Of a DNA stretch of 64,000 nt, positions 1-64,000 are shown piece by piece (position 1 is the stretch's first letter; every line of letters starts with the position of its first letter). A program made the translations under genes and the position numbers. Source of the DNA: Candidatus Kaiserbacteria bacterium (lineage in GTDB: Bacteria > Patescibacteriota > Minisyncoccia > Phycocordibacterales > UBA2100); NCBI GenBank assembly GCA_016186765.1, contig JACPLD010000001.1, forward strand, positions 133,647-197,646, given 5' to 3'. The notes beneath the pieces were generated by a model that was not told where the DNA came from, made no database searches, and saw only the letters and a program-made list of their open reading frames with translations.

Positions 1-281
1 TCCTCGAGAGTCCATGCGACGACCCTGCCAAGGCGCTCCGTCAGGAGTTCGATATCGAAACGGGTCTCGTACACTTCGTCTTCTTTCCTCGTAAGCAGAT
101 CGATAAGCAAGGTCCCAACGCCGCCGTCTTGGAGAACTTTTGCGACAAAGGTATTGCGCGGCGAGAAGCGGCTCGAGCCGCTCCCATGCGCGAACACGAC
201 GATACCCCTCGCACCTTTCGGTAGGACAAGCGTGCCGGGAAGCTCGATGCCGTCAACCGCTATGTTTATTTCCCGCTTCAT
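1..281 (-). CDS. alpha/beta hydrolase (dienelactone-hydrolase-like), truncated by window edge
   Basis: Minus-strand translation from ATG at 281: MKREINIAVDGIELPGTLVLPKGARGIVVFAHGSGSSRFSPRN... (HGSGSSR motif). Overlaps the 3' end of the next gene by 29 nt. Absent from ORF track because it runs off the window. Confidence 0.5.
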   Translation of the reverse strand, partial: MKREINIAVDGIELPGTLVLPKGARGIVVFAHGSGSSRFSPRNTFVAKVLQDGGVGTLLIDLLTRKEDEVYETRFDIELLTERLGRVVAWTLE

Positions 282-906
282 GCGCCAGTTTCAATAGCCT
301 GATAACCTCATCGTCCTCGACTTGATCAAACTTCATGTAGTGCGCGCCGACTGCTCCCATGAATGTTTCCGGCGGCTCGAGCACGATCGTCTCATCGGCA
401 CCTTCATCTTTGAGCGCGCGCAGAGCCTCGGCAGGTGCAACGGGAACAGCAACAACGATCTTTGAGGGCTTCAGCGCTCTCACGACGCGGACTGCAAGCT
501 GCATCGTGAGGCCCGTCGCGATACCATCGTCGACGACGATCGCGATTTTTTTCGCAAGAGGTTCGGCTCTCTTCTCGCCCCGGTACACACTGCTACGTCG
601 CTTCGCTTCATTCATTTCCCTCTCGGTTTCCACTGCAAGCCACTTCTCATCCAAGGTCGCCGCCTCCGCTTCATTTAAAATTCTCGCTCCACTTTCGTCG
701 ACGGCACCGATCGCATATTCGGGATGGAATGGATGACCGATCTTACGCACCGCGATAATGTCCAGAGGAACCGAAAGTGCACGAGCGATCTCGAATCCGA
801 GGACAACGCCGCCGCGCGGCAGCGCAAGCACAACTGCGCTTTTGCCGCCATACTGCATGAGCTTTTTGGCGAGCTGTCTTCCCGCATCTACCCTGTCCCT
901 AAACAT
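253..906 (-). CDS. phosphoribosyltransferase-domain protein
   Basis: ORF track 217 aa; type-I PRTase PRPP-binding motif IAIVVDDGIATGLTM; coding-like codon usage. Confidence 0.8.
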   Translation of the reverse strand: MFRDRVDAGRQLAKKLMQYGGKSAVVLALPRGGVVLGFEIARALSVPLDIIAVRKIGHPFHPEYAIGAVDESGARILNEAEAATLDEKWLAVETEREMNEAKRRSSVYRGEKRAEPLAKKIAIVVDDGIATGLTMQLAVRVVRALKPSKIVVAVPVAPAEALRALKDEGADETIVLEPPETFMGAVGAHYMKFDQVEDDEVIRLLKLAHEAGNKHSG

Positions 907-1188
907 GCCCCAACTCTACCACTGCACGTTTCGTTTTCTATTGCGTTTTGCTTTTCTATGCTTGCGCTTTGGCTGCATCATCGCCTCTTTTGTCTTGCCC
1001 TCAAGGCGCGGCGGACGCGTTAGGTGTGATACCTCTCTAATCTCACGCTTGTCGCCTTTTGTCGGTTTCAGTTTCATACGTGCTACTGTACATCCATCTT
1101 ACACTCGCGGGTAGCATAGGCAGGCGCTCACGAGCGGGAGCGGGAACGGGAGCGCGGCATCTTAACTTTTAATGCTACGCCCGAGACA

Positions 1189-1833
1189 TCACCACCAGTA
1201 GGAGTACGGATAGTTGTAGGAGGACGGGTACTGGTAGTACTGGTAATACGGTTGGTAGTACTGGTACTGCTGGTAGTAGGTCGGTTGATAGTAGGGGTAC
1301 TGTTGGTAGTAGGTTGCCTGACACGTGTTCGTGCCGCCGGGCCCGTACACCGTCATCCTGTAGGTCGTGTTTGGCGCGGGGTAGACAGTCCTCGAGCCGT
1401 ACGTCGCCACAACGCCGACATCGGGATAGATGTATGCCGAGCTCGCTCCGCTCGAAGACCACGAGAGCGTCGCCGGTTGGTTGTACCAGTAGCCGTACCC
1501 GTAGGACGAGCCGCCGTACGATGAGGTCACGGTGATGGTGCACGAGGGCGTCGGATACGCGTACGCGTAGTTGTAGTTCATGTACGGATAGCTGTATTGG
1601 TAGTTGTACGGATACGTGTACGAGTACTGATAAGGATTCGTATAGGTGTAGCTGTAATTACCTGCCTGTCCGGTAGGCAGGTACGAGCTGCACGGGTACG
1701 AAGACCAGTACCCAGTCTGTCCACTTTGGCACCAGTAGGGCGTCGTGACGGTCTGCGCAGCCGCAAACGCAAGCGGCACAAGGAGGAGCATGAGAGCAAT
1801 CGAAATTACGGCAATGGTGTGTGTTGATTTCAT
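1189..1833 (-). CDS. secreted tyrosine-rich low-complexity protein
   Basis: ORF track 1189..1890; probable start at internal MKSTHTIAVISIALMLLLVPLAFAAAQ (signal peptide), followed by Y-rich repeats (YSYTYPYNYQYSYPY... YYQQYQYYQPYYQYYQY). Confidence 0.55.
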   Translation of the reverse strand: MKSTHTIAVISIALMLLLVPLAFAAAQTVTTPYWCQSGQTGYWSSYPCSSYLPTGQAGNYSYTYTNPYQYSYTYPYNYQYSYPYMNYNYAYAYPTPSCTITVTSSYGGSSYGYGYWYNQPATLSWSSSGASSAYIYPDVGVVATYGSRTVYPAPNTTYRMTVYGPGGTNTCQATYYQQYPYYQPTYYQQYQYYQPYYQYYQYPSSYNYPYSYWW

Positions 1834-1967
1834 ATTGGCCACCTGTTTGCTGATAACTATTGCACTTCTGCACTTACTTTCTGATAACATCGACCTTTAC
1901 GATAAGAACCCGGATGGGGTTTCCTCGCACGCGCCCTATTGTGCGCGTGCGAAACAGTCTTTGCAAC

Positions 1968-2567
1968 TCACCTCCCTTTTCGGCCAAGATCGTGCACTTT
2001 TCGGAGCCACTTCTCGCGCTTGTCGTGAGCAGGGTGTTCGGCTGGCCCATACCATGTGGTGCGAACGGAAAAGCCTGCGAACCACAAAATGCCCCACCGA
2101 AGCTGCGCGTTCACGTTGCCCGGCAAAAAGCGCACGAGGAGGGGGTGCGTGCCGCTCGTCATGACGATGCGCGCGGTCTTCCCGCGATACAGACGGTGCC
2201 AAAAGATCGTTCGCTCGCCGTTTCTGGTCTTGATGTAGCGGAACGCGGAGCCGGGGAGCCACGCGCGATCGAACAAACCCTTCAAGGCTGCAGGCATGCT
2301 TACCCACCACACGGGATACACGACTACGAAGTGGTCGGCCCATCCCACGTTCTTCTGGAACTCCACGAGATCCGGTTCCAGCTCCTGACGCTCGCGGTAT
2401 CCTCGGTGGAGGATCGGATCGAACCGCATCTCACCCACGTTCATGCGAACAATCTGATGCCCAGCTTCTTTCGCGCCTTGCACATACGCATCGGCGAGTG
2501 AGCCGCACAGACCGCTCTTGTCGGGATGCCCAAGCAAGAGAAAGACTTTTTTTGTGTTATGTTTCAT
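1968..2567 (-). CDS. NAD(P)H dehydrogenase (quinone) / flavodoxin-like fold (Flavodoxin_2) family protein
   Basis: 199 aa: MKHNTKKVFLLLGHPDKSGLCGSLADAYVQGAKEAGHQIV... typical of NAD(P)H:quinone oxidoreductase / general stress protein 14-like proteins. Confidence 0.75.
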   Translation of the reverse strand: MKHNTKKVFLLLGHPDKSGLCGSLADAYVQGAKEAGHQIVRMNVGEMRFDPILHRGYRERQELEPDLVEFQKNVGWADHFVVVYPVWWVSMPAALKGLFDRAWLPGSAFRYIKTRNGERTIFWHRLYRGKTARIVMTSGTHPLLVRFLPGNVNAQLRWGILWFAGFSVRTTWYGPAEHPAHDKREKWLRKVHDLGRKGR

Positions 2568-2991
2568 CGAATTCTCCTGCCGTATCGTGCTTGCCTACCA
2601 TGTGCGTGAGGCCCGCTCTGACGGTCTTCACGCTGAAATAAAATGAGATGAGAAAGATGATAGCGATGGCTTCTCGCAGCCCGAATTGCACCCACGTACT
2701 CTCCTGATAGCTATAGAGCGCCCACACCTCGTAGATAAACGCTCCCACTCCCGATGCGATCGCACTCGCGACAAAAACAAGGTGCTTGTGTGGACTTGCG
2801 AGCGCCGCGAGGGCGACCAGCACAAGCGCACCAACCACCACAAAGGGAAATTCAGTGCGCAACTCGTCGGCGTAAAATGGCGCTCCAATAAGCATCAGCG
2901 CTGCCGCGGCAATGAAGAGTTGGCGCATCTGATCTCCATAGTAGTGAGAAACGCGCGGCTCGGGTGGATACGGCGGGTAATAGTCGGCCAT
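2557..2991 (-). CDS. hypothetical integral membrane protein
   Basis: 144 aa ORF with several hydrophobic segments (LFIAAAALMLIGAPFY, FVVVGALVLVALAALA, AIASGVGAFIYEVWAL). Confidence 0.5.
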   Translation of the reverse strand: MADYYPPYPPEPRVSHYYGDQMRQLFIAAAALMLIGAPFYADELRTEFPFVVVGALVLVALAALASPHKHLVFVASAIASGVGAFIYEVWALYSYQESTWVQFGLREAIAIIFLISFYFSVKTVRAGLTHMVGKHDTAGEFDET

Positions 2992-2993
2992 GA

Positions 2994-3305
2994 TTATGAA
3001 TTATCTCTCACGTACCTGCCTTCGGCAACGGCAGCGAGCGTCTGTTGATCATCCTCAGGAGATGCGGCGTTTCTCCGCCTCACACCGCAGCGCGTACACC
3101 GGTGAATAATATCGTAGTGCGGCGAGCTGCCCTCGATTTGCACGGGCTCCATCAAGGCGCCGCAGGAAGCTGCGCGATCGCCCGGTTCGACGTCCACGTG
3201 CTTGCTCCAGAGGCAGCGCGGACAATGGTTCGAGTAGCCGCTTCCCTTCACAGCCGTACCGCATCTCTCACAGGTGAAGTCTTCAAGCACTTTGATGAAT
3301 GTCAT
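2994..3305 (-). CDS. RNHCP-domain zinc-ribbon protein
   Basis: 103 aa with the literal NHCPRC motif (SGYSNHCPRCLW) plus CxxC pairs (CERCG, CTRCG). Confidence 0.7.
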   Translation of the reverse strand: MTFIKVLEDFTCERCGTAVKGSGYSNHCPRCLWSKHVDVEPGDRAASCGALMEPVQIEGSSPHYDIIHRCTRCGVRRRNAASPEDDQQTLAAVAEGRYVRDNS

Positions 3306-3314
3306 GACGGCTTG

Positions 3315-5054
3315 CTACTTAACCAGTACTGATGCACTGCTCTCGAGGAGCGTACCCCCAGTGGCGCTACACTGCAAGGTAAATTTCCACGTTCCGGGAG
3401 TCGATGTCGCAGAGACTACGAGAGTCCTCGAGCCCTCATTGCTTCGCGCAAAGAGCGCATTGGCTCCTCCGCTCTCGACATACACACGGCAGGGATCCTG
3501 TGCTCTCACGCCGACACTCGACCACGAGACGACAAGTGGGTTCCCGCGCAAAACCTCTTTTGGCTGAACAACGATTAGGGCGGCAGGAGCGACCTCCGCA
3601 GCCTGCGAGGCCCTCCGCAATGCCTCTCGCAACTGCTCCGCGGCGGAGGAGGTCGCAAGCGGGGTCGGAGCAATGTGGCTGACCGGTCGGAGTTCATACT
3701 GTCCGGTCGCAGGATTGTAGACATATTGAGACTGCGGCTGCTGCGCAGACTGCGGAGCAATAGCCGGGTACCCTGCGCCGGAAGAAGGTACTCCACTTGT
3801 GGGAACACCGCCTCCAGAAGGTCCGTATCCAGCCGAAGCTCCAGAAGCAAACGGATTAGCGTTCGCAAACGGACTTCCCCCACCTCGTATGGCATAGTCT
3901 TTCGCATCGTAGTTGAAATTTGGATCGCCAAAAAGTCGGGCGAATTGTGCAGCATAGCTTCCGACGGTCGTCCCAAAGGCATCAGCCCTCCCATACTTCC
4001 CAACCGATCCTGGACCCCCAAACCACGCTTGGGCGGCAGCCGTGTGGCTCCCAAATTGATTCACGTATTGGCCGAATTTGTGCCTAAACACGGCATCCTG
4101 CAGGGCTGGGTTGCGGAGGAACTGTTCCGGTGTCGCGCATTGGCCAATTTCGCACGTCCACCTCCAAATATTATCTCCTCTGACCTGGTACGCGCCGTAG
4201 ACACATACGTTTGTACAAGTTCTAATCCCATACCTACCGCCGCTCTCCATGTACCGTATGACTTGCGCGGCTCTGCACAATTCGTCGCAAACTTGTCCCG
4301 CTTCTCCCACCGGAGCCGCACCAAGCGTTACGTCTCCCAAGTACGTCCAGTCATCGGTCCTCTCATAGTTGATCCGTTCGTTATCCTCATCCGGCTGCAA
4401 GTATTTGACATCTCGCAGGTCTTCGTTCAAACCTAATTCCCCAGCCGCTGCCCTCGCCCCCTCTCGGTCTCCGTCGATAATTTTTAATGCCAAATCTTTT
4501 GCTAGATCCGGATTTTCATTTACGTCTGCGCTGGTAATGTCAGATACGCCCATCTCTTGAAGCGCCTGTGCGAGCGCTTCCCGATCTGCGCTGGTCGTAA
4601 GATCAAGATTTCCAACCTGTTCGCGGGCAGTTGCACGATCGCTCAAATCAATGGGGGTGCGCAAGCATGATGAGATCTTCTTTTCGTAGTTCGGGTCGCA
4701 TTTCGAGATCGTGCAAGACTTTTTGACATCAACATAAAACGTAACATCCCCACAGCGAGTGGTTGGACAGCTGTCAACTTTACATGCATCCTCTCCGGCT
4801 CTCCGTGTGCTTCCAGTTGGAGTAATGGTGAAAGTTCCCTGCTCTGCGTCGAGTTTTATAGACTCGTGAACACATCGGTCGTTGGAACTCTTTATCGGCC
4901 CCTTGATATCCTCAAGCTTAGTGGCCGGCAGCTCCTTGTCCGCCGGACATTTAACGGATCCATCCTTGTAGGAGGTTGACTCTCCAACAGCTCCGACTAC
5001 AACAGGAATCAGCAACAGTGCGCCAAAGAGAAAAAAAGCGCGAATACGCATCAC
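3315..5054 (-). CDS. secreted multidomain protein: signal peptide, Cys-rich N-terminal region, putative lysozyme/lytic-transglycosylase-like core, C-terminal ~90-aa domain shared with the next gene
   Basis: 579 aa; MMRIRAFFLFGALLLIPVVVGA signal peptide; YMESGGRYGIRTCTNVCVYGAYQV resembles the ES...GLMQ catalytic motif of SLT domains (weak); C-terminal VVQPKEVLRGNPLVVSWSSVG...CRVYV...TPGTWKFTLQC is paralogous to the C-terminus of 5114..6478. Confidence 0.55.
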   Translation of the reverse strand: MMRIRAFFLFGALLLIPVVVGAVGESTSYKDGSVKCPADKELPATKLEDIKGPIKSSNDRCVHESIKLDAEQGTFTITPTGSTRRAGEDACKVDSCPTTRCGDVTFYVDVKKSCTISKCDPNYEKKISSCLRTPIDLSDRATAREQVGNLDLTTSADREALAQALQEMGVSDITSADVNENPDLAKDLALKIIDGDREGARAAAGELGLNEDLRDVKYLQPDEDNERINYERTDDWTYLGDVTLGAAPVGEAGQVCDELCRAAQVIRYMESGGRYGIRTCTNVCVYGAYQVRGDNIWRWTCEIGQCATPEQFLRNPALQDAVFRHKFGQYVNQFGSHTAAAQAWFGGPGSVGKYGRADAFGTTVGSYAAQFARLFGDPNFNYDAKDYAIRGGGSPFANANPFASGASAGYGPSGGGVPTSGVPSSGAGYPAIAPQSAQQPQSQYVYNPATGQYELRPVSHIAPTPLATSSAAEQLREALRRASQAAEVAPAALIVVQPKEVLRGNPLVVSWSSVGVRAQDPCRVYVESGGANALFARSNEGSRTLVVSATSTPGTWKFTLQCSATGGTLLESSASVLVK

Positions 5055-5113
5055 GCCTTATTCTACCGCGGGATTCGGACGAGAATTTCGAGAATGTTGA
5101 AAACCCCTAGCTC

Positions 5114-6478
5114 TCACTTCACAACAGCAGACGTCTCGCGCTTCAGCAACGTGCCGGAGGGCCGCGTGCACTCAAGCGTGAAGTTCCATACGCCGGGAGT
5201 CGTCGTCGCATGAGTGGAGATAGCGCGAGACCCCGCATTCCCGCGAGCGAGGATGGTACTCGCTCCCCCGCGTGAGAGGCTCACCTGACAGGGACTCAAG
5301 ACGCTCATGCCGACCGAAGACCACGAAACAAAGATCGGATTACCGCGCGTGACTTCTTGCGGCCGTACGACGATGGACGCCTCGGGCGAAGGTGATGGTC
5401 TGGGCGAAGCGGGTGATTCGGACGACCTGCGAGAAAATAAGTTGCGCAGGAGTGAAAAGAGACTCGAGAACAGATTCGAATTAGCGAACGGACCTCCACG
5501 CTGATACGAAGGACTCGCATACGGATAGCCCGTTGGATAGTACGACGAATCGTACCCGTAGAACGCATCCTCTTGAGCTGCCGAATCTGGAGGCGCAGCT
5601 TGTGTTGTTCCCCCTCTCTCAAAGGTATCTGGAACTGCTTGAGTCATCTCTTTTACAGAAGCAACCGTCGCCGGAGGAATCTTCTCAGGATCGATGTCAG
5701 ACAGTTTTTTAACGTCCTCCCGATTCAACTCCGGTACATTACTCGCAATTGCTTCCGCGCTCTGTGCGTCGCCTGACCTCCCTTTGGCAATAACATTTAG
5801 GACATCTTCCGTTTTTCGTGGGTCCTTGGCAATCTCAGCAGCTTTCTGTGGATCCATACCTACCTCCTCCGTTAAGAACTTTTCGGTTGCGGCTGCTCCA
5901 GCCGGTGGTGTAAGTGCCTTCGTAACTCCTTCTGTCACCGGTTTATCAATTTGCGGGACCGCCACGGGTTCCGCGGACGAAGGCGCCAGTGCCGCATGGG
6001 CACTGACAGGTGGAACATACTTGCTCAAATCCGCTCCGCCGCAAGCATCCTCAAATGCCCTCCTATAATCAGTAACGCACTTAGAAATCCTGAACACTGG
6101 CTTCTTGCAATTCCTATTGTACGTTCTGAGATCGATCGTCACCGTCGGCCGTCGTTGCCTCTTGCCGGGGTCACAACCCACCTCCTCAAGATGACTCGGC
6201 TCCGTACAAATGCACGTGATTCTATCGGTGAGTAAACCATAACCACTGAAAAGACCGGTCCTTTTGATGCTCAGCGTTACGACCTCATCGGTGCACAAAT
6301 TTGTGCTTCCAAAAAATCCACTCAGGGCCTCTGCAAATGTGGGCTTGTCAGTAACTTTATCAGAGGACCTTTTCGTGACAGTTCCCGGTTTGCAGACAGT
6401 CTGGTGCACTTGCAGGGATTCCGCCGTCGCTGCGGGCACAAGAATAGCCAACACGAGGAGAAGGCGTGTAATGAGCAT
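5114..6478 (-). CDS. secreted protein, paralog of 3315..5054 (shared Cys-rich N-terminal and C-terminal Ig-like domain; acidic/Pro-rich middle)
   Basis: 454 aa; signal peptide MLITRLLLVLAILVPAATA; C-terminal VVRPQEVTRGNPIFVSWSSVG...CQVSL...TPGVWNFTLEC aligns with the C-terminus of the upstream gene. Confidence 0.55.
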   Translation of the reverse strand: MLITRLLLVLAILVPAATAESLQVHQTVCKPGTVTKRSSDKVTDKPTFAEALSGFFGSTNLCTDEVVTLSIKRTGLFSGYGLLTDRITCICTEPSHLEEVGCDPGKRQRRPTVTIDLRTYNRNCKKPVFRISKCVTDYRRAFEDACGGADLSKYVPPVSAHAALAPSSAEPVAVPQIDKPVTEGVTKALTPPAGAAATEKFLTEEVGMDPQKAAEIAKDPRKTEDVLNVIAKGRSGDAQSAEAIASNVPELNREDVKKLSDIDPEKIPPATVASVKEMTQAVPDTFERGGTTQAAPPDSAAQEDAFYGYDSSYYPTGYPYASPSYQRGGPFANSNLFSSLFSLLRNLFSRRSSESPASPRPSPSPEASIVVRPQEVTRGNPIFVSWSSVGMSVLSPCQVSLSRGGASTILARGNAGSRAISTHATTTPGVWNFTLECTRPSGTLLKRETSAVVK

Positions 6479-6536
6479 TCCTTCATTCTATATTCCAAAA
6501 TGCGGTGTGCGCGAGGTCGTGTTGAGAACTGCGTCC

Positions 6537-6788
6537 TCAGAGAAGTACAACAGCGCGATTGCTGGAAAATTCCAGCACGCCGCTCTCAATGGGAAAATCC
6601 TTCGGCTCCTCCGTTAATTCACGGACTCGGATGGTTCCCTTCTTGAGCGTTGTCACCAGCGGTTCGTGGTGCGCAAGTACGGTCAGCTCGCCATCAGAGC
6701 CGGGAAAAGTGGCCGACACCGCCGGACCGTCGAAACGCGTTTCCCCGATGCTTGCGATGACAAGATGAAAAGTATTCGCTCCGCTCAT
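6537..6788 (-). CDS. atpC: F0F1 ATP synthase subunit epsilon (short form, N-terminal beta-sandwich only)
   Basis: 83 aa MSGANTFHLVIASIGETRFDGPAVSATFPGSDGELTVLAHHEPLVTTLKKGTIRV; lies immediately downstream of atpD. Confidence 0.8.
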   Translation of the reverse strand: MSGANTFHLVIASIGETRFDGPAVSATFPGSDGELTVLAHHEPLVTTLKKGTIRVRELTEEPKDFPIESGVLEFSSNRAVVLL

Positions 6789-6794
6789 ACTTAG

Positions 6795-8626
<1,832 letters not shown>

Positions 8627-8630
<4 letters not shown>

Positions 8631-9226
8631 AGAAATTCTGCTATGAGGATCTCTCTTGCTTTTGCGAGCGCTCGGCCGCGATGGCTATAGCGATTCTTTT
8701 CCTCGACGGACATTTCTCCGCCGGTTTTGCCAGCTTCATCGTAGAGAAAAATCGGATCGTAACCGAACGATCGCTCGCCTCTCGGTTCACGTGTGATGTG
8801 GCCATATACTTCTTCGCGGCACGTTTTTAGATCTCCCCTCGCTGGATCGTAGATAGCGATCACCGTAACGAATCGCGCCGTTCTCTTTTCATCAGGAACA
8901 TCCTTCATCGCATCAAGCAGCTTTCTGTTTCTGTCGGCATCAGTGCCCGGTACGTACCGAGCGCTCTGTATGCCGGGAGCGCCGTCGAGCGCATCCACTT
9001 CGAGCCCCGAATCGTCGGCAAGCGTGAGCATACCAGCCTTCGTTCCGTATTCTCTCGCCTTGATGACCGAGTTTTCCTTGAATGTCGCGCCTGCTTCCTC
9101 CGGTTCGAATCCTTCAAGCTCCGGTACATGGTTGATGTCAATGACGTTGAACGGAACCCCTTCAAACGCATGGCGTATCTCCGGCATCTTTCCCTCGTTC
9201 CGAGTCGCGATAAGTAATTCTCTCAT
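8627..9226 (-). CDS. rdgB: non-canonical purine NTP pyrophosphatase (dITP/XTP pyrophosphatase, RdgB/HAM1 family)
   Basis: 199 aa MRELLIATRNEGKMPEIRHAF...ADDSGLEVDALDGAPGIQSARY, characteristic of the Ham1/RdgB family. Confidence 0.85.
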
Positions 9227-9227
9227 G

Positions 9228-9253
9228 CCCTAGTGGCTATACCCTAGTGGCTA
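9228..9253. repeat. CTAG-rich direct-repeat element (ccctagtggctata x2) between the atpG stop and the rdgB start
   Basis: ccctagtggctataccctagtggcta. The same module recurs at 12275..12299 and, inverted, at 22051..22113. Confidence 0.7.
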
Positions 9254-9257
9254 ACGA

Positions 9258-10172
9258 CTATTTCATCGCCTCAATGCCAGAAGTGATCTCGGAAACTTCG
9301 CGAGTAATCGCGGCCTGGCGGGCTTTGTTGAAGGTGCGCGTGAGCTCCCCGGCCATTTCTTTCGCCTTGTCGGTCGCGTTCTTCATCGCGACCATGCGCG
9401 CGCTATGTTCGGATGCTTTTGATTCGAGCATCTTGTGGAATATGGCGATGTTAACCAGGCGCGGCACGAGAGCCGCCAAGACCTCGTCGGCATCCGGCTC
9501 GATCGTGTATACCGCTACCCCATTGCCATTTTCAACCTCGGCATACTTGCCACGCACCGGGAGGATCTCCTCGACCATGTGCTCCACAGCTCTTCGCGAG
9601 AGCGGCAGCACTTTGTGCACGGCTGGATGCTGTTCGAAAATTGATCGGAAATTTGTATAGGCGACGCGTACTTCGCGGACGCCTCCTGCTCGATACAGAG
9701 AAATCGCTTGGTCCGTGATTACGCGGAATTCGCGCTCGTCAATGGCATCAGCAATGTTCGTGTGAAAATGCACCACGTTGTATCCGCTACGGAGCGCAAA
9801 TTCGTATCCACGCTTCCCGAGACAAAGAAAAATGAGATCATCGCGTGAAAGATTCTCTTCTTTGATGAACTTCTCGGTTTCTCGGATGACGGCACTGTTG
9901 AGGGCGCCAGCAAGTCCTTTATCACTCGTGATGATGATGATCACTACCTTGCCCTCCGCAGGCACGTGCATTAAGGAGTGCCGTGCGACGTTCGTGCTGC
10001 CGGAGATACCGGCGAGCACCCGCAGTCCTGCACGGGCATATGGCCTGGAGGAAATGGCACGCTCTTGGCTCTTGCGCATCTTCACGGCGGATACCGCCTC
10101 CATGGCATGCGTGACCGTACCAGTCTTTTTGTATGACTGGATCTTCAGCTTAATGTTCTTTAAACTCGCCAT
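9258..10172 (-). CDS. atpG: F0F1 ATP synthase subunit gamma
   Basis: 304 aa MASLKNIKLKIQSYKKTGTVTHAMEAVSAVKMRKSQERA..., typical gamma N-terminus; conserved operon position. Confidence 0.9.
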   Translation of the reverse strand: MASLKNIKLKIQSYKKTGTVTHAMEAVSAVKMRKSQERAISSRPYARAGLRVLAGISGSTNVARHSLMHVPAEGKVVIIIITSDKGLAGALNSAVIRETEKFIKEENLSRDDLIFLCLGKRGYEFALRSGYNVVHFHTNIADAIDEREFRVITDQAISLYRAGGVREVRVAYTNFRSIFEQHPAVHKVLPLSRRAVEHMVEEILPVRGKYAEVENGNGVAVYTIEPDADEVLAALVPRLVNIAIFHKMLESKASEHSARMVAMKNATDKAKEMAGELTRTFNKARQAAITREVSEITSGIEAMK

Positions 10173-10175
10173 GAC

Positions 10176-11744
10176 TTATTTTTTCTCAAACAATTCCGGA
10201 TGCGCGAGCTTGAACTCTTCGATCTGTTTGTTCAGCTGTTTCTTAGTATCATCGGGGAGGTCTCCCGTCTTCTTGATTTCAGCGAGCACTTCGGAGCACT
10301 CGGCATCGAAGAATTCTGTGAGCTTTGCTTCGACGGCCGTGACACTCACGACGGGAACATCGGCAAAAAGCTTCTGCCCGGCTGCGTAGAGTATCGCGAC
10401 TTGCATCTCCATTGGGATTGGCGCGCCGTTCTTTTGTTTCAGCACTTCCACCATGCGCTGCCCCGAGGCTATTGCGTCGGCGGTGGCCTTGTCGAGATCC
10501 TGCGCAAACTGCATGAAGGCTTCCAGCTCGCGAAATTGCGCGAGTTCGAGCTTCAGGCCTCCGGCAACAGCCTTCATCGCCTTACGCTGAGCGGCTGACC
10601 CCACGCGCGAGACCGAAATGCCGACGTCTATTGCGGGCCTCACACCTTTGTTGAACAGCTCAGAAACGAGAAATATCTGACCGTCGGTGATGGAAATGAC
10701 GTTGGTCGGGATGTAGCCGGTGACGTCACCATCCTGCGTCTCGACAATTGGAAGCGCTGTGAGGCTCCCTCCACCCTTCTCTTTGGAAAGACACGCGGCG
10801 CGCTCAAGGAGCCGCGAGTGAAGGTAGAAAATGTCGCCGGGATACGCCTCGCGGCCCGGCGGCCGGCGCAAAAGGAGCGAGAGCTGCCGGTACGCGACGG
10901 CCTGCTTCGAGAGATCGTCGTATACGACGACGACATCCTTGCCCTTATCCATGAAATATTCGCCCATCGCAACGCCGGCGTATGGAGCGAGGTACTGGAG
11001 CGCAGCAGGAGAAGAGGCAGGCGCATCAACGACAATGGTGTATTCGAGTGCGCCGGCCTGACGCAGCTGCTCGACGATACGAGCTGTCTTCGATTCTTTT
11101 TGACCGATAGCAACATAGATGCAGACAGGGCGGGTTGCCTTCGGCTCGTTCCGCTGGCTGACGATGGTATCGATTGCGATAGTCGTTTTGCCCGTGCTTC
11201 GGTCGCCAATGATGAGCTCACGCTGTCCACGACCGATCGGGATCATTGCGTCGATCGCTTTGATGCCTGTTTGCACGGGCACCGAGACCGATCGGCGGTC
11301 AATGACACCCTTAGCTTCTCGCTCGACGGGCATGAGTGTCGTTTTTTTGAAGGGACCCTTGCCGTCGATCGGCTCGCCCAAGGCGTTCACGACGCGGCCC
11401 AAGAGCTCTTCGCCCGCAGACACCGAGAGAACGCGACCTGTGGATTTGACGGTCATGCCTTCCGTCACTCGAGCGGTGTCGCCGAGGACCGCGACGCGCA
11501 CCCCATCCTCTTCAAGATTGAGAATGAGGCCGTAGAGTTCTGTCTGTGCTTTCATCGCTTCCGAAAGTGGCTTCCCCTTTCCCTCTTCGAAAAGTACGAC
11601 CTCGCTCATCACTGCTTTCGAAAGTCCGTCGATCGCAACAACGCCGTCTCCGACGGCGGTGACCCGCCCGACGTGTTCGGCACGAGTGCTCGGCGCATGC
11701 GCCTCGATTTCTTTGAGTATCTTGTCAACGGTAGTACTGCTCAT
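10176..11744 (-). CDS. atpA: F0F1 ATP synthase subunit alpha
   Basis: 522 aa; Walker [16 protein letters not shown]; strong alpha-subunit conservation throughout. Confidence 0.95.
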
Positions 11745-11747
11745 ACC

Positions 11748-12212
11748 CTATTCAGTCGCACGATTATACCCCGACGCTTCGGTCGGGGCCCCGACTTCCG
11801 ATTGAACATCGGAACGTCGGGGTATCGAATTTGTAACTTTGTTATAAATCTCCAGCAAGCTTTTCTTATAACTCGCATCGACGAGACGCTCGCGGCCTTC
11901 CAAGCGCCAACCGCCAATGAGCGAATCGTCGACACGCATCTCCATGTCTTTCGCACTCGTGCCGAGCTCTTTGAGAATATCTCTTGCCTCACGCTCTGCA
12001 TTTTCGATATCCTTATGCCGCGCAACCGAGAGCACAACAGCTCTCTTCGCGCTCTCCCGCGCCGCGACGCGCATGAGAGCGTGGGCAATCTTAGGCAGAA
12101 GGTTCGCCCGACCGTGCCTCTCCAGATACGCTCGCAACTTCGCGACAGCCGCCTTCGGCTGCTCCCCAGCTTCTATCATCTTCCAAAGCGCTTCTGCGTA
12201 CGCATTCTCCAT
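11748..12212 (-). CDS. atpH: F0F1 ATP synthase subunit delta (OSCP)
   Basis: 154 aa; C-terminal ...DDSLIGGWRLEGRERLVDASYK resembles the delta C-terminal domain; sits between atpF and atpA. Confidence 0.75.
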   Translation of the reverse strand: MENAYAEALWKMIEAGEQPKAAVAKLRAYLERHGRANLLPKIAHALMRVAARESAKRAVVLSVARHKDIENAEREARDILKELGTSAKDMEMRVDDSLIGGWRLEGRERLVDASYKKSLLEIYNKVTNSIPRRSDVQSEVGAPTEASGYNRATE

Positions 12213-12303
12213 AAGTGATTAGCCAATAGGGTTTAGGGTATAGGGTTTTTGAATTTGGTTTTTTGATTTCATATCTAGTGGCTATACCCTAGTGGCTAGA
12301 CCC
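12213..12303. repeat. composite CTAG-rich repeat module upstream of atpH (tagggtttagggtataggg + ctagtggctataccctagtggctag)
   Basis: Shares the ctagtggctataccctagtggcta unit with 9228..9253 and the tagggtatagggtttaggg unit with 22051..22113. The 3' copy overlaps the last codons of atpF. Confidence 0.7.
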
Positions 12304-12738
12304 TCGTAATATTCTCTCTGCCGCGAGCATTGCCGCACGAGCTATTTCCCGCTCACTCTCCTTCAGGGCCTGGCGCTTAGCTTCTTCGGCACGCAGCGCC
12401 GCGTCTTTGAGCGTGCTTGAAGCTCGCGATTCGGCTTCTCTCACAATCTCTTCGGCCTTCTCTTCAGCACGGCTTCGCGCAGCCGCGACGATTCCTTCAG
12501 CCTCTCGAGACGCGCTGCCGATAATCCCCTCCCCTTTCGTTTTTGCTTCAGCAAGTCGCCCTGCCGCAGCTTCTGCGTTCTGCACGCCCTCGGCAATTTT
12601 CTTCCTGCGATCGTCGATCATCTTCAAAACAGGTTCATAGAGAAAGTACCATAGGACTGCAAGCAGAATGCCGAAGTTGAACGCCTGCACCAAGAGCAGT
12701 TTCCAGTTGATGCCAAACGCTGCGAACAACTCGCTCAT
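12289..12738 (-). CDS. atpF: F0F1 ATP synthase subunit b
   Basis: 149 aa; N-terminal TM helix (LLLVQAFNFGILLAVLWYFLY) followed by a long charged coiled-coil rich in A/E/R. Confidence 0.75.
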   Translation of the reverse strand: MSELFAAFGINWKLLLVQAFNFGILLAVLWYFLYEPVLKMIDDRRKKIAEGVQNAEAAAGRLAEAKTKGEGIIGSASREAEGIVAAARSRAEEKAEEIVREAESRASSTLKDAALRAEEAKRQALKESEREIARAAMLAAERILRGSSH

Positions 12739-12762
12739 GCCACGACGAAAAAGTTCACCGCT

Positions 12763-13026
<264 letters not shown>

Positions 13027-13119
13027 TCACTTCTGCTAATTAATAACAAATATGGTCGCATTCTAACATGCGTTTTCAGAAATTCTACGGCTTGACAACT
13101 AGGGATAAAAAGTATGTAG

Positions 13120-13488
13120 TTGTCGCACGAAGCACACGGCTTCGAGCACATTGGAGGATTCGTCATGCCCAAATGCGCATGTACACTTAATGTTCCTGAA
13201 CCTATCGCCCGTCGCTACATGAGTACGCACGACGGGAACTGGCCTTTCGACAGCGAGTGGGCGTTGTTTAAAGCGCGGCTCACATTCGCCTCTGAGCCGG
13301 TGGAGGGCCGAAAGCTGCAGTTCGGTGACGTCATCCACACTGTGACGTTGCAAATCGACGAGGTCTTCTACCATGGTACGCATGAGCGCGTGGAGACTAC
13401 GGTCTACCTCAGCATCGCGCCAACGCCCGTAGAGGTCCAACACGTTGGCGAGTTTATCGACGAGCTGCGACAACACGGCTGGAGGTGA
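13120..13488 (+). CDS. hypothetical protein encoded on the opposite strand inside the atp operon (between atpB and atpE)
   Basis: 122-aa plus-strand ORF with coding-like codon usage; an alternative start is MSTHDGNW. Preceded by TTGACA at 13092 and followed by a weak hairpin+T-run at 13519..13548. A competing minus-strand ORF 13099..13476 is judged less coding-like. Confidence 0.4.
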   Translation: MSHEAHGFEHIGGFVMPKCACTLNVPEPIARRYMSTHDGNWPFDSEWALFKARLTFASEPVEGRKLQFGDVIHTVTLQIDEVFYHGTHERVETTVYLSIAPTPVEVQHVGEFIDELRQHGWR

Positions 13489-13518
13489 AATTTTAGGACG
13501 CTGTTTCTATTAGGGTCT

Positions 13519-13548
13519 GCCGGCGCCATAAGTCCGGCTTTTTCTTTT
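13519..13548 (+). terminator. weak intrinsic terminator candidate after the 13120..13488 ORF
   Basis: gccgg-cgccataagt-ccggc stem (5 bp) followed by tttttctttt. Confidence 0.3.
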
Positions 13549-13626
13549 AATCCGCTTTCGTGCCCAGATTATACGTTCACGAGGGCTGTCCTAATACTCG
13601 TACCATGGTACGAAAACTATGACAGG

Positions 13627-14367
13627 TTAATGCGCCTCGGCACCATGCGGCTCGGAAACGGCGAGCTTGATAAAAAAGAGCGTAAGTAGGGCAAAGATAG
13701 CCGCCTGCAAAAAGCCGATGAAGATTTCAAACAGCATAAGTGGGACAGGCCCGAGATAGGGCGCGAAGAAAATCGCGACCGCGATGATAACCTCCCCAGC
13801 AAGGATATTGCCAAAGAGCCGGAACGCGAGCGAGAACGCTCGCGCAAATTCTCCGATGAATTCGACGATGCCGACAAAAAATCCGATAAAGCTGCGTATA
13901 TCAAAAAATTTCTTGAAATACTGCCATGTGCCTATCACCGCAATACCTGTTATCTCGATAACGAAGAACGAGATGATGGCGAGCGTTAAGGGAACGGTGA
14001 GGTCCGTCGAGGGAGCACGAAGGAGCGGTTCATCCATATACTCAATGGAGCCGATGCCGGGCAGAAAGTGAATCATATTGCCAACAAAGACAAAGAGGAA
14101 AATGGTCATGAGAAGCGGAAAAAATCGCTTCGCCATTTCTCTGCTCTCGAGCACCTCGGCCACATAGTCGTATACAAATGAAAACGCTTCTTCAAGAAGC
14201 GTCTGCAAACGGCCTGATACCATCTCGAGCCTTCCGCGAACGAAGAGGGCGAGGCTGACGAGCAGTGCGATCACGATCCAAGTCGTCACAAGCGTATTCG
14301 TTATGGGTATACCAAACAATTCGCCAAGCTTTTCAGCCGCGATCGCGACGTGTATTCCCTCCTCCAT
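13627..14367 (-). CDS. atpB: F0F1 ATP synthase subunit a
   Basis: 246 aa polytopic membrane protein with the conserved AFRLFGNILAGE motif (essential Arg). Confidence 0.9.
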   Translation of the reverse strand: MEEGIHVAIAAEKLGELFGIPITNTLVTTWIVIALLVSLALFVRGRLEMVSGRLQTLLEEAFSFVYDYVAEVLESREMAKRFFPLLMTIFLFVFVGNMIHFLPGIGSIEYMDEPLLRAPSTDLTVPLTLAIISFFVIEITGIAVIGTWQYFKKFFDIRSFIGFFVGIVEFIGEFARAFSLAFRLFGNILAGEVIIAVAIFFAPYLGPVPLMLFEIFIGFLQAAIFALLTLFFIKLAVSEPHGAEAH

Positions 14368-14388
14368 TGATGGCTAGTCTAGCACGAT

Positions 14389-15273
14389 TTACCGAGCAAT
14401 AAAGCGCCGAATAGCGCGAGCAACATCTCGCTCATAGCCCTTGAATCCATGCCGCGCACCGGCAATTACCATTGCGCGGAAATCGCGCGAGCGATTGTTT
14501 ACCTCGAACCACTTCACGATCTCTTTTGCTGGCCGATCGCCGAATTCATCGCGTCCTGCGAGCAACACGAGAGCCGGCAGGCGAACAGACTTTAGTACTC
14601 TAGGATTTCTCTTCGGATCCCAATAGGTAAATATTTCTTCAGGACCACGTCCTGAGTATAGACTCATGAATCGTTGTGCATCCGCGATCCATGGCCATCC
14701 CCATACACTCGGAGGAAGCAATTCTTTCGCGCGACCGCGTCGCAATGCTCTGCGCGCGTACGTGAGTGCACGAGCAACCTTTTTCTTGTCGTACTCGAGT
14801 CGAAGCGCTGCGTAATCACTGACGGGACCCAGAAGAACGAGGCCTCGCACACCTCTGCCCTTCTTATGAGCCCAAAAGACGGATTTCTGGCAACCGGTCG
14901 AATGGCCGGCAACATAGATTTCCTTCGCGCCCTGCCTGCGCGCAAAGTTGACTGCCCCTTGAATGTCATCGACGCAATCAGTAAAGCGCTCGTGTGCGGC
15001 ACCCGCGCGCAACGCGCGCCGATATACATGGCTCTTATGCGGGAGATACGTGACTTTGTCATGCCCTCTATTATTAAAAGCAAGGACTGCGGTTTTGTTA
15101 TCAACCGATTGCTTTGCTATCTTCAGCTTGCTGAACATGGAACTTCCGAGTCCATGCACCCAAACAATGCACCGTTTGGACCTTTTTGGGCCTAGCCAAA
15201 GACCGTTCAGCAAATATTTTTTCGGCGTGACTATCTCAACGACATGAGCCGGCGTCATGTTCCCTCTTGCCAT
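14389..15273 (-). CDS. alpha/beta hydrolase fold protein
   Basis: 294 aa; GHSTG nucleophile elbow (GxSxG) with upstream HG oxyanion-hole motif (VWVHGLGSS). Confidence 0.7.
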   Translation of the reverse strand: MARGNMTPAHVVEIVTPKKYLLNGLWLGPKRSKRCIVWVHGLGSSMFSKLKIAKQSVDNKTAVLAFNNRGHDKVTYLPHKSHVYRRALRAGAAHERFTDCVDDIQGAVNFARRQGAKEIYVAGHSTGCQKSVFWAHKKGRGVRGLVLLGPVSDYAALRLEYDKKKVARALTYARRALRRGRAKELLPPSVWGWPWIADAQRFMSLYSGRGPEEIFTYWDPKRNPRVLKSVRLPALVLLAGRDEFGDRPAKEIVKWFEVNNRSRDFRAMVIAGARHGFKGYERDVARAIRRFIAR

Positions 15274-16523
15274 GAGCTCAAATATTTTTTTTGTTCAGGT
15301 GAAAGTTTGTCGATTTCTATGCCCATCGAGGCAAGCTTGAGGGAGGCAACAGTTTCCTCGATTTCATCGGAGACGTCGTACACTCCTGATGTCAAGGTGT
15401 CACCTTGACGCACCAGCCACTCGACAGCGAGTGCTTGCGTTGAAAAACTCATGTCCATCACACTCGCCGGATGCCCTTCGGCCGCCGCGAGGTTTACGAG
15501 CCGACCTTCCGAAAGAAGATACACTTTCTTATTTCCTATGCGGTATTCGTCGACGTTCTCACGAATCCGCTTCGGCTTCCCTCCCAGCTTCTCAAGGTCC
15601 TTGAGGCTCACCTCAACATCGAAGTGTCCCGCATTACAGACAAAAGCACCGTCTTTCATCTTCTTGAAGTGTTCGCCGCGAATGACATTGATGTTGCCAG
15701 TGACCGTACAGAAAAGGTCGCCGAAGGGCGCGGCTTCCTCCATCGTGAGCACACGAAAACCGTCCATCGCCGCTTCGAGCGCTTTCACGGCATCAACCTC
15801 GGTGATGATAACGTTTGCACCCATTCCACGTGAGCGCATCGCAAGGCCTTTTCCGCACCAGCCGTAGCCTGCGATCACAAACGTGCGGCCCGCGACGAGC
15901 ATATCGGTCGCGCGGATAATTGCTTCGAGCGTCGATTGGCCGGTGCCATAGCGATTGTCGAAAAGATTTTTCGTCTTTGCGTCGTTCACCGCGACAACGG
16001 GAATTTTGAGTGCTCCGTCGCGCTGCATCGCGCGAAGACGGATAACGCCTGTCGTCGTCTCCTCGGTCGAGCCGATCATCTGCGAAAGGAGCTTCGGATG
16101 GTTCTTATGTATCGTCGAGACTAGATCCGCGCCGTCGTCCATGGTGATGTCCGGCTTCGTCGCAATAACGGCCTCGATATGCTTGAAAAAAGTCTTGCGA
16201 TCTTCCCCAGAAATAGCAAAAACGGGGATTCCGTGCTCGACAAGTCCCGCTGCGGCCTCGTCTTGCGAAGAGAGCGGATTCGATGCACAGAGCGCGACAG
16301 ATGCGCCACCTTCTTTCAGCGTAACCATGAGATTCGCCGTCTCGACGGTCACATGCAGACATGCTCCCACTCGCTTCCCCTTGAGCGGCTTCTCTTTCCG
16401 AAATCGTTCCCGGATCTTCAGCAAAACAGGCATATCCCGCGCCGCCCACTCAATGAGCTGCGCCCCTTCTTTGGCTAGCTTCCTGTCTTTTATGTCGTAT
16501 CGCACGGAGGCAGTATACCCCAT
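15255..16523 (-). CDS. ahcY: adenosylhomocysteinase (S-adenosyl-L-homocysteine hydrolase)
   Basis: 422 aa, conserved along its length (LHVTVETANLMVTLKEGGA..., NAD-binding region GYGWCGKGLA). Confidence 0.95.
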   Translation of the reverse strand: MGYTASVRYDIKDRKLAKEGAQLIEWAARDMPVLLKIRERFRKEKPLKGKRVGACLHVTVETANLMVTLKEGGASVALCASNPLSSQDEAAAGLVEHGIPVFAISGEDRKTFFKHIEAVIATKPDITMDDGADLVSTIHKNHPKLLSQMIGSTEETTTGVIRLRAMQRDGALKIPVVAVNDAKTKNLFDNRYGTGQSTLEAIIRATDMLVAGRTFVIAGYGWCGKGLAMRSRGMGANVIITEVDAVKALEAAMDGFRVLTMEEAAPFGDLFCTVTGNINVIRGEHFKKMKDGAFVCNAGHFDVEVSLKDLEKLGGKPKRIRENVDEYRIGNKKVYLLSEGRLVNLAAAEGHPASVMDMSFSTQALAVEWLVRQGDTLTSGVYDVSDEIEETVASLKLASMGIEIDKLSPEQKKYLSSWQEGT

Positions 16524-16562
16524 TAGATTGCGAGCGGATAGCTCGATCTAACGGGGCAGGCA

Positions 16563-17501
16563 CTAAAGCGGACAATTTTCTCCGTAGGTTTCTTGGTAGC
16601 GTTCTCGCAATTCTGGAAGCGTGAATTGATGATTCTGCGTCCCCTGCTGCTCGACAGCATAGGCGGCGACAGCGCTGCCAATCTGCGCACATATGCGCGG
16701 TGATTGCCCCGAAAGATATCCCGCGATGAATCCCGCGCGAAACGCATCTCCTGCGCCCGTTGGGTCGATCACCTGCTCTACGGCAGCGGCCTTCACGCGC
16801 ACGCTTGAGTCTTTACTCATGATGCGTGAGCCGCTTTCTCCAAGAGTCACGACGACAAGAGCCGCCCGCGCGAGAAGCTCTTTCTCATTCCATCCCGTCT
16901 TTTGCATGATGAGATCGATCTCATAGTCGTTCCCAAAAAGTCCCGCCGATCCATCTATTGCACTTTGCAAATCGTCTGCAGAAAGGATGGGTATCTCTTG
17001 CGCAGGATCGTAAAAGTACGGAAGTCCGCGGGATTTGTAGTGAAGGGGAAGGGCGCGCATGTCGTCCGGATTTCCAGCACCGATGATAGCGCATAACGCA
17101 CTTTCAGTTTCTGGCAACGTTTTGTAGGCAGCTCTTCCGGCTCCAAAGGAAAACGCAGCTATCTGATTGTCTGCCTTGTCGGTAATGATGTATGCAGAAG
17201 AGGTGAGTTCGCTCGGATCGACGTGAATCAGCTCCGTTGCAATGTCCTGCTTCTCTAAATAGGCGCGGTAGGCTCCAAAATCAGAGCCGGCCGTCGAGAT
17301 AATAGACGGTTCATGTCCGAGGAGCTTGAGATTGTATGCGATGTTACCCGCAGTTCCGCCAAAGTTTTCCTCAACACCCTCAACCGCAAAGCTCACGTTG
17401 ATAGTATGTAATTTGTGGGCCAAAAAGTGATCGCGAAAATGTCCCGGAAAATCCATGATCCTGTCGTAGGCGATCGAGCCAGAGACAATGACACGTGACA
17501 T
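16563..17501 (-). CDS. PfkB-family carbohydrate/nucleoside kinase (likely adenosine kinase, given the ahcY context)
   Basis: 312 aa; ribokinase-family motifs GGTAGN and DPTGAGDAF; the adenosine-kinase role is inferred from adjacency to ahcY. Confidence 0.8.
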   Translation of the reverse strand: MSRVIVSGSIAYDRIMDFPGHFRDHFLAHKLHTINVSFAVEGVEENFGGTAGNIAYNLKLLGHEPSIISTAGSDFGAYRAYLEKQDIATELIHVDPSELTSSAYIITDKADNQIAAFSFGAGRAAYKTLPETESALCAIIGAGNPDDMRALPLHYKSRGLPYFYDPAQEIPILSADDLQSAIDGSAGLFGNDYEIDLIMQKTGWNEKELLARAALVVVTLGESGSRIMSKDSSVRVKAAAVEQVIDPTGAGDAFRAGFIAGYLSGQSPRICAQIGSAVAAYAVEQQGTQNHQFTLPELRERYQETYGENCPL

Positions 17502-17545
17502 GCTGCAAGTGTATCAGACTGGATCGGCGTGATATCCTCCCGAAC

Positions 17546-18238
17546 ATGCGAAGTACAGAGGAAGAGAACTCGATCCTGGAGCAGTTCCTAACTCCGAGAG
17601 GGTGCCTCTCGTACATCGTCGGAGACCGCGTGAGTGGTGTGGCCGCTATCATCGACCCTTCGATCGAGATAGAGAACGATGCGTATAAGAACTTCTTGCA
17701 GCAGCACGAACTTTCGCTTTCATACATTATCGACACGCATACACACGCCGACCACATCTCTTCGTCGAAAGAGCTGCGTGCGGAGGGCGCGCGTATCGTC
17801 ATGCACACGCTCGCCCCTTCACCGCGCGTCGACCTTCGTGTAAATGATGGCGACACTCTCGCGGTCGGAAGCCTTGAGCTCAAGTTTCTTGCGGCGCCGG
17901 GGCACGCGCCTGACCACGTTTCTCTCTACGTTCCCCAGCTCGAGACGGTGTTCACGGGCGACACTCTCCTCATCGGAGGAACGGGACGTGCCGATTTTTC
18001 TCACAGCGATCCAGCGGCTCTCCATGAAAGCCTGCAAAAGCTCTTGGCATTCCCTGCTGCCACCCGTGTCTATCCGGGCCATGAGTACAAGGGGCGAACA
18101 CGCTCGACTATTGGGCAAGAGCGCGCGAAAAATCCGCGCCTGCAGCTCTCGCGCGAAGAGTTCATCCGCCACATGCGCGAGCATCGGCCACCCCTTCCAG
18201 AACTCTTCGAGGCATCACTCAAGGCAAACAGAGAATAG
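17546..18238 (+). CDS. MBL-fold metallo-hydrolase (glyoxalase II / ETHE1-like)
   Basis: ORF track 17495..18238; start taken at MRSTEEE; HxHxDH motif THTHADHIS plus downstream PGHAPDH. Confidence 0.8.
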   Translation: MRSTEEENSILEQFLTPRGCLSYIVGDRVSGVAAIIDPSIEIENDAYKNFLQQHELSLSYIIDTHTHADHISSSKELRAEGARIVMHTLAPSPRVDLRVNDGDTLAVGSLELKFLAAPGHAPDHVSLYVPQLETVFTGDTLLIGGTGRADFSHSDPAALHESLQKLLAFPAATRVYPGHEYKGRTRSTIGQERAKNPRLQLSREEFIRHMREHRPPLPELFEASLKANRE

Positions 18239-18497
18239 CGCGAAGAAATTCCGAATGTGACCCCTAACGGCCCTGGAAACCCACGGTTTTCCAGCGTGCT
18301 TCGCGCTACCTTCCTCCACGGAGAACTCCCGTTCTCCGACCCTCTCCCATCCGTCGGAGTCATTTCGTTTCGTAAACTCACTCCATGACCCCGACGGAAG
18401 TCGAATCCGTGTTTCCAGGATGAGAACCTGGCGTCCTGGGCCTCTAGACGACGGGGCCAACAACTGTATTCTTCACACTTTTTGAAAGCGGGCAAGC

Positions 18498-18800
18498 TTA
18501 TTCTGTGTCATCAATCTTCTTGAGAGCGTCCGGATGGCAACGGTAGGGTTTCCCTGTTCCATATTGAACGATTACATCCAATCTGACCTCGTCTTTATTA
18601 ACGATGCTCACTTTCCGGTCGAAATTCATAACCTCCTCTCCTATAGAAAAACTTGCAAGTTTCTCCCGCCGCCGGGCTTTTTCGGCTGCTCGATCGGCGA
18701 GCTGCGCCGCCCTCCTTTCTCCACGCTCCTTATCTCGCGCCAACTGCTTGCGTAGATCTTTCTCAATAATGCCCTGACCTCTTTTTGGCTTTTCAATCAT
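18498..18800 (-). CDS. hypothetical protein (charged N-terminal region, small C-terminal beta-rich domain)
   Basis: 100-aa ORF; no recognisable motif. Confidence 0.4.
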   Translation of the reverse strand: MIEKPKRGQGIIEKDLRKQLARDKERGERRAAQLADRAAEKARRREKLASFSIGEEVMNFDRKVSIVNKDEVRLDVIVQYGTGKPYRCHPDALKKIDDTE

Positions 18801-19080
18801 GGTGTGCCGTATGCAATTATCCTACCATTCCGCGCCGACGGATATGTCGATATTGCAAGTACTCCGTTGTCATGTTTTCAAAAGCCACTCGGGTTCCTGG
18901 CGGACGAGCAGATCGACCGCTTTTTCGGGTTCGGCCATGAGTTTCTCTACTGTGCACTCAAAACACTAAGAAAAATCGAAGGGTCTTACATTTTTAAAAA
19001 TATGTGCTAAAGTGCTGTCAGATGGAAAGTGCCAAATCGGAACTTTTTGTTCTCTCTCAACTCCAACATATGAGGTTGTC

Positions 19081-19959
19081 ATGGACGAGCTCAGACGGAT
19101 GTTACGCGCAGAACCGCTTCTGCATACAACACCTACTCTCAAAGCGCTCAATCTCGCTCGAGTCAGTGCGTCAGGCGGTTCAATCTACTACGGTACCGGC
19201 CTCCGCACGAAAACAGCATTGTCAATCGGGCTTCCGTTTGACGTGTTGATACTCGTTCTAGTTGCCGAGTACCTCAGACGCACGCTTGGATTAAAGGATA
19301 TCTACCACCACATCGCGGATACGCACGCGCTTTCGAATTCGTTCTGTACGAAAGAGAGTGTAGATGCAATTTCAGAAGAATACGAAAAATTACTGAAACG
19401 TATCGCTGAAGTAGTCGGGGTTCCACTTATCGTACAGCGATCTTCTTCCTTCGATGCTTCGCCGGAGTATCGGTCGCTTTTGGAAAACGTCCATAGCGAG
19501 AAAGGGGAATACGTCAAACGCGAGATGTCCGATATCCTTTGGTACCGTACCAAGCACAACGTGTCGCTGAAACTCGGTTGGTTGATTGACCCAAGCGCTA
19601 AACGTATGGGCTTTGATGAACGGCTGTTTGATACAGAGTTCCTGTCTCATTGCGACACGAACATGGATTTCGCCTATACGGTCTCCGGCAGGACGTTCGA
19701 CCGAAAACGCTCTCGCGTATCCCCATACGTAGCAGTGCCGGGGGAGACCCGTTTGCTTTTCAAGAAAGGCGAAGACGCGCAATCCAAGTACGAGCAGGGT
19801 CTGAATAACTGGAGTAACATCGAAACCATGGGAAGTGCAATAGGCACTTTGACGGCTGTTATGCACCTTTGGGACCGCGTGTCCCGCACCCACGTTCCGT
19901 CGCATGCAAATCTGATGGACCGCGTGCAGGCAATTATCGATACAGTCTGTAAGGAATAA
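19081..19959 (+). CDS. hypothetical protein in a compositionally distinct (lower-GC) segment
   Basis: ORF track 19012..19959; start taken at MDELRRMLRAE. The region 18800..20030 is visibly more AT-rich than its surroundings. Followed by a strong terminator. Confidence 0.5.
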   Translation: MDELRRMLRAEPLLHTTPTLKALNLARVSASGGSIYYGTGLRTKTALSIGLPFDVLILVLVAEYLRRTLGLKDIYHHIADTHALSNSFCTKESVDAISEEYEKLLKRIAEVVGVPLIVQRSSSFDASPEYRSLLENVHSEKGEYVKREMSDILWYRTKHNVSLKLGWLIDPSAKRMGFDERLFDTEFLSHCDTNMDFAYTVSGRTFDRKRSRVSPYVAVPGETRLLFKKGEDAQSKYEQGLNNWSNIETMGSAIGTLTAVMHLWDRVSRTHVPSHANLMDRVQAIIDTVCKE

Positions 19960-19974
19960 CGTGGGCCCACCTTG

Positions 19975-20012
19975 CTCCGACCGAAAACGAAACGGTCGGA
20001 GTTTTTTTATTT
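19975..20012 (+). terminator. Rho-independent terminator
   Basis: ctccgaccg-aaaacgaaa-cggtcggag perfect 9-bp stem followed by tttttttattt. Confidence 0.75.
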
Positions 20013-20033
20013 GGTATATACTGGTTATTATAT

Positions 20034-20738
20034 ATGGAATCGAAGGTAATTGGCATACTTGGAGGTCTTGGTCCCGAAACTACAGCCCATTTCTACCTCG
20101 ATATAATCTCCTCTCTAAAAGAACAAGGAGTGTTTGCCCGTCCGCCGATCGTAGCTTGGAGCGTACCTCTCCCCTATGCGCTCGAACGAACATTCATAAC
20201 CGAAGGCGGTGGAAAAGACGAATATCTTTCTTTCCTTGTCGATGGCTGTCAAAGAATTGAGCGAGCTGGAGCCGATTTTATCGTTATACCCTGCAACTCG
20301 GTCCACATCTTTATTCAGGAGTTGCGTCAGAGAGTACAGATACCGGTGCTAAGCATTGTCGAAGAAACCAGGGAATTTCTACGTGGTGCGGGACTCGAAA
20401 AAATCGTCCTTCTCGCGACAACCCCAACCATCGAGGGCGACCTCTACCAGACCGTCCTTGAACAAAGCGGTGTGCGGGTAAAGATACCTGATGCCGGCCA
20501 ACAGGCGATTTTGAATCGAGTCATTCAGCGGCTCGCTGCAAGCGAAGCCGATGAAACGGATGCGAAATCATTCCACAATATACTAGAGTCATTTTTGAGG
20601 ACTGGCACTGCAACAATACTTCTGGCCTGCACCGATCTTCAGTTGCTTGCAGAAAAAGAAGCGGAACCGATGCGCGTTTACGACACCATAAATATTTTAG
20701 TTCAAGCTACAGTGAGAAAATGGAACAACGTACACTAA
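20034..20738 (+). CDS. aspartate/glutamate racemase family protein
   Basis: 234 aa MESKVIGILGGLGPETTAHFY...IVIPCNSVH...LLACTDL; the two conserved Cys regions of Asp/Glu racemases. Confidence 0.8.
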   Translation: MESKVIGILGGLGPETTAHFYLDIISSLKEQGVFARPPIVAWSVPLPYALERTFITEGGGKDEYLSFLVDGCQRIERAGADFIVIPCNSVHIFIQELRQRVQIPVLSIVEETREFLRGAGLEKIVLLATTPTIEGDLYQTVLEQSGVRVKIPDAGQQAILNRVIQRLAASEADETDAKSFHNILESFLRTGTATILLACTDLQLLAEKEAEPMRVYDTINILVQATVRKWNNVH

Positions 20739-20740
20739 AA

Positions 20741-22036
20741 CTATCTCTTTTTCCATTCATCATCCTGGCGCACCAAGAGCTCAGGGGCGCGCTCCGGTTC
20801 GGCCATGAGTTTCTCCACCGAACGCTCCATGCGCATGGATTGCGAGCCCTTCACGAGAACGATGTCGCCGTCGCGAAGTTCGCCCCGCAACTCTTGTCCC
20901 GCGCGCCGCGATTCATTCTGTTCGTACTCTTTGATGTTTGCTTCTGGCATGCTAGCGTCGAGCGCCGCCTCTCCTGTCGCGCGCGAGCGAAAACCGACGG
21001 TGATGAGTCTCTCTGCGCACTGTGCAGTGCGTACTCCCACCTGCCTGTGCGCCTCGGTTGCAAACCTACCGAGCTCGAGCATGTCGCCCAAAACAGCGAT
21101 GCGCCGCCCGCCTTCCGGAATTTTGACTTCTTTGAGTGTATCGAGCGCCGAGAGCGCCGCCGCCGGGGAGGAGTTGTACGTGTCGTCGATGATAGTCGAG
21201 CCATTCACGCCCCTGATCACGCGCATCCTCCCCGGCGGCGGGCTCCACTGCGAGAGCGCCTGCCGCAACTGCGCCGCGTCGATGCCTGCGACGTCAGCTA
21301 CCGCAAAAGCGGCAAGTGCCCCGTAGGTATGGGCCTTTCCGAGCGCACCGACAATGGAGACCGGAAGTGCAAGATTGCCGCTTACAAGCCGAAAGCGCGT
21401 ACCGATGGGCTTCCCCTTTTCGTACAGAATACCCTGATGCGAAGCTGAGTACGTATTGTGTTTTCCGAGTCCGTACGTTGCAACATTTTTGAATCCGGCG
21501 GACATATCGATCGTCCGGGAATCATCCCCGTTCACAATCACCCTGCCGCTTTCTTTCACGTGTTCGGCGAGCGCGCGCTTCTCTCGCGCGAGCTCGAGGG
21601 GCGTGCGGAAAAATTCCACATGCACGGGAATATCCGGTACGCCCGTGATAACGGCGATATCGGGCTTCAGCCACCTTGCGACACGCCTGATGTCGCCGGG
21701 ACGATCAGCGCCGACTTCGACGACGAGCCACAGGGGATACGGCGTCTTTCGAACAACGAGCATAAGTCCGCGCGCGAGATTCAGGGCCCACATAAGGGGG
21801 TTCCGCCACGCGTTCTCCAGACCGAGGATGGTGAGTGGAACGCCGATATCGCTGTTGAAACTCTTCTCGCTTTTGCGGACATGCAAAGCGCTCGAAAGCG
21901 CTGCGTATATCGCATCCTTCGTCGTAGTCTTTCCGACACTGCCGGTAACGGCGATTATCTTCGGCTGATAGCGCCACAGGACAAGCTTAGCTTCTAGAGT
22001 AAGGGTGACCACTATCAGTTTTTTGATCGTTTGCAT
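20741..22036 (-). CDS. murF: UDP-N-acetylmuramoyl-tripeptide--D-alanyl-D-alanine ligase
   Basis: 431 aa; Mur ligase ATP-binding motif GSVGKTTTKD; sits in the dcw-cluster position after ftsI. Confidence 0.85.
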   Translation of the reverse strand: MQTIKKLIVVTLTLEAKLVLWRYQPKIIAVTGSVGKTTTKDAIYAALSSALHVRKSEKSFNSDIGVPLTILGLENAWRNPLMWALNLARGLMLVVRKTPYPLWLVVEVGADRPGDIRRVARWLKPDIAVITGVPDIPVHVEFFRTPLELAREKRALAEHVKESGRVIVNGDDSRTIDMSAGFKNVATYGLGKHNTYSASHQGILYEKGKPIGTRFRLVSGNLALPVSIVGALGKAHTYGALAAFAVADVAGIDAAQLRQALSQWSPPPGRMRVIRGVNGSTIIDDTYNSSPAAALSALDTLKEVKIPEGGRRIAVLGDMLELGRFATEAHRQVGVRTAQCAERLITVGFRSRATGEAALDASMPEANIKEYEQNESRRAGQELRGELRDGDIVLVKGSQSMRMERSVEKLMAEPERAPELLVRQDDEWKKR

Positions 22037-22050
22037 GGCGAAGTGGACGA

Positions 22051-22113
22051 GCCACTAGCCACTAGGGTATAGGGTTTAGGGAATTTCACTAGTGGCTATC
22101 CCCTATTAGCTAG
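22051..22113. repeat. composite CTAG-rich repeat module upstream of murF (inverted and direct copies of the ctagtggcta / tagggtataggg units)
   Basis: gccactagccactagggtatagggtttagggaatttcactagtggctatcccctattagctag, between the ftsI stop (22117) and the murF start (22036). Confidence 0.7.
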
Positions 22114-22116
22114 TTC

Positions 22117-23829
22117 CTATCTATCGGGCGGGATATCGTAGTAGTTAATCAAAAACTTCGTAATGTCGAGAAACGGCCGCGCGAGCGTTGCCGAGGCGAA
22201 TTGAGCGCCGTGCGGTTCGACCGCTACAAGAAAGACAATAAACTGTGGATCATGCGCGGGGAAATAACCGAAGAACGAGTGCAGGTAGCGATCTTTGTAG
22301 TAGCCTCCTCCGCCTGGAATTGCTATCTGGGCCGTCCCGGTCTTTGCGGCGATCGAGTAGTGCTCTTGCTTGAGGACCCCTCCCAGAAGCGCAGTATCAA
22401 ATACCTTCACCAGCATGTCGGTCACCGTCTGAACCGTCTCCTCCTTCAGTACACGTGGCCCTTGCGGCGGGAGGATGCTTCGAACAATGCCGCTCTCGAG
22501 CTTAATATCGGAGACGACATGCGGTGATGGCAGCACTCCATCATTTGCCAAGGCACTAAGCGCGCGGATCATCTCGACGCCGGTCACTGCGATCCCCTGT
22601 CCGAAGGAAGCCGAAGCAAAGTCGACGTCGTAGGCTCGATCGAGACTTTTCACTAGCCCCGTCGCCTCATTAGGAAGATCGATGCCGGTTTTTTCACCGA
22701 GGCCGAAGGCATGAACGTATTCGCGAAACACATTATGACCGACCCGCCCCTCGATGAACGAGGCACCAAGGTTCAACGATTGATTCAACACCTCTTGCAT
22801 GTCGACGACCCCGCGCGCTTTGCCGTCATAGTTGCATATCTCCTTCCCGCTCTTTTGAATGCAGCCGCGGTCCTCATAGGTCGTCTTCGGCCTTATCGCA
22901 CCTACATCCAAGCCAGCGGCAATGGTGAGAGGCTTCATGATTGAGCCCATCTCGTAGACATTTTCGACCAACGGGTTCCCGAACATGGAGACCTCGGTGG
23001 TGTTGTAGGTGTTAGGATCGAAGCCCGGCCGCGCCGCGATCGCGATGATCTCACCGGTGTGAGGGTCCATGATGATCCCGCCCCCGATCTTCGGCGTATA
23101 GGTGCTCATCACCGCCTCGAGTGTCTTCTCGAGACGCGCCTGCACCTGTGGCTCGATGGAGGTAATGACATTCCCATAGCTCTCGGCGGGGTCGGAAAGC
23201 GCCGTTCCGACATTGATGAAGATCTCCGCGAATGGATTGACGTACAAACCCGAGGCTGCCTTCGCAAGAGTTTTTTCGTAGCTTCGCTCAAGCCCGTACC
23301 TGCCGACCTTCTCGTCGCCCCGATACCCAACGAAGCCGATCGCATGCGCCGCAAGCACACCTCCCGGATAGTTGCGCCACTTATCTTGAACGAGGATCAC
23401 GCCCAGAAGCTTGAGCGAGCGGATACGCTGTGCAGTATCGTCCGGAAGTCGAAAGGCTACCTCTTCATACGGGTCATCATACTTGCTGGCACTCGCAAAA
23501 AAGCGCTCGCGATCAGGTACGGCGAACGAGAGCGTCTGGTAGGCAGCTTCGGGATCTTCAAGCTCCTTCGGCACGATAGCGAGGCGCCATCCACTCTGCA
23601 TCAGCGCCGCTGCAACGAGATCGCCATCGCGCTTCGTAAAGAATATGGAGCCGCGGTCCTCGACGTCGCGTACGTCGGCGACGTACTGGCCGCGAGCGTC
23701 TAGCTCATATCGATCGCCGTGCACGATTTGCACGAAATACAGCCGCGCCGCAAGGAATGCCGCGGCGAGGATGAAGAGGGCGGAAAGGACTCTCGCTCGC
23801 TCGACAAAGCCGAGACTCTTAAATTTCAT
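22117..23829 (-). CDS. ftsI: penicillin-binding protein (FtsI-type transpeptidase)
   Basis: ORF track 22117..23985; start taken at MKFKSLGF (membrane anchor) so that it overlaps the ftsL stop by 11 nt. SxxK (GSIMKP) and KTG (AAKTGTAQ) motifs. Confidence 0.85.
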   Translation of the reverse strand: MKFKSLGFVERARVLSALFILAAAFLAARLYFVQIVHGDRYELDARGQYVADVRDVEDRGSIFFTKRDGDLVAAALMQSGWRLAIVPKELEDPEAAYQTLSFAVPDRERFFASASKYDDPYEEVAFRLPDDTAQRIRSLKLLGVILVQDKWRNYPGGVLAAHAIGFVGYRGDEKVGRYGLERSYEKTLAKAASGLYVNPFAEIFINVGTALSDPAESYGNVITSIEPQVQARLEKTLEAVMSTYTPKIGGGIIMDPHTGEIIAIAARPGFDPNTYNTTEVSMFGNPLVENVYEMGSIMKPLTIAAGLDVGAIRPKTTYEDRGCIQKSGKEICNYDGKARGVVDMQEVLNQSLNLGASFIEGRVGHNVFREYVHAFGLGEKTGIDLPNEATGLVKSLDRAYDVDFASASFGQGIAVTGVEMIRALSALANDGVLPSPHVVSDIKLESGIVRSILPPQGPRVLKEETVQTVTDMLVKVFDTALLGGVLKQEHYSIAAKTGTAQIAIPGGGGYYKDRYLHSFFGYFPAHDPQFIVFLVAVEPHGAQFASATLARPFLDITKFLINYYDIPPDR

Positions 23830-24250
23830 TGAGCTCAACGTCGGCGTTTGCAGTATCTGCCTCAGCGGGCCCGCCTGCGGAGAGGGTCCCCGGACGGTGA
23901 ATGTAGAGCGTCCGAGCGACGGGAGAGAGGCCAAGGCGCACGCCATCCTCGGGTCCGATGCCCTGTGAGAGAGCGAAGTATTCACGCTCGAGTTTTGAAA
24001 CGGCAGTCACGAGATGAGCCGACTCCGCAAGCGCTTCTTTTCTCGCGATGACGTTCAAGATCGTCGAACCGACAAAATACACGTAGGAGAACGCGAGGAG
24101 TACTACAGCGCCGATGAGTACGCGAAAGAGCAAATGCTCCGCGGGATGTTCGGAGGTAAGCGAAAACGCTCGATGCCTACCGGCAAAATCAAGCCTCCCC
24201 TGAAATATCGAGGGAGCGTACTTGCTTATTTTTTGTATTTTGGCTCTCAT
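23819..24250 (-). CDS. ftsL: FtsL-like cell-division protein (small bitopic membrane protein)
   Basis: 143 aa; single TM (LLFRVLIGAVVLLAFSYVYFV); position between rsmH and ftsI. Confidence 0.5.
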   Translation of the reverse strand: MRAKIQKISKYAPSIFQGRLDFAGRHRAFSLTSEHPAEHLLFRVLIGAVVLLAFSYVYFVGSTILNVIARKEALAESAHLVTAVSKLEREYFALSQGIGPEDGVRLGLSPVARTLYIHRPGTLSAGGPAEADTANADVELNEI

Positions 24251-24253
24251 GCG

Positions 24254-24330
24254 AAGAAGTTGGATGTTAGAAGTTGGAAGTTTGATATTTCCAACCTCTA
24301 ATCTCTAACTCCTAACTTCTCAATCACACG
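24254..24330. repeat. AT-rich imperfect palindrome / AGTTAG direct repeats in the rsmH-ftsL junction
   Basis: gaagaagttggatgttagaagttggaa gtttgatatt tccaacctctaatctctaactcctaacttctc; the right half overlaps the rsmH 3' end. Confidence 0.4.
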
Positions 24331-25434
24331 AAGCTTTGCGCTGCGTGCACGAGGGTTCTCTCGCACCTCTTCCCTGCTCGGCACAATTGGTTTCCTCGAA
24401 AGCAAGCGGCCCTCCTGCTCACGGACCCACTCGGCAAATGCACGCTTGACTATCCTGTCCTCAAGGCTATGAAAGGATATGACCGCGAGGCGGCCGCGAG
24501 GCTTAAGCAGCTGCCACGCCGCCTGCAAGCCTTCGGTGAGTGCCGCAAGCTCGTCGTTCACGGCGATGCGAAGCGCCTGAAACGCACGCGTCGCGGGATG
24601 TATCCGGCCTCGCCTTAAGCGAACGGGGGTCGCCGCTGCAATCGTCTGGGCAAGTTCGCGGGAAGTCGCGAAAGGTTTCTTCATCCTGCGCTCGACTATC
24701 GCTTTGGCAATCCTTCGTGCGTATCGCTCGCCACCGAATCCGAAAAAAATATCGGCGAGGGTTCTCTCACTCCACGTGTTCACGATGGTCGCTGCAGTTA
24801 GTTCAGCCTCCTTGCCTCCATATGTCATGAGGAGCGGCTCGTCAGAAAGAAACGAAAATCCTCTTCCGGAGTTGAGCTGGTAGCTGCTCCACCCTAGATC
24901 GAAGAGAGCCTTCGTCATCGTCGTTACGCCGAGCGCACGAAGCTCACGTGTCATATTTCTGAAATTGCCGCACACCACGTGGACTTTCGCGCGAACACCG
25001 GCAAGACGCCTGCGGGCACGCACTACTGCCTGTGGATCTGCGTCGAAGCCGACGAGGAGTCCCCGAGGCCCGAGGCCCTTCGAGAGCTCTCTCGCGTGAC
25101 CTGCCCCGCCGAGTGTCGCGTCCACGACAATATCGTCTGGCTGCACGTCGAGCGCACGCATGACTTCGTGTAAAAGAACGGGTCGGTGCCTTTGGCTCGC
25201 CGTAGCTTTAGCGAAGGCGGCTGCCCGCCTCCGCTCTACCGAGCTTCGGCGAGACGATGACAGCACCGGGTTGCTGGAGGAAAAATGTCGCGTGCGCATA
25301 TTTTTTTGATCCTCCAGCCACCTTGTGCAACCATCCGTCTTTATAGAGCTCCGATCTGACCGAGCTTCTTCGCCATCTGCTCTGCGTTGCGGTCGATTCC
25401 GCGTTTGTAATTTCCCCAGCGATCGGCATCCCAA
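24298..25434 (-). CDS. rsmH: 16S rRNA (cytosine1402-N4)-methyltransferase
   Basis: 378-aa ORF (true start probably internal); RsmH/MraW motifs PVLLHEV...DATLGGAGHA...FDLGWSSYQL. Confidence 0.9.
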   Translation of the reverse strand: MGCRSLGKLQTRNRPQRRADGEEARSDRSSIKTDGCTRWLEDQKNMRTRHFSSSNPVLSSSRRSSVERRRAAAFAKATASQRHRPVLLHEVMRALDVQPDDIVVDATLGGAGHARELSKGLGPRGLLVGFDADPQAVVRARRRLAGVRAKVHVVCGNFRNMTRELRALGVTTMTKALFDLGWSSYQLNSGRGFSFLSDEPLLMTYGGKEAELTAATIVNTWSERTLADIFFGFGGERYARRIAKAIVERRMKKPFATSRELAQTIAAATPVRLRRGRIHPATRAFQALRIAVNDELAALTEGLQAAWQLLKPRGRLAVISFHSLEDRIVKRAFAEWVREQEGRLLSRKPIVPSREEVRENPRARSAKLRVIEKLGVRD

Positions 25435-25785
25435 ATCTCGACACGATCCGAAACTCCCGCAAAGACAACACGCTTTTTCAAGCCTGCGAAATCTCTTTGG
25501 TGTTCAGGAATGAGGATGCGCCCCGCGGCGTCTACCTCGATTTCCGCCGCACCCGAGAGCATAAAGCGGCTGAACCCCCGTGTTTCGGCCTGCACCAAGG
25601 AAAGGCCTTGGAGCCTTTTTGCCAAGATCTCCCACGCACTGCGTGAATATACAAAGAGACAATTGTCGAGCCCCCTCGTGATGACGACCTTTCTTCCAAG
25701 AGCTGCTCGAAACGTCTTTGGGAGTGAAATGCGCTTTTTCTCGTCGAGGTTGTGCAGATATTCACCGATCAACAGATTGGCCATG
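25341..25785 (-). CDS. mraZ: division/cell wall cluster transcriptional regulator MraZ
   Basis: ORF track 25341..25823; start taken at MANLLIGEY; duplicated MraZ halves (LDEKKRISLPKTFR / DAAGRILIPEHQR); first gene of the dcw cluster. Confidence 0.85.
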
Positions 25786-25923
25786 TTTCCCACTCTATCC
25801 CACTGTGATAGAGTATATACCACTATACCCTACCGCAAGTGAGTTATCCCCACCACACATCAACTACTGTAATCCGTCAATGCGAGCTTAAGGACGACCT
25901 CACACTGTGCTAGAATCACACAA

Positions 25924-27582
25924 ATGCTCCGGGTTTTTAGAACAGCAGATACGGAGACTCTCAATGAAATAGCTGAAGAGACGCGCGTGCGGAAAGTCCC
26001 CACGTACGTGATGCTTTTTTCTATGGGTTCGCAGTTCGACCATCTCATCGTGCGAGAGCTCGCAAAGCTCGGGGCATTTTGCGTTGTCGCTGATCCTTCG
26101 ACCGTTACCGCCGACGACGTGAAAAAGGTGGCGCCAGCGGGAATCATCCTCTCGGGAGGTCCTGCATCGGTAGAAACAGAGCCTCCGCCGTTTGATGAGA
26201 AAATCTTCGATCTCGGGATCCCGACACTCGGCATTTGCCTCGGATTTCAAATGTGGGCGAAGCATGTGGGTGCAAAGGTCCCGCCTTCTGAAAAACGCGA
26301 GTTTGGCGTCCACACGTTCACGATTAGCGCGGATGATCCGCTTTTTGCAGGCATTCCTCGCGAGACACAGGTACTCCATAGTCATGGCGATGCCGTGCTT
26401 CCAGATTCTGTCATTACAGTTCTCGGCACTACCGACAATGCACCCGTTGCGGCCGGGAGATTCAAGCATCTATGGGGGGTGCAGTTCCACCCCGAGGTGA
26501 CCGAAACAGTCGAGGGAGCACACATCTATGATAATTTCCTCACGATCTGCGGCATTAGCGAGCGCTTCCCTGCGCACAATGTGGCGGAGCAAAAGATAGC
26601 TGAACTGAAAAAACTCGTCGGCCCCTCGACTCCGCTCGGGGTAAACAAAAAAGTGCTCATCGCGCTGTCGGGCGGTTCGGATTCTTCGGTCGTTGCATTT
26701 CTTCTAAAGCGCGCTTTAGAAGAAATGCCCCGAGCAAAGTCGAGGGGCCAACCCTTCGACTCCGCTCAGGGTAAACTCCGAGGAGTTTACATCCGCGGCA
26801 TCGATCGTCCCGACGACGAGGCATACGTGAGAACATATTTCGGCAAGGAAGATTGGATTGAGCTCGAGATTGCTGATGCAACGGCGCTTTTTCTCGATGC
26901 ATTGCGTGGAAAGACTGCAATGCGCGAGAAACGGCTGGCAATGCAGAGCGTGTATCGCGACGTGCTCGAAGAGAAGATAAAAGAGTTTGGAGCGGATTTC
27001 ATCGCACAAGGCACACTCTATACCGACCTCCGAGAAAGCGGCCTTGGGACAGCCACCGGTGCGCGTGTCGCCGAGATAAAGGTGCACCACAATGTCGGCA
27101 TCACCTTCTCTGTTCCCGAACTTCGCCCTCTCGAGGATCAGGTGAAAGACTCGGCGAGAAATATCGGACGCGAGATCGGCGTGCCCGAAGACCTTGTCCT
27201 CCGACATCCCTTCCCCGGTCCTGGCCTCGTCGTTCGCATCGAAGGAGAGGTCACCGCCGAAAAACTTGCCGCCGCGCGCGCGGTGGATGGCATCTACATC
27301 GAAGAACTTCGCAAGGCCAACCTCTACTCGACCGTGTGGCAAGCAGGCGCTGTCGTCACGAGTTCAGAGCATACTGTTTCCAAGGGAGACGACGCCGGCA
27401 TGGGACACGTTGTCGCGCTGTGGGCAGTATGGAGCGTGAATGGCTTTACCGCACGCTTTGCGCAGCTACCGTACGATTTTCTGGGCAAAGTCTCCCGCCG
27501 CATCACCAATGAAATCCGCGAGGTCGGCGCTGTCACCTATCGCATCTCCAACAAACCTCCTGCTACGATAGAATGGGGTTAA
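25924..27582 (+). CDS. guaA: GMP synthase (glutamine-hydrolysing), carrying in-frame repeat-element insertions
   Basis: 552 aa; GATase domain (GICLGFQMW), PP-loop SGGSDSS, C-terminal dimerisation domain ending PATIEWG. Start may be the internal MLFSMGSQ. Extra segments PSTPLGVNK and EEMPRAKSRGQPFDSAQGKL are encoded by GC-rich repeat copies. Confidence 0.9.
   Translation: MLRVFRTADTETLNEIAEETRVRKVPTYVMLFSMGSQFDHLIVRELAKLGAFCVVADPSTVTADDVKKVAPAGIILSGGPASVETEPPPFDEKIFDLGIPTLGICLGFQMWAKHVGAKVPPSEKREFGVHTFTISADDPLFAGIPRETQVLHSHGDAVLPDSVITVLGTTDNAPVAAGRFKHLWGVQFHPEVTETVEGAHIYDNFLTICGISERFPAHNVAEQKIAELKKLVGPSTPLGVNKKVLIALSGGSDSSVVAFLLKRALEEMPRAKSRGQPFDSAQGKLRGVYIRGIDRPDDEAYVRTYFGKEDWIELEIADATALFLDALRGKTAMREKRLAMQSVYRDVLEEKIKEFGADFIAQGTLYTDLRESGLGTATGARVAEIKVHHNVGITFSVPELRPLEDQVKDSARNIGREIGVPEDLVLRHPFPGPGLVVRIEGEVTAEKLAAARAVDGIYIEELRKANLYSTVWQAGAVVTSSEHTVSKGDDAGMGHVVALWAVWSVNGFTARFAQLPYDFLGKVSRRITNEIREVGAVTYRISNKPPATIEWG
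26622..26790. repeat. cluster of three copies (+, -, +) of a ~25-bp GC-rich repeat element plus an 8-bp-stem palindrome, all in-frame inside guaA
   Basis: cccctcgactccgctcggggtaaac (26622..26646); ccccgagcaaagtcgagggg (26728..26747, reverse complement with 2 mismatches); cccttcgactccgctcagggtaaac (26752..26776); gtaaactccgaggagtttac palindrome (26771..26790). Confidence 0.8.
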
Positions 27583-27591
27583 TTACCGAGC

Positions 27592-28560
27592 ATGAGTGAT
27601 ATAGACCGAGATTTCGGGAAGCCAGAATCTTACTCCGAACGGCAGCGGATGAACTTTTCTGACGCTCTGCTCTCAAAGCCGTTCGAAAGTGGAGACGCCG
27701 CTCTCGATAAGGTATTTTGCCTCGGCAAAGTGTCTAAAGAGGGACATGTGTGGACCGTATCGGTGGATTCGGGATCACCAACGGTAGCATTGAACCAAAA
27801 GGTTAAAGAGCAACTCGCACTCGCCGATTCCCCCACCGTCGCGGACGTGCGAGCAAGAGCTGTGTATCCTGAACTATCTCTCATATCTGGCGGTTCATTT
27901 GTCTGGCTCCATGACCATAAGGGCGAACGGCTCGTTTGTCTCAGGCGAGACGAAGCGGCTCCCGTGGACGCCGGATACCTGACGTGTCCGGCGGGAAGAT
28001 CGGGAGAGCCGCTCACGCAAACGATCGTCGGGGAAACGAACGAGGAGCTCATTATCATAAAGACGCTGCGAGACGGCCAGGAGCGATTCAAGCTACTCGG
28101 CTTTTTCAGAGACGAGAACACGAAAGATAAGATCGTGCAGCAGCGTCTCGCGCAGGTCAAAAGGATCCACGACAACTTAAAACAGCGCGGGCGCGAGAGC
28201 GATGCGGAGCTTCTTCTCAAGATCCGCGGGGAGGACGACGTTGAGATGCTTCAGATTGAAGGATATCTCGACAGCAATCCGAATGGTGAGGAAGTCGTGA
28301 CGCTTGTACGCAGCCGGGAAATCGACCGAGTGCAAAATAGCATTGTACTGTTCGATAAAGCTAACAACACGCTTGAGGTCAATCAGGCGCTGCGCGTTAG
28401 ATTACCGGAAGACGCAGAAATCCAAACCGTTATAGACGGAGAAGTATTCGGACGAAAAATCGAAATGTTTTCATCTCTTTCAGCGCTCACAAACGAGAAA
28501 CTTGTCCCCGCTTTGCAGAACTACCGCAATCGTCTGCTAGCTCAAGACAGAGAAACCTAG
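27592..28560 (+). CDS. hypothetical protein (possible cargo of an insertion into the guaA 3' end)
   Basis: 322-aa ORF with coding-like codon usage and no recognisable motif. Flanked by the guaA terminus and a degenerate copy of that terminus (28593..28634). Confidence 0.5.
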   Translation: MSDIDRDFGKPESYSERQRMNFSDALLSKPFESGDAALDKVFCLGKVSKEGHVWTVSVDSGSPTVALNQKVKEQLALADSPTVADVRARAVYPELSLISGGSFVWLHDHKGERLVCLRRDEAAPVDAGYLTCPAGRSGEPLTQTIVGETNEELIIIKTLRDGQERFKLLGFFRDENTKDKIVQQRLAQVKRIHDNLKQRGRESDAELLLKIRGEDDVEMLQIEGYLDSNPNGEEVVTLVRSREIDRVQNSIVLFDKANNTLEVNQALRVRLPEDAEIQTVIDGEVFGRKIEMFSSLSALTNEKLVPALQNYRNRLLAQDRET

Positions 28561-28592
28561 ATCCTTCTCCGGCGCGTTTCGTCCACATCTCC

Positions 28593-28634
28593 CGTCCATC
28601 TCGGACAAACCTCCCGCGACGATCGAGTGGGGTT
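28593..28634 (+). repeat. degenerate direct duplicate of the guaA 3' terminus (putative attR-like scar)
   Basis: catctcggacaaacctcccgcgacgatcgagtggggttga versus the guaA end catctccaacaaacctcctgctacgatagaatggggttaa (about 80% identity). Both encode ...IS(D/N)KPPATIEWG-stop, and the differences are mostly synonymous. Confidence 0.6.
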
Positions 28635-28639
28635 GAATC

Positions 28640-29498
28640 TTAGAAAACTGTTTTCGAAACAGCGCCCGTTGATTTGTCCACCTTCCATTGCTCCAAGGGA
28701 ATTGGTAACGTTCTTCCACTGCTTGAACCGCCCACATACAAGCGCACCTTCCAGAGCGATCCCGCGTCCTCTGCCTCCAACACGTAGCCCATCCCGCGCT
28801 CCAAAGCAGAATCTCGATAGAGCGCGAAATCCGGCAGGCGCTCGACGAGCGCTTTCGCCTCATCGGCACTCATGCGCGGAGCGCTCTCGTCGCGCTCGAC
28901 AATACGCTTGCTTCCCCCACCTCGCACCGAAAGGAGCGCGGCATCCACCGTGGGACCGAGCTCGTCGACGTGCGCGGCAAGAACCTCGGTTCGAAATGTT
29001 ACCTTGCTGCCTGCGGGGTCTAAAATACCGATCTCCTTGAACACGTATTGCCCCGAACTGTTATCGAACAATCCTGAAGCCACATAGCCGTTGTATTCGG
29101 CGCCGGCTTCCGGCGTGATCCATCCGAAGAAATCCAGGGAATAGTTCGGGCTGCCGGTAAAACCGAGTTCTGTCTCTTTTGCAACTGCTGCCCGCCCGGT
29201 GCGCTCCTGAAGCCGGGTCTCACGGTGCGAGGAGATCACGATCGTGGCGCGTCCCAGCGGCTCGCGTATCAGTTCGGATTCGTAGGAGCTGTCGCGCCGC
29301 ACTTCTCCTATAATCCAGTCCGCCGGATAGCGGAGCGTGTAGCCTGCATGCGAAACAAAGAGACGCTCGGCGGGAAGCGGCACATACGACAGTGCAATCG
29401 CAACAGCACCGAGAATGAGCACGGATACCGCAACCGCGACAATGAAGCGCACGTTTTTATATCGCACGATTCGCTTCAAGAAAGAGATATTCGCGGCC
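28640..29498 (-). CDS. membrane-anchored hypothetical protein with a PepSY-like C-terminus
   Basis: ORF track 28640..29584, but its first ~28 codons are the tRNA-Ala gene read as protein. Real start likely MAANISFLK. N-terminal TM (FIVAVAVSVLILGAVAIAL); C-terminal LWKVRLYVGG...WKVDKSTGAV is PepSY-like. Confidence 0.45.
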
Positions 29499-29499
29499 A

Positions 29500-29575
29500 T
29501 GGTGGACCATACCGGACTCGAACCGGTCACCTCATCCATGCCATGGATGCGCTCTGCCAGATGAGCTAATGGCCC
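29500..29575 (-). tRNA. tRNA-Ala (anticodon GGC)
   Basis: Manual fold of the reverse complement GGGCCATTAGCTCATCTGGCAGAGCGCATCCATGGCATGGATGAGGTGACCGGTTCGAGTCCGGTATGGTCCACCA: 7-bp acceptor with G3-U70, D and T arms, anticodon loop AUGGCAU, CCA encoded. Confidence 0.9.
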
Positions 29576-29604
29576 GTGCGGCACATCCTAGCAAAATTCA
29601 CCCG

Positions 29605-30072
29605 TCAGTACACCTGCAATTCGGAGGTATCACGCGAGGGCGGATTCGCCAGGCAGCGTTGCAGCTCGGGGGTTTCCGTCCAACCACACTTCCCGTCCGC
29701 TTGCGGTTCGCAGGAGGCTTCCTTGTAGCAGGCATACTCGGCACGGTATTCGCAAGTGGTAACGATACCCTCTGCTTCCTCTGCCGAAACACAAAGCTGT
29801 CCCGAGCAGCCTGCGACAGCGCACCCGTTAAAGGCAATCGAATCTGGAGGGAGTGTTTGACGCTCGTTTACAAAGGTGCGGCCGTCGGGAGTTGCGCAGC
29901 GCTCGGGATACGATTCCATAAGAGAGAAGCCTGCGGCGACGCACTCATCGAAATTGGTGATGAGGAAGAGAGATTGCTGTGCCCTGTTTTGCGAGAGCGC
30001 AACGAGAAGTCCTGCAATGATAGTGAGCACGACGACAATACCGATGAGCGTTGTTGTTGAGAGATTGGTCAT
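29605..30072 (-). CDS. hypothetical membrane-anchored Cys-rich secreted protein
   Basis: 155 aa; N-terminal TM (LIGIVVVLTIIAGLLVAL) then 10 Cys in the ectodomain. Confidence 0.5.
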   Translation of the reverse strand: MTNLSTTTLIGIVVVLTIIAGLLVALSQNRAQQSLFLITNFDECVAAGFSLMESYPERCATPDGRTFVNERQTLPPDSIAFNGCAVAGCSGQLCVSAEEAEGIVTTCEYRAEYACYKEASCEPQADGKCGWTETPELQRCLANPPSRDTSELQVY

Positions 30073-30144
30073 ATCCAGTTAGTACGACCAGTATACCAGA
30101 ACTTCCCCCGCAACTGTGGAAACTAGAGGGAACGGGGTGGTATT

Positions 30145-30657
30145 ATGGACATACGTTCCATGCAGATCGTCATTCGAAAAGCCGGGTGGAGGGACTTCGG
30201 CCCCCTTCTCAACTTGCAACGACAAGTCGTGCGTGAATCCGAGCACTTGGCCGCTACCCGCGGAGAGCGGAAGGAACCAGTCCTCTTTGCGTTTGCAAAA
30301 GCGATCCTGCACCGCAAACGCGTGCACACGCTGCTTGCCCTTGCCGGAAATGAACCGGTCGGCTACATCACAGTCGTATTCGGGAAGTTCAGGAAAGTTG
30401 GCGAAACAGCCTACCTTGTCGTCGGGGTGCGCGCATCGCACCAAGGGCAAGGTATCGGCACCACACTCCTCAATGAGGCAGAAAAATTCGCTCGTTCACG
30501 CAAAATGCACCGGATGGAGCTTGAGGTCTTCGAACGAAATGAAAGCGCCGTGCGACTCTACGAAAAACTCGGCTATCAGATCGAAGGCCGCCGCCGCGAA
30601 GCAGTAAAAACGCCGAACGGATACTCAGACATCATCTGGATGGGCAAACTCCTTTGA
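30145..30657 (+). CDS. GNAT family N-acetyltransferase
   Basis: 170 aa; acetyl-CoA binding motif A VGVRASHQGQGIGTTLL and motif B ...RLYEKLGY. Confidence 0.8.
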   Translation: MDIRSMQIVIRKAGWRDFGPLLNLQRQVVRESEHLAATRGERKEPVLFAFAKAILHRKRVHTLLALAGNEPVGYITVVFGKFRKVGETAYLVVGVRASHQGQGIGTTLLNEAEKFARSRKMHRMELEVFERNESAVRLYEKLGYQIEGRRREAVKTPNGYSDIIWMGKLL

Positions 30658-30676
30658 CTCAAATCCACTTATTTAT

Positions 30677-30748
30677 CCCCGCGGCAGGAATCGAACCCAC
30701 ATTACGAGCTCCGGAAGCTCGCGTCCTATCCGTTGAACGACGCGGGGC
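30677..30748 (-). tRNA. tRNA-Arg (anticodon CCG)
   Basis: Reverse complement CCCCGCGTCGTTCAACGGATAGGACGCGAGCTTCCGGAGCTCGTAATGTGGGTTCGATTCCTGCCGCGGGGA folds as a cloverleaf with anticodon loop UUCCGGA; CCA not encoded. Confidence 0.85.
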
Positions 30749-30770
30749 GAGACAACAGCGTATCATCGTG

Positions 30771-31727
30771 TCAGTCCGTCTCAAAAAGAGCGCTCAAGGA
30801 TTCTCCGTCCTCGATGCGGTGTATCGCCTCGCCGAATACCTCACCGACCGAGACGATCTCCACCTTGGACGAGAATGATCTATCCGTTGATATCGTATCC
30901 GTGATAAAAAGTTTCTTGATGGACGAGCCATCGAGTGTGGCTTTCGCTTCCCCGCTCAGGAGTCCGTGGGTCGTGCAGGCGTAGACTTCGCGGGCACCGT
31001 TTTCCGTGAGAAGCTTCGCGGCGGTTGCAAGCGTGCCGCAGGTGTCAGCCATGTCGTCCACGATGAGCGCGATCTTATCCTTCACGTCTCCGATGAGCTT
31101 CATGCGGGTCACTTTGTTCGGAAGCTCCCGTTCTTTGTGAATGATGGCAAGCTCAGCTTCTTTCATGAGACGTTTGGCGTACGACTGGGCGCGCACGACG
31201 CCGCCGACATCGGGAGACACCACAACGAACTTACCTTCTGCGAGAGCTTTCTTGAAGAACTCCCGCAGGTGCGGAATAAACACGCGCCGCGCGAGCAGAT
31301 TGTCGACGATCGCCGTCCGGAAGTAGCCGCCGATGGCGTCGTTGTGCAGATCCATCGTGAGAAAACGATTCGCGCCCAACGTCTCCACTATCGCCGCAAA
31401 AACGCGCGCGGAGATTGGCTCGCGAGGGCGAGACTTTCTGTCCTGTCGCGCGTAGCCGAAGTATGGAACGACCGCTGTTATTTCGCTTGCAGAGGCTCCG
31501 CGAGCTGCATCTATCGCAAGAAAAAGTCGCACCCAATTTTCCGCCGGAGGCGGAGTAGACTGTATGAGAAAAACATGTTTTCCCCGAAGATTCTCGAGGA
31601 ATTGCACATATTGTTCGCCATCGGAAAAGGTTTTGCATTTCACCTCCCCGAGCGGCATCCCGAGCTTCGCCGCAATTTTCTCCGCGAGTCCGTCGTTGCT
31701 GCCAAGACTGAAAACGCGAAAGTCCAT
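30771..31727 (-). CDS. prs: ribose-phosphate pyrophosphokinase
   Basis: 318 aa; PRPP-binding loop ALIVDDMADTCGT; strong Prs conservation throughout. Confidence 0.95.
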   Translation of the reverse strand: MDFRVFSLGSNDGLAEKIAAKLGMPLGEVKCKTFSDGEQYVQFLENLRGKHVFLIQSTPPPAENWVRLFLAIDAARGASASEITAVVPYFGYARQDRKSRPREPISARVFAAIVETLGANRFLTMDLHNDAIGGYFRTAIVDNLLARRVFIPHLREFFKKALAEGKFVVVSPDVGGVVRAQSYAKRLMKEAELAIIHKERELPNKVTRMKLIGDVKDKIALIVDDMADTCGTLATAAKLLTENGAREVYACTTHGLLSGEAKATLDGSSIKKLFITDTISTDRSFSSKVEIVSVGEVFGEAIHRIEDGESLSALFETD

Positions 31728-31753
31728 ATGGATTCGCAGTATAGCAGATTTTG

Positions 31754-31794
31754 TGGACCCAGCGAGAATCGAACTCGCGCCTCTGCAATGTTCA
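31754..31794 (-). pseudogene. 3' half of an interrupted tRNA (acceptor/T-arm portion) - outer split tRNA, 3' segment
   Basis: Reverse complement TGAACATTGCAGAGGCGCGAGTTCGATTCTCGCTGGGTCCA is a paralog of the 3' half of the nested tRNA-Ala. Its acceptor strand TGGGTCC pairs with the GGGCCCA of the 5' half at 31905..31939. Confidence 0.55.
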
Positions 31795-31808
31795 CCCCGT
31801 TAGATAAT
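31795..31808. repeat. left arm of a perfect 14-bp inverted repeat flanking the nested tRNA-Ala
   Basis: ccccgttagataat; reverse complement of attatctaacgggg at 31891..31904. Confidence 0.85.
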
Positions 31809-31814
31809 TTTCTG

Positions 31815-31885
31815 TGGACCTAGCGGGAATCGAACCCGCGCCTCTGCAATGCGAATGCAGCGTTTTGCCACTGAACTATAGGCCC
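31815..31885 (-). tRNA. tRNA-Ala (anticodon CGC), intact, nested inside the interrupted tRNA
   Basis: Reverse complement GGGCCTATAGTTCAGTGGCAAAACGCTGCATTCGCATTGCAGAGGCGCGGGTTCGATTCCCGCTAGGTCCA: G3-U70, anticodon stem CTGCA/TGCAG, loop UUCGCAU, T arm GCGGG-TTCGATT-CCCGC; 71 nt with a short D arm. Confidence 0.8.
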
Positions 31886-31890
31886 GCTGC

Positions 31891-31904
31891 ATTATCTAAC
31901 GGGG
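31891..31904. repeat. right arm of the perfect 14-bp inverted repeat flanking the nested tRNA-Ala
   Basis: attatctaacgggg. Confidence 0.85.
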
Positions 31905-31939
31905 CGTAGTGCAGCGTTTTACCACTGAACTATGGGCCC
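31905..31939 (-). pseudogene. 5' half of the interrupted tRNA (acceptor, D arm, 5' anticodon stem and first 5 loop nt) - outer split tRNA, 5' segment
   Basis: Reverse complement GGGCCCATAGTTCAGTGGTAAAACGCTGCACTACG, near-identical to the 5' half of the nested tRNA-Ala, with G3-U70 retained. Confidence 0.55.
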
Positions 31940-31974
31940 GTTTCTCTCGGACGCGAGAGAATATAGCACGTCTT

Positions 31975-32045
31975 TCGGGCTGCCGAGAATCGAACTCGGG
32001 CTACAAGCACCCCATGCTCGCGTACTACCACTATACGACAGCCCG
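31975..32045 (-). tRNA. tRNA-Pro (anticodon GGG)
   Basis: Reverse complement CGGGCTGTCGTATAGTGGTAGTACGCGAGCATGGGGTGCTTGTAGCCCGAGTTCGATTCTCGGCAGCCCGA: acceptor CGGGCTG/CAGCCCG, anticodon loop AUGGGGU, T arm CCGAG-TTCGATT-CTCGG. Confidence 0.85.
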
Positions 32046-32047
32046 GA

Positions 32048-32118
32048 TCGGGCCGCCGGGAATCGAACCCGGTCTACACGCACCCGAAGCGTGCGTACTA
32101 CCGGTATACTACGGCCCG
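32048..32118 (-). tRNA. tRNA-Pro (anticodon CGG)
   Basis: Reverse complement CGGGCCGTAGTATACCGGTAGTACGCACGCTTCGGGTGCGTGTAGACCGGGTTCGATTCCCGGCGGCCCGA: anticodon stem CACGC/GCGTG, loop UUCGGGU. Only 2 nt separate it from the previous tRNA. Confidence 0.85.
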
Positions 32119-32119
32119 G

Positions 32120-32193
32120 TGCACCCTGAAGGATTCGAACCTTCGGCCTTTCGAATGTGAATCGAACGCTCTAACCAACTGAGCTAAGGGTGC
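32120..32193 (-). tRNA. tRNA-Val (anticodon CAC)
   Basis: Reverse complement GCACCCTTAGCTCAGTTGGTTAGAGCGTTCGATTCACATTCGAAAGGCCGAAGGTTCGAATCCTTCAGGGTGCA: anticodon loop UUCACAU. 1 nt from the neighbouring tRNA-Pro. Confidence 0.85.
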
Positions 32194-32241
32194 GTTCCAG
32201 GATTATCTCTCAAAAATACTGAAGACTCAACGCCAGATTTT

Positions 32242-32739
32242 TTAGGCCCTGCACGTCGTGCACTTGCAATCTTTGCAGCACGCACAATCTCCGGCAGCAC
32301 AATCAGGGCACACGTTGCCCGGACACTTTTTGTAGGGAATCTGGAACGGTCCCGGTCCATACACTTTTATCATGAGGAGACCGCCAATGATCGCGAGATT
32401 TTTGAGGAACATCGTTTGCTGCAGCGGATCCGAAAGATTCGTGTGATACGCGAGAGTGACGAGTGCGATGAAGACGACGAGCGCTGCTGCAGCGATTCGT
32501 GCATGATAGCCGAGGATGAGCATGATCGCTCCGCCAAACTCAACGATGATAGAAAGAACAGCCAAGACACTCGGCGCAGGCAGTCCGGCAGAGGCGATAT
32601 ATGCGACCGCGCCTTCAAAACCGGTGAGCTTCCCCCACCCCGCAACCAAGAACACGAGTCCGAGTAATATACGTGCGAGTACGACGGCATACGTTTTCCA
32701 TCCCGTTTCGCACTTGAGGCAACCACATGTGGCACCCAT
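32242..32739 (-). CDS. DoxX-family membrane protein with a C-terminal Cys-rich tail
   Basis: ORF track 32242..32817; start taken at MGATCG. DoxX-like helices (ILLGLVFLVAGWGKL...); C-terminal CPGNVCPDCAAGDCACCKDCKCTTC. Confidence 0.65.
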   Translation of the reverse strand: MGATCGCLKCETGWKTYAVVLARILLGLVFLVAGWGKLTGFEGAVAYIASAGLPAPSVLAVLSIIVEFGGAIMLILGYHARIAAAALVVFIALVTLAYHTNLSDPLQQTMFLKNLAIIGGLLMIKVYGPGPFQIPYKKCPGNVCPDCAAGDCACCKDCKCTTCRA

Positions 32740-32850
32740 AGGTAAGCGAGAAATTATTGCTATGCCACTAAGGGTACGATGGCCTGTGAGAGCGTCAAGC
32801 GACGTTTTCCACTCCACCTCCCAAAGTGATGAGAGGCTCGCGCCGCGATG

Positions 32851-33336
32851 TCACTTTATATTCACAATCTTGTACTTTTGGGTGCCCTTGGGCGTGTCGA
32901 ACGAGAAGACGTCGCCTTTCTTTTTCTCCATGAGAGAAGATCCCAGCGGCGAGAGGTGCGATATCTTGTGCTCTTGCATGTTGGCTTCCGCGCTTCCTAC
33001 GATCTCATACGTGTGCTCCTCTTTTTCCCCCTGCTTTTGGATCGTCACAAAGCTTCCGAGCGAAACCGCGCTCCCCTTCCCACCCTTTCCATGCTCGATG
33101 ATACGTGCACGACTAAGCTCCCCCTCGATGGTGCGTATCCGATCTTCGGTCGCCGCCTGTAGGTTCCTCGCCTCTTCGTATTCGGCATTTTCCGAAAGAT
33201 CGCCGAGGCTGCGCGCGTATTCGAGCTGCTCGGCGATCTCGCGCCGCCGCACGGTTTTCAAATGTTCGAGCTCAGCCGTGAGCTCGTCGAATTTTTCTTT
33301 ACTCAAATAGTTTGAGTCGTCTTTTTCATCAATCAT
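32851..33336 (-). CDS. greA: transcription elongation factor GreA
   Basis: 161 aa; N-terminal coiled-coil (LTAELEHLKTVRRREIAEQLEYARSLGDLSENAEY) and C-terminal FKBP-like domain. Confidence 0.9.
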   Translation of the reverse strand: MIDEKDDSNYLSKEKFDELTAELEHLKTVRRREIAEQLEYARSLGDLSENAEYEEARNLQAATEDRIRTIEGELSRARIIEHGKGGKGSAVSLGSFVTIQKQGEKEEHTYEIVGSAEANMQEHKISHLSPLGSSLMEKKKGDVFSFDTPKGTQKYKIVNIK

Positions 33337-33342
33337 GCGCGA

Positions 33343-33380
33343 GCATTATACCTTGATAAGGCGAAAGTCAAAGGGCAAAA
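33343..33380 (-). promoter_or_regulatory. putative sigma70-type promoter of greA (consensus TATAAT -10, TTGACT -35)
   Basis: Minus strand reads ...tttgacttTCGCCTTATCAAGGtataatGCTCGCGC-ATG. Perfect TATAAT lies 8 nt upstream of the start codon (very short leader); TTGACT at a 15-nt spacer. Confidence 0.45.
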
Positions 33381-33447
33381 GTCAAAAGTATTCAACAGAC
33401 TCAACGCATTGCAAACTTTTGCCTTTTGATTTTTGCCTTTTGACTTT
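33364..33447. repeat. extended imperfect inverted repeat with internal gtcaaa(a/g)ggcaaaa direct repeats between mrdA and greA
   Basis: aaagtcaaagggcaaaagtcaaaag ... cttttgccttttgatttttgccttttgacttt (arms ~25 bp, spacer ~30 bp); overlaps the mrdA stop. Confidence 0.5.
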
Positions 33448-35143
33448 ACTCTACATATTCCGGTTTATTCGCGATAAGCCATTCGAAAAAGGGCCGCAGG
33501 CCTGGCGCTGCGCCGCTAAGCGTCCCTGCCGGAGCTTTCTCCAAAACAGCCGCGTATGCGTACTTCGGATTCTCTGCGGGCCAGAAGCCGACAGACCATG
33601 AGTTTATCCATTCATTCTTCGCGCCGACCTGCGCAGTCCCCGTTTTCGCCGCGATCGAGATCCCCGGCATATTGAGGACCTTCACGGTCGCATCCTGTCG
33701 CGTTGATGTAACTGCCATACGCATGCCTTCGCGCACGATCTGCAGGTACAAATCCGGTACACCGACATCGACGTACTCCGGTGCTTCCCCCGCAATGATC
33801 TGAGGCGTGAGAAGCCTACCGCCGTTTGCGATCGCGGCGATGAAGCGTACCGCCTGCAGCGGCGTAATTTGGAAGCCATATTGCCCGATCGCGGTATGGT
33901 ATGTGTTGCCGATCCGCCACGGGTCATCTTCGCCGAACACCGCCGCTTTCCACTCGGGTGTCGGTATCACTCCTACTTGCTCGCCAAAGAGCGCAACGCC
34001 GGATAGCTGCCCGAGGCCAAAGCGCCTCGCGTATTCGTCGAGCTTGCGTATGCCGAGACCCACCTGTGAACCATATCCGCCACCGATCGTATAGAAGTAC
34101 TCATCGCTCGAAACCGCGATCGCCTCACGCATGTCGATCGCACCGTGCACGGTCCAGTCGCGATAGACTGAAGGGTGCTGCGGATCGTACGGATTCGGGA
34201 TCGTGATCGCACCCTTGGAGACGACCTCCTCCTCAGGGCCAATGATCCTCTCATTCAAGGCAGCGGCAGCGAAGATCGGCTTCACGATAGAGCCCGGTGC
34301 ATAGAGCCCGGAGATCGCGCGATCGAGAAGCGGTGAGCGCAAGTCTTCCGAGACTACGCGGATCGTCTCTGCATCACCTTCGGCAAAGGCCGCATGATCG
34401 TAGCCGGGAAAGCTTGTAAGTGCGATCAGCTCGCCGGTTTCCACATCCATGATGACAGAGGCACCCCCGACAAAATCCTGCCTCCTAGCATGAGCTGAGA
34501 GAAACGAAAAAAGTTTGCTCTGCAGCTCGGCGTCTATTGAGAGCACGAGATCCTGCCCGCTCACTGCTTTTTCGACAACAAGGTGCCCCTGCGCCTCTCC
34601 TCTCGCGTCAGTTTCGGTCATCGTGCTGCCGTTTTTACCAGCGAGCGTTCCGTCGAACGCGCGCTCGGCACCCGAGACACCCGTAATCTCTTCGCGCCAC
34701 CAAACCCCCGTGGCATCCACTTTCGGATAGCGTACAAATCCGACGAGGTGCGAGAGACCCGGCGAATCAGCGTAGGCGCGAAGCGCAAATGAGCTCTCGC
34801 TGCTCGAGGCGGCGACGTTCCACGCGAGTTTGCGTCCCGTCCTATCGTAGAGTTCTCCGCGGGAAGCGAAGGTGAGTGAGCGGTGGAAGCGATTCTCACG
34901 CGAGATATCGGCATAAGCCTCGCCGTTGAGGATTGACAAATCGAAGAGGCGTGCGGTAAATGCCGCGATCACGAGAGTGAGCGCGAGACCGACACCGAGA
35001 ATAGCGCGGCTAGAAAGGGGCAGAACGACCCGCGCCTCAAGATGCGGGTCGTCACGGCCTGGGAGGTTCGACGAGTCGAGAAAAATATCTTCGGGTGCGA
35101 TCTCACGAACGTTGCGAGATTTTCTTCCAAACATCACGACCAC
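33446..35143 (-). CDS. mrdA: penicillin-binding protein 2 (elongasome transpeptidase)
   Basis: 565 aa; SxxK (GSIVKP), KTG (AAKTGTAQV); follows mreBCD. Confidence 0.85.
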   Translation of the reverse strand: MVVMFGRKSRNVREIAPEDIFLDSSNLPGRDDPHLEARVVLPLSSRAILGVGLALTLVIAAFTARLFDLSILNGEAYADISRENRFHRSLTFASRGELYDRTGRKLAWNVAASSSESSFALRAYADSPGLSHLVGFVRYPKVDATGVWWREEITGVSGAERAFDGTLAGKNGSTMTETDARGEAQGHLVVEKAVSGQDLVLSIDAELQSKLFSFLSAHARRQDFVGGASVIMDVETGELIALTSFPGYDHAAFAEGDAETIRVVSEDLRSPLLDRAISGLYAPGSIVKPIFAAAALNERIIGPEEEVVSKGAITIPNPYDPQHPSVYRDWTVHGAIDMREAIAVSSDEYFYTIGGGYGSQVGLGIRKLDEYARRFGLGQLSGVALFGEQVGVIPTPEWKAAVFGEDDPWRIGNTYHTAIGQYGFQITPLQAVRFIAAIANGGRLLTPQIIAGEAPEYVDVGVPDLYLQIVREGMRMAVTSTRQDATVKVLNMPGISIAAKTGTAQVGAKNEWINSWSVGFWPAENPKYAYAAVLEKAPAGTLSGAAPGLRPFFEWLIANKPEYVE

Positions 35144-35158
35144 TATACCATTACGTGC

Positions 35159-35436
35159 TCATCGAGTCAGAAATTCACTCCGAAGCGGCTCCAACCCCCA
35201 CGCGAGCATGAGGCCCAGGAGCGTAAAGATCGGAAGCGATGCAACAATTCCGCCCGCAGGCGAAAACCATATCATGTCGACAAGAAAACCGATCGCAATG
35301 ACCTCCCACGCGGCAAAACGCAGCGAGAGCATCGCCATCACGAGGAGCGGCACCCATGGTGGTAGAGCGATCGCGCCGACAAAACCGAGCGCTGAAAGCA
35401 ATACGCGAATGTTATTCGAGACGCGGTACGACATAC
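35159..35436 (-). CDS. mreD: rod shape-determining protein MreD (short form)
   Basis: ORF track 35159..35782 is an over-extension. Start taken at MSYRVSNN, giving ~92 aa of multi-TM sequence (LLSALGFVGAIALPPWVPLLVMAMLSLRFAAWEVIAIGFLVDMIWF...) directly after mreC. Confidence 0.55.
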
Positions 35437-36206
35437 ACAAACTGCAGCTCCGACAGGCTGACAGGTACTCGCACGAAGACGCGCGCGAGCGCACTGCCGG
35501 GATCGGAAGATACTGACCCGACGATACCGATGACACGGCCAGCAAAAGCGGTAGAGGTGACCGGCTCTCCGCTTGAAAGCGCGAGTGCGCTCGGCACCTC
35601 GGTACGCGCATTGCCACCTCCCCGCCCTTCGAGTGAAAGCACTGCACCTCCCGCCAAACCTTCAACCAAAGCCCCCGGTGCGAACACTTCCCGTACGAGC
35701 GAGATATGCTCTCCCGCTTCAGCGACGCTCCCGATGACAAATCCCTTTTCGCTTCCCGCGAGAACGATGCTTCCCTCGGCAACCCCCTCGAGAGTGCCTG
35801 CGCCTATCAGGAATGTTCCGTACGGCGAGGAGTTCGAGGACGAAACGATCGGCGCAGCCACACCTCGCTGCTGCTTAGCGAAGTTAACCATCGCTCGCAG
35901 CTGCGTATTTTCCCGCTCGAGCACCTCAAGACGTCCTGTGAGCGCTTGCTGCGCGGTGAGCTCTTGCTGCAGTGCTTCGATCTTTGCCTCGAGCCCGCGC
36001 TTGCTCGAAAAAAAGCCGCTGCCAAAGATGGCGCCGCTTGCAGCCGAACCCGCCGACCATACGGCCGATGCGGCAACTCGGGCAGCGCCACGCACCATTC
36101 CTCCTGAAGCAAGATCGAAGACGAGCGCAAGGAGAACGACGAGGGTCGCGATGAGAAGACGCCTGCGCGCTTTCACTCTCTCATTCCGTAGGTACGAGCT
36201 CATCAT
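35412..36206 (-). CDS. mreC: rod shape-determining protein MreC
   Basis: 264 aa; N-terminal TM, coiled-coil (LEAKIEALQQELTAQQALTGRLEVLERENTQLRAM), C-terminal beta domains; operon position. Confidence 0.8.
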   Translation of the reverse strand: MMSSYLRNERVKARRRLLIATLVVLLALVFDLASGGMVRGAARVAASAVWSAGSAASGAIFGSGFFSSKRGLEAKIEALQQELTAQQALTGRLEVLERENTQLRAMVNFAKQQRGVAAPIVSSSNSSPYGTFLIGAGTLEGVAEGSIVLAGSEKGFVIGSVAEAGEHISLVREVFAPGALVEGLAGGAVLSLEGRGGGNARTEVPSALALSSGEPVTSTAFAGRVIGIVGSVSSDPGSALARVFVRVPVSLSELQFVYVVPRLE

Positions 36207-37260
36207 CGGAGGTGAGGATCGCTTCGCGGTAGCGCTCTATGTCGTCGAGAACGACGCTCGTTCCGCGCACGACCGCGGTCAAGGGATCGGGGTCGACGTT
36301 GACCGATACGCCCAAACTCTCGGTGAGGAATTCCGGAAGCCCGCGAATCAGCGCGCCACCGCCCACAAGGTACATCCCACGCTGCATGATGTCGGATACC
36401 AATTCCGGCGGCGTCGTCTCAAGCACCTCCTTGACCGACTCGACCAATTCCTCAATCGAGTGACCGAGAGCATTGCGAATATCCTGATCGGTAAGCGATA
36501 TCTCGCGCGGGAGACCCGAGACGAGGTCGCGACCTCGCGCGAAGCTTTCAGCGCGCTCGCCACGCGGAATGACAGAGGCAAGCGCGATCTTCAATTCCTC
36601 CGCGGTTTTTTCGCCGATCAGAAGCTTGAACTCATTGCGCACATGCGACACGATGTCGGCGTTGAACCGATCGCCCGCGACGCGCGCGTTGTGCGCGTTC
36701 ACCAAACCTCCGAGCGAGATGACACCGATATCCGTCGTCCCGCCTCCGATGTCAACGACCATACTTCCCGTGGGCTCGTGTACCGGCAATTCGATCCCGA
36801 TCGCCGCTGCCATTGGCTCTTCAATAATATGCACTTCGTGTGCACCCGCTGCTTTGGCCGCATCGCGCACCGCGCGCATTTCGACGGAGGTGATGCCGGA
36901 GGGAACACCCACGCACACACGCGGGCCCAAAAGCCTCGTGTGACCAGCCTGCGCCTTATTGATGAGGTACGAGAGCATCTCGGAAGTCACTTCGAAATCA
37001 GAAATGACACCATCAACCACCGGCTGTACCGCGACGATGTGCTGGGGAGTCCTCCCGAGCATCTCTTTTGCCTGCGCGCCCACCGCAACGATCTGCCCGG
37101 TCTTCTTATTCATCGCGACAATCGAGGGCTCATTGATGACGATGCCACGCCCCTTCACGTAGACCAAGGTATTCGCGGTGCCGAGATCGATACCGATATC
37201 ATTCGAAAAGAGACCCAAAATCCGGTCCTTGTACCTACGCATTCTGTCCATGAAACTCAT
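36181..37260 (-). CDS. mreB: rod shape-determining protein MreB
   Basis: ORF track 36181..37302; start taken at MSFMDRM. Actin-fold motifs LGLFSNDIGIDLGTANTLVY, VVDIGGGTTD. Confidence 0.9.
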   Translation of the reverse strand: MSFMDRMRRYKDRILGLFSNDIGIDLGTANTLVYVKGRGIVINEPSIVAMNKKTGQIVAVGAQAKEMLGRTPQHIVAVQPVVDGVISDFEVTSEMLSYLINKAQAGHTRLLGPRVCVGVPSGITSVEMRAVRDAAKAAGAHEVHIIEEPMAAAIGIELPVHEPTGSMVVDIGGGTTDIGVISLGGLVNAHNARVAGDRFNADIVSHVRNEFKLLIGEKTAEELKIALASVIPRGERAESFARGRDLVSGLPREISLTDQDIRNALGHSIEELVESVKEVLETTPPELVSDIMQRGMYLVGGGALIRGLPEFLTESLGVSVNVDPDPLTAVVRGTSVVLDDIERYREAILTSDDELVPTE

Positions 37261-37261
37261 A

Positions 37262-38517
37262 CTATCGTTCGAGGTGTTCAATAAGGTCGTTCTCCGAAAC
37301 AAATGTCGTCAATCCATCCGCGCGCGAGATCACTTCGACCCCCCCTTCCGCCATAGTTTTTTCTGAAATGATGAGACGTTTTGGGATGCCGAGCAGATCC
37401 GAATCGGTAAATTTCTCTCCTGCGCGCATGTCACGATCGTCGTAGAGCGTCTCGATGCCATTTTCCTGCAGAAGCTCGTAGAGCCTGTCCGCCTCGGCGG
37501 AGACATCACGACTCCCGCCCGTGATAGCAATCAGATGCGCGGCAAATGGCGCAACCGCAGGTGGCCATACGAGCCCTTTTTCGTCGGAGAAAACTTCCGC
37601 AAGAGTGCCCATCAAGCGAGTCGGGCCCAGCCCATAGGAGCCCATGACAACATCCTTCTGTTTTCCCGCCCTGTCTTTGAAGTGTAGACCGAGCGCCTTG
37701 GAAAAGCGTGTGCCGAGACTGAAAATATTCCCAATCTCAATTGCTTTTTCTTCGGAGAGCTCGCGTTCCGAAAGTCCGAGATCTGCAAGAACCTCTTCGT
37801 TCATGACCTCTTTATTGACTGCGATACGCTTCTTTTTACTGACGTATATCGTGTCCTCTCCTACATCCGAGAGACACTGGAACTCATGGCTGTACTTCGA
37901 GAATACGCCGCCCCCGGCGAAGGTGCGGTAGGTCCGCTCGCCGAGCTGAAGGCGCGCGAAGACACGTTCGTACGCGGCAGCGACTGTTTCGTAGAGCTTG
38001 CCGTGCTCCTCTTCGGATGAGGCGAACGTGTAGAGATCTTTCATGAGAAATTCGCGACCGCGGATGATCCCGCTCTTCGCGCGTTCCTCGTTGCGGAATT
38101 TCCACTGGATCTGGTAGACGAGCTTTGGCAGATCGTGGTAGCTGGAGATGTGCGAGCGCATGATGCTCGTCAGCGGTTCCTCATGCGTGAAGCCCAAACC
38201 AACCTCACCTCCGTCTTTGAATTTGGTCTTGAACCAGCTGTCGACAGCTGAATCACTCCAACGATCCGTCTGCTCCCACAACTCTTTCTGCTGGAGCGTG
38301 GTCATCAGGATCTCCTGCCCGCCGATTCTGTTCATCTCCTCACGAATGATCGCGTTGATGCGCTCGAGTACGCGCAGGCCGAGCGGCAAAAAGTCGTACA
38401 CTCCCGCCATCTCCTTATTGATGTAGCCTGCACGGATGAGGAGTTGCGCATTCTTTGCGACTTCGTCTTTCGGCGCATCGCGCCGCGTCTTCGTGAAGAG
38501 CGCCGACTGTCGCATGG
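37262..38517 (-). CDS. proS: proline--tRNA ligase
   Basis: ORF track 37262..38674; start taken at MRQSALFTKTRRDAPKDEVAKNAQLLIRAGYI, which aligns with the canonical ProRS N-terminus. Class II motifs (FRNEERAKSGIIRGREFLMKD). Confidence 0.9.
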
Positions 38518-38895
38518 TGGGAGCATTGTAATCGTATGAAGCTGCTTTGCAAAGAAGGAGGCTACACGCGCTCTTCATCTCACGGTTGCTATAGTTGACT
38601 GGTTCGTGTTGAAACGTTGCATACAGCACGATGTGTTCATTGTTCTTCGTCATAGGTAGGGAGAGAGACCCCATGAGATGCAGCGAGACGATTCACCTGC
38701 CGGAAAGCTCCAGATACCCCATCTTCACAGCACAATCGGATATCCGCTTCGAACCGATCCCACGCGTAAACTACGACATGGGTCCCTGTTCGTGCGAGAG
38801 AGAACACATTGCCGCAATCGCCCGTCGGTGGAGAACTGGCACTAATAAAGAAGGCTCTGGAGGTGGCGGCATTCCGCTATGACATTCCCCTACGG

Positions 38896-38960
38896 GGAAA
38901 AGCCGGTCATGCCGGCTGACGTGGTCGCCGACAATTTCGACGGCCACTCTTTTTATTTTA
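38896..38960. terminator. convergent hairpin pair downstream of rseP (candidate bidirectional terminator)
   Basis: Minus-strand agccgg-catga-ccggct followed by tttccc. Plus-strand gtggtcgccg-acaattt-cgacggccac (10-bp stem, 1 mismatch) followed by tctttttatttt. Confidence 0.4.
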
Positions 38961-38961
38961 A

Positions 38962-40050
38962 TTAAGAGATCAGGCGAACAATGTCGTTATAGGTCACCGT
39001 CACCATGAGAACGATAATGAGCGCAACACCCAGCGCGTTCAGCATTTGAAGTGCGAGCTTGGGCGCGGCGCGGCGCATAAGCGTTTCGACACCGAGAAGA
39101 ACCAAACGTCCGCCGTCGAGAGCGGGGATCGGAATGAGGTTGATGATGGCGAGGTTCACGGAGATGAAGGCCGCAAGCGCAAGGACATTCCCAGCTCCAT
39201 GTTCCGCGGCGTCTCCCACGACACCCACAAGCCCTATTGGTCCTACAATCTCTGAAAGCGCTGGCGCGCCGGTGGAAGCGCGCCGCACAATGTCCCATAA
39301 GCCTCTCAAGACAGTTGCGAATGCCCCTCTGGTCGTCGTGAACGCTTCAACCGCGGCATCACTCCACGAGAGCGGCTGCGAACTTACGAGAACAATGCCC
39401 ACGCCGAGCGCCGGAGTGCCTGCCGCCTCGGGCACAACCGCATGCGCGGGAATTATGTCTGTCGTTTGCGTCTTCCCTGCGTGCACGTACGTGAGGCTCA
39501 CCTTCTCTCCCCCATGCGCGCGCACAAAATCTGAAAACGCTTCAGGCGTGAGCACGGTAAGTACTGTGTCTTCGTCCTCAAGCCCGAGTATTTCGTCGCC
39601 AGGAGAGACGCCCGCGGCATCAGCGGGAGAGCCCGGAACCACATTGGCGATCATGAGTCGCACCACTTCGCCTTCAGGCGGCACGTCGACGACACGCGGG
39701 ACACCGACGTGCAGAGCTGCTACGAAGAGCCCCCACGCCGCAAGCGCGTTCATCACAACTCCCGCAATGAGAATGATTGCCTGCACGGCGCGATTGGCAT
39801 CGACAAGAGAGCCTGCGCCATGCTCCCCTTCTCCGACGTCGCCGTAGAGCCGCACAAAGCCGCCGAATGGAATCCAATTGAGCGTGTATTCGGTGCTCCC
39901 TAGCCTCCCGATCGTGAACGCCCTCGGCGGATAGCCGATGCCGAATTCCTCCACTTTCACCCGCACGATCTTTGCGGCAATAAAGTGCCCGAGCTCATGC
40001 ACGACGATGAGAAAAACGAGGATGCCGATGACAAGCAGGGCTGTTATCAT
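38962..40050 (-). CDS. rseP: RIP metalloprotease RseP (site-2 protease)
   Basis: 362 aa; HExxH (VVHELGHFIAAK), PDZ region, C-terminal LDGG motif (IPIPALDGGRL). Confidence 0.9.
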   Translation of the reverse strand: MITALLVIGILVFLIVVHELGHFIAAKIVRVKVEEFGIGYPPRAFTIGRLGSTEYTLNWIPFGGFVRLYGDVGEGEHGAGSLVDANRAVQAIILIAGVVMNALAAWGLFVAALHVGVPRVVDVPPEGEVVRLMIANVVPGSPADAAGVSPGDEILGLEDEDTVLTVLTPEAFSDFVRAHGGEKVSLTYVHAGKTQTTDIIPAHAVVPEAAGTPALGVGIVLVSSQPLSWSDAAVEAFTTTRGAFATVLRGLWDIVRRASTGAPALSEIVGPIGLVGVVGDAAEHGAGNVLALAAFISVNLAIINLIPIPALDGGRLVLLGVETLMRRAAPKLALQMLNALGVALIIVLMVTVTYNDIVRLIS

Positions 40051-40610
40051 GCACTCAATTCTTTTTCCTTTGCTTCAAATGTTCCCTCGAGCTCCTCGTT
40101 CACCTTGTCGACGCGTTTTTGCAGCTCGTCTTTGAGGTGGAACTTGTCATCTTCTGTAAGCTCGCTCGCGCGCACCTTCTCTTGAATGTTCTTCCACGCC
40201 TCGTCGCGAGCTAGACGCACCGCCGTACGCGCCTCCTCGAGTTTTGCTTTAGCGAGCTTCCCGAGCTCCCCTCGCCGCTCCGAGGTAAGCTCGGGAAAGC
40301 TGACGCGCACAATCGCGCCATCGGTCGTCGTGCCAACGCCGAGGCTTGATGCCGTTATTGCTCGCTCGATATCTTTGAGCACAGAGGAGTCGAACGGCTG
40401 CACGCGAAGCGTGCGCGCGTCTTCGACGCCGATCGAAGCCACCTGTTTCAAGGGCATCATGGAGCCGTAGGCAGAAACCATCACGCCATCGAGGATTGCC
40501 GGTGCAGCACGGCCTGTGCGAAGTCCTCGATATTCCTTCGCGAGCCAGTCCTTTGCAGCAGCAACCTTCGCATCAAATGGTTTGAAATCGTAATTGGCCA
40601 TTGCCGACAC
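40047..40610 (-). CDS. frr: ribosome recycling factor
   Basis: 187 aa; RRF signature ...RVSFPELTSERRGELGKLAKAKLEEARTAVRLARDEA... Confidence 0.95.
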   Translation of the reverse strand: MSAMANYDFKPFDAKVAAAKDWLAKEYRGLRTGRAAPAILDGVMVSAYGSMMPLKQVASIGVEDARTLRVQPFDSSVLKDIERAITASSLGVGTTTDGAIVRVSFPELTSERRGELGKLAKAKLEEARTAVRLARDEAWKNIQEKVRASELTEDDKFHLKDELQKRVDKVNEELEGTFEAKEKELSA

Positions 40611-40614
40611 AATA

Positions 40615-41262
40615 TCACACTCGGGGTACGAGAAGCGCCACCTGTTCGAGAAGCGGTTTTACGAGTGCGCCCCTGTCGGCAATATACTTTCGCGCACGAT
40701 AGAGTGTCCGGAGACCTTCGGGGTTCTTTGCCAAAGCCGACTCGAGCGATCCAAGAAATGAGAGAATCGCTCCGAGATCGCGCTTATCGTCCTCACCCTT
40801 TTCCAAGAGAGGCTTTAGCATGTCGAGTCGTTTTTGGGTCGGCGCCTTAAGGAAATCCGAGACGGCAATGGTGGGACTCGGCAGATCCATAGGAATTGCC
40901 CGCTCCATAAGGTGCACACGTGAGCGGAAGGTCGGCAAAAGCATCCCCGGATTTGGAAGGACGAAAAAGAAGAGTGCGTTTCCCGGCGGCTCTTCGAGAG
41001 TTTTGAGAAGGGCATTTTGCGCTTCGCGATTGATTCCGGGCGCTGCAATCAGAAACACGCGTCGCTCCCCGAAAGGCCGCAGCGTCGCTCTCTCACGCAA
41101 TTCCCTTGCCTCATCAATACCGAAATGCTTGTACGCTCTCACGTATACGTCGGGATTGCCTCGTGTCTCAATTCCGGCAGAACCCAAAAATTCGACGACA
41201 TCGGTGAGCGTTTCCTGTCCTCCCGAAACCACATGAGTATTCCCCACCAACTTCGACTTCAT
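40615..41262 (-). CDS. holB: DNA polymerase III subunit delta' (clamp-loader AAA+ protein)
   Basis: ORF track 40615..41304; start taken at MKSKLVG. Conserved box NALLKTLEEPP and sensor motif FRSR. Confidence 0.7.
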   Translation of the reverse strand: MKSKLVGNTHVVSGGQETLTDVVEFLGSAGIETRGNPDVYVRAYKHFGIDEARELRERATLRPFGERRVFLIAAPGINREAQNALLKTLEEPPGNALFFFVLPNPGMLLPTFRSRVHLMERAIPMDLPSPTIAVSDFLKAPTQKRLDMLKPLLEKGEDDKRDLGAILSFLGSLESALAKNPEGLRTLYRARKYIADRGALVKPLLEQVALLVPRV

Positions 41263-41315
41263 CGTCCAAGTATAGCAATGCAGGGGTATACTGCCGAGAA
41301 GCAAACGCGGCCGCT

Positions 41316-41825
41316 ATGAAAGACCCCTACCACATCTGGAAAACCGCGATCGGAATCACGCGCTGGATCGGCTCGCCCACCTCTGTCGTCATCCACTCGC
41401 TCATATTCGTCGCATTCTTCGTAGCATCTGCAGAGGAATGGCTCGCCTACGAGGAGATGCTCCTCGTCTTGACCACCATCGTCTCGCTCGAAGCGATCTA
41501 CCTTTCTATTTTCATTCAGATGACGATCAACTATACGACGCACGAACTCGAGGAGGTGAGCGAGGACATCGAGACCATGCAGGAGAACATCGGCGAGATC
41601 CAAGAAGACGTCGGCGAGCTGCAGGAAAACGTCGAGGAGATCAGCGAAGAGGTCGAGGAGATAACGGAGGAAGAAGAATCCGAAGAAGTCGCGGAAGAGC
41701 AACGCAAAGCCGAACAGAAAAAAACACTCGCAGATATCCAAACTGACCTGCGCAAGCTCATGCAGGACATCACAAAGTTTCAGCAATCAGCTCCAAAAGA
41801 ACCCCCTCCCCCGAGAAACGGATAG
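41316..41825 (+). CDS. hypothetical membrane protein with a C-terminal acidic coiled-coil
   Basis: 169 aa; two hydrophobic helices then an E-rich repeat (EEVSEDIETMQENIGEIQEDVGELQENVEEISEEVEEITEEEE...). Confidence 0.5.
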   Translation: MKDPYHIWKTAIGITRWIGSPTSVVIHSLIFVAFFVASAEEWLAYEEMLLVLTTIVSLEAIYLSIFIQMTINYTTHELEEVSEDIETMQENIGEIQEDVGELQENVEEISEEVEEITEEEESEEVAEEQRKAEQKKTLADIQTDLRKLMQDITKFQQSAPKEPPPPRNG

Positions 41826-41826
41826 C

Positions 41827-42843
41827 TCAGCGCTTGGCAATTATTGCCTTCTTATATGCGTCGAGGTGCTTGAGTGCCTCGCCCGTGCCCATTGCAACGC
41901 AAAACGGCGCGTCTTTGGCAAGCCGCGCACGCACGCCCGTGCGGCGGAAAACGAGCTCGGGAAAGTTGCGGAGAAGGCTCGTGCCACCCGTCATTACGAT
42001 GCCGTTGTCGATGATGTCTGCCGCAAGTTCGGGAGGCGTCTCCTGCAGCACATCCTTCATTGCGTTGATGATGGTGCGCAGCTCTTTGCCGATCGCACGC
42101 ACGACCTCATTGGTGCCGATCTCGATCGAGCGCGGCAGTCCTGTGAGGTGATCACGCCCCTTCGCCATCATCATCAACTCTTGCTCGATCGGTACGGCGG
42201 AGCCGATGCGTATTTTTACATCCTCCGCCATCTTGTCGCCTATCGAGAGGTTATATGTCTTCTTGGTGTAGTCGGCGATCGCGCGATCCAGAGCATTACC
42301 AGCGCACTTCACCGAGGTTGAAGCGACAATACCACCAAGAGAAATGACGGCAATGTCAGTCGTGCCCCCTCCGATATCAACGATCATGTGCCCACGCGCC
42401 TCGTGAATGGGAATCCCCGCACCGATTGCAGCAAGGATTGGCTCCTTTACGACATATGCTTCACGCGCACCCGCTTTCGTTGCCGCCTCTATGACCGCGC
42501 GACGCTCCGTCGATGTCACGCCGGCAGGGACGGAAACCATGACTTCAGGACGGAAGAGGTTCCACTTCCCCAGCGATTTGCGGATGTAGTAGCGGAGCAT
42601 CGCTTCGGTGACGCGGTAATCTGCTATCACGCCGTCTTTCATCGGCCGGTAGGCGACGATCTCGTCGGGTGTGCGGCCGACCATCTCTTTCGCCTCATTG
42701 CCTACCGCGAGGATTCTGTTGCCCGCAGTGGAGACTGCCACGACTGATGGCTCATTGAGAACGATCCCCTTACCCGGAACGAAGACCAAGACCGTCGTCG
42801 TGCCGAGGTCGATACCGAGTTTTGGAGATAGCGAGAATGCCAT
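41827..42843 (-). CDS. MreB/Mbl-family actin homolog (second paralog, separate from mreBCD)
   Basis: ORF track 41827..42984; start taken at MAFSLSPKLGIDLG (ATG at 42843). Motifs GIDLGTTTVLVFV, MIVDIGGGTTD. Confidence 0.85.
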   Translation of the reverse strand: MAFSLSPKLGIDLGTTTVLVFVPGKGIVLNEPSVVAVSTAGNRILAVGNEAKEMVGRTPDEIVAYRPMKDGVIADYRVTEAMLRYYIRKSLGKWNLFRPEVMVSVPAGVTSTERRAVIEAATKAGAREAYVVKEPILAAIGAGIPIHEARGHMIVDIGGGTTDIAVISLGGIVASTSVKCAGNALDRAIADYTKKTYNLSIGDKMAEDVKIRIGSAVPIEQELMMMAKGRDHLTGLPRSIEIGTNEVVRAIGKELRTIINAMKDVLQETPPELAADIIDNGIVMTGGTSLLRNFPELVFRRTGVRARLAKDAPFCVAMGTGEALKHLDAYKKAIIAKR

Positions 42844-42874
42844 AGAGAAAAGCATTGTATCCGTAAGAGGAGAT

Positions 42875-43060
42875 TTGACAAACTTCACACAACTTTTATA
42901 AAGGATGAAGCGTGGTCTGGAGCTCCTCTTCCAGACCAAGCCGCGGCGGGGAGCTGCTTCCCCCCAGTGGCTTACCCGCCGCACTTTACGTCCGCCGAAT
43001 CCTCACGAGGTTCAACCGGACGAAGGAGCCGTTGTCATACCCCAGCGGCTCCTTTTCTTT
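42875..43060 (+). ncRNA. candidate small RNA transcription unit (sigma70-like promoter ... GC-rich hairpins ... intrinsic terminator)
   Basis: TTGACA (42875..42880), 16-nt spacer, TATAAA (42897..42902). Hairpins ggtctgga/tccagacc and gggga/tcccc. Terminator ggagccg-13 nt loop-cggctcc + ttttctttct (43025..43060). No plus-strand ORF. Confidence 0.3.
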
Positions 43061-43061
43061 C

Positions 43062-43346
43062 TCAACGAGACTTGTTCTCGAGATCGGAGTGGTTTTCCGG
43101 CTTGATCAACCACCAGAATTTCTTTGAAAAATTCTGTGCGTCGTCGCAGACACGCTTGAGGTAGTAGAGATCCTTCGTCGGGACCTTTTCCAAGATCTTG
43201 CCCATTCGTGCCATCGTTATCGGCGGTAAGCCGTCGCGCACGCGGCTCTTGTTCAGCCGCTCGCAAAAGTACTTCATGAGCTCTCCCCGCTCCGTCGCGC
43301 GGCTCTTCGCGGCAGTGCGCTTCAAGTGAGTACCGATGTGCCGCAT
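43062..43346 (-). CDS. small hypothetical protein (possible start at internal MKYFCERL, 71 aa)
   Basis: 94-aa ORF with coding-like third-position bias (MKYFCERLNKSRVRDGLPPITMARMGKILEKVPTKDLYYLKRVCDDAQNFSKKFWWLIKPE...). The overlapping 43012..43518 ORF looks like noise. Confidence 0.4.
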   Translation of the reverse strand: MRHIGTHLKRTAAKSRATERGELMKYFCERLNKSRVRDGLPPITMARMGKILEKVPTKDLYYLKRVCDDAQNFSKKFWWLIKPENHSDLENKSR

Positions 43347-43380
43347 AGCAGTATTCTACACTTTTGGCTATAGTTCCCGA

Positions 43381-43953
43381 ATGCGAACAATTTTGCCTGC
43401 GAGCAAGAACTCCGCGCTGCGCAAGAAAGCGCAAGAGATACCGCCCTCGGAAATAACGGGCAAGCGCACGCAAAGGCTCATCAAAGAGATGAAAACATTG
43501 CTTGCAAAAGAAGAGCACGGCGTCGCGCTTGCCGCCCCGCAGGTCGGTGAGTCGCTACGGCTTTTCATCATCTCCGGTCGAGCGCTCCTTCGACAAGCTC
43601 AGGATAAATTGCCCGCGCATCCGAGTCGTGAATATTTGCAAAGTGAACAGTCTACCGACCTGTCCCGAGCGCAGTCGAGGGACCAGGTCTACATCAATCC
43701 CGAGCTGATCAAGATGTCGCGCGGGAGACGTGAAAAGCACGAGGGCTGTCTCTCTGTTCGCGGCAAGTGGGGCATGGTGCCGCGGGCCGAAAAGGCAACC
43801 ATTCGTGCCTACAACGAGCGAGGCTCACGCTTCACGCGCGGCGCATCCGGTTTTCTCGCGCACATCTTCCAGCACGAGATGGACCATCTCGAAGGCATCC
43901 TCTATACCGATAAAGCGATGCACCTCTATGACGAATCCGAAAAAGGAAAGTGA
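43381..43953 (+). CDS. def: peptide deformylase, carrying an in-frame repeat-element insertion
   Basis: ORF track 43336..43953; start taken at MRTILPA. PDF motifs GVALAAPQVG, EGCLSVRG, QHEMDHLEG. ~36 extra residues (GRALLRQAQDKLPAHPSREYLQSEQSTDLSRAQSRD) lie between motif 1 and the VYINPE segment. Confidence 0.85.
   Translation: MRTILPASKNSALRKKAQEIPPSEITGKRTQRLIKEMKTLLAKEEHGVALAAPQVGESLRLFIISGRALLRQAQDKLPAHPSREYLQSEQSTDLSRAQSRDQVYINPELIKMSRGRREKHEGCLSVRGKWGMVPRAEKATIRAYNERGSRFTRGASGFLAHIFQHEMDHLEGILYTDKAMHLYDESEKGK
43575..43690. repeat. pair of inverted copies of the GC-rich repeat element inside def (in-frame)
   Basis: ccttcgacaagctcaggataaa (43587..43608, + orientation) and tcccgagcgcagtcgaggga (43663..43682, - orientation), related to the guaA copies cccttcgactccgctcagggtaaac and ccccgagcaaagtcgagggg. 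Confidence 0.7.
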
Positions 43954-44809
43954 GATTCGATTTGCGTTTTTTGGGACCTCGCGGATCGCGGTTGGTATCC
44001 TGGACGAACTCGAGCGCGAGAATTTCATTCCCGCGCTCATCGTCGCGGCACCCGATGCGCGAAAGGGGCGCGGGATGAATCTCACTTCCCCACCGACCAA
44101 AGAATGGGCGAGCGCTCACGACGTTCCAACGCTCCAGCCCGATAAACTTGATTCAGACTTTCTTCGGAACATGAGAGTGTCGGTGTGGGACGTGTTCGTC
44201 GTCGTCGATTACGGTAGAATTCTTCCCAAGCTACTCCTCGATGTGCCGCGCCGCGGCTGCCTGAACGTCCACTTCTCACTTCTGCCGCGCTACCGCGGTG
44301 CCTCTCCGATCCGCTCCGCTATCCTGAACAATGATAAAAATATTGGAACTTCGATCATCCTCCTCGTGGAGAAACTCGACGAGGGACCGATCATCGCGCA
44401 AAAGGCGCTAGAGCTTCCGTCATGGCCAATGAAAGCCTCCGCGCTCGAAGATATATGTTTACGTGAGAGCGGACAGCTCCTCGCGCGCATTCTTCCGGCG
44501 TGGGTCGCGGGAGAAATCGATGCACGAGAGCAAAACCACGACCTCGCAACGTACTGCGAAAAGATAAAAAAAGAAGACGGATTGCTTGATCTTTCGAGAG
44601 ACCCATATCACAACCTCCTCAAGGTATACGCGTACGAAGGATGGCCCAGCACATACTCATTTTTCGAGCGAAGCCGAAAGAAAATCCGTGTTCAGATTCT
44701 CGACGCCCACATCGAGGATGGAACGTTCATCGTCGACCGCGTCAAACCCGAAGGAAAACGCGACATGAGCTACCAAGAATTCTCGCGCTCCGGCGCAAAA
44801 CCGATCTAA
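43928..44809 (+). CDS. fmt: methionyl-tRNA formyltransferase
   Basis: ORF track 43730..44809; start taken at MTNPKKESEIRFAFFGTS, overlapping the def end by 26 nt. Formyltransferase motifs (LNVHFSLLPRYRGASPI). Confidence 0.85.
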   Translation: MTNPKKESEIRFAFFGTSRIAVGILDELERENFIPALIVAAPDARKGRGMNLTSPPTKEWASAHDVPTLQPDKLDSDFLRNMRVSVWDVFVVVDYGRILPKLLLDVPRRGCLNVHFSLLPRYRGASPIRSAILNNDKNIGTSIILLVEKLDEGPIIAQKALELPSWPMKASALEDICLRESGQLLARILPAWVAGEIDAREQNHDLATYCEKIKKEDGLLDLSRDPYHNLLKVYAYEGWPSTYSFFERSRKKIRVQILDAHIEDGTFIVDRVKPEGKRDMSYQEFSRSGAKPI

Positions 44810-44834
44810 GCGAGGCATTTCTAGAAGAAGCCGC

Positions 44835-45368
44835 TTACTCCGATTTGTCTTCCCGTTGCATGTCCTCAAAAATCCAATGCAACCCCTTGCTATTCACTTT
44901 TATCGCTTCTGCGAGTAAGTCCTCTTCTCCAATAAACGAGGAATGTATGCGAGAATCCTTTTTCACGGCCTCCTCAACGTCATGCACTGCTCGGAAATAC
45001 GTATCATGTATCAACATGTCTGCTTCCTCCTGACTCTCCACCTCATCCATTCTCCGAGTGGCGTCTTGCAGGGCCCCTCCAAAGATTTCTTTGAATTTCT
45101 CTTCAGCCACGTCAGTAAATAGTTGCCATCTCTTTGTGCCCATCTCGAGACGAACAGCCCGTTGGGCTGCAAGTTCCTCAATATACTTTCCGGCCGCTTC
45201 TTTATCCTTCGAGTCCAACTTCCTGAAATAATCAAAGACCGTTTTGAAATCGAGCTTGGAGGCGAAACCCTGCCTTCGTTCGGCGTCCATTTCAGTTTCA
45301 GCAAATTCGCGGGCTGCGTCCCGTATTTTCCCAAAATCCCGTATTTTTCTCGGCTTTTCTTTCTCCAT
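44835..45368 (-). CDS. hypothetical cytoplasmic protein (charged, helical)
   Basis: 177-aa ORF with no recognisable motif. Confidence 0.45.
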   Translation of the reverse strand: MEKEKPRKIRDFGKIRDAAREFAETEMDAERRQGFASKLDFKTVFDYFRKLDSKDKEAAGKYIEELAAQRAVRLEMGTKRWQLFTDVAEEKFKEIFGGALQDATRRMDEVESQEEADMLIHDTYFRAVHDVEEAVKKDSRIHSSFIGEEDLLAEAIKVNSKGLHWIFEDMQREDKSE

Positions 45369-45372
45369 AATC

Positions 45373-45747
45373 CTACGTGTATCCCCCGAAGCGCAAAAGG
45401 CGTTTTGCTAAGGCACCACCTTTCCGATATAGCCGGATGTGGAGCTTGCGTTCGCGGCGAAGTTGGCGCTCGACCTCTTCTTTCACATCGTCGATCGCGC
45501 CGTTCACGCTCTCCGAATTGTTGCGCGCATAGACGCGATCTTGTCCCGGGACAATGACTTGTATCTCCGCAAACCAGATATTCTTGCCATGCCGTGGTCG
45601 CCCAGCGTCGCGCCCGAGTTCGACCTCGATCCGGGCCACATCCTCAACACCCGTAAGGAGCTTCGCGAGCGAATCGACACGCTGGTCGAGGTAGTCTCGC
45701 ACGTCAGGCGTCATCTGGAAGTCGGTTGTCTTTACGCGAACATCCAT
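45373..45747 (-). CDS. hpf: ribosome hibernation-promoting factor / RaiA family (short form)
   Basis: 124 aa MDVRVKTTDFQMTPDVRDYLDQRV...IEVELGRD..., the beta-alpha-beta-beta-beta-alpha S30AE/YfiA pattern. Confidence 0.8.
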   Translation of the reverse strand: MDVRVKTTDFQMTPDVRDYLDQRVDSLAKLLTGVEDVARIEVELGRDAGRPRHGKNIWFAEIQVIVPGQDRVYARNNSESVNGAIDDVKEEVERQLRRERKLHIRLYRKGGALAKRLLRFGGYT

Positions 45748-45754
45748 AAAAACG

Positions 45755-46366
45755 CTACAGTGCGACCCGCTTATACTTTCCTACAAACTCCTCCTGCTCA
45801 AGGACGTGTCCCTCCATTGCCCGCAATACGTCCACTTTGGAAGTGCCAGGGGGCAAATCGAGCATCATGTCGAGCGCATAGACTCTAAAGAAGTAGCGGT
45901 GCTCGCTCGGTTCGTATTCGCGCGGTGGGCAGGGGCCAGTGTACTCGTTTTTCCCCGCGCCGTTTACGCCGCGTGTGCCGACACTGCCTCCCTGCGGGAT
46001 CTCGGTCGTCTCGGGAGGAATATTGAAGAGTGTCCAGTGATCGAACGAGTCGATGCCGCGCTCTTGTTTAAAGACTTGCGGGATGTCGGGATCATCCATG
46101 AGGAGTGCGAGCGACATCGCCCCTTCCGGCACGCCCGAAATCGAAAGCGGCGGGCTTATATTCTCGGCATCGCAGGTGAATTGAGATGGAATGCTCGCAT
46201 TGTGCTGAAACGCGGAACTGGTAAGAGTAAGTGTCATAGCATCAGATGGTGAGCTCGTAATTCCTCCAGTATCTGCAGACTCCATGGAGCTACGATTAAA
46301 TGCGTACCACGCCCCGGCAATGACGATGAGAGTCGTAATGCCAATGAGCACGTAGGTGCTTCGCAT
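45755..46366 (-). CDS. YbhB/YbcL-family (PEBP-like) secreted protein
   Basis: 203 aa; signal/TM anchor then the PEBP signature region ...YTGPCPPREYEPSEHRYFFRVYALD... Confidence 0.8.
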   Translation of the reverse strand: MRSTYVLIGITTLIVIAGAWYAFNRSSMESADTGGITSSPSDAMTLTLTSSAFQHNASIPSQFTCDAENISPPLSISGVPEGAMSLALLMDDPDIPQVFKQERGIDSFDHWTLFNIPPETTEIPQGGSVGTRGVNGAGKNEYTGPCPPREYEPSEHRYFFRVYALDMMLDLPPGTSKVDVLRAMEGHVLEQEEFVGKYKRVAL

Positions 46367-46444
46367 GAAGCAAGTATATCATTCCTCCCGCCCGCGCTCG
46401 CGTCGCAAGAGTAATCTGATACTATACGCCGCGTCTTCGCGCCT

Positions 46445-47539
46445 ATGACAAAAAGAGCAATCATCGGAGTTTTCATCGGAGCCGTCGCGTTCTCAGGCTA
46501 CACGCTCTGGAGCGAGAACCGAACGATCCGCGCGGAAGGCGGCACACAAGCAGGATCGGTCTCGAATCAGGGCGGGAGTGCGGGCATGGCAGAGATCCCG
46601 AGCAAAAAAACGATCGAGGGTCTTCCGCACGCGTGGCAGACCTTCAACAACTGCTCATCGGTCGGACTTATGGTCGCACTTTCCCATTGGGGCATCGCAG
46701 ATACCCAAGAAGCGATCGCCGAAGCAACGCGCCCGTGGAACAACCCGAAGGGAAACAACGATGATAAATCGGTAACGCTCTACGAACTCGCGGACTACGC
46801 AAAAGAAAAGTACGGGCTCGCAGTTTATGTGCGGCCGCACGGCGACATCGAACTTCTCAAAGAATTTATTGCTAGCGACATCCCCGTCGTTGCGAGAACG
46901 CTTATGTATCCGGAGGACGACATTGTGCACTACAGAGTCGTAAAGGGTTACGACGACAGCACAAAAACGTTCGTTGAAAGCAACGGAATCGACGGACCCA
47001 ATCACACCTTCAGTTATGACAGGTGGCTCCACTTCTGGAAAGATTTCAACTATTCATACCTCATAGTCGTTCCTCCGGAAAAAAAGGCGCTCGTTGAGAG
47101 AATCCTTGGAGACGAACGCAACGAAAGAGTGGCGTGGCAGAACGCCAAAGCGAGAGCCGAAGGCGAGCTCGCAAATAATCCGAACGATTTGCGTGCGCAT
47201 TACAACCTCGTGACGGCTCTTTATTATCTTGGCGATTACGAGGGCTCTGCGCGCGAGTTTGAAAAGATCGAGGGCAAGCTTTCAAGGCGCAAATTGTGGT
47301 ACCAGCATGAACCCATTGATGCGTACTTCCGGCTCGGGAAGTATGATCGCGTCCTCTCACTCACCGATGGCGTCATCAACGACAACAACAAATCTGTTTC
47401 TGAACTCTACGTCTTGCGGGGAAAGGTTTTTGAGAGCCGCGGTGACACCGCGTCGGCACGAAGCGAGTACGAAAAAGCCCTGTACTACAAGGAACATTTG
47501 CAGTCTGCCAAAGATGCGCTCGCTTCACTTGGAAACTAG
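46445..47539 (+). CDS. C39-like peptidase (BtrH_N-like) domain protein with C-terminal TPR repeats
   Basis: 364 aa; N-terminal TM; WQTFNNCSSVGLMVALSHWG resembles the Q...C catalytic region of the papain-like C39 fold; C-terminal TPR-like helices (NLVTALYYLGDYEGSAREFEK..., ELYVLRGKVFESRGD...). Confidence 0.55.
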   Translation: MTKRAIIGVFIGAVAFSGYTLWSENRTIRAEGGTQAGSVSNQGGSAGMAEIPSKKTIEGLPHAWQTFNNCSSVGLMVALSHWGIADTQEAIAEATRPWNNPKGNNDDKSVTLYELADYAKEKYGLAVYVRPHGDIELLKEFIASDIPVVARTLMYPEDDIVHYRVVKGYDDSTKTFVESNGIDGPNHTFSYDRWLHFWKDFNYSYLIVVPPEKKALVERILGDERNERVAWQNAKARAEGELANNPNDLRAHYNLVTALYYLGDYEGSAREFEKIEGKLSRRKLWYQHEPIDAYFRLGKYDRVLSLTDGVINDNNKSVSELYVLRGKVFESRGDTASARSEYEKALYYKEHLQSAKDALASLGN

Positions 47540-47614
47540 GCTCGAAGATCGGCATGCAGTCGAAAGGCAGCCGCCGGCTTCCCGCCGGCGGCCGCACCAC
47601 TTCATCCAAGACTA

Positions 47615-48694
47615 TTAATTCGTGGTCGAGAAGCTCTGCGCTGAGGTCGTTGCCGTGTTGCCGGCTGCATCACTCGATTCAAGCGCGTAGGAATACGTCG
47701 TGCTTGCGGTAAGACCGGCGAGCGTGAGTGCGTGAGTCACCACTGCGGTCACGCTGCTCACGTTGAGCGCCGTCGAAAGGTCGAGAGGTGTCGCTGTTCC
47801 ATAGTATGCCTTGCTCGTCGAAAGCTCGTTCGTCGTCCACCCTATCGAAGCGGTCGTGGACGAAATGCCCGACACGGTGACGCCTGATATCGCCGGAGCT
47901 GTGGTATCTGCCGGCGGCGGCGTAGGCGGCGTTGTCGTAGCCGCGCCGGGGCACACGCCGACCGTATCACCATGCGCGAGATGTGCGCCGAGCGAAGGGA
48001 CAGCGACGACGAGCGTCTGCGGCGAAACACCTACTGGCTTGTGACAGAGCGTTACAAAACCCGCTCCCGGCGTCGTCGTGCTCGTTCCGAGACCGAGGCG
48101 CTTGATGATGCCTGGTGGTAATTCACGTCCGACAAAGAGTGCAAGGACCTTTGCCTGCGTCTTCGGGCCGAAGATGCCGATGCTCTCGATACCATACTTC
48201 TCTTGGAATTTCTTGAGTGCCCGCTCAGTGAGATCGCCGAAGAAGCCGGTTATGAGCCTCTGCGGATAGACATCGGGAAATTGTGCGAGAAGCTCTTGGA
48301 GATCACGCACGTCATCTCCCGACATGCCGCGGCGAAGCGAGCGGAGAAACTTGAGATCCGCCCGTACCTCTTTTACATCCGCCCTGAGTTCACCCCGCGC
48401 CGCTTTCAGCGCGTCGCGCTCTGCTTTCGTTGACGTTGCGGTAGTGTCATCGTCGTCGTCGTCATTGTCGACGACAGACTGCCGGAGTTCTTTGATCGCC
48501 TCCTTCTGCTTCTTCTGAAGTTCCTCGATCTGTTCCTTGAGTTTCTTAATTTGCTCGTGAAGAGCCTGAACAGTCGCTGGGACATTGCTGTTGCCCCGAC
48601 CGCTATTATCCGATTCCGCGTATGCAACCGCCGCCGCAAAGATCACCAGCACGCTTGCGACGATCGCCCCTGCTGCCAAAGATACACGCTGCAT
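47615..48694 (-). CDS. secreted protein with coiled-coil, peptidoglycan-binding domain (PG_binding_1-like) and C-terminal fibronectin-III-like domain
   Basis: 359 aa; signal peptide; MSGDDVRDLQELLAQ...GFFGDLTERALKKFQEKYGIES...GIFGPKTQAKV (PGBD-like); C-terminal PAISGVTVSGISSTTASIGWTTNE...YSYALESSDAAGN (FN3-like). Confidence 0.65.
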   Translation of the reverse strand: MQRVSLAAGAIVASVLVIFAAAVAYAESDNSGRGNSNVPATVQALHEQIKKLKEQIEELQKKQKEAIKELRQSVVDNDDDDDDTTATSTKAERDALKAARGELRADVKEVRADLKFLRSLRRGMSGDDVRDLQELLAQFPDVYPQRLITGFFGDLTERALKKFQEKYGIESIGIFGPKTQAKVLALFVGRELPPGIIKRLGLGTSTTTPGAGFVTLCHKPVGVSPQTLVVAVPSLGAHLAHGDTVGVCPGAATTTPPTPPPADTTAPAISGVTVSGISSTTASIGWTTNELSTSKAYYGTATPLDLSTALNVSSVTAVVTHALTLAGLTASTTYSYALESSDAAGNTATTSAQSFSTTN

Positions 48695-49043
48695 ATATAC
48701 GATTCACAATAGTTACTAATAGTAATGTGCTCCCGCCTTTTCGGATGAAGCACCGATGAAGACGGCAGTGCTGTATGTATCTTACCACCTTCGGATGGGC
48801 ACGGGGCCTATTCCAGCAGCTTTTGCGGGAGCTACGGCGTGCTGGTCGCGGTTCCCCCAGAATCCGGAGCGAGTATCGGACTTGAGACGGCATAAAAATA
48901 GATCGCGCCCGTGACGAGGGCGACGATGACGATTCCCCACATCAGGGCGGTGTTGTTTTCCATAGGCTCCATCATGGTGCTGCAACGATGAAAAGCGCGT
49001 GAGAATGAGCTCGCATTTTTTGGATTTCAATGAGGAATTAGGC

Positions 49044-49049
49044 TATACT
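49044..49049 (+). promoter_or_regulatory. candidate -10 element (TATACT) for tRNA-Asn
   Basis: TATACT lies 24 nt upstream of the mature tRNA 5' end, with a weak -35 (TGGATT at 17-nt spacing). Confidence 0.3.
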
Positions 49050-49073
49050 TCGCGCGGCCAGCAATGGCCAGAT

Positions 49074-49148
49074 TCCGGGGTAACTCAATGGTAGAGTGGC
49101 TCCCTGTTAAGGAGTAAGTTGTGGGTTCGAGTCCCACCCCCGGAGCCA
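49074..49148 (+). tRNA. tRNA-Asn (anticodon GTT)
   Basis: TCCGGGGTAACTCAATGGTAGAGTGGCTCCCTGTTAAGGAGTAAGTTGTGGGTTCGAGTCCCACCCCCGGAGCCA: acceptor TCCGGGG/CCCCGGA, anticodon loop CUGUUAA, CCA encoded. Confidence 0.9.
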
Positions 49149-49174
49149 GATTGGACAACGCAATTATAGTGGAC

Positions 49175-49203
49175 GCACCGCCCCGCTTTACGCGGGGCGG
49201 TGC
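49175..49203. other. perfect 12-bp GC-rich hairpin between the convergent tRNA-Asn and the Gly-rich protein gene
   Basis: gcaccgccccgc-tttac-gcggggcggtgc; no adjacent T-run on either strand. Confidence 0.5.
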
Positions 49204-49265
49204 TAAGCCTTCCAATCAGTTCGGCTGAGGAGGACCCTGCTCAGGCGGAGCTGAGTCCTCCTGAC

Positions 49266-49961
49266 TCAGAAAAGTATCCGAATTCGGACTCTATTCATTA
49301 CGTTGGTGCTGGTCGCCGTGCTGTTGGCCGCACCAGTGAAGACCGTGCCGCCAATACCGCCCGTGCCGCCCGTGCCGCCCGTGCCGCCTGTTGCACCGCC
49401 GTTATTGTTGCTCCCGCCACCTGAGGCATCAACAGTGCCGCCTGCATCACCCGCGCCGCCTGTGCTCCCCGCTGCAGTGTTGCCGCCTGTGCGTGCTCGC
49501 GAGCGCGTGTCGTTGACGATTGCGCCGCCCGAGGTAGACGTGGCCGTGATAGAAGAACTGCTGATATTTGCGGTCGTCGAGGCAATTATTTCAATCTCGG
49601 TGTCGTTCAGCGTATTAGACGATGACGCAGTCGACGATGCGCTGCCGGTCGAGACAAATCCTCCATCGCCTCCATTCCCGCCATTGCCGCCATTGCCGCC
49701 ACTCGCGTTGCCGTTGTTGAAGCTGCCAGTGCCAGTTGCCATGACTGATCCTCCAGCTCCTCCCATGCCGCCTGTGCTCCCCGCTGCAGTGTTGCCACCT
49801 GTTTCGGCCGTTGAGGAACTCGTGTTGGTAATCGAGCCGGAGTTCTCGACAGTCACGGTGATCGAACTGCTACTAATATCCGCAAAGGCAAACGACGCGA
49901 CTGCGAACGCACCGATTATTGCGGCGAAGAATACTATCCACGCATCCCTTGTTGTGGTCAT
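49266..49961 (-). CDS. secreted Gly/Ser/Thr-rich repetitive protein
   Basis: 231 aa; signal peptide MTTTRDAWIVFFAAIIGAFAVASFAFA; two internal copies of the module TGGNTAAGSTGGxGxAGGxV...GGNGGNGG.... The plus-strand Pro-rich ORF 49303..49968 is its mirror artefact. Confidence 0.5.
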   Translation of the reverse strand: MTTTRDAWIVFFAAIIGAFAVASFAFADISSSSITVTVENSGSITNTSSSTAETGGNTAAGSTGGMGGAGGSVMATGTGSFNNGNASGGNGGNGGNGGDGGFVSTGSASSTASSSNTLNDTEIEIIASTTANISSSSITATSTSGGAIVNDTRSRARTGGNTAAGSTGGAGDAGGTVDASGGGSNNNGGATGGTGGTGGTGGIGGTVFTGAANSTATSTNVMNRVRIRILF

Positions 49962-50296
49962 ACAATAAGTTAGTAAGCGAATAACGCACCTGCACTTCTC
50001 ATGCGGGGCGCCTACGCTTCAGGCACCGATACAGCGCACGCTGTACTGATCGCTGGTTCCCCATGTCCCAGGACAGTGCAATGCATACGAATCATAGCAT
50101 GCCGTCGTGTCGTAACCGTGAAGTCGGGTCATCGATGTGAACAACAGGGTGCACACGACCAAAAAAAATAAGTACTTTGCAGCATTGACAAAGGACTTTC
50201 GTCATGCCATCTGAAGACGGCGCCACAAGGATGACGGCTTAGAGCGTTCTTGCCAAAGAGCTCGAGATGAGCGCAGGCTGCGCGCTATACTGAAGC

Positions 50297-51382
50297 ATGC
50301 GAGAATCGGGATTCGTCATCCCGCAGGTAGTGCTTCTTGTATTCGTGCTCCTTGTTGTCGGAGGAGGCATTGCGCTCGTCGCTTCATCCGGCGCCGAGCA
50401 AAATGGGAAAGACGCCACGGACAGCCTTTCGGCCGGCGAATCGGGCGACGCGGCTTCGGCGCTCGACAGCGGCAGTTCAAAAGCTGTTGCGAAGACAACC
50501 ATTCCCTCTCCCAAACCTCCACCTCCTTCACCGCTTCCCTCGCGACCTCCGATCGCATCCGCGTCCGAATCCTTGCCGCCCTACGATCGCACCGTGTGTC
50601 CCGATAGCTCTGAAGGAAATGACATCTTCATCAGAGACGGCGTGCGGTATCGTGTCGACGACGAGGTGCGGAGATGGGCAGAAGAATTTTGCGGTCCCAA
50701 TGCGCATACGCCTCTCGTCGCACTTTCTCCTTCTTCCACACCGCCATCCCAGCTTTCTCAACCTCCCGCGCCCCCCGAACCCATGTGTGAAAGCAACTCC
50801 TCTCCTGTTTTCACAAACCACATCACTGATATGAGCAAAGTTAATTACATCGTCCCTCCGCCCACGATGGGCGCGGGCCCCAGTTTGAAGCCGCACAGCT
50901 ACATAGGGACGGATCATGCGCGCGTGCCTGTGTATGCGCCGATTGACATGACGCTTATCACGGGAGCCCATACTTTCGACGGGCCATATGGCTTCATATT
51001 CAAAGTTAACTGTGAGGTGCAGCTGCGCTTTGGCCACATCACCGAACCGATCCAAGAAATAAAGGATGTTTTTCCATCAACACCCGCGCAAGATAGCAGA
51101 GACCAAAAGATTGACCATGAAATATTTTTTAAGGCCGGCGATGTAATTGCTTACACAACCGGTACCGAGATGGCAGGCAACTGGGACTTCGGCGTGTACA
51201 ATTCCGCGACGAGCAATCGCTATGCGAACGACCCGGAGTGGAACATCAGTGCCACATATACTACCGCCGTCTGCCCTTTTGATTACTTTGAAGCCAGCTT
51301 GAGGCAGGCGTATGTTTCCAAGTTCAATTCGGCGATTTTGGGCGGCAATCCACCCCATGGCGAATCGTTTTGTAAGATCTAA
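50297..51382 (+). CDS. hypothetical membrane-anchored/secreted protein with a Pro-rich linker
   Basis: 361 aa; N-terminal hydrophobic helix (VIPQVVLLVFVLLVVGGGIALVA), PPPSPLPSRPP linker, Cys-containing C-terminal domain; no motif recognised. Confidence 0.5.
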   Translation: MRESGFVIPQVVLLVFVLLVVGGGIALVASSGAEQNGKDATDSLSAGESGDAASALDSGSSKAVAKTTIPSPKPPPPSPLPSRPPIASASESLPPYDRTVCPDSSEGNDIFIRDGVRYRVDDEVRRWAEEFCGPNAHTPLVALSPSSTPPSQLSQPPAPPEPMCESNSSPVFTNHITDMSKVNYIVPPPTMGAGPSLKPHSYIGTDHARVPVYAPIDMTLITGAHTFDGPYGFIFKVNCEVQLRFGHITEPIQEIKDVFPSTPAQDSRDQKIDHEIFFKAGDVIAYTTGTEMAGNWDFGVYNSATSNRYANDPEWNISATYTTAVCPFDYFEASLRQAYVSKFNSAILGGNPPHGESFCKI

Positions 51383-51634
51383 GTTTTTTGAACAAACGCT
51401 AGCCGATCGAGAGAAACTTTGAGGGCAAGCGGTGACCGTGAATGATACGAACGGAGGTTTTCGGGACTTTGAAATGCAGTGCGATAAGCTCGACAACGCG
51501 TCGGTTCGCGGCGTTCTCGAGTGCTTTTTCACGCACCGAGATTCGAAATGATGTCGACGAAACTGGCTCGAATTTCTCTCGCCGCGCACCCGTACGCACT
51601 CGCACATGTACCTGCATTCTTTTACAATACCACC

Positions 51635-51859
51635 ATGACCCCAAAATCATGGCTCGGCCGCTTCCTCCTCTACATTACAAACAACGAACCCTTCTCGCGG
51701 CACGAGCAGGAGTTCGACATCGCGTTCTTCATCGTGAACACGATCGCGGTCCTTGCGGGAAGCGCCTACATCGCCTACATCGGCGAGTGGCAGTGGATTC
51801 CCTTCCTCGTCATCGAGTATACGTGGGCTATCGACACCATGCGCCACAACAGGCCCTAA
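51635..51859 (+). CDS. small hypothetical membrane protein immediately upstream of the P-type ATPase (possibly leaderless)
   Basis: ORF track 51521..51859; internal start MTPKSWLGRF at 51635 lies 7 nt after a TACAAT -10 box (51623..51628); two hydrophobic helices. Confidence 0.3.
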   Translation: MTPKSWLGRFLLYITNNEPFSRHEQEFDIAFFIVNTIAVLAGSAYIAYIGEWQWIPFLVIEYTWAIDTMRHNRP

Positions 51860-51890
51860 AGACGGCCGCGAGCACGGGTATAATGTCCCG

Positions 51891-54491
51891 ATGACGTTGG
51901 GTCGCGAGACTTCTGCACGCTCATTCTGGAGCATGGGCGCGGATCAGGTTGCGGATGCGCTCGAAACCGACATCCATCGTGGTCTCTCGGAAGAAGAAGC
52001 GAAGCGGCGGAGAGAGATCTTCGGCGCGAACTCGATCGAGCAAGTGCGCCGCGCCTCGGCCTTTGGTATTTTTTTCAAGCAATTTGAAAGTCCACTCATT
52101 CTCATCCTTCTTGCCGCCGCAGCAACGACGCTCGCAATTTCCCACTTCCGCGACACACTCTTTATCTTGATTGCAGTTTTCGCAAACGTCATCCTCGGCT
52201 TCTATCAAGAGCACAAAGCGGAGCGTGCGCTTTCCGAGCTGAAAAGCTATTTGCGCGAGCGAGCGCGCGTCGTGCGCGCAGGGAAAGAGCGAGAAGTCGA
52301 CGCAGAGCACCTGGTGCCAGGCGACATCATCCGCCTCTCGCAGGGCGATCGTGTGTCCGCCGATGCGCGCATCGTCTTTGGCAACGACCTGCAAATCGAC
52401 GAGACCGTGCTCACCGGCGAATCTCTTCCTGTCGAGAAGACCGTCGAGGCCGTATCGCCGGAGACCGACCTCGCCGACCAGCGCTGCATGGCATTCGCGG
52501 GAACACTGGTGACGCAAGGCGTCGGCACGGGAATCATCTGCCGCACCGGAAGCACGACGGAGTTCGGAACAATCGCGACGCTCGTCGCACGTGCAGAGCA
52601 CGAAGCGACGCCTCTGCAAGTGGCGATCCAGAAGTTCTCTCTCCGCGCAAGCTTCCTTTTAGGAGCGCTAACGGCTGTTGTGTTTCTCGTCGGTATTCTC
52701 GTAGGACACTCGTACATCGATATGTTTCTCACGTCGGTGGCAATCGCGGTTGCGGCGATTCCCGAAGGTCTCCCCGTCGCGCTCACCGTCATTCTTGCGG
52801 TCGGCGTCGAGCGGATGGCGAAGAGAAACGGGGTCGTGCGTAAGCTCGTCGCAGCGGAAGCGCTTGGCGATGTGAGCGTTATCCTCACCGACAAAACGGG
52901 TACGCTCACGATGGCAAAGATGGAGCTCTCCGACGTCATACCCGCTCGAGGCGAAGACGAACACGCCCTCCTTTCGCGCGCTCTCCTGAACGCAAACGTG
53001 CTCATCGAGAACAAAAACGATAAGCCGCATGAATGGCGTATGAGCGGACCCATTATGGAGGTTGCGCTCGTGCGCGCGGCAGCTCTGCGGGGCATCGACA
53101 TCGAGCACGTGAAAGCGGAAGCGCAGATCGAGCAATTGCTCCCTTTCAATGCCGCGAACAAGTTCTCGGTCTCGCTGATTCGCGAGGGCGAGCACCACCG
53201 GCTCATCTTCTTCGGCGCTCCCGACATCCTCGTTTCCCGCTCAACGTTTGATGTCACGAAGCGAAGTGAGATGCTCGCGAAAATCGATATGCTCGCGCGT
53301 TCGGGCAAGCGCGTGCTCGGCGTAGCGACGAAAGCAACACACCGGAAGAAAGATCTATCTCTTGCACACGAGCTCGATGCGGAAAACCTCGAATTCGAAG
53401 GCCTTATTGCGTTTCGCGATCCTGTTCGTCCGAGTGTGCGCGAAGCTATCCAACGTGTGGAGCATGCCGGCATAAAAACAGTCATCGTCACCGGAGACCA
53501 TCTCGGCACCGCAGAAACAATTGCTCGCGAGGTGGGCTTGCCGCTCGATGCACAATCGTCCATTGCGGGGGCCGAGCTTGCATCGCTCTCGGAGCCGGAG
53601 TTCGCGGAGAGACTCCCGAAGCTCCGCGTCATTGCGCGCGTCTCTCCGTTCGACAAGGTGCGCATCGTGCGAATGCTGCGAAAATCGGGTGAAATTGTGG
53701 CTATGACGGGCGATGGCGTCAATGATGCGCCGAGCATCAAGGAAGCCGATGTCGGCGTCGCAATGGGCTCGGGAACCGAGGTCGCACGCTCTGTGGCCGA
53801 TCTCGTCCTTCTCGACGATAACTTCGAGACGATTGCCGCGGCGGTAGACGAAGGGCGGCAGATCATGAGCAACATCCGCAAGGTTATCGTCTATCTCCTT
53901 TCGACTGTGATGGATGAGCTCACGCTCATAGGTGGTGCACTCATCGCAGGCGTTGCACTCCCCCTCAACGCGTTACAGATACTATGGGTCAATTTCTTTT
54001 CCGACAGTTTTCCCGCAGTCGCATTTGCGTTTGAAAAAGGAATTGATGGCCTCTCCGTCCGTTCGCGCCCCTCTAAGCGGCAACTCTTCGATCCCCTGAT
54101 GCGATTCCTCGTGCTCGTTGTCGGCCTCTCCTCGAGTGCGCTTTTGCTTGCGCTCTACCTCGCGCTCCTCTATGCCGGCTATGAGGAAAAGCTTGTTCGC
54201 ACATTTATCTTTGCATGCTTCGGGAGCTACACGCTCTTCGTCGCGTTCTCGATACGAAGCCTCGAAAAGAGTATTTTTTCCTACTCCCCGTTTTCAAACC
54301 GGTACCTCCTCGGAGGAATCAGCATCGGTGTTGCGCTCATGCTCGCAGCAGTATACGTACCTTTTCTGCAGTCACTCTTTGGCACCGTTGCGCTTCCGCC
54401 ACTTTGGCTACTCGCCGTCGCCGCAGTCGGCGCTCTGAACATCTCCGCTATCGAAGTGGGAAAATGGCTCTTCCGTGGACGAATGCCATGA
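51891..54491 (+). CDS. P-type (E1-E2) cation-transporting ATPase, P2-type (Ca2+/Mg2+-like)
   Basis: ORF track 51753..54491; start taken at MTLGRETS. Phosphorylation motif ILTDKTGTLT, hinge motif MTGDGVNDAPSIKEADVGVAMG, TGES motif (VLTGESLP), ~10 TM helices. Confidence 0.9.
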   Translation: MTLGRETSARSFWSMGADQVADALETDIHRGLSEEEAKRRREIFGANSIEQVRRASAFGIFFKQFESPLILILLAAAATTLAISHFRDTLFILIAVFANVILGFYQEHKAERALSELKSYLRERARVVRAGKEREVDAEHLVPGDIIRLSQGDRVSADARIVFGNDLQIDETVLTGESLPVEKTVEAVSPETDLADQRCMAFAGTLVTQGVGTGIICRTGSTTEFGTIATLVARAEHEATPLQVAIQKFSLRASFLLGALTAVVFLVGILVGHSYIDMFLTSVAIAVAAIPEGLPVALTVILAVGVERMAKRNGVVRKLVAAEALGDVSVILTDKTGTLTMAKMELSDVIPARGEDEHALLSRALLNANVLIENKNDKPHEWRMSGPIMEVALVRAAALRGIDIEHVKAEAQIEQLLPFNAANKFSVSLIREGEHHRLIFFGAPDILVSRSTFDVTKRSEMLAKIDMLARSGKRVLGVATKATHRKKDLSLAHELDAENLEFEGLIAFRDPVRPSVREAIQRVEHAGIKTVIVTGDHLGTAETIAREVGLPLDAQSSIAGAELASLSEPEFAERLPKLRVIARVSPFDKVRIVRMLRKSGEIVAMTGDGVNDAPSIKEADVGVAMGSGTEVARSVADLVLLDDNFETIAAAVDEGRQIMSNIRKVIVYLLSTVMDELTLIGGALIAGVALPLNALQILWVNFFSDSFPAVAFAFEKGIDGLSVRSRPSKRQLFDPLMRFLVLVVGLSSSALLLALYLALLYAGYEEKLVRTFIFACFGSYTLFVAFSIRSLEKSIFSYSPFSNRYLLGGISIGVALMLAAVYVPFLQSLFGTVALPPLWLLAVAAVGALNISAIEVGKWLFRGRMP

Positions 54492-55237
54492 ACAAAAAAG
54501 GGAACGTACTCGTCGTTGGCGGCTCCGAAGAATTCGTGGGGGCTCCATACCTCGCGGCAATCGCGGCACTGCGCTCTGGAGCGGAGTCAGTGATCGTGAT
54601 GGCGCCCGAAAGAGTAGCGTGGGCCATCAATACGCTCTCCCCCGATCTTATGACGCGAAAGTTGAAAGGCACACATCTTTCAAAAAAGCACGAACGGGCG
54701 ATCCGGAAGCAAATGAAAACCGTGGACATCCTCGTACTCGGGAATGGTGCCGGCACAAAGCCTGTGACGGCCGCGCTCATGCGCTCGTTGATGCGCTCTC
54801 CCCTTCCCAAGATTATCGATGCCGACGCGCTCAAGGTGCTTCGCGGCACATCGGTCAAAAACGCGATCCTGACCCCAAATGAAGGAGAGTGGCACTTGCT
54901 CGAAACGCAGAGTGACATCCGCGCACTTCTAAAAAATGGAAATGTCATCGTTAAAAAGGGATTCCCCACAAAGATACTTTCTAAAGGGGAGACGATCGTG
55001 CGACAGACCAACAGGGGTCTGCGGAAAGCCGGCACGGGAGATGTACTCGCTGGTCTCGTCGCCGGATACCTAGCGCAGGGACTCTCGCCGGCAAGAGCCG
55101 TACAAGAAGCCTGCAAGACGGGCAACGCTATCGCTACTGTTCTGACAAAGAAAAAGAAAGGCCACTACTTCCTTGCAAGTGACATCGCAGAGGAGCTCAC
55201 TGTAGTTTCTTCCAGAAGCGGAAAAGTCGCGGGGTAA
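54488..55237 (+). CDS. ADP-dependent NAD(P)H-hydrate dehydratase (YjeF C-terminal/Nnr2-like carbohydrate kinase fold)
   Basis: ORF track 54215..55237; start taken at MNKKGNVLVVGGS, overlapping the ATPase stop via ATGA. Motifs VLVVGGSEEFVGAPYLAA and KAGTGDVLAGLVAG. Confidence 0.75.
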   Translation: MNKKGNVLVVGGSEEFVGAPYLAAIAALRSGAESVIVMAPERVAWAINTLSPDLMTRKLKGTHLSKKHERAIRKQMKTVDILVLGNGAGTKPVTAALMRSLMRSPLPKIIDADALKVLRGTSVKNAILTPNEGEWHLLETQSDIRALLKNGNVIVKKGFPTKILSKGETIVRQTNRGLRKAGTGDVLAGLVAGYLAQGLSPARAVQEACKTGNAIATVLTKKKKGHYFLASDIAEELTVVSSRSGKVAG

Positions 55238-55841
55238 ACGGCAATCGCGCTTGCCGATACATCCAGAAGTATCCAGCAATGCTCACGATGAGCGCGCCCG
55301 TGCCGTCGGCGATCAGATCCCACATCGTGTCGGCATTACTGTTTTGCCAGTCGATGCCGAAGAATGAATCGGCGGTAAATTCGACAAGCTCCCACACCAC
55401 ACCGATCGCAAGCGAGAAGGTTACCGAAAAAAACGATACGAAGCCGGGACTTAAGTCGAGACCGACGGACTCTTGCTCGTTGAGCGTATACACCAAGACG
55501 AAGCCCGCGACACCGAGGATGAGCCCGGATTGGAAATGGACGAACTTGTCCCACAGCGGGATGTAATCGTAGAAATTCGCCAGATGCCCGAGAAAGAGCG
55601 TTGCGAATACGAAACAGACGATGCCGAGGTCGAGTGCAAACGGCAGGTAGAACCGGTAGCGGTGCTTCAAGATCGAGGGCGCAGACATAAGGACGAACAC
55701 GAGGACAGTGCTAAACACCGACGCCCAATCGCCCCTAAGAGCAAAGTACAGAGCTGCAACGAGTATTGCAGCGCGCAGTCCGTAGTAGAGCATGAGCGTG
55801 TAGCGGTTGCGGTACGCTTCCGATATCGCTTTCGGATCCAT
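55197..55841 (-). CDS. hypothetical polytopic membrane protein
   Basis: 214-aa ORF with ~6 hydrophobic helices. Confidence 0.5.
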   Translation of the reverse strand: MDPKAISEAYRNRYTLMLYYGLRAAILVAALYFALRGDWASVFSTVLVFVLMSAPSILKHRYRFYLPFALDLGIVCFVFATLFLGHLANFYDYIPLWDKFVHFQSGLILGVAGFVLVYTLNEQESVGLDLSPGFVSFFSVTFSLAIGVVWELVEFTADSFFGIDWQNSNADTMWDLIADGTGALIVSIAGYFWMYRQARLPFTPRLFRFWKKLQ

Positions 55842-56067
55842 GTGGCGATGGTAGCACGCTAAACGCCCCGAGCGCTAAAATAGACCCCGGGTGAGCTGCG
55901 TCACGCAGCTAACCCGGGGTACAGCGGGGCCTCACGCCCCTCGCCATTCGGCTTGAGAGCGCTCACGCCGGCCAGATGCCCCGTGGTCGCCTCGAGGGGG
56001 CAAAAAATCGCAGCGTCTTCAGCCGTCACGACTAACTACCATAAGCGTACCTCGAGCCTGAAGTATT

Positions 56068-56508
56068 TCAATACCAGTAGCAGCTGTATCCCCCATAGCA
56101 GTAGTCGTAGGAATCGTACCAGTAGTCATCGTACCAGTAGTCATCGTACCAGTAGTCATAGTTATATGTCGGGTAGTAGTAGTACGTATCGTAGGGATAG
56201 TACCAGTAGTCGTAATAGTACGCTGGATACGTATACGTCGGATATGAATAGGAGTATGACGGATATGAATACGAGTACGATGGATAGGAGTACGAGTAGG
56301 ACGTCGGGTACGTGTACTGCGGCGCGCTCACATTCACATATGGCGAGGTGTTGATGTAGGTGTATGGAGCGAAGGTATGACTCGAGTAATTCAAACTCGG
56401 CATTTGATACGGATACGAGGAGTAGTACTGGGCGAGCACCGGCGTTGGCGAAGCAATCGCGAGCACTCCAAGCAAGACACCATATGCGAGCGTCTGCTTC
56501 ATATCCAT
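56068..56508 (-). CDS. secreted tyrosine-rich low-complexity protein (paralog-like of 1189..1833)
   Basis: 146 aa; signal peptide MDMKQTLAYGVLLGVLAIASPTPVLA then YSYSYPSYSYSYPSYSYSYP...DYWYDDYWYDDYWYD. Confidence 0.55.
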   Translation of the reverse strand: MDMKQTLAYGVLLGVLAIASPTPVLAQYYSSYPYQMPSLNYSSHTFAPYTYINTSPYVNVSAPQYTYPTSYSYSYPSYSYSYPSYSYSYPTYTYPAYYYDYWYYPYDTYYYYPTYNYDYWYDDYWYDDYWYDSYDYCYGGYSCYWY

Positions 56509-56582
56509 AACACTATCATCGCCACATGATTAGCAAAGGAAGAATGAGGGAACGCACCGTTTGCTATACTTCTGTCAATTCC

Positions 56583-57812
56583 ATGAGAAAAACAACGGCT
56601 CTAACACTTGGCCTTCTCCTCCTCTTGAGTTTTTTGTTTTTCATGTCGCCGGTAGGGCGATACGTTGTCGGTACACCGTTTTCAGGCAACCCTGAACCCC
56701 CTCCACCGCCGCGCAGCGAGCAACTCTCCTTCGAGCTCGCAGAGGGATTTGCGGCACATCTTTTCGCAGAGAATGTCCCCGGGGCGCGCGTGATGCACCG
56801 TGATCCGAAAGGAACACTTCTTGTCTCCGAAACATCTCAAGGCAAGATCGTTGCGCTTCCAAACCTTGACAGCGATGGTAAGGCTGATCGCCTGATCACG
56901 GTGCTCGACGGCCTCAATAACCCGCATGGATTGCTAATGCTTTGCCCGGACACTGGAAACGTCAGCGCCGATCAGGATGTATGTCTACTTTATGTAGCGG
57001 AAACTCATCGAGTCGCAGCGTACGCTTATGATGCGGATACGTACTCGGCAACGTTCGAAAAAACGCTCATTAATCTTCCTGACGACGGTGGCCACTTCAC
57101 GCGTACCCTGATGCTTCATCCCGACAACAAGCGGATACTCGTATCCGTCGGCTCATCGTGCAATGTGTGCATGGAAAACGACGAGCGGCGCGCCACCGTC
57201 CTTGCGATCGATCTCGAAATAAAGAAGATGAGCGTTTTTGCGACAGGACTCCGCAACACAGTCTTTATGACCACCCACTACGTCACGGGAGACATTTGGG
57301 GTACCGACATGGGCCGCGATTACTTGGGAGACGACCTACCGCCGGATGAAATAAACATTATCCGCCCCTCGACTTCGCTCGGGGTAAACAACTATGGGTG
57401 GCCGTTCTGCTATGGGAAAGGCATCCGCGATTCGACGTTCCGCTCCGACAAGGAATTCGACTGCACGACGACGGACACATCGCACCTCGACATCCCCGCG
57501 CACTCCGCTCCTCTCGGTATTGCGTTCGTTCCCGAAGAAGGATGGCCGGAAGAGATGTGGTACGACGCCTTGGTCGCCTACCATGGTTCCTGGAACCGAA
57601 GCACTCCGACGGGCTATCGTGTAGTGCGCTTCCCGCTCGACGCGGAGGGCAATCCCGAAGGAGGACCGCAAGATTTTATGACCGGATTTATGAATGAACG
57701 CGGCACCGTCATCGGTCGCCCTGTTGATATTCTTCTCGAGCCAGGTGGTGTCATGTTCGTCTCCGACGACAAAGCTGGTGTAATCTACCGTATCGCAAGA
57801 ACGGGTGCGTAA
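56583..57812 (+). CDS. PQQ-dependent sugar (glucose/sorbosone) dehydrogenase-family beta-propeller protein, carrying an in-frame repeat-element copy
   Basis: ORF track 56526..57812; start taken at MRKTTALTLG (signal peptide). Typical motifs NPHGL, GLRNTVFM, DIWGTDMG, NNYGWPF, MFVSDDKAGVIYRI. Segment RPSTSLGV is encoded by the repeat element. Confidence 0.7.
   Translation: MRKTTALTLGLLLLLSFLFFMSPVGRYVVGTPFSGNPEPPPPPRSEQLSFELAEGFAAHLFAENVPGARVMHRDPKGTLLVSETSQGKIVALPNLDSDGKADRLITVLDGLNNPHGLLMLCPDTGNVSADQDVCLLYVAETHRVAAYAYDADTYSATFEKTLINLPDDGGHFTRTLMLHPDNKRILVSVGSSCNVCMENDERRATVLAIDLEIKKMSVFATGLRNTVFMTTHYVTGDIWGTDMGRDYLGDDLPPDEINIIRPSTSLGVNNYGWPFCYGKGIRDSTFRSDKEFDCTTTDTSHLDIPAHSAPLGIAFVPEEGWPEEMWYDALVAYHGSWNRSTPTGYRVVRFPLDAEGNPEGGPQDFMTGFMNERGTVIGRPVDILLEPGGVMFVSDDKAGVIYRIARTGA
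57365..57389. repeat. copy of the GC-rich repeat element, in-frame inside the dehydrogenase gene
   Basis: cccctcgacttcgctcggggtaaac, 24/25 identical to the guaA copy at 26622..26646 and read in the same frame (PST(S/P)LGVN). Confidence 0.8.
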
Positions 57813-57917
57813 AAAATCAGGCGGCCGCGGATTATCGGGCGCGGCGCACTATGTGCGTATTCCCCATACTTCTTACACGCCAGTTGACGAAACTGCCATG
57901 CGGGAATACGGTTTGCA

Positions 57918-58484
57918 ATGGCAACTCGCAGAACAAAGGAGACAGCCGTGCACACATGTACTTTGACATTCATCGCGACACTCGCGTTCGCGCTTTTGCC
58001 CACTCTCGGGCAAGCCGAAGACGCGCCGCAGCCACCTCCGGCGGAACAAGCTCCGCCACCACCGGATCGCAATCCCTTACGACCGCCCCTGCCGGATCGT
58101 AATCCCGCGCGCGAAAAGGCGGTCGCGCCGGCGGACGACACCATGCTCCTGTGCCACACGATAGAGGGCATGGGGGCGTTCTTAGAAGCCTCGCTTGCGA
58201 AAGAAGCGCTGGAGTTCGATGAGCTTATCGCCATCGCCAATGAGAAGACGACGTTCCAGAATTGCGCGCTCGAGCGTGCGATCGTCCTCGTATTTCCCCA
58301 CGACATCGAGCCGTGGACGTCCGAGGGCGGTGCGTCGGTGCGGGAAGTGAGGATCATCGCCAGCTACATGAAATCAAGAAGCGAGTGGCTCGTTCACCTG
58401 CCACCCATCAAGGCTTACGCTCTCGTTTTCTTAGGAGAGAGCGGCCGCGAAGCAATGAAACAAAAGAGTCCACCATCGCGGTGA
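57918..58484 (+). CDS. hypothetical secreted protein (Pro-rich N-terminal region)
   Basis: 188 aa; hydrophobic signal-like segment (TLTFIATLAFALLPTLGQA); PPPAEQAPPPPDRNPLRPPLPDRNPA. Confidence 0.45.
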   Translation: MATRRTKETAVHTCTLTFIATLAFALLPTLGQAEDAPQPPPAEQAPPPPDRNPLRPPLPDRNPAREKAVAPADDTMLLCHTIEGMGAFLEASLAKEALEFDELIAIANEKTTFQNCALERAIVLVFPHDIEPWTSEGGASVREVRIIASYMKSRSEWLVHLPPIKAYALVFLGESGREAMKQKSPPSR

Positions 58485-58510
58485 TGGTCGGACTCTTTTT
58501 TTATTTTATT
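58466..58510 (+). terminator. Rho-independent terminator
   Basis: gagtccaccatc-gcgg-tgatggtcggactc (12-bp stem with one bulge) followed by tttttttatttt; overlaps the stop codon of the preceding gene. Confidence 0.65.
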
Positions 58511-58594
58511 GTGCGCACTCAACTGTCCATAGCACAAACCTTCACACTGGCTTCAGGAATCGCGTGGTGTACTATACACGACGCGCACACAAGT

Positions 58595-58786
58595 ATGGCG
58601 CAGGTACGAACATTGCGAGAGATCACGCACGAGGCACGGACCGCGCTCTCCGTGATACGCTTGACGGTCGAAACACTCTTGACGAGAGAACCTGCGGAGG
58701 AGGCACGTGCGGAGCTTGAGACGATCTTGAAGCAAGTAGATCGGCTCGCGGAGATCGCGGACGAGATTTCCCGCGCGAAGCGCTGA
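58595..58786 (+). CDS. stand-alone HisKA/DHp-like mini-protein (63 aa) immediately upstream of the hybrid kinase
   Basis: MAQVRTLREITHEARTALSVIRLTVETLLTREPAEEARAELETILKQVDRLAEIADEISRAKR has an H-box-like ITHEARTAL, comparable with LAHELRNPL of the downstream kinase. The stop codon lies 3 nt before the kinase ATG. Confidence 0.35.
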   Translation: MAQVRTLREITHEARTALSVIRLTVETLLTREPAEEARAELETILKQVDRLAEIADEISRAKR

Positions 58787-58789
58787 CGT

Positions 58790-60889
58790 ATGCCCCACAT
58801 CTCTGGTACACCCTACGTCGTCGTGCTACTCATCGTTTTTGGCACCTACCTCGGCACCGCGCTCCTAGGTCTTAGTGTCCAACCAGTGAATACGTTCGCG
58901 ACACTCATCTGGCCTCCTGCGGGCATCGCGATCGCGAGCCTCACGCTCGGCGGCTATCGGCTCTGGCCCGCAGTCTTTCTCGCAGCATTTCTCGCGAATT
59001 TCTACACAGGTGCGCCGGCTGCGGTTGCATGGGGCATCGGCGTCGGCAACACCTTCGAGGCACTTGCAGGCTCGTACATCCTCCGGAATCTCCAGCCGCG
59101 CGCGCTCGAATTCTCCTTTGGGAACTTGCGGGAGACGCTCGTCTTCGCCTTTGGCGCAGCGCTCGGCGCGTCCTTGATAAGCGCAACGATCGGGGTCGGG
59201 AGCCTTGCGCTCGGCGGCGTGCTCCCCGCCGCGGAGGTGGAGCGTACCTGGATCGCGTGGTGGGTGGGCAACGTGCTTGGGGTGCTCATCGTCGCACCCT
59301 TCCTCTTGCGCTGGCTCTCCGAGCCGTTCTACCGCATGAGCTTCCTTCGCTCGGCGGAGATCGTCGGGGTCGCTGCAGCCTCGGGGCTCGTCGCGTGGCT
59401 CGTGTTCTGGCACCAAGATGTCGCCGCGCCCTACCCCGTGCTCGTTCCGCTCGTGTGGGCGGCACTACGCACAGGCCCGCGCGGCACCACGCTTGCGATC
59501 CTCGTCGTTGCAGGAGTTGCGATCGCAGGGACGCTTGCCGGCAGCGGTCCGTTCTTCCAGCTCCCGCTCGAAAGAGCGCTTTTGCAGCTCCAGCTCTTTC
59601 TCGGAACGGTGACGACCATCTTCCTCGTCTTCACTGCAATCGTCGAAGATAGACGGCGCGCAGCGGATACCCTTGGAAAACAGGTGGACCATCTTGAGAA
59701 TCTCCTCGAGCGGCTCCGCGCAGAAGATCAGGCGAAAAACGAGTTCATCGCGACGCTCGCCCACGAGTTGCGGAATCCCTTATCCCCCATCGTGAGTACG
59801 ATAGAGCTTTTAAAGCGCGGCGAGAAGGTGGACATTGCGCGGCAGGCCAGCATCATGGAAAAACACGCGAAGAGCCTCTCAAGCCTCTTGAACGACCTCT
59901 TAGATGTCTCGCGCATATCGGCGCAGAAGCTCGAGATCGAGAAGAAGCCCGTGTACCTGGGCGCCTCGATCGCACAGGCGGTCGAATCCGTCGAGCCGCT
60001 CATGCAGGAGAAAAACCATATTCTCAATGTATCAATTAATCCCCGCCCAATCCTGCTCGAGGCCGATCCGGTGCGGCTCGAGCAGATCGTCACGAATCTC
60101 CTCAGCAACGCCGCAAAATACACGCCCGCCGGAGGAACGATCACGCTTTCCGCCACACGCGAAGGATCGCAGGCCGTGATCGTCATGCAAGATACCGGCA
60201 TCGGCATCGAAGCGCCGATGCTCACGCGAATATTTGAACCCTTCCTCCAGATCAAGAGAGCAAATTCCGCCGAAGCCGGCATCGGCGTCGGCCTCGCGGT
60301 CACCAAGAAGCTCATCGAGCTGCACGGCGGCACTATTGAGGCGAAGAGCGAGGGCACGGGCAAAGGGAGCGAATTCACCGTAAGATTGCCGCTGCCGCCG
60401 CACGGCGCGTTCGTGAAGGAAACGCGGAAGGAAGCGGCGCGTCGGCAGCGGCCTCTCTCGCCCTTGCGAATCCTCGTCGTGGACGACAATGTCGACGCGG
60501 CAAACGCACTCGGCAAGCTCCTTGGGATCCGTGGGCACGAGGTGACGCTTGCGCAAGACGGAACGAGCGCTCTCCGCATCGTGCCGCTCCTAAAGCCCGA
60601 TGTCGTCGTCCTCGACATCGGTCTTCCCGATTTCGACGGTTACGAAGTCGCGCGACGCTTGAAGAAAGCGAAGTTTGAGGGCCCACTGATTGCGCTCACC
60701 GGCTACGGGCAGGATCGTGACAAGAAAAAGACAAAGGAGGCAGGCTTCGCCCACCACCTTACCAAACCGGTCTCGCTCGCCGCGATCGAAGAGGCACTCT
60801 CCAAGGTCGTGAGTGGCGGACTGCTCTCACAGGAGGCTCCAAAGGTGGAAGCCGTCGCGAAGGTACCGGCGCAGTTCGTGAGAAGCTAA
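58790..60889 (+). CDS. hybrid sensor histidine kinase (MASE1-like membrane sensor, HisKA, HATPase_c, C-terminal REC)
   Basis: 699 aa; N-terminal multi-TM (LIWPPAGIAIASL...); H-box FIATLAHELRNPL; N/G-boxes (NLLSNAAKYT, DTGIGIE, GIGVGLAV); receiver ILVVDDNVDAA...VVVLDIGLPDFDGYEV...KPV. Confidence 0.9.
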   Translation: MPHISGTPYVVVLLIVFGTYLGTALLGLSVQPVNTFATLIWPPAGIAIASLTLGGYRLWPAVFLAAFLANFYTGAPAAVAWGIGVGNTFEALAGSYILRNLQPRALEFSFGNLRETLVFAFGAALGASLISATIGVGSLALGGVLPAAEVERTWIAWWVGNVLGVLIVAPFLLRWLSEPFYRMSFLRSAEIVGVAAASGLVAWLVFWHQDVAAPYPVLVPLVWAALRTGPRGTTLAILVVAGVAIAGTLAGSGPFFQLPLERALLQLQLFLGTVTTIFLVFTAIVEDRRRAADTLGKQVDHLENLLERLRAEDQAKNEFIATLAHELRNPLSPIVSTIELLKRGEKVDIARQASIMEKHAKSLSSLLNDLLDVSRISAQKLEIEKKPVYLGASIAQAVESVEPLMQEKNHILNVSINPRPILLEADPVRLEQIVTNLLSNAAKYTPAGGTITLSATREGSQAVIVMQDTGIGIEAPMLTRIFEPFLQIKRANSAEAGIGVGLAVTKKLIELHGGTIEAKSEGTGKGSEFTVRLPLPPHGAFVKETRKEAARRQRPLSPLRILVVDDNVDAANALGKLLGIRGHEVTLAQDGTSALRIVPLLKPDVVVLDIGLPDFDGYEVARRLKKAKFEGPLIALTGYGQDRDKKKTKEAGFAHHLTKPVSLAAIEEALSKVVSGGLLSQEAPKVEAVAKVPAQFVRS

Positions 60890-61143
60890 CGTAGGTGCTG
60901 AGAGACGAGTTTCGTCATCTCAAACATCGACACTTGGCTCTTTCCCCCGAAGATGACCTTCAGCTTCGCGTCCGCGTTGATATTTCGCCTGTTCTCTCGG
61001 TCTTGGAGCCCATGCTGCTTGATGTACTCCCACAGCTTCTTTACGACTTGCCCGCGAGGCAGCGGCCCCGAGCCCACGACCGCCTCTAATTCCGACGAAA
61101 GGTTCATCGGCTTCAGTAATGCAGGATTAGCTTTTCTAACCAT
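60886..61143 (-). CDS. SWIB/MDM2-domain protein
   Basis: 85 aa ...GQVVKKLWEYIKQHGLQDRENRRNINADAKLKVIFGGKSQVSMFEMTKLVSQHL matches the SWIB domain pattern. Confidence 0.65.
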   Translation of the reverse strand: MVRKANPALLKPMNLSSELEAVVGSGPLPRGQVVKKLWEYIKQHGLQDRENRRNINADAKLKVIFGGKSQVSMFEMTKLVSQHLR

Positions 61144-61199
61144 ATATGCGTTTTAGCTGGTAAACCTAATGGTTTCGAGCTCCTCGGCTCGGAAATGCA

Positions 61200-61229
61200 A
61201 AAGCGACCCTTTTGCATTTCCTCGCACTA
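61200..61229. promoter_or_regulatory. perfect 12-bp inverted repeat with 6-bp spacer (operator-like palindrome) upstream of the SWIB gene
   Basis: gaaatgcaaaag-cgaccc-ttttgcatttc. Confidence 0.45.
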
Positions 61230-61316
61230 CGTCGCTCGTAGACTTCAGTGTAGCGAATGTAGAGCAAGACGTGCAGAGGCCTGTGGATAGTCCCCGCCAA
61301 GTCCGGCTCATACACA

Positions 61317-61355
61317 AAAACAAAAACCGCCCGGAGATCCAGGCGGTTTTTGTGG
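61317..61355. terminator. bidirectional intrinsic terminator
   Basis: aaaaacaaaaa-ccgcccgg-agat-ccaggcgg-tttttgtgg: stem with one mismatch, T-runs on both strands; directly downstream of the 61362..61757 gene. Confidence 0.6.
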
Positions 61356-61361
61356 AGAGAC

Positions 61362-61757
61362 TCACATCATTCCTCCGCTGCCTTGCTTTCCGAGACCCGC
61401 ATAGAGCGCCCATGCGCCGATGACGAGATGAAGCACGGAGTCAGCTGGATTCTCGAGGTTGGCTCCCAAGAGACTCGTTGAAATAACGAGGCTCCAGAGC
61501 CCTACCAAGACAGCAACAACACCAACCACGATGACAAGCGGCTTCTGAAGTTCACTGCCGAGCCAAAATGCCGCTCCGAGGGCGACCACACCAAGGACAA
61601 GGTGGGCGATGTTCTCAACATTGTCGAAATACCAGAACGACCCAAAGAGACTGTTTTCTGGCGTGGGGCCGATAATGCCCACATAGCCTAAGATAGCGAC
61701 GAGAACAAGAATCCCTCCTCCGACCTGTAAAAAGCCTTTAGGAGTAAAAAGCTGCAT
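61362..61757 (-). CDS. hypothetical small polytopic membrane protein
   Basis: ORF track 61362..61811; start taken at MQLFTPKG; four hydrophobic helices. Confidence 0.5.
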   Translation of the reverse strand: MQLFTPKGFLQVGGGILVLVAILGYVGIIGPTPENSLFGSFWYFDNVENIAHLVLGVVALGAAFWLGSELQKPLVIVVGVVAVLVGLWSLVISTSLLGANLENPADSVLHLVIGAWALYAGLGKQGSGGMM

Positions 61758-62018
61758 GAATAATACGTTAGGTGATAAATGCGCACGCGTGCCCCGACGC
61801 CGGCGACGCACCGTAATTAGACCCCCCTTTCATGAGCTAGGCAACAGAGTTATCCACGCCGCCGAAGGGATACTAGTTTCTTATAATCCAACTCTCCCAT
61901 AGCGAGGAGGTATTGCGTCGTGAGGGTCTTCGCACAGGCGCGTAGGCGCCGAGCGGGAGCGTCCCGCGAGCTCGCGGGAACGCGACCTTCAGCGACGCGA
62001 TACCTCTGAGCGCTCCAT

Positions 62019-63164
62019 CTACCTCCATTCGCGCGCGATCTCCCACTTTATCTTCGAGAGCGCTCCGAGCGTCAGAAGCATGAGAATGAGCTGCGCGAGC
62101 CAACCGACGATCGGGACAATACCGAGGATAGCGTAGATCAGAGCGCCGAGCAGTATCGTTTTCCAGCCAACGTCGAACTCACCCCCGAAGAAACTGCGAT
62201 ATGCAAAACTCCCGAGAAGAACCGGCGTCATGATCCAGAGGTAGACGATAACCGTCGCAAACGCGAAGATGCCGAGGAGACCAAGCGGAATCCCCAGAAG
62301 CGACCACAAGAGCATCATCGAAACGACAGGCAGCACGATAGCTACCACAAGCCCGCGTCCGACTTCGAGCAAGGGCTGCGCAGCTGCCGTCTCGACGAGC
62401 CGCACGGCGTAGCGTCTGAACACGAGACCGAGTAGCAGCGCCGCGGCAAGCTGCGCGAGCGTCGTTCCGATGAGCGCAAGTGAAATAATGGCGACGATCC
62501 CGCCGACCGAAACAGCCCGCTCTCGTTTTTTGAATGTCGTCTCGCCGAGAACTGTAGCACCAGCCTCCATCTCTGCTTCCTTCGCCGCTGTGTACGAGAG
62601 ATTTCCTTGAATCCGCGCGCCCTGCCCGAGCGTCAGCTTCTCGGCGAACACCTCGACATCGCCCTCTATTGCGGCATTGAGATAGACGTCGCCGCCACCG
62701 ATTCGCACATCGCCGCCGACAGGAGCGTCGAGCCGCACTGTCCCGCCCGCCGCAAGCACATCTCCTGCTACACTTCCGCCGATATTGAGCTGTCCGCCGA
62801 GGGTCACGACGTCACCACCCACATCACCCCGCAGCAAAATATTCCCTCCTGCGGCCCGCACGTCGTCACCAACATCCCCAAGAATGGTCACGGTGCCTCC
62901 CGCAGCTGCGACATCACCCCCAACGTTGCCGCTCACAACGATCGTGCCGCCCGCGGCAATGAGGTCGGAGCCGAGTGCTCCACTGCTCGAGACGTTCCCG
63001 CCCGCAATGTAGACATCTTCGACAATGCTCTCCTCTACCTTGATGGAGGGTTGCTCTCCCGTTCGAAGCTCGGCGGCCTGCCCGCTGCCGGGAATAAGCG
63101 AAAGAACGAGGAGGCTTGCGAGTAGTGCTGGAAGCGGGATGCCGAGTTTCCAGCTCGTTTTCAT
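62019..63164 (-). CDS. membrane protein with beta-helical GDV/GG repeats (bactofilin/DUF4097-like) and a C-terminal multi-TM region
   Basis: 381 aa; signal peptide; tandem repeats (GGxVxxxGDVGGDV...); C-terminal ~5 TM helices. Confidence 0.55.
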   Translation of the reverse strand: MKTSWKLGIPLPALLASLLVLSLIPGSGQAAELRTGEQPSIKVEESIVEDVYIAGGNVSSSGALGSDLIAAGGTIVVSGNVGGDVAAAGGTVTILGDVGDDVRAAGGNILLRGDVGGDVVTLGGQLNIGGSVAGDVLAAGGTVRLDAPVGGDVRIGGGDVYLNAAIEGDVEVFAEKLTLGQGARIQGNLSYTAAKEAEMEAGATVLGETTFKKRERAVSVGGIVAIISLALIGTTLAQLAAALLLGLVFRRYAVRLVETAAAQPLLEVGRGLVVAIVLPVVSMMLLWSLLGIPLGLLGIFAFATVIVYLWIMTPVLLGSFAYRSFFGGEFDVGWKTILLGALIYAILGIVPIVGWLAQLILMLLTLGALSKIKWEIAREWR

Positions 63165-63170
63165 ACGGGC

Positions 63171-63590
63171 TTAGGGTAGCACGTTGACGTGAGTCGCGCA
63201 CGCGTTCGCAGCTCCCTGCCTGCTATATACGGTGAGCGTGTAGATCGTTGTTTCTCGAGGCGACACATTCGTGCCGCCCACGACGGCGACAGTGCCGACG
63301 GATGAGAGGTACGCAGAGGAAGTGTTCTCCGAGCCCCATGCAAGGTTCGAGCTCTCACCGCCTCGCAAGGTGGCCGGGTACGCGGAGATGATGCACGTAG
63401 GATCTGCGCTCGGAGGAGGAGATACCTCGCCGCAGTCGTAGCCGCAGTCGGACCAATATGCGAGCGCGCCTGATGCAACGAGCTGCCGATCCTCGGGGGC
63501 TGAAATGTCGAGCGAGAGGTACCCGAAGACAAGGCCAAGTAGCATGACGAGCAGGGCGACAAGAAACAGCGCAAGTGTGTAGCGCATCAT
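63171..63590 (-). CDS. hypothetical membrane-anchored secreted protein (small beta-rich domain)
   Basis: 139 aa; N-terminal TM (LALFLVALLVMLLGLVFGYL) then a Cys-containing beta-rich region. Confidence 0.45.
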   Translation of the reverse strand: MMRYTLALFLVALLVMLLGLVFGYLSLDISAPEDRQLVASGALAYWSDCGYDCGEVSPPPSADPTCIISAYPATLRGGESSNLAWGSENTSSAYLSSVGTVAVVGGTNVSPRETTIYTLTVYSRQGAANACATHVNVLP

Positions 63591-63685
63591 ATCCCCATAG
63601 TACGACGGTCGTGCGTATAGGGCAGCCGCCCGCTGTGGATGAGCACAGATGACCCTGGCGCACCGGTAGCGGCTTCCTATACCCC

Positions 63686-63823
63686 ATGAGATGGCGGCTT
63701 TCGCCTATCTCACGGGGCTCCGTGCTCTGGGACAACAAATCCTGGAAGTACTGGTTCATTACGAGCGGCTACTACCTTGTTGCGCTTCTCCTTATGGGCG
63801 TCGTCCTCGCTCTCTGGACCTAA
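63686..63823 (+). CDS. candidate 45-aa small membrane protein (below ORF-track cutoff)
   Basis: Manual translation MRWRLSPISRGSVLWDNKSWKYWFITSGYYLVALLLMGVVLALWT-stop; single C-terminal TM helix. Confidence 0.25.
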   Translation: MRWRLSPISRGSVLWDNKSWKYWFITSGYYLVALLLMGVVLALWT

Positions 63824-64000
63824 GAAGCGGTAATTGCCCCCTTTTTCCCTTAACACTGCTGTCTGACAGCTACAAAACCACGGCAATCGAGCGTTCAATA
63901 TTTACATTGGGCACGTTTCTGCCGCAGAGCCGATTTTTGACGCCCCCGCTTCCCCTTCCTCCATCATGAGCCCCAGCTCCTGTCCAATCTTTTTAATAAT

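Follow-up and report, generated by a model that had tools for sequence, protein, structure and literature searches.

In a 64,000-nucleotide stretch of DNA from Candidatus Kaiserbacteria bacterium (the window), a small gene (hereafter mini) standing immediately before a MASE1 hybrid sensor kinase encodes a DHp (HisKA) hairpin and nothing else. The gene is real and conserved, with homologues far above chance expectation. We put the probability at roughly 40% that its product is a DHp-only, dimeric histidine phosphotransferase acting between the receiver of the kinase and an OmpR-type regulator. Handing phosphate on from the kinase is its likeliest role, and would make mini smaller than any histidine phosphotransfer protein yet proposed. 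The features of the locus on which the analysis rests are the following.

57918..58484: upstream gene, 188 aa
58462..58506, + strand: intrinsic terminator of the upstream gene (RNA fold)
58541..58555, + strand: direct repeat TTCAcactggcTTCA (TTCA-N7-TTCA, 11-bp period; comparison of loci)
58567..58575, + strand: conserved motif GTGTACTAT (comparison of loci)
58595..58786, + strand: mini gene, 63-aa DHp-only (HisKA) protein
58628..58630, + strand: codon of His12, candidate phospho-acceptor of mini (H-box alignment)
58790..60889, + strand: hybrid sensor kinase, 699 aa (Pfam)
Kinase aa 13-289, + strand: MASE1 membrane domain (Pfam)
Kinase aa 315-378, + strand: HisKA, with His325 at 59762..59764 (Pfam)
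Kinase aa 426-536, + strand: HATPase_c (Pfam)
Kinase aa 561-670, + strand: receiver, with Asp609 at 60614..60616 (Pfam)
60886..61143, - strand: SWIB/MDM2-domain gene (Pfam SWIB, 103.6 bits)

The mini protein and the neighbouring hybrid kinase

The mini ORF begins with ATG, runs for 63 codons, and stops at TGA, and its translation, MAQVRTLREITHEARTALSVIRLTVETLLTREPAEEARAELETILKQVDRLAEIADEISRAKR, is labelled in GenBank as hypothetical protein HYW60_01110. Only 3 nt separate the stop codon from the kinase ATG at 58790, in agreement with the original prediction, which had placed a 63-aa ORF and the kinase start at these coordinates. The same prediction saw no longer ORF upstream, but the frame is open back to 58262, giving a 174-aa ORF that starts at TTG. 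This upstream extension overlaps the preceding gene and the terminator of that gene, and it holds a DNA motif that relatives keep in different frames. The initiator Met of mini aligns across all family members and, therefore, the ATG at 58595 is the real start of the gene.

The product had been predicted to be a stand-alone two-helix HisKA/DHp protein with an H-box, for which a HisKA profile search was proposed as a check. The search against Pfam HisKA (PF00512) was positive: mini scored 38.5 bits (E=1.2e-9) where the gathering cut-off is 26.9, and its residues 5-58 align with positions 4-57 of the 66 in the profile. The AlphaFold2 model agrees as well, giving a hairpin with helix 1 at residues 7-30 and helix 2 at residues 35-62 (pLDDT 92.6, pTM 0.74). 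The top Foldseek matches of this model are DHp domains (TM 0.76-0.85), the best of them from GacS, CpxA, and ERS1, and the closest structure is the GacS DHp from the co-crystal with RetS (7n0e; TM 0.85, rmsd 0.9 Å). In the window protein, the H-box reads H-E-A-R-T, which fits the definition H-[ED]-x-x-[TN] given for HisKA (PMC3510030). Both the H-box and the best local matches of mini point to classical kinases (PhoR, BaeS, QseC, PhoQ, CpxA, EnvZ, and SrrB), most of which are partnered with OmpR-family regulators. No HATPase_c match was obtained for mini and the chain ends at residue 63, which leaves it incomplete as a sensor-kinase transmitter. Searches of mini and the kinase against Pfam Hpt (PF01627) gave zero matches at E up to 10, and mini gave no match to the separate HPTransfase model. 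Going by the predicted fold, mini would be expected to dimerise into a four-helix bundle. His12 is preceded by only about five helical residues in mini, whereas EnvZ domain A, Spo0B, and ChpT have far more.

The neighbour had been described as a MASE1-HisKA-HATPase-REC kinase, and all four Pfam domains are indeed matched (MASE1 134.7, HisKA 61, HATPase_c 95.8, and Response_reg 80.8 bits). Compared with the kinase of the related locus L001, its dN/dS is 0.12, and the receiver residues (DD, D609, T637 in ALTGYG, and K662) are kept in the 10 kinase orthologues with receiver regions compared. The kinase core best resembles HPt-dependent hybrids that use a second histidine (H2), such as TorS, RcsC, ArcB, LuxQ, BarA, and EvgS. 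Receivers that exchange phosphate with a DHp or HPt partner have been associated with the FATGUY motif (PMC9981736), and the FATGUY-like ALTGY of this receiver may lend weak support to a relay of that kind. A parallel between the motifs of mini and the kinase had also been drawn from the sequence; it stands as far as the generic HisKA pattern is concerned, but the H-box classes differ (HDLRTPL type in mini, HELRNPL type in the kinase). As a separate observation, the N-terminal half of helix 2 is altered in the kinases of the mini-bearing clade, which may be a mere clade-specific character.

Conservation and selection in the mini family

Homologues equal to mini in length and position are present in seven other lineages. 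The family of eight members (62-67 aa) is confined to one narrow Parcubacteria clade and has HisKA scores of 26.0-50.2 bits; seven of the eight reach the cut-off, and P0005 (26.0) falls just below it. An exhaustive HMMER search was needed to recover these relatives. A word-indexed homologue search with the single mini protein returned only itself, an exact-sequence contig look-up with the window protein gave no match, and tblastn of mini on 80 loci with related kinases found it in L001 alone, the more distant MASE1-kinase loci (L002-L006) being without it. A metagenome scan with four mini sequences yielded one already known contig and nothing further. Within the HMMER list, P0002 and P0007 were discarded as spurious, repetitive proteins, and the weaker short HisKA proteins P0010-P0015 were placed outside the family; among these, P0012 is a fragment of a frameshifted kinase from a long-read assembly, and P0010 follows uvrA and has no kinase neighbour.

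Among the seven members with DNA, pS ranged from 0.61 to 0.94 (saturated) and pN from 0.23 to 0.50, and pN was below pS in 21/21 pairs. Between the window and L001, 41 differences fall at codon position 3, against 17 at position 1 and 15 at position 2. The sense frame is the sole frame open throughout mini in 7/7 loci with DNA. His12, Arg15 (H+3), and the following Leu are invariant in all eight members, nine residues are invariant in the alignment of the first six, and conservation is highest on the face of helix 1 that lies below the His (L18, S19, I21, T24, and E26). The residue at H+1 is acidic in seven of the eight members; Thr at H+4 is present in five and replaced by Gly in three, which nevertheless keep the His. 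In the subclade of the window, the H-box is degenerating (Pro lost, Thr to Gly, and Ala at H+1 in one member) and the Pfam HisKA scores drop from 46-50 to 26-38 bits.

These comparisons bear on whether mini is a gene product at all, or a functionless relic of a truncated kinase, or a chance-open untranslated leader. A narrow family, H-box scores that fall in the window subclade, and a short ORF with no obvious Shine-Dalgarno sequence are what such a reading would have in its favour. On the other hand, length, start, and stop position are kept in eight lineages despite saturated synonymous divergence, and the pN/pS pattern, the uniquely open sense frame, and the invariant His, Arg, and Leu all argue against it. 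On the comparative data, this reading is effectively refuted, and we regard it as highly improbable. Thus, the remnant of a decayed or duplicated kinase that the original prediction had entertained is rejected, given the uniform length across eight lineages, pN below pS in every pair, and the invariant His, and the scenario of an untranslated leader was likewise rejected in the comparison of loci.

Kinases from the clade of the minis score 14-17 bits with the family HMM and unrelated kinases up to 34 bits, and this preference leaves the notion that mini is a recent copy of the DHp of the neighbouring kinase unsupported. It is possible that mini derived from a classical kinase beside the regulator, as in L004. 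Covariation of helix 1 of mini with helix 1 of the regulator or of the kinase receiver tracks two subgroups and, with eight members, is confounded with phylogeny.

Operon architecture and the OmpR-type regulator

In the RNA fold of 58455-58512, the terminator has a stem of 16 bp and a T-run after it (dG -22.5 kcal/mol, z -5.54, with 0/200 shuffles as good), and on the 5' side the mini/kinase transcription unit is bounded by this terminator (58462..58506). At the other end, the SWIB gene is convergent to the kinase, with a 4-nt overlap of the 3' ends; it is the downstream neighbour in L001, L081, L084, and L093 as well, and bounds the operon. In all eight members, mini adjoins a MASE1 hybrid kinase and always lies on its 5' side, the two genes overlapping by 4 nt or being separated by gaps of 1, 3, 4, or 6 nt. 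This tight coupling suggests 1:1 synthesis of the two proteins. All members keep the stop codon of mini, and the frame of mini relative to the kinase varies between loci, a variation that excludes a read-through or frameshift fusion of mini and kinase. The kinases beside the minis have an intact receiver and no HPt domain.

The TTCA-N7-TTCA repeat lies about 55 nt 5' of the mini start and is one of 3 copies in all 64 kb of the window, counting both strands. Across the loci, it is found 42-93 nt before the first operon gene (L001, L084, L087, L081, L093, L096/L097, and L003) and 191 nt before it in L002. From its recurrence at these positions, we consider the repeat a putative binding box of the OmpR-family regulator. 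In the regulator-less subclade, the operon promoter likely has its -10 region at the GTGTACTAT motif; a generic sigma-70 scan called no promoter at this motif. The window contains a single copy of the sequence GTGTACTA (expected 0.25; at least one occurrence in 21/100 shuffles), and one copy also lies 5' of mini in each of L001, L084, and L087, where the alignment columns are invariant. A sigma-54 reading of the motif upstream of mini was weighed by eye and dropped.

In four of the eight members, the genes stand in the order OmpR-type regulator, mini, kinase, with gaps of 3-6 nt; therefore, the three partners of the proposed relay are found in one operon. The adjacent regulator gene is lost in four mini lineages, which form the subclade of the window, and mini stays with the kinase there. 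This regulator-less subclade retains the TTCA-N7-TTCA repeat, which precedes the regulator gene in relatives. No regulator gene was found in the 64-kb window or within 10 kb on either side in L098, and the regulator search returned many orthologues, none of which was assignable to the genome of the window; the cognate regulator would then be encoded elsewhere in that genome. The sister lineages L002, L094, and L096 carry the regulator and the hybrid kinase, without mini and without a visible HPt. These lineages run the pair without either, which leaves no obvious need for an H2 step here.

The proposed role of mini and its relation to known phosphotransfer proteins

In the relay that we propose, mini, which has neither a sensor nor an ATP-binding domain, would be co-translated with the MASE1 hybrid kinase. 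The kinase would autophosphorylate on His325 and pass the phosphoryl group to Asp609 of its own receiver, from which His12 of mini would take it as the second histidine of the relay. From His12, the group would move to the OmpR-family response regulator, which, once phosphorylated, would activate the operon via the TTCA-N7-TTCA box. The regulator-mini-kinase operon, the invariant His, and the H-box of OmpR-partner type lean toward phosphotransfer over an inhibitory heterodimer, both roles having been suggested in the original prediction. Against a relay count the sister lineages that have regulator and kinase but lack mini, the missing adjacent regulator gene and the degenerating H-box in the subclade of the window, and the short helical stretch before His12.

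Such a heterodimer is nonetheless a possible, if rather less probable, role: mini could be a DHp decoy or partner that tunes the autophosphorylation of the kinase, either by pairing with the kinase DHp or by docking on the CA domain or receiver. As a variant, the CA domain of the kinase might phosphorylate mini in trans, and the two proteins would then amount to a split kinase; Park and colleagues reportedly found in 1998 that a separate CA domain can act in this way on the isolated EnvZ domain A. Control through DHp heterodimers has a precedent in RetS, which blocks GacS by such pairing (7n0e), and the GacS DHp of that co-crystal is the best structural match of mini. Moreover, mini has stayed with the kinase and not with the regulator in the four lineages that lack an adjacent regulator, its tight coupling to the kinase suggests equal synthesis, and relatives function without it, as expected of a modulator. 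However, a simple blocker needs neither an invariant His nor an Arg at H+3. DHps that heterodimerise, such as those of RetS and GacS, are usually akin to each other, whereas mini is unlike the DHp of the kinases in its own clade, as the HMM scores and the differing H-box class indicate.

We think it unlikely that mini is a stand-alone phosphatase or buffer, binding the phosphorylated OmpR-type regulator, dephosphorylating or sequestering it, and so resetting the pathway; EnvZ domain A and CA-less HK853 reportedly act in such a way in vitro. The phospho-acceptor His, invariant in mini, is inessential for HisKA phosphatase activity in several kinases. What speaks for a phosphatase is that the regulator-linked members have the full H-D-L-R-T-P-L motif, including the Thr at H+4 that is required for HisKA phosphatase activity (PMC3510030), and that the H-box class of mini is that of OmpR-partner kinases. 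Against this, the Thr has become Gly in three of the eight members, yet the gene is under purifying selection, and mini has stayed beside the kinase in lineages whose adjacent regulator gene is gone. Since this Thr is lost in three members and the His is kept, phosphotransfer fits a function shared by the family better than phosphatase activity does.

If phosphotransfer is indeed the function of mini, we would tentatively suggest that a bare DHp, inserted in a Parcubacteria clade as a new, minimal class of phosphotransferase between the regulator and kinase genes, turned a direct two-component pair into a four-step His-Asp-His-Asp relay. The evolutionary birth of a phosphorelay would thereby be captured. 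Two kinds of second-histidine carrier are known from phosphorelays, the monomeric HPt domain and the larger pseudo-kinases Spo0B and ChpT; a mini that acted in a relay would imply that H2 function in vivo needs no more than a bare four-helix bundle, with no CA-like domain or HPt fold. Either as H2 or as a DHp decoy, it would define the minimum for receiver recognition and phosphotransfer, and it could offer a very small scaffold for the engineering of two-component circuits. The series from regulator-kinase through regulator-mini-kinase to mini-kinase in these tiny CPR genomes opens the gain of a relay step and the re-allocation of partner specificity to study. On the practical side, mini calls attention to 60-aa 'hypothetical protein' ORFs before kinases as potential signalling components.

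At about 190-250 aa, Spo0B and ChpT are longer and retain a CA-like alpha/beta domain at the C-terminus, unlike mini, which is the hairpin alone (63 aa), matches HisKA and not HPTransfase, and is encoded in the operon of the kinase. Both are dimeric DHp-type phosphotransferases of the 'pseudo-HK' type (PMC9981736). They form four-helix-bundle dimers, have no autokinase activity, and connect a receiver to a terminal regulator, the receiver being Spo0F for Spo0B (Bacillus) and that of CckA for ChpT (Caulobacter) (PMC9981736; PMC3433190). Like them, mini has a DHp hairpin with a single, putatively phosphorylatable His, and it has no CA domain. With the HPt proteins (e.g., the C-terminal HPt of ArcB, TorS, and BarA, LuxU, the RcsD HPt, and Ypd1), it would share the H2 role after a hybrid kinase; in contrast to these monomeric four-helix bundles (PF01627), it has another fold logic and no sequence kinship with them.

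Proteins that engage a kinase DHp to set its output, as mini might, include RetS on GacS (7n0e) and the KinA inhibitors Sda and KipI. RetS is a full multidomain kinase-like protein, unlike the 63-aa mini. Sda, too, is a helical hairpin, but it is unrelated to HisKA and is not known to carry a phospho-acceptor His. A hairpin encoded beside a kinase would fit a Sda-like anti-kinase; mini, however, belongs to HisKA and its His is invariant. In P2CS-style censuses, a HisKA protein without HATPase or REC is counted as a phosphotransfer protein (PMC4618731), a definition that covers mini in a class that is bookkeeping by domain content. In the literature searched, we found no characterised member or conserved family of HisKA-only or stand-alone DHp proteins.

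In size, fold, and HDLRTPL-type H-box, mini is like EnvZ domain A (residues 223-289; PDB 1JOY, 67 aa), and this fragment was among the sequence matches of mini. According to work by Park and colleagues in 1998 and Zhu and colleagues in 2000, the EnvZ domain reportedly dimerises, transfers phosphate to OmpR, and dephosphorylates OmpR. It has about 20 residues N-terminal to the His, compared with 11 in mini. Phosphatase activity has been reported for HK853 without its CA domain (PMC7005713). EnvZ domain A and the CA-less HK853 are engineered fragments, whereas mini is a natural gene under selection.

The HisKA-only gene and its transcription unit

The ORF labelled in GenBank as hypothetical protein HYW60_01110, from a MAG of Candidatus Kaiserbacteria (Parcubacteria/CPR), encodes a 63-aa protein, here called the mini protein, which is made up of a DHp (the histidine-bearing two-helix HisKA module). 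The original prediction of a HisKA-like product was borne out by Pfam HisKA (PF00512), with E=1.2e-9 and 38.5 bits against a gathering score of 26.9, and the match spans both domain helices (residues 5-58 aligned to positions 4-57 of the 66-position profile). The MASE1-HisKA-HATPase-REC layout expected for the neighbouring kinase was likewise recovered by Pfam, and the kinase does begin 3 nt past the mini stop. With a terminator upstream and a convergent gene downstream, the mini gene and the kinase gene form a two-gene unit; no further receiver or kinase ORFs were found within the 64-kb window.

Features of the locus
57918..58484 (+): gene of a 188-aa protein that begins like a signal peptide and has a proline-rich stretch
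58462..58506: strong intrinsic terminator of the 188-aa gene (RNA folding, dG -22.5 kcal/mol, z -5.5)
58595..58786 (+): mini gene, ATG start, 63 codons, TGA stop
58790..60889 (+): hybrid kinase, 699 aa, with Pfam MASE1, HisKA, HATPase_c and a C-terminal receiver
60886..61143 (-): SWIB/MDM2-domain gene (103.6 bits), convergent with the kinase gene, 3' ends overlapping by 4 nt

The 188-aa protein had no significant match in Pfam or NCBIfam, and its gene occupies the site held by a PEP synthase or regulator gene at related loci. The SWIB/MDM2-domain gene is a conserved kinase neighbour at loci L001, L081, L084, and L093 too.

HMMER, run exhaustively against 1.84 billion representatives, added four proteins of 62-75 aa to the mini protein of the window and returned no full-length kinase at E<=0.001; a profile search contributed P0008 (the L001 mini protein, earlier picked up by tblastn) and P0009, and a context look-up one more member of 67 aa at L093. 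The core family, known so far from these eight sequences of one CPR clade, measures 62-67 aa, the 75 aa annotated for P0003 being counted from a non-conserved upstream ATG within a promoter motif. The initiator Met is aligned in all members; His12, Arg15, and Leu18 never vary (8/8), and Ile21, Thr24, Glu26, and Leu41 hardly do. The closest orthologue of the window pair is that of L001 (mini 63% identity, kinase 77%), and their mini codons differ 41 times at the third position and 17 and 15 times at positions 1 and 2 (pS 0.85, saturated; pN 0.23). Across all 21 pairs of the seven members with DNA, pS ranged from 0.61 to 0.94 and pN from 0.23 to 0.50. Because the wobble positions of the sense frame coincide with those of one antisense frame, the frames themselves were inspected: in 7/7 loci the sense frame is open, and each antisense frame is interrupted by stops in at least three. 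The suggestion that the ORF could be the remnant of a decayed kinase gene is contradicted by purifying selection (pN < pS in 21/21 pairs), and we regard a non-functional remnant as extremely improbable; the open sense frame and the selection data argue also against an untranslated leader of the kinase. As judged from these comparisons, the mini gene is translated and kept by purifying selection, and is neither remnant nor leader. An in-frame extension of the ORF back to 58262 was rejected, as its protein is not conserved. What is conserved upstream of the mini gene is DNA, and the frame in which it is read changes from genome to genome.

Fold, H-box class, and origin of the mini protein

AlphaFold2, given an 11-sequence alignment, predicted a helical hairpin (helices 7-30 and 35-62, joined by a four-residue turn; pLDDT 92.6, pTM 0.74). 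Foldseek searching of the PDB gave as top matches the DHp domains of GacS, CpxA, and ERS1, the E-values being weak, in line with the small size of the fold; the GacS DHp (7n0e_A, from the RetS-GacS complex) superposes on 57 residues at TM 0.85 (rmsd 0.9 A). Among proteins of solved structure, those closest in sequence-profile comparison are SrrB, HK853, EnvZ (including its isolated 67-aa domain A, 1JOY), CpxA, and QseC. Minis linked to a regulator gene carry the canonical H-box H-D-L-R-T-P-L-S (HisKA 46-50 bits), and those of the window's subclade H-[EDA]-[AG]-R-[TG]-x-L (26-38.5 bits). Local NCBIfam matches were mostly classical kinases with OmpR-family partners (PhoR, RppB, BaeS, QseC, PhoQ, CpxA, PmrB, EnvZ, CreC), a minority including AtoS and NtrB.

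Profile, fold, and H-box thus all place the mini protein in the HisKA family. Lacking a CA domain (the HATPase_c ATP-binding domain), it is no histidine kinase, nor is it an HPt (a monomeric histidine phosphotransfer domain), because no HPt profile matches. It is not of the Spo0B/ChpT type either, the CA-like domain being absent; it would work in the manner of Spo0B, ChpT, or an HPt. The engineered domain A of EnvZ is a close likeness. Censuses with the P2CS pipeline class HisKA-only proteins as 'phosphotransfer proteins' (PMC4618731). A natural DHp-only protein family, characterised or described, was not found in the literature searched, where subscription papers were thinly covered and absence is no proof.

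A recent copying of the neighbouring kinase's DHp was rejected because the kinases of its own clade score 14-17 bits with the mini-family HMM. The kinase of L094 scored 31.5 bits, the classical kinase adjoining a regulator at L004 32.2 bits, and unrelated proteobacterial kinases up to 33.8 bits. With its DHp at about 32 bits, the L004 kinase is a possible model for the origin of the mini gene by truncation. At L004 (3668..7832) the order differs: hybrid kinase, OmpR regulator, classical 358-aa kinase.

Gene order across relatives and possible role in phosphotransfer

Wherever the context could be read, the mini gene directly precedes a MASE1-HisKA-HATPase-REC kinase gene, and the distance from mini stop to kinase start ranges from an overlap of 4 nt to a gap of 6 nt. 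A read-through fusion is excluded, since the two frames are related differently at different loci. In four members (L081, L091, L093, and the P0006 contig), an OmpR-family regulator gene comes first, ending 3-6 nt before the mini gene, which the kinase gene follows. The adjacent regulator is absent in the other four (window, L001, L084, L087), where the upstream neighbour is a divergent PEP synthase gene or, for the window, an unrelated gene for a secreted protein; no regulator gene was found in the window, or within 10 kb to either side in L098. In the kinase tree, the mini-bearing kinases (five taken in) form one clade at 59-78% identity, and the sister kinases L002 and L003 (42-47%) have no mini gene. 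Close regulator orthologues adjoin the kinase directly in L094 and L096, with no mini between, and the L081 and L002 regulators share 70% identity. The simplest history is a regulator-kinase pair into which the mini gene was inserted, followed by loss or relocation of the regulator gene in the window's subclade. As a minimal module the mini is neat and testable, and its evolutionary series is clear.

Helix 2 of the DHp starts with (I/L)MEKHA(K/R)S in the kinases of the mini-bearing clade (window residues ~350-365, 59837..59884) and reads L-x-T-I-x-x-x-V in the mini-less sister kinases, the minis themselves being similar to the latter (LETILKQV); the difference could reflect re-allocated partner specificity or merely mark the clade. 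In the Adlerbacteria MAG locus L006 (3836..6829), the orthologous MASE1 hybrid kinase is apparently split by a transposase-like ORF pair (5872..6644), its receiver tail resuming at 6533..6829.

Tentatively, at a probability of about 0.4, the mini protein acts in phosphotransfer between the hybrid kinase and an OmpR-type regulator. It would form a homodimeric four-helix bundle, His12 would take the phosphate from Asp609 of the kinase and would hand it on to the regulator. We infer these steps from the invariant His, the conservation of the helix-1 surface that faces the receiver, the operon of three genes, an H-box class matching the regulator family, a relay-type kinase core that lacks an HPt, and the phosphatase-specific Thr being dispensable in the mini family, where the His is not. 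The transmitter-receiver core matches (NCBIfam) TorS, RcsC, ArcB, LuxQ, BarA, and EvgS, hybrids which work via a second histidine, and a Pfam search found no HPt domain in the 699-aa kinase. Its receiver has the full catalytic set (DD, Asp609, Thr637, Lys662) and an ALTGY segment similar to the 'FATGUY' motif, which is associated with receivers shuttling phosphate to DHp or HPt partners (PMC9981736). In HisKA, kinase activity requires the acidic residue at H+1, and phosphatase activity requires the Thr/Asn at H+4 (PMC3510030).

The main rival, in which the mini serves the kinase as a decoy DHp or pairs with it in a heterodimer, perhaps being phosphorylated in trans, appears rather unlikely; it would account for mini-kinase linkage persisting after loss of the regulator gene and for relatives managing without a mini gene, and RetS-GacS, source of the best structural match, is a precedent. 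A stand-alone phosphatase or buffer, for which domain A of EnvZ is reportedly an in-vitro precedent, fits poorly with the mini variants carrying Gly, and we think it improbable. CA-less HK853 is a further in-vitro precedent (PMC7005713).

Upstream repeat and other genes of the window

A direct repeat, TTCA-N7-TTCA, of 11-bp period and consensus cTTCATnnnnnCTTCAgg, precedes the first gene of the operon across Parcubacteria, at 42-93 nt (191 nt in L002).

Positions of the repeat
Before the mini gene: window 58541..58555 (+); L001 3734; L084 2437; L087 911
Before the regulator gene: L081 5252; L093 692; L096/L097 (L096 3962); L002 3813
Before the kinase gene: L003 3854

The window holds three copies, both strands counted (0.023 per kb per strand), and its subclade shares the motif GTGTACTA(T) 12-14 nt 3' of the box. 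Sites of OmpR/PhoB-type activators are usually tandem repeats one helical turn apart beside the -10 region. The repeat is likely the putative autoregulatory box of the operon's OmpR-type regulator, which would bind it; since it is retained in four diverged regulator-less loci, we infer that those genomes still carry the regulator gene at another site.

Another copy (48746..48760, -) lies ~52 nt upstream of a gene (47615..48694, -) whose secreted product combines PG_binding_1 with an fn3-like domain. This gene may belong to the same regulon, or the box could be chance, as it stands at another distance from the TACTAT element than the box of the mini promoter does. A 381-aa protein (62019..63164, -) with a signal peptide, C-terminal membrane segments, and many GGDV/AAGG beta-helix-like repeats had no Pfam match at E<=0.01. 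Finally, a 146-aa protein (56068..56508, -) with a signal-peptide-like N-terminus carries extremely tyrosine-rich repeats (YSYSYPSYSYSYP..., DYWYDDYWYDDYWY).
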